In this document: positions 1 to 20,000 of the stretch, piece by piece
Position numbering within the stretch: position 1 is the stretch's first letter
Layout of the letters: each line of letters begins with the position of its first letter
Virus record (IMG/VR): IMGVR_UViG_3300029305_007917
DNA from: an uncultured virus (IMG/VR IMGVR_UViG_3300029305_007917)
Taxonomy: Duplodnaviria > Heunggongvirae > Uroviricota > Caudoviricetes
DNA length: 20,000 bases
Reading direction: 5' to 3' (one strand)
Position numbers and translations under genes: made by a program
Notes under the pieces: model-generated
What the model was told of the DNA's origin: nothing
Databases searched by the model: none
Seen by the model: the letters and a program-made list of their open reading frames with translations, nothing else

Positions 1-1
1 T

Positions 2-490
2 GACCGGTACTTCATCAAAGATAACCACGAGCCTATAATCGACCGTGAGACCTTTGAGAAAGTACAACAGGAAATACAAGCACGAAGTAAGAAAGCTCCT
101 AAAACTCAATCAGCTCCCTGCATTTTTACAAGTTTACTCACTTGTGGTATTTGTGGAAAGAACTATCGCAAGAAAATAAATAGTAAAAAACTTGTATGGA
201 TGTGTCCAACATATAATCACATAGGTAAATCAGCTTGTGATTCTCAAATGATACGAGATGACATTCTGAAAGAAACTTCTGCCAAAGCACTCGGTATGCC
301 GGAATTCGATGAAGAAGTTTTCAAAAAGAAAGTCAAAGGTATTCAGGTTTTGAGAAATAACAGGCTGATTTATTTTTTCACCGATGGCACATCAAAAGAG
401 ATGATATGGAAACAAAAATCTCGTGCCGATGCTTGGACTCCTGAAATGAAAGAAAAACAATCAAAACTTATTTTAGAAAGGAATTTATAA
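2..490 (+). CDS. Large serine recombinase, C-terminal part (5' end outside window)
   Basis: Frame open from position 2: DRYFIKDNHEPIIDRETFEKVQ (end of recombinase domain, cf. YFIEDSHPAIIRKEVFELVQ in 989..2554), then Zn ribbon FTSLLTCGICG...WMC...C. In frame with track ORF 200..490. Confidence 0.85.
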   Translation, partial: DRYFIKDNHEPIIDRETFEKVQQEIQARSKKAPKTQSAPCIFTSLLTCGICGKNYRKKINSKKLVWMCPTYNHIGKSACDSQMIRDDILKETSAKALGMPEFDEEVFKKKVKGIQVLRNNRLIYFFTDGTSKEMIWKQKSRADAWTPEMKEKQSKLILERNL

Positions 491-493
491 TTT

Positions 494-967
494 ATGAATC
501 AAACTATTAACAACACAACTAATGAAAACAAAATCACAAAGGTAGCGGCATATTTCTGCTATTATGCTGACCCTACAAACCCATCAAAACAGTATGATGA
601 GCAGTACGAATACTACAAGGAAAAAATCACAAGTAACCCTGACTACGAATTTACGGGCATATATGCTGATGAAACTTCAACTAATACCCGAGAGAACTTT
701 GACGCAATGGTTAAGGATGCACTCGATGGAAAGATTGACCTTATTATAATGAAATCAGTTTCTCGTCTCGGTAAGTGTACAGTTGAAAACCTCAATACGA
801 TTAGAATTCTTCGAGATAAGGGCGTTGACATTTATTTTGAAAATCAGAACTTCAGTACATTAGGTCCAAATAGTGAGCTAATACTTTCGATTTATGGTTC
901 TTTTGCGGCAGAAGAAAGAGAAAAAGCTGAAGAAGAGGAATTTCGCAGAACTCACTCTACAAACTAA
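494..967 (+). CDS. Resolvase catalytic-domain-only protein with degenerate active site
   Basis: Aligns by eye with the N-terminus of 989..2554 (EYYK..IT.NPDYEF.GIY.DE, DAL.GKID.I..K..SRLG, KGVDIYFE), but YARVS is replaced by YFCYY and it ends at helix E. RBS AAAGGA upstream. Confidence 0.8.
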   Translation: MNQTINNTTNENKITKVAAYFCYYADPTNPSKQYDEQYEYYKEKITSNPDYEFTGIYADETSTNTRENFDAMVKDALDGKIDLIIMKSVSRLGKCTVENLNTIRILRDKGVDIYFENQNFSTLGPNSELILSIYGSFAAEEREKAEEEEFRRTHSTN

Positions 968-988
968 AGAAAAGGACGGAATGATGTT

Positions 989-2554
989 ATGGCAAAAGTA
1001 ACCATTATCCCTGCATTTGCAAAGGAAGAAAACGCAGTAGCAAAAAAGAAATTAAAAGTTGCGGCATACGCTCGTGTTTCAACTGACACAGAAGAGCAGC
1101 TGAATAGCTACACTGCACAGTGCGAATATTATAAAGATTTAATTACAAACAATCCTGATTATGAATTTGTTGGGATTTACACTGACGAAGGTATTACCGG
1201 TACTTGTCTTAAGAAGCGAGATGGATTCAATCGTATGGTCGAGGATGCCTTGAATGGTAAAATTGATAAAATCTACATAAAGACAATTTCACGATTAGGA
1301 AGAAACACTGTTGATAACTTAAGTGCAATAAGAGCTCTCCGAGCAAAAGGCGTCGATATATATTTTGAAATTCAAGGTATAAATACCTTGACAATGTCAA
1401 GTGAGTTGCTTGTTACAATCTTCTCTTCTCTTGCACAAGATGAAAGTCGTTCCATAAGTGACAATGTTGCGTGGGGTAAACGAAGAAAATTTGAACGTGG
1501 TGAGTTCTCACTTCCTTACAGCAAGTTCCTCGGATACAAGAAAGGCCCCGATGGTAAGCCTGAAATCGTTGAGAAAGAAGCTGAAATCATAAGACGAATT
1601 TATAAGCTCTTTTTACAGGGTTACACACCGAGTAACATCGCACACTTGCTTACCGATGAAAAAATACCAACCCCCGGTGGTAAAGAAAAATGGTCAACAT
1701 CAACCGTAACATCCATTCTGCAGAATGAAAAATACTGTGGTTGTGCTTTGCTTCAAAAATGTTATGTTCCGGACTTCCTTACACATAAAAGTGTTCCTAA
1801 CGATGGTACATTAAAACAGTATTTCATTGAAGACAGTCACCCTGCAATTATTCGCAAAGAAGTATTTGAATTGGTACAAGGTGAATTTGAAAAACGCAAA
1901 GACCAAAAGCGTATGGTTCGTAGCAATGTATTCAGTGGCAAGATATTCTGTGCTGATTGTGGTGGCTTGTATGGTGCAAAGTTATGGCATTCTACTGACA
2001 AATACAAAAAGACAATATTCCAATGCAACAACAAATTCAAGAACAAGCAGAAATGCACCACAGGTAATATTTCAGAAGAAACTATAAAAATTCTTTTCTT
2101 AAAAGCCGTAACAAACATCCTTGCAAATGACGATTATATGGATGTAAAGGAAATGATACTTGAGCAGTTTGCAGATGACCCTAAATTGGAAGATACCCTT
2201 TTAACCTTGCAGGCACAGGCAGCGAACCTTACACAGCAAGTTGAAATGCTTATCAACAGTTCTGCAAAGACCGGTAATGCACAAGTATTCCAAAGACAGT
2301 ATGAATTATTGAAAACTGACCACGAAAAGGTTGTTTTGAAAATTGAAACAACTGAAAATGCAATAACGGAAAAACGCAGAAAACATGTTACAATTTCCGA
2401 GTTTTTTAATACACTTGAAGAAATCCATAACACTGAACTTTCATTCAGTGAAGACCTATGGACAAGCCTTGTTGAAAAGGCTGTGGTTGGTAAGAACACA
2501 ATAACATTCATTTTCAAAGACGGAAGTGAAGAAACACTCCCAATCAAAATTTAA
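989..2554 (+). CDS. Large serine recombinase (resolvase + recombinase + Zn ribbon + coiled coil)
   Basis: AAYARVSTD catalytic motif, SRLGRN, FLGY, ILQNEKYCG, HPAII, Zn ribbon CADCG...C...C, coiled coil, ITFIFKDG tail; RBS AAAGGA. Confidence 0.95.
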   Translation: MAKVTIIPAFAKEENAVAKKKLKVAAYARVSTDTEEQLNSYTAQCEYYKDLITNNPDYEFVGIYTDEGITGTCLKKRDGFNRMVEDALNGKIDKIYIKTISRLGRNTVDNLSAIRALRAKGVDIYFEIQGINTLTMSSELLVTIFSSLAQDESRSISDNVAWGKRRKFERGEFSLPYSKFLGYKKGPDGKPEIVEKEAEIIRRIYKLFLQGYTPSNIAHLLTDEKIPTPGGKEKWSTSTVTSILQNEKYCGCALLQKCYVPDFLTHKSVPNDGTLKQYFIEDSHPAIIRKEVFELVQGEFEKRKDQKRMVRSNVFSGKIFCADCGGLYGAKLWHSTDKYKKTIFQCNNKFKNKQKCTTGNISEETIKILFLKAVTNILANDDYMDVKEMILEQFADDPKLEDTLLTLQAQAANLTQQVEMLINSSAKTGNAQVFQRQYELLKTDHEKVVLKIETTENAITEKRRKHVTISEFFNTLEEIHNTELSFSEDLWTSLVEKAVVGKNTITFIFKDGSEETLPIKI

Positions 2555-2571
2555 GATATAACAGATTAACA

Positions 2572-2611
2572 CCCCACAGGAATTTTATGTAGTTCTTGTG
2601 GGGCATTTTTT
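2572..2611 (+). terminator. Intrinsic terminator after the recombinase cluster
   Basis: CCCCACAGGAA / TTCTTGTGGGG stem followed by a T tract. Confidence 0.75.
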
Positions 2612-2655
2612 GTTATCAAAACATTCCTCTTTCAAGTTTACAGATGGGTATTGTT

Positions 2656-3561
2656 TTAATCGTTTTCACCGTTATCATCGATACAACTATCTTCATCAAA
2701 ATCATCAAGGCTGAACTGCTCTTCAGCTAAACGCAGCTCTTCCTCGTATTCTTCAGGGAAGCCTGTACGCTTTTTTCGTCTGTTAGAATATAGGGTTGAC
2801 CACTTAAGTGCATTCTTCATTTTTTTGTTATAAACAGTAAGTAATGCCTCTGCGTATCCCATTGAACCTGACTGCCTTTCACGGGCGTTCCTAATAATCT
2901 CCTTGAGTGAAACTACACTTAACTTTTCTTTGAACAGCTCATCATTCAAACTGTCACCATAAGCATTTACAAGTGTTGCTATGCCTTTGAGCATATTTGC
3001 AGAAAAGGAATTAGCATCTCCTTCCCAAGTACCAATGCACAATCGCATAGTTCTATCCAAACAATGGTATCCGTACCTATCCATAATTTCTTCCAAAGAA
3101 GCTATTGCACAAATACCACCGGGTTTTTTACCATTACTGATTTTCAATCCGTATGACTCGACAAGAGCTTTAATCATCAACTGCTTATCGTTTCCGGCTT
3201 CGATGTTTGCCATAAAAATTTCATAAGGTAAAAGTGCCTTCGTGTACTTGAGCTGATTCGCAAAAATATCTGCTTCTTCTTCGTAATCCAAATCATCGTA
3301 AACCATACACCAAACAGGAGTATCACGAGAGCCTGAAACAAGAGCTACAATTTCAATGGTGTGCTGACCATTAAAAACATAATTAACTCCGTTTCTGCGA
3401 CTTACTTTTACAGGGTTGATTTGGTATAAATCAAAATTATCTGCTGCTTTTTGCACATGTTTTACAGACAGATTTCTTTGATAATCTTGGTTTGAAACAA
3501 GGTTTTTTATAGGTATTTGTTCAAAGTGTACCTGTGGAACGAATTCTGAATAATCTATCAT
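2656..3561 (-). CDS. ParB/Srx-like N-terminal domain protein (DUF6551-like) with acidic tail
   Basis: YQR...V.VSRR...YVFNGQHT resembles the ParB-superfamily YQR/DGQH signature; ATGA overlap with upstream gene. Confidence 0.7.
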   Translation of the reverse strand: MIDYSEFVPQVHFEQIPIKNLVSNQDYQRNLSVKHVQKAADNFDLYQINPVKVSRRNGVNYVFNGQHTIEIVALVSGSRDTPVWCMVYDDLDYEEEADIFANQLKYTKALLPYEIFMANIEAGNDKQLMIKALVESYGLKISNGKKPGGICAIASLEEIMDRYGYHCLDRTMRLCIGTWEGDANSFSANMLKGIATLVNAYGDSLNDELFKEKLSVVSLKEIIRNARERQSGSMGYAEALLTVYNKKMKNALKWSTLYSNRRKKRTGFPEEYEEELRLAEEQFSLDDFDEDSCIDDNGEND

Positions 3562-4475
3562 TTTTCTTTACCTCTCAATGCATCCTGCATTCCTTCTGCT
3601 GCACTATTCAAGTCATATAACGCCATAAATGTATTGATTCGTGCATTATCACTTACTTCTGTTAAATTAACATTTTTCTTGACCCTTTCAATTGAACTTA
3701 TCCACGAGGGTATGGTTAAACACAAACTCGATAATTCTGCATCCGGGTCATATTCGGGCATATTTTTTATTGCAATTGTCGGTTTTTCGGATTGCATTTT
3801 TGATGCCCTTCTTGTTTTCGGAGGTGAAAATTCACCACGATGTTGCTTGAATTCCGAAAAGTCTTTCTTCTGTATAACAAGATGTTCATACAGTTTTTTC
3901 AATTCTCTGTCTGTTAAACAAACCAATTCAGCAATGTTTTCTTGCGATATGAAAACCTTTCCTTCTAACAATGCATCTGCAAGTTCCGGTAGGCTTTCAC
4001 GAACGTGGTCAATGCCTATGGAATATAGGAAATACTTGTTCAATGTATTCCGTGAAAATTCATACTCAAGTGCCATATCAGTCATACTCTTTCCGTCACG
4101 GTCTTTTTCATCTTTCGTGGCTCTTGGTGGAATTTTACCTTTAGGAGCTTCATCCTTTTCATACGAATATCGCTTACCGATGCAATACCATCGTGTTTCT
4201 TTTGGTAGGTCTTCACGCATAGCTTGTTTTTCACAAATCCACGCCTTAACCTTTTCTTTGCAGAAATACTTCAGCTTGATGTAGCTTATGGGCAGGTCAT
4301 AATCTTTTGCAATCATATACTCATCGTAGCCGTCCACAATGTGGTTCTTCCATATTGTGACTTCCGCATAACCTTTATTCAAAACAAGGTCTTCAAGTTG
4401 ATTTCTTGCTTTAGTTTTTCTTGGAAACATCAACCATAAAAATTCATTAGTTATTTTAACTTCAAAATCATTCAT
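3558..4475 (-). CDS. Divergent ParB-like protein with probable HTH
   Basis: IWKNHIVDGYDEY...AWICEKQAMREDL resembles ParB-N (IVDGHNRY...NQLGRRNL); MALEYEFSRNTL is HTH-like; RBS GGAGTG. Confidence 0.6.
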   Translation of the reverse strand: MNDFEVKITNEFLWLMFPRKTKARNQLEDLVLNKGYAEVTIWKNHIVDGYDEYMIAKDYDLPISYIKLKYFCKEKVKAWICEKQAMREDLPKETRWYCIGKRYSYEKDEAPKGKIPPRATKDEKDRDGKSMTDMALEYEFSRNTLNKYFLYSIGIDHVRESLPELADALLEGKVFISQENIAELVCLTDRELKKLYEHLVIQKKDFSEFKQHRGEFSPPKTRRASKMQSEKPTIAIKNMPEYDPDAELSSLCLTIPSWISSIERVKKNVNLTEVSDNARINTFMALYDLNSAAEGMQDALRGKEK

Positions 4476-4486
4476 TTTTCACACTC

Positions 4487-4831
4487 CTATACCACAGACT
4501 TTAGGTCAAACATAGCAACATTCTCTGATTCTACAATTTCACCTATCAGCTTGTAGTTCTTATTCTTATCCCAACCGGGACACACCTTTGCCAATGTTTC
4601 TATAAGGTTTTTACTGTAAAGTTCATAGGAAGAGTGTGCAGGTCTGCTCCAATCAATCTTATGCGCGAGTTTTGCTTTTTTACCTACAGGACGAATTGCA
4701 ATAAACAAATCATCCGGGTTCACAAGAAGCTGAATATAATCAGGCTCACCCAATAAATGAAGGGTTTTCTTGTACACCCTGATGCGACTCTTCTTTTGGT
4801 CTATCGAAATTAGTGCTGTTTTGTTTTTCAT
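4487..4831 (-). CDS. Hypothetical protein, minimal stand-alone copy of the operon's repeated domain
   Basis: LGEPDYIQLLVNP...IAIRP...W...YKLIGE...FDL is shared with 4746..5549 and the C-terminus of 5437..7410; RBS GAGG. Confidence 0.8.
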   Translation of the reverse strand: MKNKTALISIDQKKSRIRVYKKTLHLLGEPDYIQLLVNPDDLFIAIRPVGKKAKLAHKIDWSRPAHSSYELYSKNLIETLAKVCPGWDKNKNYKLIGEIVESENVAMFDLKSVV

Positions 4832-5549
4832 CGGTTATTGCCTCACTTTCATTATTTGCATTTTGTGGTTCATCTTTAATACCGAAAACTGCATAGCCAT
4901 CAAAAATATCAATTTGTAATTGTTTTTTATGCTCCTCAACCGGTAAGCCGAATTGATTCTGCCATTCAGCCGGAAATACGGGTGTTCTTGTAGCCCTTGG
5001 TTTTCCGTCCTTGACAATAATCCTCTGAAAGATTTCCGGGGAATTCAAATCAAACACAAAGAGTCTTTCACCATTTGACTCAATCAGTTTGCCAAGCAAT
5101 TTATATCGGTACTGTGGATTCCATTCCATCAATGACACAACCTTGGCAAAGAACATACGACAAGTGATTTGCTTTGGTTTCTTTTTACCCGTATTTCTGT
5201 TAATGCTACACCACAAAAACGAGTCTTTTTCATCTTCCTTACACGGACGCACAGCAAGTTTCTTCTCTATTGGGTTTACCAATATTTGAACATAATCTGC
5301 TTCTGGCACTTTCCTTATACATGCAGTATTCAGCGAAACCCTACAGTTATTAAAGGTGATGGATGGCTCAAACATATGAGCAAAAAACTCACCCCTTACA
5401 ACTTGATATCCGTCATAACTGAAAGCATCGTCACTTTCAATATCCGTAGGAGTTGCTTGGTTCTGAATACTCGTTACTGTCACTTCCGTAGGTGACTGTT
5501 TCAATTCCGGATGATGGGTATCCATCAGTTGGTTCTTCTCTTCGTACAT
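4746..5549 (-). CDS. Recombinase-associated hypothetical protein, paralogous to the C-terminal domain of the upstream recombinase
   Basis: 267-aa ORF with RBS GAGGT; motifs FSYDGYQVVRGEFF, YVQILVNP..KKLAVRP, FDL, FPAEW...FG. Confidence 0.85.
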   Translation of the reverse strand: MYEEKNQLMDTHHPELKQSPTEVTVTSIQNQATPTDIESDDAFSYDGYQVVRGEFFAHMFEPSITFNNCRVSLNTACIRKVPEADYVQILVNPIEKKLAVRPCKEDEKDSFLWCSINRNTGKKKPKQITCRMFFAKVVSLMEWNPQYRYKLLGKLIESNGERLFVFDLNSPEIFQRIIVKDGKPRATRTPVFPAEWQNQFGLPVEEHKKQLQIDIFDGYAVFGIKDEPQNANNESEAITDEKQNSTNFDRPKEESHQGVQENPSFIG

Positions 5550-7410
5550 AGTTCTGTTTTACCTCTTTTCTCATTTCTGCGATGATTTGGTCTATACTTT
5601 CTTTAATAACTGTGCCACTTGTTATATTGAGTTCAGCGTCAGTATATGGTTTGCCTGTCATATCAATATCCCAAGTTCCGTGTTTGGAATAATATTCCAT
5701 CTCTATTTGTTGAGCTCTTCTGTAATAGTCAGTACCAAAATTATCTGCCCACTCCACCGGATAAGCACATACCGATTTTTGAGTCGATACTATAGGCACT
5801 GCTTTTTCTTCATCAGTGTCTGTAGCGTTGTTTGGTATAAAGACTTCCGTTTCTGTCATATCGAACAGCAATACTGACTCTGTGCCATTCTGCTTTCTTA
5901 CACCGATTACTCGAATTTTGGAATCAGTACGCCAACCGAACATAGCAAAAAATGTCTGCAAAAATGCTGACCCTGAAATCTTCCTTGCTACAGTGCCTTC
6001 CGGTGCAACTCTTAACCACTTAATAGCATTACGATTACCTTTCTGTGATGGTCGCACGGCTAATGTTTTCTTGATAGGATGAATGAGCAATTCAACATAT
6101 TCACAAGTGCCAAGTTTCCTTATGCATTCCATACCGAATACAACCTCTCTCATAGTGAAACTTGCATTTACTTTGAGTGGCGTATTGAAAAACTGCGACC
6201 TTGCAATTTCAAAGCCGCGAAGGTCAAAATCACCACTTTTTGCTTCAACTTGGTTATCTTCATTAGGTAGGTCAATAACCCCGTCATAAACGCTCTCACA
6301 AGCCTTTATGTACTCATCAATAGTGAACCCTGCCCATCGCGGATTAACCGATATAAAGCCTTTTAACGCGCCATCCGGTATGACATGAAGTTCAGGCAAG
6401 AAACCCTTGCTACCACCATATTTTGCATTAGCGATTATCTTCTGAACTGCAATAAAGTCATCCCTTGAAATTATAGGCTCGTGGTGGTCACGTTTTCTGT
6501 ACTGATTTCGGTCGTGATTGTTCTTCTTTGACTTGTGATTCAAGTAATTAGGTGTCCACGTTTTTCGAGCCAATACATCACCACAGTGTCTTTCATTTTG
6601 CAGAATTTGAAGAATTGATGTGGGATTCCATTGTGTATTGCCCTTCTTGGTTTTTCTTCCCAATTCAGTTAGTGTTTCAGCAATTTCTCGGCAGGTGTAA
6701 CCATACAAATACATAAAGAAAATTAACCTAACTGTCTTTGCCTCATCTTCGTTGATTACAAGGTTTCCGTCCTCATCGTGGTCATATCCCAATAAAACCG
6801 GGGTAAGGAAGATACCTCTTCTGAAACGCATTTCAACCGATGCATTCATAATTTCACTTTTGTTGTGACTTTCTTCTTGAGCAAGAGTTGAGATGAATGA
6901 CAGGCTCATTTCACTGTTTGGATTGAGAGTGAATATATTCTCCGTTTCAAAGAAAACACCAATGGGTGGATTCATTGCTGCAAGTTCTCTCACATACCCA
7001 ATACAGTCGATAACATTACGGGCAAAACGAGATACGCTTTTTGTAACAATTAAGTCGATTTTGTGTTCTTTACAATCATTAATCATTTCAACAAATGCAT
7101 CTCGGTGTTGCAATGATGTACCGGAAATACCTTCATCGGCATAAATCTTATACAGATTCCAACCGGGATGTCTGTCAACTACATCCAAGTAGTGGTTCTT
7201 CTGTAATTCATACGATGAGGTTTGCCTTGGGTCATCCGTTGAAACACGTGCATAAACACCGACTCGCTTTTCGTTATTTTCATCATAAAAATCTTCCTGT
7301 GGATTGGCAGGAATGAAATCAAGCTCGTCAGGGTCAATGCCACGATAACGCTCACGAATTCGTTGCTTTTTCAACTCTGCTGCTGAAAGTTTTTGTTCGT
7401 TTTCTATCAC
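5437..7410 (-). CDS. Large serine recombinase with an uncharacterised C-terminal domain in place of the Zn ribbon
   Basis: VYARVSTD, DEGISG, KSVSRFARN, LGY, ILQNERHCG, HEPII; no CxxC Zn ribbon afterwards; GTG start with AGGAGGT RBS. Confidence 0.93.
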   Translation of the reverse strand: MIENEQKLSAAELKKQRIRERYRGIDPDELDFIPANPQEDFYDENNEKRVGVYARVSTDDPRQTSSYELQKNHYLDVVDRHPGWNLYKIYADEGISGTSLQHRDAFVEMINDCKEHKIDLIVTKSVSRFARNVIDCIGYVRELAAMNPPIGVFFETENIFTLNPNSEMSLSFISTLAQEESHNKSEIMNASVEMRFRRGIFLTPVLLGYDHDEDGNLVINEDEAKTVRLIFFMYLYGYTCREIAETLTELGRKTKKGNTQWNPTSILQILQNERHCGDVLARKTWTPNYLNHKSKKNNHDRNQYRKRDHHEPIISRDDFIAVQKIIANAKYGGSKGFLPELHVIPDGALKGFISVNPRWAGFTIDEYIKACESVYDGVIDLPNEDNQVEAKSGDFDLRGFEIARSQFFNTPLKVNASFTMREVVFGMECIRKLGTCEYVELLIHPIKKTLAVRPSQKGNRNAIKWLRVAPEGTVARKISGSAFLQTFFAMFGWRTDSKIRVIGVRKQNGTESVLLFDMTETEVFIPNNATDTDEEKAVPIVSTQKSVCAYPVEWADNFGTDYYRRAQQIEMEYYSKHGTWDIDMTGKPYTDAELNITSGTVIKESIDQIIAEMRKEVKQNYVRREEPTDGYPSSGIETVTYGSDSNEYSEPSNSYGY

Positions 7411-7524
7411 TTTTTTACCTCCTTTTCTTTCGTGATAGAATAAGTTTACTACCTTGAAAAATGCGATAAAAGGGACTGAAAGTCCAGAAATTTCCTGTGA
7501 GTGCCAATTATGAAAATTTATTAC

Positions 7525-7553
7525 TTGACTAATGCGAAAAACCTATTTATACT
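7525..7553 (+). promoter_or_regulatory. SigA-like promoter of the XRE gene
   Basis: TTGACT-17 bp-TATACT. Confidence 0.6.
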
Positions 7554-7578
7554 ACCACTACCTTGATAAAGGAAAGGG

Positions 7579-7980
7579 GTGAAAACAGTGAAAATAGAGT
7601 ATGCTGTTATAGGAAAACGCATCAAAAGATGCCGTAAGAAATTAGGGTACTCACAGGAGTCATTTGCAGAAATTCTTGAAATTTCAGCATCGCATTTGCA
7701 TAAGATTGAAACGGGAATAAGATGCCCGAGTTTGGAAGTTCTCTATGCTATAGCACTTAAACTGAATGTGTCAGTTGACTATCTGCTGATGGGTTCAGAA
7801 CAACAGAACCATAGTATCGTTGACTTCAACATTTCAAGTCTCTTGGGAGATTGCCGACCTTACGAACAAAAGGTTATTCTGACAATTGCAAATCAACTGA
7901 AAATTGCGTTGATTGAAAATCGTCCGGATATCGAAGTACACCTAAAACAACATACAATCAATCGATTTCACCCATATTAA
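7579..7980 (+). CDS. XRE-family HTH transcriptional regulator (start may be GTG at 7588)
   Basis: IGKRIKRCRKKLGYSQESFAEILEISASHLHKIETG.RCPSL...LNVSVDYLL, a classic HTH_3 pattern. Confidence 0.92.
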   Translation: MKTVKIEYAVIGKRIKRCRKKLGYSQESFAEILEISASHLHKIETGIRCPSLEVLYAIALKLNVSVDYLLMGSEQQNHSIVDFNISSLLGDCRPYEQKVILTIANQLKIALIENRPDIEVHLKQHTINRFHPY

Positions 7981-8028
7981 AAGCACTTATGTAGATGGAA
8001 AGTTAATCCAACTTCATAGGTGCTTTTT
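7979..8028 (+). terminator. Probable (bidirectional) intrinsic terminator
   Basis: AAAAGCACTTATG ... CATAGGTGCTTTTTT inverted repeat. Confidence 0.65.
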
Positions 8029-8066
8029 TATATTGGAAATTCGGTTGTAAGGAAGGAGGTGAACCA

Positions 8067-8297
8067 TTGTCAACGGTCAGCTACAAGAAACTCTTCAAGC
8101 TCCTAATTGACAAGGAAATGAAGAAAAGTGAACTTGTGAAAAAAGCTCATATAAGCTCCTCAACGCTAACAAAAATGCGAAAGGAAAACGCAGTTATAAG
8201 AAGTGATGCCCTTGAAAGAATTTGTGTTGCTTTGGGTTGTACCCTGAATGATATTATGGAAATTAAAGGAGATAACAATAATGAAAAAATCAACTGA
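8067..8297 (+). CDS. Cro/C1-type HTH regulator (HTH_26-like)
   Basis: VSYKKLFKLLIDKEMKKSEL...ISSSTLTKM...LERICVALGCTLNDIME; AGGAGGT RBS before a TTG start. Confidence 0.88.
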   Translation: MSTVSYKKLFKLLIDKEMKKSELVKKAHISSSTLTKMRKENAVIRSDALERICVALGCTLNDIMEIKGDNNNEKIN

Positions 8298-8613
8298 AGA
8301 ATTTATTGCTGAAGGCGGAGCTACTTGTGAGTTCTGTAACCAAAGAATGCTGAAAGCCAATGGTTGTACTTACACCCATTTGGAATGCAACGGAAAACTG
8401 TACCCAAGAAGAAAGCACGGTGAGGAAGGACACGCATTCCCGGACGATTTGCGATGCCACGATTGTGGGGCAAAGGTTGGTTATTACCACCACTTCGGTT
8501 GTGATATGGAACGATGCCCGATTTGTGGACGACAGCTCATCTCCTGCGATTGTGAGATAACCCACCTCCATAGAATTAAAGTCAATAGAAAGGATGGTCG
8601 AAATGGAAAATAA
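8281..8613 (+). CDS. Cys/His-rich putative multi-zinc-binding protein
   Basis: ATG at 8281 after AAGGAG; CEFC, CHDC, HHFGC, CPIC and CDC motifs. Confidence 0.75.
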   Translation: MKKSTEEFIAEGGATCEFCNQRMLKANGCTYTHLECNGKLYPRRKHGEEGHAFPDDLRCHDCGAKVGYYHHFGCDMERCPICGRQLISCDCEITHLHRIKVNRKDGRNGK

Positions 8614-8788
8614 CAAATGCCCCAAGTGTGGGCAGATATATTCAGAAGCTCCTGCACTCTCAAGAGAAGATAACGAAACCTTGATATGTCCCGATTGTGG
8701 CACGAGAGAAGCCTTGGAATGTGCCGGTGTTTCAAAGGAAAAACAGGACGAAATCATCAAAGAAATCCATCGAAAAACTCGCCCATAA
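8603..8788 (+). CDS. Small Zn-ribbon protein
   Basis: CPKCG...PALSR.DN.TLICPDCG; RBS AAGGATGG; overlaps upstream stop. Confidence 0.75.
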   Translation: MENNKCPKCGQIYSEAPALSREDNETLICPDCGTREALECAGVSKEKQDEIIKEIHRKTRP

Positions 8789-8828
8789 TACCACCAAAAA
8801 TACATATATTCTTTGTGTACTATATAGC

Positions 8829-8857
8829 TTGATAAAATGTACTTTTAGCGGTAATAT
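8829..8857 (+). promoter_or_regulatory. SigA-like promoter for the two following small genes
   Basis: TTGATA-17 bp-TAATAT, then RBS GGAGG. Confidence 0.55.
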
Positions 8858-8888
8858 ACAGACACAATAAAGAACGGAGGAAACCCCA

Positions 8889-9080
8889 ATGACAGCATTC
8901 AAACAGTTCAAAAACAAGGTTGAAAACATCAAAACACAGAACGACCTTATAGACGCTCACATTTCAATTTGCCAAGCCTACAGCAGTTACAAAATCACCC
9001 ACACACAGTTCACAGAGCTTCGCAAGGGAATGATTGAAAAGAGAGCAGAAAACAAGATTGCTTGGGGTAAGGGTATTTAA
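8889..9080 (+). CDS. Small hypothetical protein
   Basis: 63 aa, GGAGG RBS, promoter upstream. Confidence 0.7.
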   Translation: MTAFKQFKNKVENIKTQNDLIDAHISICQAYSSYKITHTQFTELRKGMIEKRAENKIAWGKGI

Positions 9081-9093
9081 GGAGGAAACAACA

Positions 9094-9354
9094 ATGTTCA
9101 CAACAATCGAAAAATTACAGATGCAGGTTTCATGCTCATACGGAGCAGTTATTACATTCGGAGACAAGGTTTTTGTTACCGACATTTCCTACAAGGGTGG
9201 CTTTTCAGCAGAGATTTACGAGTTCGTTGAAACCCCTGAAGAAACAGGACTTGGAGATTGTGAATGCAGACTTACAAAATGGGCTACAGCAAAAGAAACC
9301 TTCAAAGATAACGGACACGCCCTTGAATGGTGCTTTGCACAAGTAAGAAAATAA
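9094..9354 (+). CDS. Small hypothetical protein, possibly Nmad4-like
   Basis: ATG at 9094 after AAGGAGG; IYEF...ECRL...FKDNGHALEW recalls the Nmad4 family (from memory, unverified). Confidence 0.65.
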   Translation: MFTTIEKLQMQVSCSYGAVITFGDKVFVTDISYKGGFSAEIYEFVETPEETGLGDCECRLTKWATAKETFKDNGHALEWCFAQVRK

Positions 9355-9372
9355 GAACAACGGCAAAATGCT

Positions 9373-9412
9373 ACCCCACTTGAAAACAACATTTCAGGTG
9401 GGGTGCTTTTTT
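9373..9412 (+). terminator. Intrinsic terminator
   Basis: ACCCCACTTGAAA / TTTCAGGTGGGGT stem plus T6. Confidence 0.8.
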
Positions 9413-9437
9413 GCTTTATTGCATATTTTTTTAGTTA

Positions 9438-9493
9438 AGTCCAATTAGATGGACTGACCTTAATTGACAAGCCATCAGCCTTTGGTGTAAAAT
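9438..9493 (+). promoter_or_regulatory. Palindromic operator candidate plus promoter
   Basis: AGTCCA-N6-TGGACT (9438-9455) just upstream of TTGACA-18 bp-TAAAAT. Confidence 0.55.
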
Positions 9494-9526
9494 GGGTATA
9501 GTCAATTTCAGAACGGAGGATTGCAT

Positions 9527-10051
9527 ATGGGATTTCAAGATGAGCTACGAGCCAATATGAAAACGAAAGAGGAAGCTGATAAACTTAATCAGGAAAAGCT
9601 CAACAACACCCTTCGTGCTGAAGCAAGGCGAGTAGTTGATGAACTGCAGAAAGTGTTGATTACAAAAGTTAAATCTGCAGATTACACAGAAGAAAATGGA
9701 AAAGCAGTAGTAACCGGTGTCTTCCCACTTTCAAGACGATTTCTCATTAGTCGCAGGGTTGATAACAACGCAGCAGTTATAGCTAACAGTAAGAAGTGGT
9801 TATTCAAAGACCCCTCCGTTGTCTATAGAGCATTTTACTATTTTGAGTTGAACTCAACTTATGCTGAAGAGTATGAGCAGTTGAAACGCTATATCCGGGC
9901 GATGGCTACCAATGACAAAATCACTGCCGAGTTTGTTTTGTACGATAAACATAAAAAAGAAGTTCATCCGTTCCCAACCCGAATAGATAATTTCCTTTTA
10001 GAATGTGACTTCACACTCGCAGTGAGGGGTACTACTAAAATCGATATTTAG
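9527..10051 (+). CDS. Hypothetical protein
   Basis: 174 aa, GGAGG RBS, own promoter; no recognised motif. Confidence 0.75.
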   Translation: MGFQDELRANMKTKEEADKLNQEKLNNTLRAEARRVVDELQKVLITKVKSADYTEENGKAVVTGVFPLSRRFLISRRVDNNAAVIANSKKWLFKDPSVVYRAFYYFELNSTYAEEYEQLKRYIRAMATNDKITAEFVLYDKHKKEVHPFPTRIDNFLLECDFTLAVRGTTKIDI

Positions 10052-10133
10052 CATATCAGCGGGGACTTTATTTCTTGATGTTTTTTCAACTTTTGCACGA
10101 GTTAGAAATTTCTAAATCAGCAAAAAGTTAACC

Positions 10134-10207
10134 TTGCAACCCACTATACTAAATTGCAACCTGCTCTCTGCATTTGCAACCTACCCCTTGAATTTGCAAC
10201 CTACCCC
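10134..10207 (+). repeat. Four TTGCAACC boxes at exact 20-bp periodicity
   Basis: Copies start at 10134, 10154, 10174 and 10194 with 12-bp variable linkers. Confidence 0.9.
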
Positions 10208-10262
10208 AATTTTGTATCAAAGGTGGAGTAGTTAGACACCTAAGTACAACTTAGGTAATACA

Positions 10263-10301
10263 ACCGAAATCCCTTGAAATATAGGGGTTTCGGTCTTTTT
10301 T
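10263..10301 (+). terminator. Terminator-like hairpin
   Basis: ACCGAAATCCCT / AGGGGTTTCGGT plus T tract. Confidence 0.65.
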
Positions 10302-10307
10302 ATGCCT

Positions 10308-10336
10308 AAAAGCACTCTGAAAATGGGTGCTTTTTT
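10308..10336. terminator. Second, bidirectional terminator-like hairpin
   Basis: AAAAGCACTC / GGGTGCTTTT(TT). Confidence 0.6.
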
Positions 10337-10361
10337 CATTTTTTGTGTCACCGCAATATTT

Positions 10362-10445
10362 GTAATCGTTTACGGAGTATGGGTAATCGTTTACGGAGTA
10401 TAGGTAATCGTTTACGGAGTACGGGTAATCGTTTACGGAGTATAA
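10362..10445 (+). repeat. Tandem 4 x 21-bp iteron-like repeat
   Basis: Invariant 18-mer GTAATCGTTTACGGAGTA at 10362, 10383, 10404 and 10425, each followed by 3 variable bases. Confidence 0.95.
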
Positions 10446-10464
10446 AACTATCGATACTTTGATA

Positions 10465-10493
10465 TTGAATTTAAAAACGACTTATGGTATAAT
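10465..10493 (+). promoter_or_regulatory. Strong SigA promoter with extended -10
   Basis: TTGAAT-17 bp-TATAAT with TGn before the -10. Confidence 0.75.
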
Positions 10494-10497
10494 TGCC

Positions 10498-10655
10498 TTG
10501 CGACACCAAAAGAATAAATGCACGAAAAGTGGTATGGTTTTTATCCTTGATAAAAATGCATGCTCTGTTTTCATATCATTTTTTGTGCTGAAAAGGTGTC
10601 GCAACCGAAAGAGTCATGCGTTTTTAGGCGTGTGGCTACGGTTACACGCTTTTTT
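10498..10655 (+). ncRNA. Candidate structured 5' leader (attenuator/riboswitch-like) or sRNA
   Basis: Nested stems 10498-10507/10595-10604, 10520-10537/10571-10588, 10538-10545/10549-10556, then a terminator hairpin 10628-10649 with a C(UACG)G loop and U6. Confidence 0.65.
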
Positions 10656-10669
10656 GTCAAGGTGATATT

Positions 10670-10972
10670 ATGAGCAAATTGAAAACAGTACTTGAGGAAT
10701 ATATGGAAGAAGAAAACGCAAGAATTGAAAAGGAAATCGCAGAAGCTCCTGAACTTAAGATGTCCCGCAGATTGCGAAAAAACACCAATGCCTTCTTCCG
10801 TGAAGACCTGAAAATTGACCATGCACACCATCCGGAAGTTGATAACGCATGGGAGCGTTTTAGGACTCGTATGTATCTCAAGTATCCACAGTACCCATGG
10901 ATTTCAAGACTCTATAAAACACGCAAACGCAGAGAAGAGCGTAACCGATATAAAGAGGATGACGAAATATGA
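10670..10972 (+). CDS. Hypothetical protein (acidic N-terminus, basic C-terminus)
   Basis: 100 aa, RBS AAGGTGA, directly downstream of the structured leader. Confidence 0.7.
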   Translation: MSKLKTVLEEYMEEENARIEKEIAEAPELKMSRRLRKNTNAFFREDLKIDHAHHPEVDNAWERFRTRMYLKYPQYPWISRLYKTRKRREERNRYKEDDEI

Positions 10973-11148
10973 AAACAACTCTCACTCAAAAACAGTATAA
11001 GGACTATCAGCAGTTATGTGAAGACAGAAGAAATGGTCGTATTTTAACCCCTGATGGTTTGCGATTCATCTGTGAGGCAAATAATTACGACCCCGAAGCT
11101 ATTGGTAAACACTTTTTAGAGGTACTCCCTAAAATCAGTAATCACTAA
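10969..11148 (+). CDS. Small 59-aa hypothetical protein (absent from the ORF track)
   Basis: ATGA overlap with the upstream stop, RBS GAGGA; MKTTLTQKQYKDYQQLCEDRRNGRILTPDGLRFICEANNYDPEAIGKHFLEVLPKISNH; terminator follows. Confidence 0.7.
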   Translation: MKTTLTQKQYKDYQQLCEDRRNGRILTPDGLRFICEANNYDPEAIGKHFLEVLPKISNH

Positions 11149-11152
11149 TTTG

Positions 11153-11187
11153 AAAGTCAGCACAATTTGTGTTGGCTTTATTTTTTT
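11153..11187 (+). terminator. Intrinsic terminator
   Basis: AAAGTCAGCACA / TGTGTTGGCTTT (G-U pairs) plus T7. Confidence 0.6.
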
Positions 11188-11343
11188 GAAAAAATTTGTC
11201 ACAAAACTCAAATTAATTACGATTATATTAATGAGAGAATAAATGATGATACACCCATTTATATCTTTCAAATTTCAATGCCAATATTCCTCTTGGCGTT
11301 GGGACCCCTGCCTATAGTCAGTGTGGTAGGAGTTTTTTACATT

Positions 11344-11390
11344 AAAAAGCCTGTGAATTTGGAAACAACATCCAAGCTCACAGGCTTTTT
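11344..11390 (-). terminator. Bidirectional terminator ending the RM operon
   Basis: AAAAAGCCTGTGA..TTGGA / TCCAA..TCACAGGCTTTTT. Confidence 0.75.
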
Positions 11391-11394
11391 GCAT

Positions 11395-12624
11395 TTATTC
11401 TGTTTTTCTGTATTCCTTTAATGATTCCACAATCAAGTTGGAAAGCTCCTCGATTTCGCTACTGTTGTGCTTTGAATAGCTGTCAATAAGGAAACGAGTA
11501 TCAACTAATATTCCCAACACATATTTATGGTTTGCAGTTTCAGAATTATAGGTTTCCCAATCAACAGTTCCTACACTCACAAACTTATAAACATCATCTT
11601 TCTTAAGCTCTTTATCGAAAGGCATTATAAAAGCATTATACACTGTGTTCTTTGCATGACCGATGTTTTCACAAGCATAGTCACCATAAGTTATCTGCTT
11701 TTCAACTGATGAAGATGCAGGCAAATGCTGTGGGTTTCCGGTTATACCATACTTATAGTATTTTGCATCAAGAATATAGAGCTTATTCTCATACATCATT
11801 ATCGTGTCAGGCTCCAATGCACTACTCTCAACCTTGCCACCATTTATAATATGCCATTTTGCATGAGGGAAGTATTGCTCTTTGTTGTTTTCACCGAAAA
11901 CATAATCAATCATTTTTTCCCATACATATTCAAAGCGTTCAACACCAAAAGCAGCAACATCAGTATCATCAATACTTTCACTTTTATTGCTGATAATGTT
12001 AATCATACTTTGAAACAGCAATCGTTTGTTGGTGTTAAAAGTGCTATTAAGAGCATCTTGTAACACGGTCAAGAATTTCCTTTTATTAAACTTTATATCA
12101 GGTTTCTTGGGGAGAGTGTTACTTGATAAATATAACCACCCTAATTTTTCAAAGCTTTCTCTTACACAGTATTCGTGAATTTTGGTTAGAAGGTTGTTGG
12201 TGTTGGTCTTATCTACCTTGACAATAAAATCTAAATAGACAAGGTTACCATTGTTATAAACAGGTTTTTTGTTTTGGATTGTTCTCTTCCAATTCAGCTT
12301 TCCTTTTTTACCATCTTTGTATTGAGTTTCACGTTCAATGTAATATCCGTGAGCCAAAAAATCTTTGATTATGTATTGATATGAAAGAATCGGAAAGGAG
12401 AGGCTCGATTCACCGTCAATGGTGTTATTGAGTAAGCCTTCTTTTCTGCCACTGAATTTTTGTATCGTTGCAAAAAGGCGTATAATATCCTTGCGAGTTT
12501 GTTCCTCATCATCAACCAAATGAAAACCTCTTGGAAAGGTAATTCTCGGCTGACCATCAACGAATTTTAAGCCCACAAAGTCATCGTATTCACTTTTGCT
12601 TATCTCACAAAAATCACGAAGCAT
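11395..12624 (-). CDS. LlaJI-family (McrC-like) restriction endonuclease subunit
   Basis: FVG...FPRG, GKLNWKRTI, FEYVWEKMID, LEPDTIM...ILDAKYY (PD-(D/E)xK), KQITYG; follows an McrB-like gene. Confidence 0.88.
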   Translation of the reverse strand: MLRDFCEISKSEYDDFVGLKFVDGQPRITFPRGFHLVDDEEQTRKDIIRLFATIQKFSGRKEGLLNNTIDGESSLSFPILSYQYIIKDFLAHGYYIERETQYKDGKKGKLNWKRTIQNKKPVYNNGNLVYLDFIVKVDKTNTNNLLTKIHEYCVRESFEKLGWLYLSSNTLPKKPDIKFNKRKFLTVLQDALNSTFNTNKRLLFQSMINIISNKSESIDDTDVAAFGVERFEYVWEKMIDYVFGENNKEQYFPHAKWHIINGGKVESSALEPDTIMMYENKLYILDAKYYKYGITGNPQHLPASSSVEKQITYGDYACENIGHAKNTVYNAFIMPFDKELKKDDVYKFVSVGTVDWETYNSETANHKYVLGILVDTRFLIDSYSKHNSSEIEELSNLIVESLKEYRKTE

Positions 12625-12632
12625 AGCACATT

Positions 12633-14633
12633 TTATCCTTTTAATTGTTCATACGAATCAACAATTGCACTGACTACTGAATCTATGTCAGTTTCCACTG
12701 TTGCTTCAATTTTAAAGTAATGGTCATAATGTCCATTGTAAGGGATTTCAGAACCTAAATTTTGCAATTCAATATTAGTTGGTTTTTCTATTTCAATTAC
12801 AATCGAATTAGTTTTAAACTTAATCTCTGCATAGGATTTGTTTTTAGGATTGTCGTTTGACCCTATTCCGATGTACTGTTTACTTGAAGTAGTATATGTA
12901 TATGTGTTAGGGATTTTTTCAAATACCTTTTCACGAAGACGCATATACAAATCAACGAGAACTTGATTTTTGTTGTCTAAATATTCTGCTTCATCAACCT
13001 TTTCTATTGAATTCTCAACATATTCATCAAAAGCTAAATTTGAATTGAATACTGCAAATCCTTTTGTTTCAAAAGCTGATAACAAATCTTCCAATGTTTT
13101 ATATTCGGTATTAAATATAATATCTCTGTCGTATTTAAATGCATCATTCCACAAATACATAAGAACTTTTTCACCGAATATTTTACGACTTTTGAGGTCG
13201 TCTGATTTCACAAAATATGCGCCAAGACGATTATCTTCGCTACTCAAATTACCATCGCTGATATCAATAATTGTGTCATTGATTCTTTTAGCAAAAATAT
13301 ACCAAGTAACATTAGTTCCTGCTATACATTCGTCAGCGTGTTCACAAGCTGCAATATCGTTTTTAATACTACGCATAACCCATCTACGCTTGAAAGCAGT
13401 ATCCAAGGTAAATACATTTTGGTCAGCTGTATTCATTGTAGCTAAAATGGTGAGGTTTGTAGGGATTTTCACTTCATGCTCTTTATCACCATAAACGTAA
13501 CTTGCTATATCGAAGTTGGTTATTCCATACTCACTTTCGCCATTCTCTCTATCAAGAAGTTGAAATACCTCACCGAAAATAGCTGGGGCATTACCTCTAT
13601 TGATTTCTTCAATAACGAGGAAATGCATTTTACCTTCTTTGTCGTCTATTGCATCTTTCAAGATTTTTGTGAAAGGCCCCGCAGTGAATTTATATGTAAT
13701 ATTTTCTTCACCGTTACTCCTATCAATTATAGGTAAGATTTGTCCTATAAAATCTGAGTAGGTATAATCAGGATGAAACACTACTCTTTCCATATACTTT
13801 TTATCATTGCAGTAGTCTCTTTTGATAGTATGGCTTTTTCCACAACCCGGAACACCATACAAAATAACATTTTCACCCATTACTGTAGTCAAAGGTTCAA
13901 CAGCCACTGATTCTTCACTCTTATCTCGGTGGTCATTTAGCAAATATTCCAAATAGACAGTTAAACTTGAAAACTTTTGTTTTACATCTTCGTATTCCGC
14001 ACCAATATATGTTGTGTCGCAAAGAGAAATCAAATTATTCAGATTATATTCAGGGTTTAAGGCGAGTTCACTTTGACTTGCTTTTCTAAAATAATTAGTA
14101 CCCAACAAGAAATTAAACACTGAATTTACTGATTCGTTCTTCTCTGCAGAACCCCAAACAACGGAATTGTATGCTTCCTTCATCTGCTCTTTTGATACCA
14201 CTGTTAAGCCATTTGTTTTCATATAGGAAAGCAAATGATATAAAATGTGAATTATTTTTCCGTTAACCGGTTGGATATAATTCAAAAAGACAATATCCAT
14301 ATAATCCTTGACGGTAATATTTCCTTTGGCTACCTCAATTGCTAAATCAGTTAAATCCAAGTCACTGTTTTTCCATATTCCCATCTCGTGACCAATAGTA
14401 TACTGACTTTCAAAAGCACCGACATTTCCAGAATAAGTGCCTGAGTCAAATTTGAACAATTCGTATGCGTGTTCTAATTTTTCAGCTATAATTTCTTTGT
14501 CACTGCGGTCCGAGTTTTTATTGTTAATTTTAGTTTGATATGTTGCGTGAATTAAACTTAATAATGTCTCTGCTTTTTTTGTTCTACACAAAGTATCAAA
14601 ATAAATATGATTGTGATTTCCACAAAAAGCCAT
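12633..14633 (-). CDS. McrB-like AAA+ GTPase restriction subunit
   Basis: Walker A GVPGCGKS, FHPDYTYSDF, Walker B IEEINRGN, McrB signature TMNTAD, LDTAFKRRW. Confidence 0.92.
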   Translation of the reverse strand: MAFCGNHNHIYFDTLCRTKKAETLLSLIHATYQTKINNKNSDRSDKEIIAEKLEHAYELFKFDSGTYSGNVGAFESQYTIGHEMGIWKNSDLDLTDLAIEVAKGNITVKDYMDIVFLNYIQPVNGKIIHILYHLLSYMKTNGLTVVSKEQMKEAYNSVVWGSAEKNESVNSVFNFLLGTNYFRKASQSELALNPEYNLNNLISLCDTTYIGAEYEDVKQKFSSLTVYLEYLLNDHRDKSEESVAVEPLTTVMGENVILYGVPGCGKSHTIKRDYCNDKKYMERVVFHPDYTYSDFIGQILPIIDRSNGEENITYKFTAGPFTKILKDAIDDKEGKMHFLVIEEINRGNAPAIFGEVFQLLDRENGESEYGITNFDIASYVYGDKEHEVKIPTNLTILATMNTADQNVFTLDTAFKRRWVMRSIKNDIAACEHADECIAGTNVTWYIFAKRINDTIIDISDGNLSSEDNRLGAYFVKSDDLKSRKIFGEKVLMYLWNDAFKYDRDIIFNTEYKTLEDLLSAFETKGFAVFNSNLAFDEYVENSIEKVDEAEYLDNKNQVLVDLYMRLREKVFEKIPNTYTYTTSSKQYIGIGSNDNPKNKSYAEIKFKTNSIVIEIEKPTNIELQNLGSEIPYNGHYDHYFKIEATVETDIDSVVSAIVDSYEQLKG

Positions 14634-14637
14634 TTAT

Positions 14638-15873
14638 TCACACCTCCGAATATTTCTTTAAGAAAGCATTCACCCCATTTGCGAGTGTTTTTGCAAACAA
14701 TGGTGGTACAGCATTTCCAATCATTTTATATGCATCTGCCATAGAACCTACAAATTCAAAGTCATCGTCAAATGTCTGTAAGCGTGCTGCCTCACGAACA
14801 CTAATTGCACGAGCTTGTTTTGAATCATAGTGGATAAATCTTAAGCCATCTTTGTAAAGATGAGCTAAAATAGTTGTGCTTGGTTTGTCTTTTCTTAAGA
14901 CATGGTACTTATGCACTTTAGAATTCGCACCGGTAGCCTGATTGTAAATCTCGTTAAGTTTAGCTGAATCCTGATACAAATTTTCACCGGTCTCAATATC
15001 GTGAGCTAACATTCTAAAGATTTTTATATCTCGTTCATTTTGAAAACGAGCAAAATGCCAAGAATAGTCGCATTCCGGGATTGAATGTGATACTTTTCTT
15101 CCGTTTATCACAACTACCTCTCCGGTGGGATAACATCCGGGCATATCACCTATGGCATCAAATACGGTTTTCTTTACTTTAACTTTATATGACTCCAAGA
15201 TTCTAAAGTAAAAATCCTTTATGATTTCCTGAATGTCATATTCTTTAAAGTATTCTTTGTTAACTCCAAGAATTATAACTCGTTTTCGTTGTTGTGGAAC
15301 ACCGAAGTCACTTGTGTCAAGGACTGCCTTACTTAAATCTTCTAACACTTCATAACCGTTACTATTCATATCTCGTTTAATCAAATCTACAATAGGTGTT
15401 CCATCAGGCATTGCAGAAAGCATTCCCGGAACATTTTCAAAAACAAAAACTTTCGGTTTGTAGCGAGATACAATTTTAAGATAATACTCAAATAAATAGT
15501 TACGATAATCATTTTTCATACTATCCTTGTCGCTTACTCTGCCTGCAACAGAATAAGCCTGACACGGAGGTCCACCAACAATGACATCAATTGAACGATT
15601 GTCTATCAATGCATCTAAACCCTTGTTGCTCCCATATTTACCATCGTCCTCAAAGCCATTACACAACTCATCAAAACGTTGCATATCAAAACGAATTACA
15701 CTTTCTTCCGAGTCAACGCATCCCCACTTATCAGCAAGTCTTTTTCTCAAAGTATCTACGGGAGCTTTCTCCCATTCAACAGATGCAATTGAAGTGAAAT
15801 GGTTTGATTGCAAAAATCCGTCAAGCAATCCACCACAACCCGCAAAAAGGTCAATTGTGTTATACTTTTTCAT
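14638..15873 (-). CDS. DNA (cytosine-5)-methyltransferase 2
   Basis: DLFAGCGG, GGPPCQ, ENVPG, QQRKR, REAARLQTF, IGNAVPP; ATG at 15873 is best spaced from GGAG. Confidence 0.95.
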   Translation of the reverse strand: MKKYNTIDLFAGCGGLLDGFLQSNHFTSIASVEWEKAPVDTLRKRLADKWGCVDSEESVIRFDMQRFDELCNGFEDDGKYGSNKGLDALIDNRSIDVIVGGPPCQAYSVAGRVSDKDSMKNDYRNYLFEYYLKIVSRYKPKVFVFENVPGMLSAMPDGTPIVDLIKRDMNSNGYEVLEDLSKAVLDTSDFGVPQQRKRVIILGVNKEYFKEYDIQEIIKDFYFRILESYKVKVKKTVFDAIGDMPGCYPTGEVVVINGRKVSHSIPECDYSWHFARFQNERDIKIFRMLAHDIETGENLYQDSAKLNEIYNQATGANSKVHKYHVLRKDKPSTTILAHLYKDGLRFIHYDSKQARAISVREAARLQTFDDDFEFVGSMADAYKMIGNAVPPLFAKTLANGVNAFLKKYSEV

Positions 15874-16954
15874 TGTCATTCTCCAAATAATTTAATATCT
15901 GCATAGCAATAGCCTTGCCCAATAATGGAGGCACTGCATTACCCACTTGTTTATATTGTTCTTGTTTATTTCCAACAAATATAAAATCATCCGGGAAACT
16001 TTGTAATCTTGCATTTTCTCTCACTGTTGGGATGCGATTGTACTTGTAATGGAAATGAGTTCGATGTCCGGTATCAATAGTTAGAGAAGGCTTTTTGCTT
16101 GAGTATCTATGTAAGCTCTCATGATATTTGAAATTCTTCGCTAATTCAGGGGGTAAATCCGTATATTTTCCTCCATCTGGAACCAATTTCAAATGTGATA
16201 TTGTTTTTTCTGTATGTTTAGTTGGCGCGTGATTATATACTCTTTTAGAGTTCTTACGCATTATCTTTTGATATTCAGTCAAAGGTTCTACCGGGTAGTC
16301 TCTCACAGTAGAAACACTAAAATCTGTTTCACCTTCCAAGGACGGTAAGTCCCCAATTGCATCTTCGCAAGTTACATAGTTATCTTCTGTAAACGAGGGC
16401 ATGGGATATTCAAATTGGTCTTCTGAATTTAAGATTCCTACAAAAAAGGCTCTTTTTCTAATCTGTGGGACACCGTAATCCGGAGCATAAAGAACTTTAA
16501 CATTCATTGTATAACCAAGATTTTGAAAATCCGTAAATATTTTTTCTTTACCCATACCATTATACAGAGTAAGCATACCCGGAACGTTTTCCAATACAAC
16601 AAATCGAGGTTTCAATTTTTCTGCAGTTTTTACCATTGCCTCATACAAGGTGTTTCTTTTATCTCCTTCCTCACGTTTACCCGCAAGAGAAAAACCCTGA
16701 CAAGGGGGTCCACCCACAAGAACATCAAGAGTTAAGTTTTGTGCATTTAGCTCATCAATAATACACTGAATATTATCGTGGTTAAAAAGGTCTAATTTCA
16801 TTGGCTTCGCTGAACCGTGATTCTTGCCAAAGGTTTCTAATGCCGCATTATCGAAATCAACACCTAATACTACATTAAAACCTGCATCATAAAAACCACG
16901 GGAAAGTCCTCCGGCCCCTGAAAACAAGTCAATACAATTATACTTTCTTTCCAT
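15860..16954 (-). CDS. DNA (cytosine-5)-methyltransferase 1
   Basis: DLFSGAGG, GGPPCQGFS, ENVPG, QIRKR, RENARLQSFPD, VGNAVPP. Confidence 0.95.
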   Translation of the reverse strand: MERKYNCIDLFSGAGGLSRGFYDAGFNVVLGVDFDNAALETFGKNHGSAKPMKLDLFNHDNIQCIIDELNAQNLTLDVLVGGPPCQGFSLAGKREEGDKRNTLYEAMVKTAEKLKPRFVVLENVPGMLTLYNGMGKEKIFTDFQNLGYTMNVKVLYAPDYGVPQIRKRAFFVGILNSEDQFEYPMPSFTEDNYVTCEDAIGDLPSLEGETDFSVSTVRDYPVEPLTEYQKIMRKNSKRVYNHAPTKHTEKTISHLKLVPDGGKYTDLPPELAKNFKYHESLHRYSSKKPSLTIDTGHRTHFHYKYNRIPTVRENARLQSFPDDFIFVGNKQEQYKQVGNAVPPLLGKAIAMQILNYLENDNEKV

Positions 16955-16994
16955 GATATTACCTCGTTCAACAACTGATTTTTTCGTAAATTAT

Positions 16995-17024
16995 ATTATA
17001 TCATAAAAATGCACATTTTGTCGA
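16995..17024 (-). promoter_or_regulatory. Promoter of the RM operon
   Basis: Minus strand TCGACA-18 bp-TATAAT with TGn extended -10. Confidence 0.55.
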
Positions 17025-17049
17025 TAAAAATTGAAAATTAATCTCAATT

Positions 17050-17526
17050 TTACAAATTTATGACTTCAACACCATTTTCTTTTGCATACTTGACAGTGTA
17101 AGCCGTGCCACCTGTGTTTTTAGTAAGATAGCTGATACAAAGGCTACTGTTATCTACCAAATGACGATTACGCTTGAACATACATTCCGGGGTGTAGTTC
17201 TTTTCAACATAAACCACCTTGTTTGCCTTTTTAAGAATGTCATTGAATACTTTGACATCCTTTTCCAACCACCCCTTAAATTGGTCGTAGCAAGGCAGAA
17301 CGAGGATAAGCTTTACTTGTGGGTGTTTTTCTTGAAGTGACAATACTGTCAGTGCCGCAAGTGTGTCAAATCCCAAAGCTCCTCCACAGCCAAAGTAACA
17401 ATAACCCTGACTGATTAAATCCTCAAGTAAATCTGTCAACTGTATTTTTAAGGCTTCATAGCGGTCCTGTGGAATGACTCTGTGACCGGTAAAGCAAACT
17501 GTATGTAAGCGCTTCTCGTCAACCAT
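17050..17526 (-). CDS. SLOG-superfamily protein (DUF1273/YspA-like)
   Basis: VCFTGHR, GGALGFD, RNRHLVDNS, GGTAYTVKYA. Confidence 0.88.
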   Translation of the reverse strand: MVDEKRLHTVCFTGHRVIPQDRYEALKIQLTDLLEDLISQGYCYFGCGGALGFDTLAALTVLSLQEKHPQVKLILVLPCYDQFKGWLEKDVKVFNDILKKANKVVYVEKNYTPECMFKRNRHLVDNSSLCISYLTKNTGGTAYTVKYAKENGVEVINL

Positions 17527-17528
17527 AA

Positions 17529-17912
17529 TCAATCATCCATAAACATTAAATATTCAGCTTCACGACCTAAAAGTCGTTTTCTTATTTTATCGTCCTTTTC
17601 TTGCAGAAGAACAATCATCCTATCGATGATTTTTTGAACATCACCATCGGTATAGCGTTTATCAAAACAACCATATCCTGAAAAATGGTCTTCCCGCAAA
17701 AGCATAGTCAGTAATGCACAGCATAAATCAAAATCTGCAGTATCGACACGCATTAACTCTTCATCACAATTAATGGGTGCTGTTGTCATAAAATCATAAT
17801 AGTTATATTTTATTAAACCTTCTTTTTCTAAAAGTTCATAGTAGTAATCTGAAAAGCAACAAGGCATCTGTGGTTTGATTTTCAGCTTTTCAATCATTTC
17901 TTTGATAGCCAT
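17529..17912 (-). CDS. Small helical protein (DUF6508-like, tentative)
   Basis: LLTMLLREDHF..G.F.....DG.V..II pattern; RBS GGAAGGTG; own promoter. Confidence 0.65.
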   Translation of the reverse strand: MAIKEMIEKLKIKPQMPCCFSDYYYELLEKEGLIKYNYYDFMTTAPINCDEELMRVDTADFDLCCALLTMLLREDHFSGYGCFDKRYTDGDVQKIIDRMIVLLQEKDDKIRKRLLGREAEYLMFMDD

Positions 17913-17956
17913 AAAGTAACAGCACCTTCCTTCTGTTTCCCATAAAATACAAATAT

Positions 17957-17985
17957 ATTATAAACATCTTAATAGCATTAGTCAA
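17957..17985 (-). promoter_or_regulatory. SigA promoter for the 17529..17912 / SLOG operon
   Basis: Minus strand TTGACT-17 bp-TATAAT. Confidence 0.7.
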
Positions 17986-18110
17986 TTGCAGTATGTAGGT
18001 TCAGTCCCATTTTTCGGTCTTATAATTTCAAAAAAATTTTTTATAATACACAAACCCTAATAACATCAAGGGTTATGAGATTTTTTGAAAAGAAATCGCA
18101 AAAATAGGGG

Positions 18111-18165
18111 TTGACAAAATCAAAAACCATCGCTACAATAGTAAGCACAACAGAACAAATGTTCG
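18111..18165 (+). promoter_or_regulatory. SigA promoter with a Firmicutes LexA (SOS/Cheo) box
   Basis: TTGACA-17 bp-TACAAT (18111-18139), then AGAACAAATGTTCG (GAAC-N4-GTTC) at 18152-18165. Confidence 0.8.
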
Positions 18166-18202
18166 CTTAACAAGGGCAACATAAGAAACAAAGGAGGATG
18201 CA

Positions 18203-18476
18203 ATGGTTTTAACCTACCAAGAATTAAATGACATGGCTCAAAAAATAGTTGATGAATATCGTAGCCCCAACGACCACCCATACATCAACGTTAATATTGA
18301 AGAGCTCTTTAAAAAGTTGTACAACCTAAAATTTAAGTTTTGCGACTTGAGTGGCAACAGTTCCGTATTGGGACTTTTTTCATCTATACCTATAAGGTTC
18401 ACCATTAAAGAAAATGGTATCTCCACTCTCATTCAACTTGATGGGCAAACTGCCCTCATTGATGAAAGCCTCTTGC
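18203..18476 (+). pseudogene. 5' fragment of an ImmA/IrrE-like metallopeptidase gene
   Basis: AGGAGG RBS; VNIEEL...L.F.F.DLS...SVLG...TALIDESLL resembles the ImmA/IrrE N-terminus; no HExxH because the frame runs into antisense qatD sequence. Confidence 0.55.
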
Positions 18477-18940
18477 ATCATTTTTATGCTTCCACTATAC
18501 CAATGTATAATTGCTTTTGTCACATTGTTTTTTTTCAGTATGTCAAAAGCCTCTTTTTCAGAATTGCGTACATGAACTGAAAGAATTTTGTGTTTTGCTG
18601 CAGATTCTTTGCATATAAAATCAAAAATTTCCATCTGCTTATTTTTGGTGTCAATATACTTTTTTGAAAAATCAAGACCAACTTCACCAATGTATTTAGT
18701 TGTTGACAATTGATGTAAAAACAATCTTTTATTGAAATTCACCACTTTGATTTGCTGTGGATTAAAACCAAGAGCGAATTTAATAAATTTACTTTCAGGA
18801 TATATCTTTTTGCACGAATAATAAATCTCAGGAGTGTTTGTTACACAAAGAGTGTATTGTTCCAATTTATTGATTTCTCTATACCAATATTCATGATTAC
18901 TATAATGATCTAAATGAAAATGGGTATCAATCAGTTTCAT
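18470..18940 (-). pseudogene. qatD: TatD-family nuclease (QatD-like), 3' truncated
   Basis: IDTHFHLD, VTNTP, ALGFNP, IGEVGLDFS, ILSVHVR, IIHWYSG; lacks the C-terminal FSIN/ETD part; read-through ORF ends at 18380. Confidence 0.75.
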
Positions 18941-18944
18941 ATAA

Positions 18945-19703
18945 TCACTCCATTATTGCTTTAAGTTTTGGATCTTTTGAAAACATTTTATATAAATCAT
19001 CAATGGATTTTTTATACAAACTCAAAAATTTCAGTGATTCTTCATCATTTAAATGTCCTGTCCCGCGAATTCTATTTAAAATTTCTTGATCTGTAGATTT
19101 TTTTGCTAAAGCAACAGAACTTATCAAATCGACTAAATCCGAGCGCGTATTATTAGTTCCATTCAAATAGTGATTATATGAAATCGCATCAGGGGTTTTA
19201 TACTTATCTTGAGGCAATGTAAGGTCTAATAAAGAAGATTGACGAATCAAACAGGGATAACAATATCCACAATTACTAGGGGCCGAATCACCTTTCCAAC
19301 GACCGTTTTTGGGATGAGAACAAGAAATGGTTAAATGTATTTTGTTTAAAAAACCATCAAAATCTTTAAGATTTTGAACCATTTCTCTCTTTGTTAGAAA
19401 AGCGTAAGGATTTGAAACACAATGGCTTATACCTAATTTGGATAAAATAGAATTAAATGATTTTAAAAAATAGGGATGCGTCGTCCTTGTGCTACAACTG
19501 CCTTTTCTGCTTGCTGTAAGTGGTAAATTCAAACCAATAAATCCATTTTCAGGAATATAAACCGGTGTATTATCTCCAATTAAATCGGCAATACAAATAG
19601 CAGCACTCAAAAATAAAAATGACCTGCTTCTACTCGTGTTTTCTGTTTTCGCAAAATCCGAATATAAAGGTTTATAGGCTCTGGCTGAAAAAGAAAAAAA
19701 CAT
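18945..19703 (-). pseudogene. qatC: QueC-like Qat protein QatC, 5' truncated
   Basis: ENTSRSRSFLF, PENGFIGLNLPL...STRTTHP, NPY..LTK.EM, SCSH, CGYCYPCLIR; no SGGxDS PP-loop and an in-frame stop at 19791-19793. Confidence 0.78.
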
Positions 19704-19873
19704 AGATACATAATAGTTTTTTGCAGAAATTCTTAAACGACCACATGTTGACCCATAGTCTTTTATGTAACACTTGGATTTATTGGTATTTTATCGCTTT
19801 AAAAAGCATTTTGAGTGGACTGAATAGCACGGTTTACTGGGATTTTGGACTATTCAGAACATTAAAAAATGCG

Positions 19874-19918
19874 TTTGGGAGCAAGATGTCGGGGGTTCAA
19901 ATCCCTTCACTCCGACCA
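19874..19918 (+). mobile_element. Probable att site: 3' half of tRNA-Pro(TGG)
   Basis: TTTGGGA anticodon loop, GCAAG, T arm GGGGG-TTCAAAT-CCCTT, CACTCCG-A-CCA; no 5' anticodon strand, D arm or 5' acceptor strand upstream. Confidence 0.8.
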
Positions 19919-19959
19919 AAAACGATTGAAAACCATTGGTTTTCAGTCGTTTTTCTTTT
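19918..19959 (+). terminator. Terminator downstream of the tRNA fragment
   Basis: AAAAACGATTGAAAACC-ATT-GGTTTTCAGTCGTTTTT hairpin. Confidence 0.75.
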
Positions 19960-20000
19960 ATTGCTTTAGTTGTTGATTGGTGATATAATCAACTCAACAA

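Follow-up and report, generated by a model that had tools for sequence, protein, structure and literature searches.

The window, the 20,000-nucleotide stretch of viral DNA analysed here, is the end of a prophage; an identical contig carries terminase, portal, capsid, tail and holin genes, followed by canonical recombinase genes that converge on gene E, the outermost of five minus-strand genes that we name A to E. Gene A encodes a serine recombinase that ends in a domain we call X, B and C encode X on its own, and the features of this region are the following.

2..2554, plus strand: canonical serine recombinase genes of the prophage in convergent orientation, a zinc ribbon in two of them and the catalytic domain alone in the third (Pfam), likely its integration module
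2656..3561, minus strand: gene E, DUF6551, ParB-CTPase fold (Pfam, 114.8 bits against a cut-off of 26.8)
3558..4475, minus strand: gene D, probable ParB-like N-terminal domain and a helical/HTH region (PHROG matches in the family)
4487..4831, minus strand: gene C, 114 aa, X on its own in a short form without arm or tail, bearing a conserved basic hairpin, D-x-K-K-x-R-I-R
4746..5549, minus strand: gene B, 267 aa, stand-alone long X with arm, core and tail; start codon uncertain
5437..7410, minus strand: gene A, 657 aa, serine recombinase with catalytic domain, recombinase domain and domain X, no zinc ribbon (Pfam)
5665..6228, minus strand: X domain of A, with arm, core and tail (local and profile alignment, model)
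6187..6228, minus strand: arm of A's X, FDLRGFEIARSQFF, residues 395-408, which in the predicted complex docks on the core strand of B
6334..6366, minus strand: conserved motif past the recombinase domain of A, about residues 349-359, with invariant G, W and F
7240..7242, minus strand: catalytic serine codon, S57 of A (read off the sequence; invariant alignment column)
7474..7503, minus strand: putative operator in front of A, a dyad of two 11-bp boxes 8 bp apart (pattern scan)
7579..7980, plus strand: divergent XRE-family regulator (HTH_3)

The preliminary description had proposed that a single domain is encoded three times in a row. All three open reading frames, with the motifs it quoted, were found in place on the minus strand, and both shuffling and profile-profile alignment bear out the homology of the three copies. 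Local alignment scores exceeded the maximum of 2000 shuffles for every pair (z 34 for A-B, 16 for B-C and 10 for A-C); the A-B alignment has 25% identity over 179 aa (BLAST E 2e-22), and hhalign comparison of family profiles built from 66, 68 and 72 sequences gave probabilities of 99.9% over 189 columns for A-B and of 98.5% and 98.3%, both over 108 columns, for A-C and B-C. An N-terminal arm and a C-terminal tail are common to A and B and missing from C, and the X cores have a median net charge of +5. At E<=0.001, B (model pLDDT 78.6) reached 2139 clusters and C 1486 representatives at 50% identity; neither has a family match in Pfam, NCBIfam or PHROGs, a PDB sequence search returned 0 and 1 weak match, respectively, and an Atlas search gave unnamed clusters only for B and no named match for C. 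The A/B overlap of 113 bases (5437-5549) and the B/C overlap of 86 bases (4746-4831) are longer than in most relatives, and the overlapping tails are unconserved.

Gene A matches Resolvase over residues 52-199 (87.7 bits) and Recombinase over 221-327 (91.5 bits) in Pfam, and it keeps the catalytic residues of the Y-x-R-V-S and S-R-F-x-R-N motifs, Ser and Arg included, which are invariant in the family alignment (62/62). The extra domain had been said to take the position of the zinc ribbon and coiled coil, and this reading holds: a Pfam scan found no Zn_ribbon_recom (PF13408) in A, while finding it in the neighbouring recombinases at 989-2554 and 2-490, and the model of A has no coiled-coil hairpin, a strand-rich domain following residue 330, with only two helices of 16-17 residues near the C-terminus. 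The zinc-ribbon family is present in 0 of the 120 listed A homologues (536 found), and CxxC occurs past residue 330 in 1 of 63 A sequences, against a zinc motif in 49 of 58 neighbouring canonical recombinases. The best structural matches of the model are serine integrase-DNA complexes (E 3e-16); the CcrB family model aligns to A at E 1e-29 (103.5 bits, cut-off 900), and A misses all curated SCCmec CcrA/B/C cut-offs (103.5/900, 76.6/900 and 53.3/700 bits). Because it has neither the zinc ribbon nor the coiled coil of a serine integrase and falls short of the Ccr cut-offs, we treat A as a variant rather than a member of these families. It shares the catalytic and recombinase domains with the large serine integrases (phiC31, Bxb1, SPbeta/A118 type) and with CcrA/B/C, but differs from them in the missing zinc ribbon and embedded coiled coil, in its C-terminal X and two X paralogues, and in its placement in a separate clade.

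The same parts also occur unfused. Phi1207.3 orf2 is a 370-aa recombinase without a zinc ribbon, 39% identical to residues 14-369 of A, and it is followed by orf3, whose 138-aa product is hit by each of the three X profiles (E 9e-9, 4e-9 and 2e-12). The motif at about residues 349-359 of A, which could be a first docking arm, is also the C-terminus of such split recombinases, namely orf2 and two heliusvirus recombinases. In the parts of PMC4260502 available to us, orf2 is listed as a resolvase, orf3 is given without function, and excision is assigned to orf56/57; the family assignment of orf3 of Tn1207.1/Phi1207.3 made here is the first that we found. Like A-B-C, the orf2-orf3 pair of Phi1207.3 and Tn1207.1, present also in Phi-m46.1-type and other streptococcal prophages and in heliusviruses, joins a zinc-ribbon-less recombinase to an X protein, but it consists of two unfused genes with one X and no D or E. 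Of 21 phage records with an orf3-type X, 18 show a related recombinase match immediately before it, the other 3 not being among the matches listed, and one record has separate genes for the recombinase and long-X parts of A. A tree was built from 40 recombinase domains, comprising 13 of the 63 A sequences, 5 further X-linked enzymes and 22 canonical ones, and rooted on one of the canonical enzymes; it unites the X-linked recombinases, 18 in all and both fused and split, in a single clade (FastTree support 0.998).

The fold of X was harder to place. The AbrB/MraZ-like DNA-binding fold suggested earlier survives only as a weak likeness to MraZ, which has an AbrB-like swapped-hairpin fold. The best fold match is a transcription factor; Pfam as a whole gave no hit in any of 72 C members, and hhalign of X against AbrB/MraZ gave at most 1% with thin profiles of 4-17 sequences. 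Foldseek against the PDB returned nothing at E<=0.001, and PCNA, which filled its top rows, was discarded at an rmsd of 16-18 A; in a viral structure library, 6 uncharacterised proteins matched at E<=0.001. The modelled complex scored 0.66, against 0.18 for the best control. Of 157 solved complexes 116 attain this mark, as do 2 of 215 mismatched pairs, a calibration that holds only roughly for this prediction; the runs share at least 63% of contacts, and the partner pLDDT is at least 68. The predicted A-B interface brings chain 1 residues 14-25 against chain 3 residues 53-60 with a least expected error of 1.5 A, and it involves conserved residues of the arm. Only B was scored as a partner, and C is not among the confident contacts listed, which is evidence neither way. 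We consider it probable that A, B and C form a heteromer, and are much less sure of its biological role. The proposal that this heteromer replaces the att-recognition and directionality module stands in part. The multimer model places A's arm on B's core; no target site was found. It is very unlikely, in our view, that X is only an MraZ/AbrB-type transcription regulator fused to A, with B and C regulating the operon outside recombination. The transcription-factor fold match, the dyad at the promoter and one lone X would fit such a role; however, A is without a zinc ribbon in both fused and split forms, X keeps its place beside it, conserved arm residues sit at the A-B interface, and the operator is already accounted for by the XRE protein.

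The five genes travel together. We collected 175 loci by similarity to B, two of them identical to the window, from viral contigs (21 plus the best 80 of 254, overlapping), from genomes (the best 80 of 293) and from 3 annotated phage records. In these loci, whose selection by similarity to B favours close relatives in the counts, A lies upstream of B in 172/172 and C downstream in 173/173, with D in 165/166 and E in 153/154; the order A-B-C-D-E is kept in 140 of the 142 loci that extend far enough in both directions, and in 53 of 55 after dereplication at 90%. Values of dN/dS between 0.04 and 0.37 for all five genes in four of five pairs, the fifth being saturated except for C (0.29), point to purifying selection on each of A to E. 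D and E were near none of the distant A-B-C sets in the 5 loci examined. An A-type X profile was found in 4 of 401 genomes of a phylum-wide sample, the centre genome among them; hosts are mostly Bacillota, the few non-Bacillota titles being MAGs that may be misbinned. One X gene stands alone in a polysaccharide locus, with no recombinase found within 16 kb; this gene (L366:7517-7960) and a distant A-B-C set with a broken B (L367:7514-10471) both adjoin polysaccharide biosynthesis genes. A subclade (L013:7395-7994, L014, L016, L018, L019 and L020) has an extra gene for a degenerate resolvase domain of about 200 aa directly upstream of A on the same strand.

D is probably ParB-like: among 70 members of its family, 11 hit a ParB-like PHROG (E down to 6e-10), although the window copy matches none and Pfam ParB_N has no match in those 70. 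E matches a ParB-like PHROG at E 4e-14, and the available part of a preprint reports that DUF6551, its family, binds NTP through a ParB-CTPase fold, with CTP and ATP both named (10.1101/2025.10.10.680097). D- or E-like genes also occur apart from X (L163:843-8335, L210:4252-5184, L018:11965-12768), those in L163 adjoining three serine recombinase genes by which A is interrupted. The centre of the dyad upstream of A lies 40 bp ahead of a hexamer resembling a -10 element (7443-7448). Its two-box pattern, derived from the same sequence set in which it was counted, recurs in 33 of the 62 upstream regions scanned, one of them that of the window, while 20 shuffles gave 0-1, and the best inverted repeat upstream of A exceeds the shuffle maximum in 39 of 65 regions. 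The XRE gene, homologues of which lie upstream in 57 non-redundant loci, likely encodes the protein that binds the dyad. The arrangement resembles C-protein operators of restriction-modification systems in its two GACT-N3-AGTC-like boxes (C-box consensus from PMC2175313), promoter and adjoining XRE gene, but the spacer there is 4 bp rather than 8 bp, and the 9 PDB matches of the window's XRE protein include no C protein. The dyad is disfavoured as a recombination site, being single-copy with a variable centre; a few loci (L124, L011) show weaker second scores. The search for a recombination site was unsuccessful: nearly all loci scanned have a single dyad, and repeat searches gave nothing convincing.

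Relatives of the unit sit on several kinds of element. Many are on Ca. Heliusvirales phages, often beside comEC pieces; by tblastn, with redundant strains included, comEC pieces neighbour 17 and cpaF/tadA pieces 22 of the 175 loci, and record names place others in the rum gene. The second carrier is a 19.5-kb element, which we take to be a Tn554-like transposon, inserted at a single conserved position within cpaF/tadA; it is widespread, occurring in many Lachnospiraceae (G012:C1 about 457,500-477,000; L205:13934 to L085:13436). It encodes three tyrosine recombinases and DUF6262, and identity stops at one base about 480 bp past E in 18/18 aligned loci. The remainder of the cpaF/tadA gene lies at the other end, where 120 junction reads hold 20 forms of the adjacent 6 bp, with one circle junction (L248). 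Variable coupling sequences are tyrosine recombinase behaviour. These junctions were therefore not made by A, and A is ruled out as the integrase of this element. The transposon also carries an MmeI-type enzyme with a swapped specificity region. The third carrier is a relaxase element with its own canonical recombinase. L338 contains a canonical recombinase gene; the integrase of an Anaerocolumna prophage was not located.

Regulatory prophage excision offers one comparison, in which the complex would excise or re-integrate the element that carries it when the NTP-binding ParB-fold proteins sense a signal, and so restore the interrupted competence or pilus gene. The module's place near element ends and its comEC and cpaF/tadA neighbours are consistent with this, as is Phi1207.3, which also sits in comEC, at a 2-bp GA site (PMC4260502, in the part available). 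We nevertheless judge it unlikely, given that the cpaF element's variable 6-bp coupling sequences are not a serine recombinase product and that this element has three tyrosine recombinases, while other relatives sit in rum. Alternatively, XRE-A-B-C-D-E could itself be a small mobile element that inserts, with adjoining cargo, at the ends of larger ones. The same six genes do recur with unrelated flanks and at differing positions relative to phage modules, and only 81 of the 118 loci with enough flanking sequence are followed by a canonical recombinase; yet no shared boundary, target duplication or circle junction was seen for the cassette, a repeat search for cargo or cassette boundaries gave nothing, and contigs from 4 runs, which cannot prove that a joint is absent, included none with support at either end of the cassette when compared with the window, and we regard the idea as improbable.

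A defensive function, in which A to E recognise incoming or co-resident DNA and then cut, rearrange or trap it, strikes us as distinctly unlikely too. Flanks rich in restriction-modification and defence genes (LlaJI-type, YspA SLOG and TatD with QueC in the window; McrBC, type I RM, Kiwa and MmeI in relatives), passage on unrelated element types and the C-box-like operator speak for it; but the recombinase is the only nuclease- or effector-like domain, and mobile-element cargo holds defence genes anyway.

We favour, at somewhat less than even confidence, an accessory, resolvase-like recombinase that is steered by an X heteromer and acts in cis on the excised or circular DNA of its element, with help from D and E. 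In the modelled contact, A's arm docks on B's core strand; B's homologous arm would dock on the next subunit, and armless C would end the chain. The basic X cores, and C's hairpin above all, may bind DNA and take over the architectural role of the integrase zinc ribbon and coiled coil. Most speculatively, the complex might act like a resolvase with built-in accessory proteins and recombine sites in cis, resolving dimers or cointegrates, with ParB-fold D and E assisting and another enzyme integrating the element, and the XRE protein and dyad operator might time its expression. X homology, the kept gene order, purifying selection, zinc-ribbon loss, the single clade, the recombinase found next to orf3-type X, the charge of the X cores and the complex score all argue for this reading, as does the separate integrase of the window prophage, the cpaF transposon and the relaxase element. 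Against it stand the failure to find a recombination site, the lone X, the absence of D and E beside distant A-B-C sets, the weak MraZ likeness and the Anaerocolumna prophage, and a dimer-resolution role is not obvious for the cpaF transposon, in which no replication gene was recognised.

In resolvases with accessory proteins, such as Sin with HU and Xer with PepA/ArgR, separate architectural DNA-binding proteins steer synapsis. The proposal for A-B-C is analogous in having a catalytic subunit steered by such proteins, but A has a large-enzyme recombinase domain and no resolvase HTH, its accessory domain is fused and paralogous, and no res site was found. The available parts of PMC3783163 and PMC5499577 attribute site choice and directionality of large serine recombinases to the zinc ribbon and coiled coil; if our reading is true, a conserved, selected clade that manages without either by means of a separable heteromeric module would represent another solution, which three proteins would suffice to test in vitro. 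A bolder version, conceivable if on the unlikely side, is a new multi-subunit serine recombinase class. In it, an A-to-B-to-C arm-in-groove chain of MraZ-like domains, capped by DNA-binding C, would replace the zinc ribbon and coiled coil, NTP-driven ParB-fold clamps D and E would deliver the chain along DNA and so set partner choice and direction, and orf2-orf3 of mef(A) prophages would be the minimal two-gene form. The architecture had been called uncharacterised, and we likewise found no description in the literature searched, most subscription papers lying outside that search; of the Heliusvirales paper (PMC11283538), the available part speaks only of a common DNA invertase, and recombinases are not discussed in the GuFi preprint. 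The unit is common on gut Firmicutes elements (Ca. Heliusvirales phages), and integrase mining screens could miss or misread A-type recombinases.

Elsewhere in the window, defence-like cargo at 11395-19703 comprises a LlaJI-type restriction pair, two C5 methylases, YspA SLOG, DUF6508 and TatD beside QueC, presumably a Qat-like pair; in another strain the methylase block is replaced. Two short intergenic tandem arrays, at 10134-10204 and 10352-10456, have periods of 20 bp and 21 bp, and another strain has one extra 21-22-bp unit. At 19721-19930, high depth and tRNA-like loose ends suggest a tRNA gene and a possible element end.

Follow-up and report, generated by a model that had tools for sequence, protein, structure and literature searches.

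The stretch of DNA analysed here (20,000 nucleotides from an uncultured Caudoviricetes virus record, hereafter the window) carries an element which, judged by comparison with its homologues, is a real, conserved and covarying RNA and one copy of a widespread, multi-copy Clostridia family. The element is very probably a transcription attenuator of some kind. The family was present in roughly one quarter to one third of the Clostridia genomes sampled, mostly ahead of accessory genes such as those for BspA-type surface proteins, and its prevalence and copy number therefore point to a large unrecognised regulon in gut-type bacteria. With its helices named, the trigger becomes accessible to a test by a few compensatory mutants.

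Anatomy and covariation of the leader RNA

The strands, the terminator, the 14-nt spacing and the alternative pairing described in a sequence-only reading of this region were correct base for base. The outer stem is formed by TTGCGACACC (10498-10507) and GGTGTCGCAA (10595-10604), and the 18-bp stem (10520-10537 / 10571-10588) has 14 Watson-Crick and 4 G-U pairs with no mismatches, so its exceptions are indeed all G-U. An 8-bp hairpin (10538-10545 / 10549-10556) follows, and the terminator (10628-10649) runs into T6 (10650-10655), 14 nt ahead of the ATG at 10670. As the alternative, AGTCATGCG (10612-10620) can pair with CGTGTGGCT (10629-10637) at 9 of 9 positions, three of them G-U, while AACCG (10603-10607) complements CGGTT (10639-10643). 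The element folds at a minimum free energy of -60.5 kcal/mol (z -4.75), and none of 200 shuffles folded equally well. The helices named in that reading stand, and it had overlooked two others, the covarying helix X (10551-10566 / 10610-10626) and the hairpin P4 (Table 1).

Table 1. Features of the leader RNA and its downstream genes in the window
Feature	Position	Strand	Evidence or remark
Sigma-A-type promoter (TTGAAT, 17 nt, TG-extended TATAAT)	10465..10493	+	Consensus score 10/12, TG present
Leader RNA, putative +1 to end of terminator U-tract, 156 nt	10500..10655	+	Full-length covariance-model match
P1, 5' strand	10500..10507	+	Partner strand 10595-10602; covariation
A-rich 5' bulge between P1 and P2	10508..10519	+	Internal-loop asymmetry in copies
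P2 rod, 18 bp	10520..10588	+	Strands 10520-10537 / 10571-10588; covariation
P3 hairpin, weak (mean -4.0 kcal/mol), masks the A5 tract of Xa	10538..10556	+	
Xa, apical strand of anti-antiterminator helix X	10551..10566	+	Covariation; RNAalifold
P4 hairpin GGT[GTCGCA]ACC, alternative to P1	10595..10606	+	Swapped controls
Xb, partner of Xa or of terminator 5' strand; contains invariant U5	10610..10626	+	Covariation, swaps
Intrinsic terminator, 9 bp, UACG loop, U6	10628..10655	+	Covariation
100-aa helical protein, function not assigned	10670..10972	+	First gene; predicted to depend on read-through
59-aa protein, common small family	10969..11148	+	Overlaps stop of 100-aa gene; 301 relatives

The promoter is the top match within 9500-12000. 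Across the family, 134 of 148 copies have a -10 box 5-7 nt upstream of P1, the distance being exactly 6 nt in 123 of them, and 99% of 167 copies have a purine 7 nt past that box; this spacing places the putative transcription start at G10500. If that is correct, the perfect 10-bp outer stem reported from near +1 holds in the DNA and shortens to 8 bp in the RNA; the -1 base could pair too in 90% of copies, which makes an outer stem of 9-10 bp possible. An internal promoter ahead of the gene was found in only 1 of 208 copies. In two RNA runs (shares 0.12 and 0.09, contigs only), no contig covered 10459-10611, which is no sign that the element is silent.

Homologues were collected with a covariance model, R1, which was made from 26 of 30 excised elements (the other four were set aside, respectively for truncation, degeneracy, near-duplication and poor folding) and which contained only P1, inner P2, P3 and the terminator; the window element itself belonged to its training set, and its model match is to be read in that light. 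In an alignment of 105 copies (mean identity 60%; 80% weighting in the mutual-information scan, none in pair counts), 95.5% of the cells in P1, P2, X and the terminator were paired. The expectation that homologues would covary was borne out, as two-sided changes occurred at 33 of 40 pairs: 11/11 in P1, 5/5 in P2, 9/15 in X and 8/9 in the terminator. Counts for P1, P2 and the terminator are biased towards R1, while those for X, the anti-terminator and P4 are unfitted because these helices were absent from it. The terminator was 99.3% paired, and X reached 95.1% despite its absence from R1. An unguided mutual-information scan ranked P1, terminator and P2 pairs first, with P1 involved in the top three, and also selected two X pairs (z 12.6 and 7.7); RNAalifold likewise picked helix X unaided. 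The anti-terminator was 92.6% paired, mainly via G-U, with two-sided changes at 3 of 11 pairs, below the shuffles (480/500 equally high). P4 is a hexaloop hairpin built from the 3' strand of P1 and the adjoining linker, and can form only once the 5' strand leaves; in 194/220 sequences its native stem averaged 4.07 bp, compared with 3.07 bp after swapping, where the best of 1000 controls reached 3.28. G-U cells far outnumbered A-C cells in every helix, with ratios of 50:2 in P1, 133:1 in the terminator and 175:13 in X, an asymmetry that identifies the + strand transcript as the one that pairs.

Rods measure 24-45 bp (median 33), with linkers of 7 and 5 nt and an X of 15 bp (185/214 copies); the 7-nt linker barely lengthens with rod length (rho 0.21). 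In the first internal loop, the 5' side is the bigger in 80% of folded copies and reads AUA in 54%, and the corresponding bulge in the window (10508-10519) is likely a hinge. The P2 rod sequence varies from paralogue to paralogue, and in four orthologues identity is 71-100% for the rod strands, compared with 54-68% for third codon positions. At least 90% conservation was reached by 39 columns, of which 34 lie in helices, three in the terminator U-tract and two are free. By these comparative measures P1, P2, P3, X, the anti-terminator, the terminator and P4 are all conserved. A 14/15 match between the bulge and 11390-11404 was put down to chance, since it is not mirrored in the orthologous locus L028, and an inverted match of the terminator to 10930-10947 was dropped as not kept in orthologues (by eye). 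A U.A-U triple helix was ruled out by strand polarity.

Distribution of the family and the genes it precedes

The family had not been recognised from the sequence, and the Rfam searches agree. With Rfam 15, the window gave no match at gathering score, 10498-10655 gave none at E<=10, and across 40 homologous loci only tRNA, 5S and tmRNA reached gathering score, all away from the element. The family resembles the Weinberg-type orphan motifs of Rfam 15 and the RNAs of Fremin and Bhatt 2021 (PMC8040213) in being a covarying intergenic RNA of gut-type bacteria with no trigger assigned; unlike the Rfam 15 orphan motifs, the element reaches no family's gathering score, whether in the window or in the 40 homologous loci. 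The RNA was nowhere described in the literature searched, most subscription papers being outside its scope. Five family motif strings were absent from the supplement text of PMC8040213, where the first 10 LRR_5 and BspA places were likewise unrecognisable as the family. The family is thus uncatalogued as regards Rfam 15 and literature text, and it may correspond to an unnamed candidate in the alignments of PMC8040213 or PMC11109978.

Relatives of the 100-aa gene led to six loci, three of which (L028-L030, Acutalibacteraceae or Clostridia) share the RNA, while two distant ones (L031, L032) are without it. BLAST matched the element in 33 of 401 genomes of the taxonomic family of genome G001. R1 at E<=1e-5 matched 42/151 genomes in that family, 55/151 in the order, 42/151 in the class and 2/151 in the phylum, each count taking in G001. 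Copy numbers from R1 are lower bounds because 19 candidates were scored per genome, and five genomes picked for high counts had 13-20 matches apiece. The 65-kb virus-classed source record holds one copy. BLAST of the element against phages and plasmids gave no genuine match, and an exact-pattern scan of viral contigs returned identical copies on two contigs and otherwise chance matches. A metagenome pattern scan gave 36 stretches, none homologous by profile, and the 100-aa gene was likewise absent when viral and metagenome contigs were scanned starting from its protein.

Most copies are followed by a gene: an ORF led by a ribosome site was found after 131 of 149 copies, and 72 of these start within 30 nt of the terminator. 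The downstream scan covered 102 of the 131 ORFs, after removal of repeats, of members of the window's own family and of the majority of remote or uncertain calls. These 102 proteins included 16 of the BspA-type LRR family along with several other surface families, four XRE-type HTH, two AbrB/MazE, three SLOG, five SHOCT, two Band-7 and two AMP-binding proteins, and one each of KAP, HNH and EcoRI-type methylase; no family was assigned to 43. No common pathway linked the 102 proteins, and no shared partner or neighbour gene was found in 148 loci. tRNA genes occur in 10 of 60 loci (no formal control), which suggests that copies near them sit at island edges.

The proposed tie of the switch to two small genes beside a defence locus is therefore best seen as an incidental association, because the family precedes unrelated genes and the 59-aa gene lies behind the 100-aa gene in just one of three close orthologous loci (L028). 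The 59-aa gene is no fixed partner of the RNA: none of 17 regions upstream of its homologues held the element (by eye), and none of these loci reached E<=10 with the RNA profile. The 100-aa protein has 11 close and 106 distant relatives (49-133 aa) and no Pfam or NCBIfam match, and its structure model is of low confidence (pLDDT 66) with no fold match. Autoregulation by this protein was rejected, as its gene follows just four copies, L031 and L032 are without the RNA and the model is weak.

Mutually exclusive helices and readings of the probable switch

The claim that terminator and anti-terminator exclude each other held up. In the window, the two folds are balanced at -51.5 and -51.4 kcal/mol, and the family means are -15.3 for the terminator, -15.0 for the anti-terminator and -16.2 kcal/mol for X; of 105 nested full-length folds, 56 adopted the terminator, 32 the anti-terminator and 17 another structure. 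Native anti-terminators averaged -15.8 kcal/mol against -13.3 for swapped ones (best of 60 swaps -13.9), and by this measure the anti-terminator is co-adapted within each copy. A third helix adds to the exclusion, since pairing of Xb with Xa excludes its pairing with the terminator 5' strand. X is no nested alternative to the rod, because X plus terminator without the rod reaches just -26.1 in the window; it must therefore either cross the rod as a pseudoknot or join another molecule. X is also specific to each copy (native -16.9 kcal/mol, cross-copy within a genome -12.3, other genome -11.7; 65/73 copies), and divergent paralogues in a single genome have X strands that are very different yet complementary. 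Genome-wide cross-talk through X was set aside, as the within-genome excess is small (-0.63 kcal/mol, p 0.0005; P1 -0.31, p 0.047) and plausibly reflects relatedness.

The predicted layout thus has a terminator ahead of the start codon, a balanced antiterminator (with few two-sided changes) and an upstream anti-antiterminator, X. Three overlapping helices are likewise described for the vmlR leader (PMC9226507) and the PyrR-controlled pyr leaders (PMC7430163) of Bacillus subtilis; there, as would be the case here, the first helix takes the antiterminator strand to give termination, and an intrinsic terminator lies directly ahead of the gene. In contrast to their nested hairpin, the anti-antiterminator of this family would pair over a long range in the manner of a pseudoknot, starting from the apex of a rod of about 33 bp, and the family has no conserved uORF or PyrR motif and stands in many copies before unrelated genes. 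The motif of PyrR-bound leaders, ARUCCAGAGAGGYU (PMC7430163), is absent from the family consensus, and pyr families account for 0 of the 102 downstream proteins. The family also resembles riboswitches that act on transcription with NusG-dependent pausing, the M-box among them (PMC11602163), in that folding of its 5' domain would hold the antiterminator strand and a T-rich tract stands where a pause would allow time for this; it differs from them in having no Rfam match, scarcely any conserved unpaired bases, no common gene function and a putative pause. ANTAR elements consist of two hexaloop hairpins with A1 and G4; this type was rejected, as P4 is the sole hexaloop and its loop starts with G or U in 192 of 194 cases.

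The reading to which we give about an even chance is an attenuator acting in cis, gated by helix X, with a kinetic or general-factor input. During transcription, the rod and P3 would fold first. Xa would then capture Xb, nucleating at CUC/GAG and displacing P3, which is feasible because Xb emerges ahead of the terminator 5' strand; the terminator would form, and X within the same molecule would be a bent pseudoknot, a 16-bp helix from the apical loop of the rod. A pause near the invariant U5 would set the time window for X, and if X were late or blocked, the anti-terminator would form and polymerase would continue into the gene. Under the strain imposed by X, P1 would come apart and P4 could arise, giving a short RNA with a free 5' end, while the read-through RNA would retain the 5' stem that protects it. 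The most likely input is a general one and not a metabolite, either altered elongation or pausing throughout the cell or action on the rod by a general helix-binding protein or nuclease. This input is favoured because 34 of the 39 conserved columns lie in helices, no conserved leader uORF with a ribosome site over the anti-antiterminator was found in 204 copies, and an antisense promoter occurred in 1 of 156 copies, equal to the control (1/156), in a search limited to promoters resembling the family's own. Since strand exchange explains nearly every conserved base, the family may be an RNA-only switch with an undescribed type of input. Its elements have precedents, the three-helix logic being established for vmlR (PMC9226507) and NusG pausing for riboswitches (PMC11602163). 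Against action in cis, the geometry of X is awkward, as linkers of no more than about 7 and 5 nt would have to span a rod of 24-45 bp, and X, within a closed loop, is longer than one helical turn; U5 fits the NusG motif TTNTTT at only five of six positions and is already explained by pairing; the anti-terminator has few two-sided changes (3/11 pairs); and no candidate factor was seen among neighbour genes in the 148 loci.

A pure cis switch also has no need of gene-less copies with promoters of their own. Such copies are found in tandem arrays of 2-3 leaders, 44-130 nt apart, with no gene between (L257:2049-2718, L260:2576-3221, L258, L261, L262, L243, L151 and L314). In L257 copies 2/3 and L260, the promoter, P1 and platform are 89-100% identical and the rods 47-64%; in seven further arrays the flanks have diverged as well. 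The X geometry, P4 and these gene-less copies, all of which disfavour cis action, keep alive a protein-free self-sensing feedback in trans, which we regard as unlikely, though ahead of the other rivals: the rod of the terminated short RNA, perhaps cut by RNase III, would be opened, its Xa would meet the nascent Xb of the same locus, and termination would be forced, shutting the locus off. While intact, the rod would sequester Xa from the Xb of the same molecule, and the 3' product would refold into P4. RNase III has size requirements for its substrates, and the rod is never below 24 bp while its sequence is free. A trans duplex also suits an X that exceeds one turn between short, fixed linkers and a P4 that requires removal of the 5' strand, as well as the copy specificity of X; moreover, cross-compatibility is higher among gene-less tandem copies (-13.4 kcal/mol) than among unlinked copies (-11.4; native pairs -15.3; 17 copies, 8 arrays), a comparison that duplication confounds. 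Per-copy covariation is equally consistent with pairing in cis, and the free Xb of the mature RNA could itself absorb Xa. Precedent is offered by the phage P4 CI RNA and Gifsy-1 IsrK (PMC4825925), which are likewise short-RNA leaders on horizontally acquired DNA, complementary to their own transcript (here Xa with Xb) and with a terminator partly read through (predicted here); they differ in their unrelated sequence, and the present family has a Gram-positive intrinsic terminator, a separate X per paralogue and trans action and processing that are hypothetical. If feedback in trans were true, output would come as a pulse on entering a naive cell and paralogues would be addressed one by one; through copy-specific X, the surface and island genes of a genome would come under at least a dozen orthogonal circuits for pulse or dosage control, with gene-less tandem copies of unrelated rod as additional emitters or sensors.

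Other readings appear less probable still. The many-copy layout ahead of surface-protein genes resembles second-messenger regulons, and the order of aptamer, then platform, would suit an orphan riboswitch whose ligand, be it an ion or a small molecule, binds the bent X pseudoknot, stabilises it by M-box-like compaction and turns genes off; in the M-box, too, folding favours termination (PMC11602163). The ligand control suggested earlier is nevertheless improbable, a metabolite aptamer being hard to place when only 2 of 39 conserved columns fall outside helices and U-tract, X diverges strongly inside one genome and the downstream genes share no pathway. It is slightly more doubtful that the short RNA is itself the product (a trans sRNA, decoy or guide with a variable rod), with the genes co-opting by-product read-through: the strong promoters, the 5' end sealed in a helix and the near-identical scaffolds with dissimilar rods in L257 copies 2/3 and L260 would fit, whereas the co-adapted anti-terminator, the adjacency of most copies to a gene start and the lack of a shared partner gene in 148 loci would not. 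Rods as guides or sensors were rejected, as no rod target was found in the sequence flanking 136 copies, where the mean score was 9.2 vs 9.0 (p 0.19), or, for one array, in its host genome and in phages. Ribosome stalling on a vmlR-type leader peptide, or a pIP501-type antisense RNA, acting on the three helices is very improbable: the anti-antiterminator logic is that of vmlR and starts with a ribosome site of <=-6 kcal/mol are more frequent than in shuffles (16% vs 9%), but the median site energy is -3.1, strong sites amount to 3.4% vs 2.6%, start and frame are not conserved across four close orthologues, and the antisense control also raised earlier finds no support in the promoter counts given above. 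Least credible by far is a role at the level of DNA, be it as an operator pair, a recombination site or a MITE-like repeat, with incidental folding; multiple copies, tandem arrays, nearby tRNA genes and GGTGTCG-like repeats at neighbouring element junctions would agree with it, and the G-U bias on one strand, three covarying and mutually exclusive helices, fixed promoter spacing and the variable spacer of the central palindrome disagree.

Surroundings of the element in the window

The element has a small-gene region on one side and a convergent LlaJI-like restriction-modification cluster on the other, with QatC- and QatD-like genes beyond. A 20-bp hairpin at 11344-11390 separates the convergent small-gene and LlaJI units and is likely a bidirectional terminator. 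The source record contains two versions of the LlaJI-like cluster (G000:C1 1-7400 and window 11395-18580) whose methyltransferases differ; the ORF at 18203-18580 encodes 125 aa, and its counterpart in the other copy 220 aa. The QatD-like and QatC-like genes (18380-19703, - strand) are shorter than the NCBIfam models and score below cut-off. Short relatives of the 100-aa protein stand on either side of XRE-type HTH-like genes at L032:4623-5752, two in all and in opposite orientation, with no RNA.

Just 5' of the promoter, at 10363-10443, lie four tandem 21-bp repeats with the core GGTAATCGTTTACGGAGTA; variant arrays of 3-4 copies occupy the corresponding position in L028 and L030 and are absent from L029, and the repeats are possibly protein-binding sites at an island end. 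Further upstream, four TTGCAACC motifs with a 20-bp period (10134-10202) are followed by a junction near 10238, and it is from there on that L028 and L030 match; in both of these loci a tRNA-like 3' end stands ahead of the junction, which suggests an attachment site between two elements. As well, in seven loci (L005, L008, L009, L012, L013, L018 and L019) the 59-aa homologue is preceded, at about 110-200 nt, by a junction that is sharp and conserved (GAAATYAAGAC...TTTRATACAA) and is followed by three repeats of GGGGTGTCG or GGGGTTTCG type. In several of them this junction seems to split a DNA-methyltransferase-like ORF (by eye), and it is possible that the element it bounds targets methyltransferase genes.
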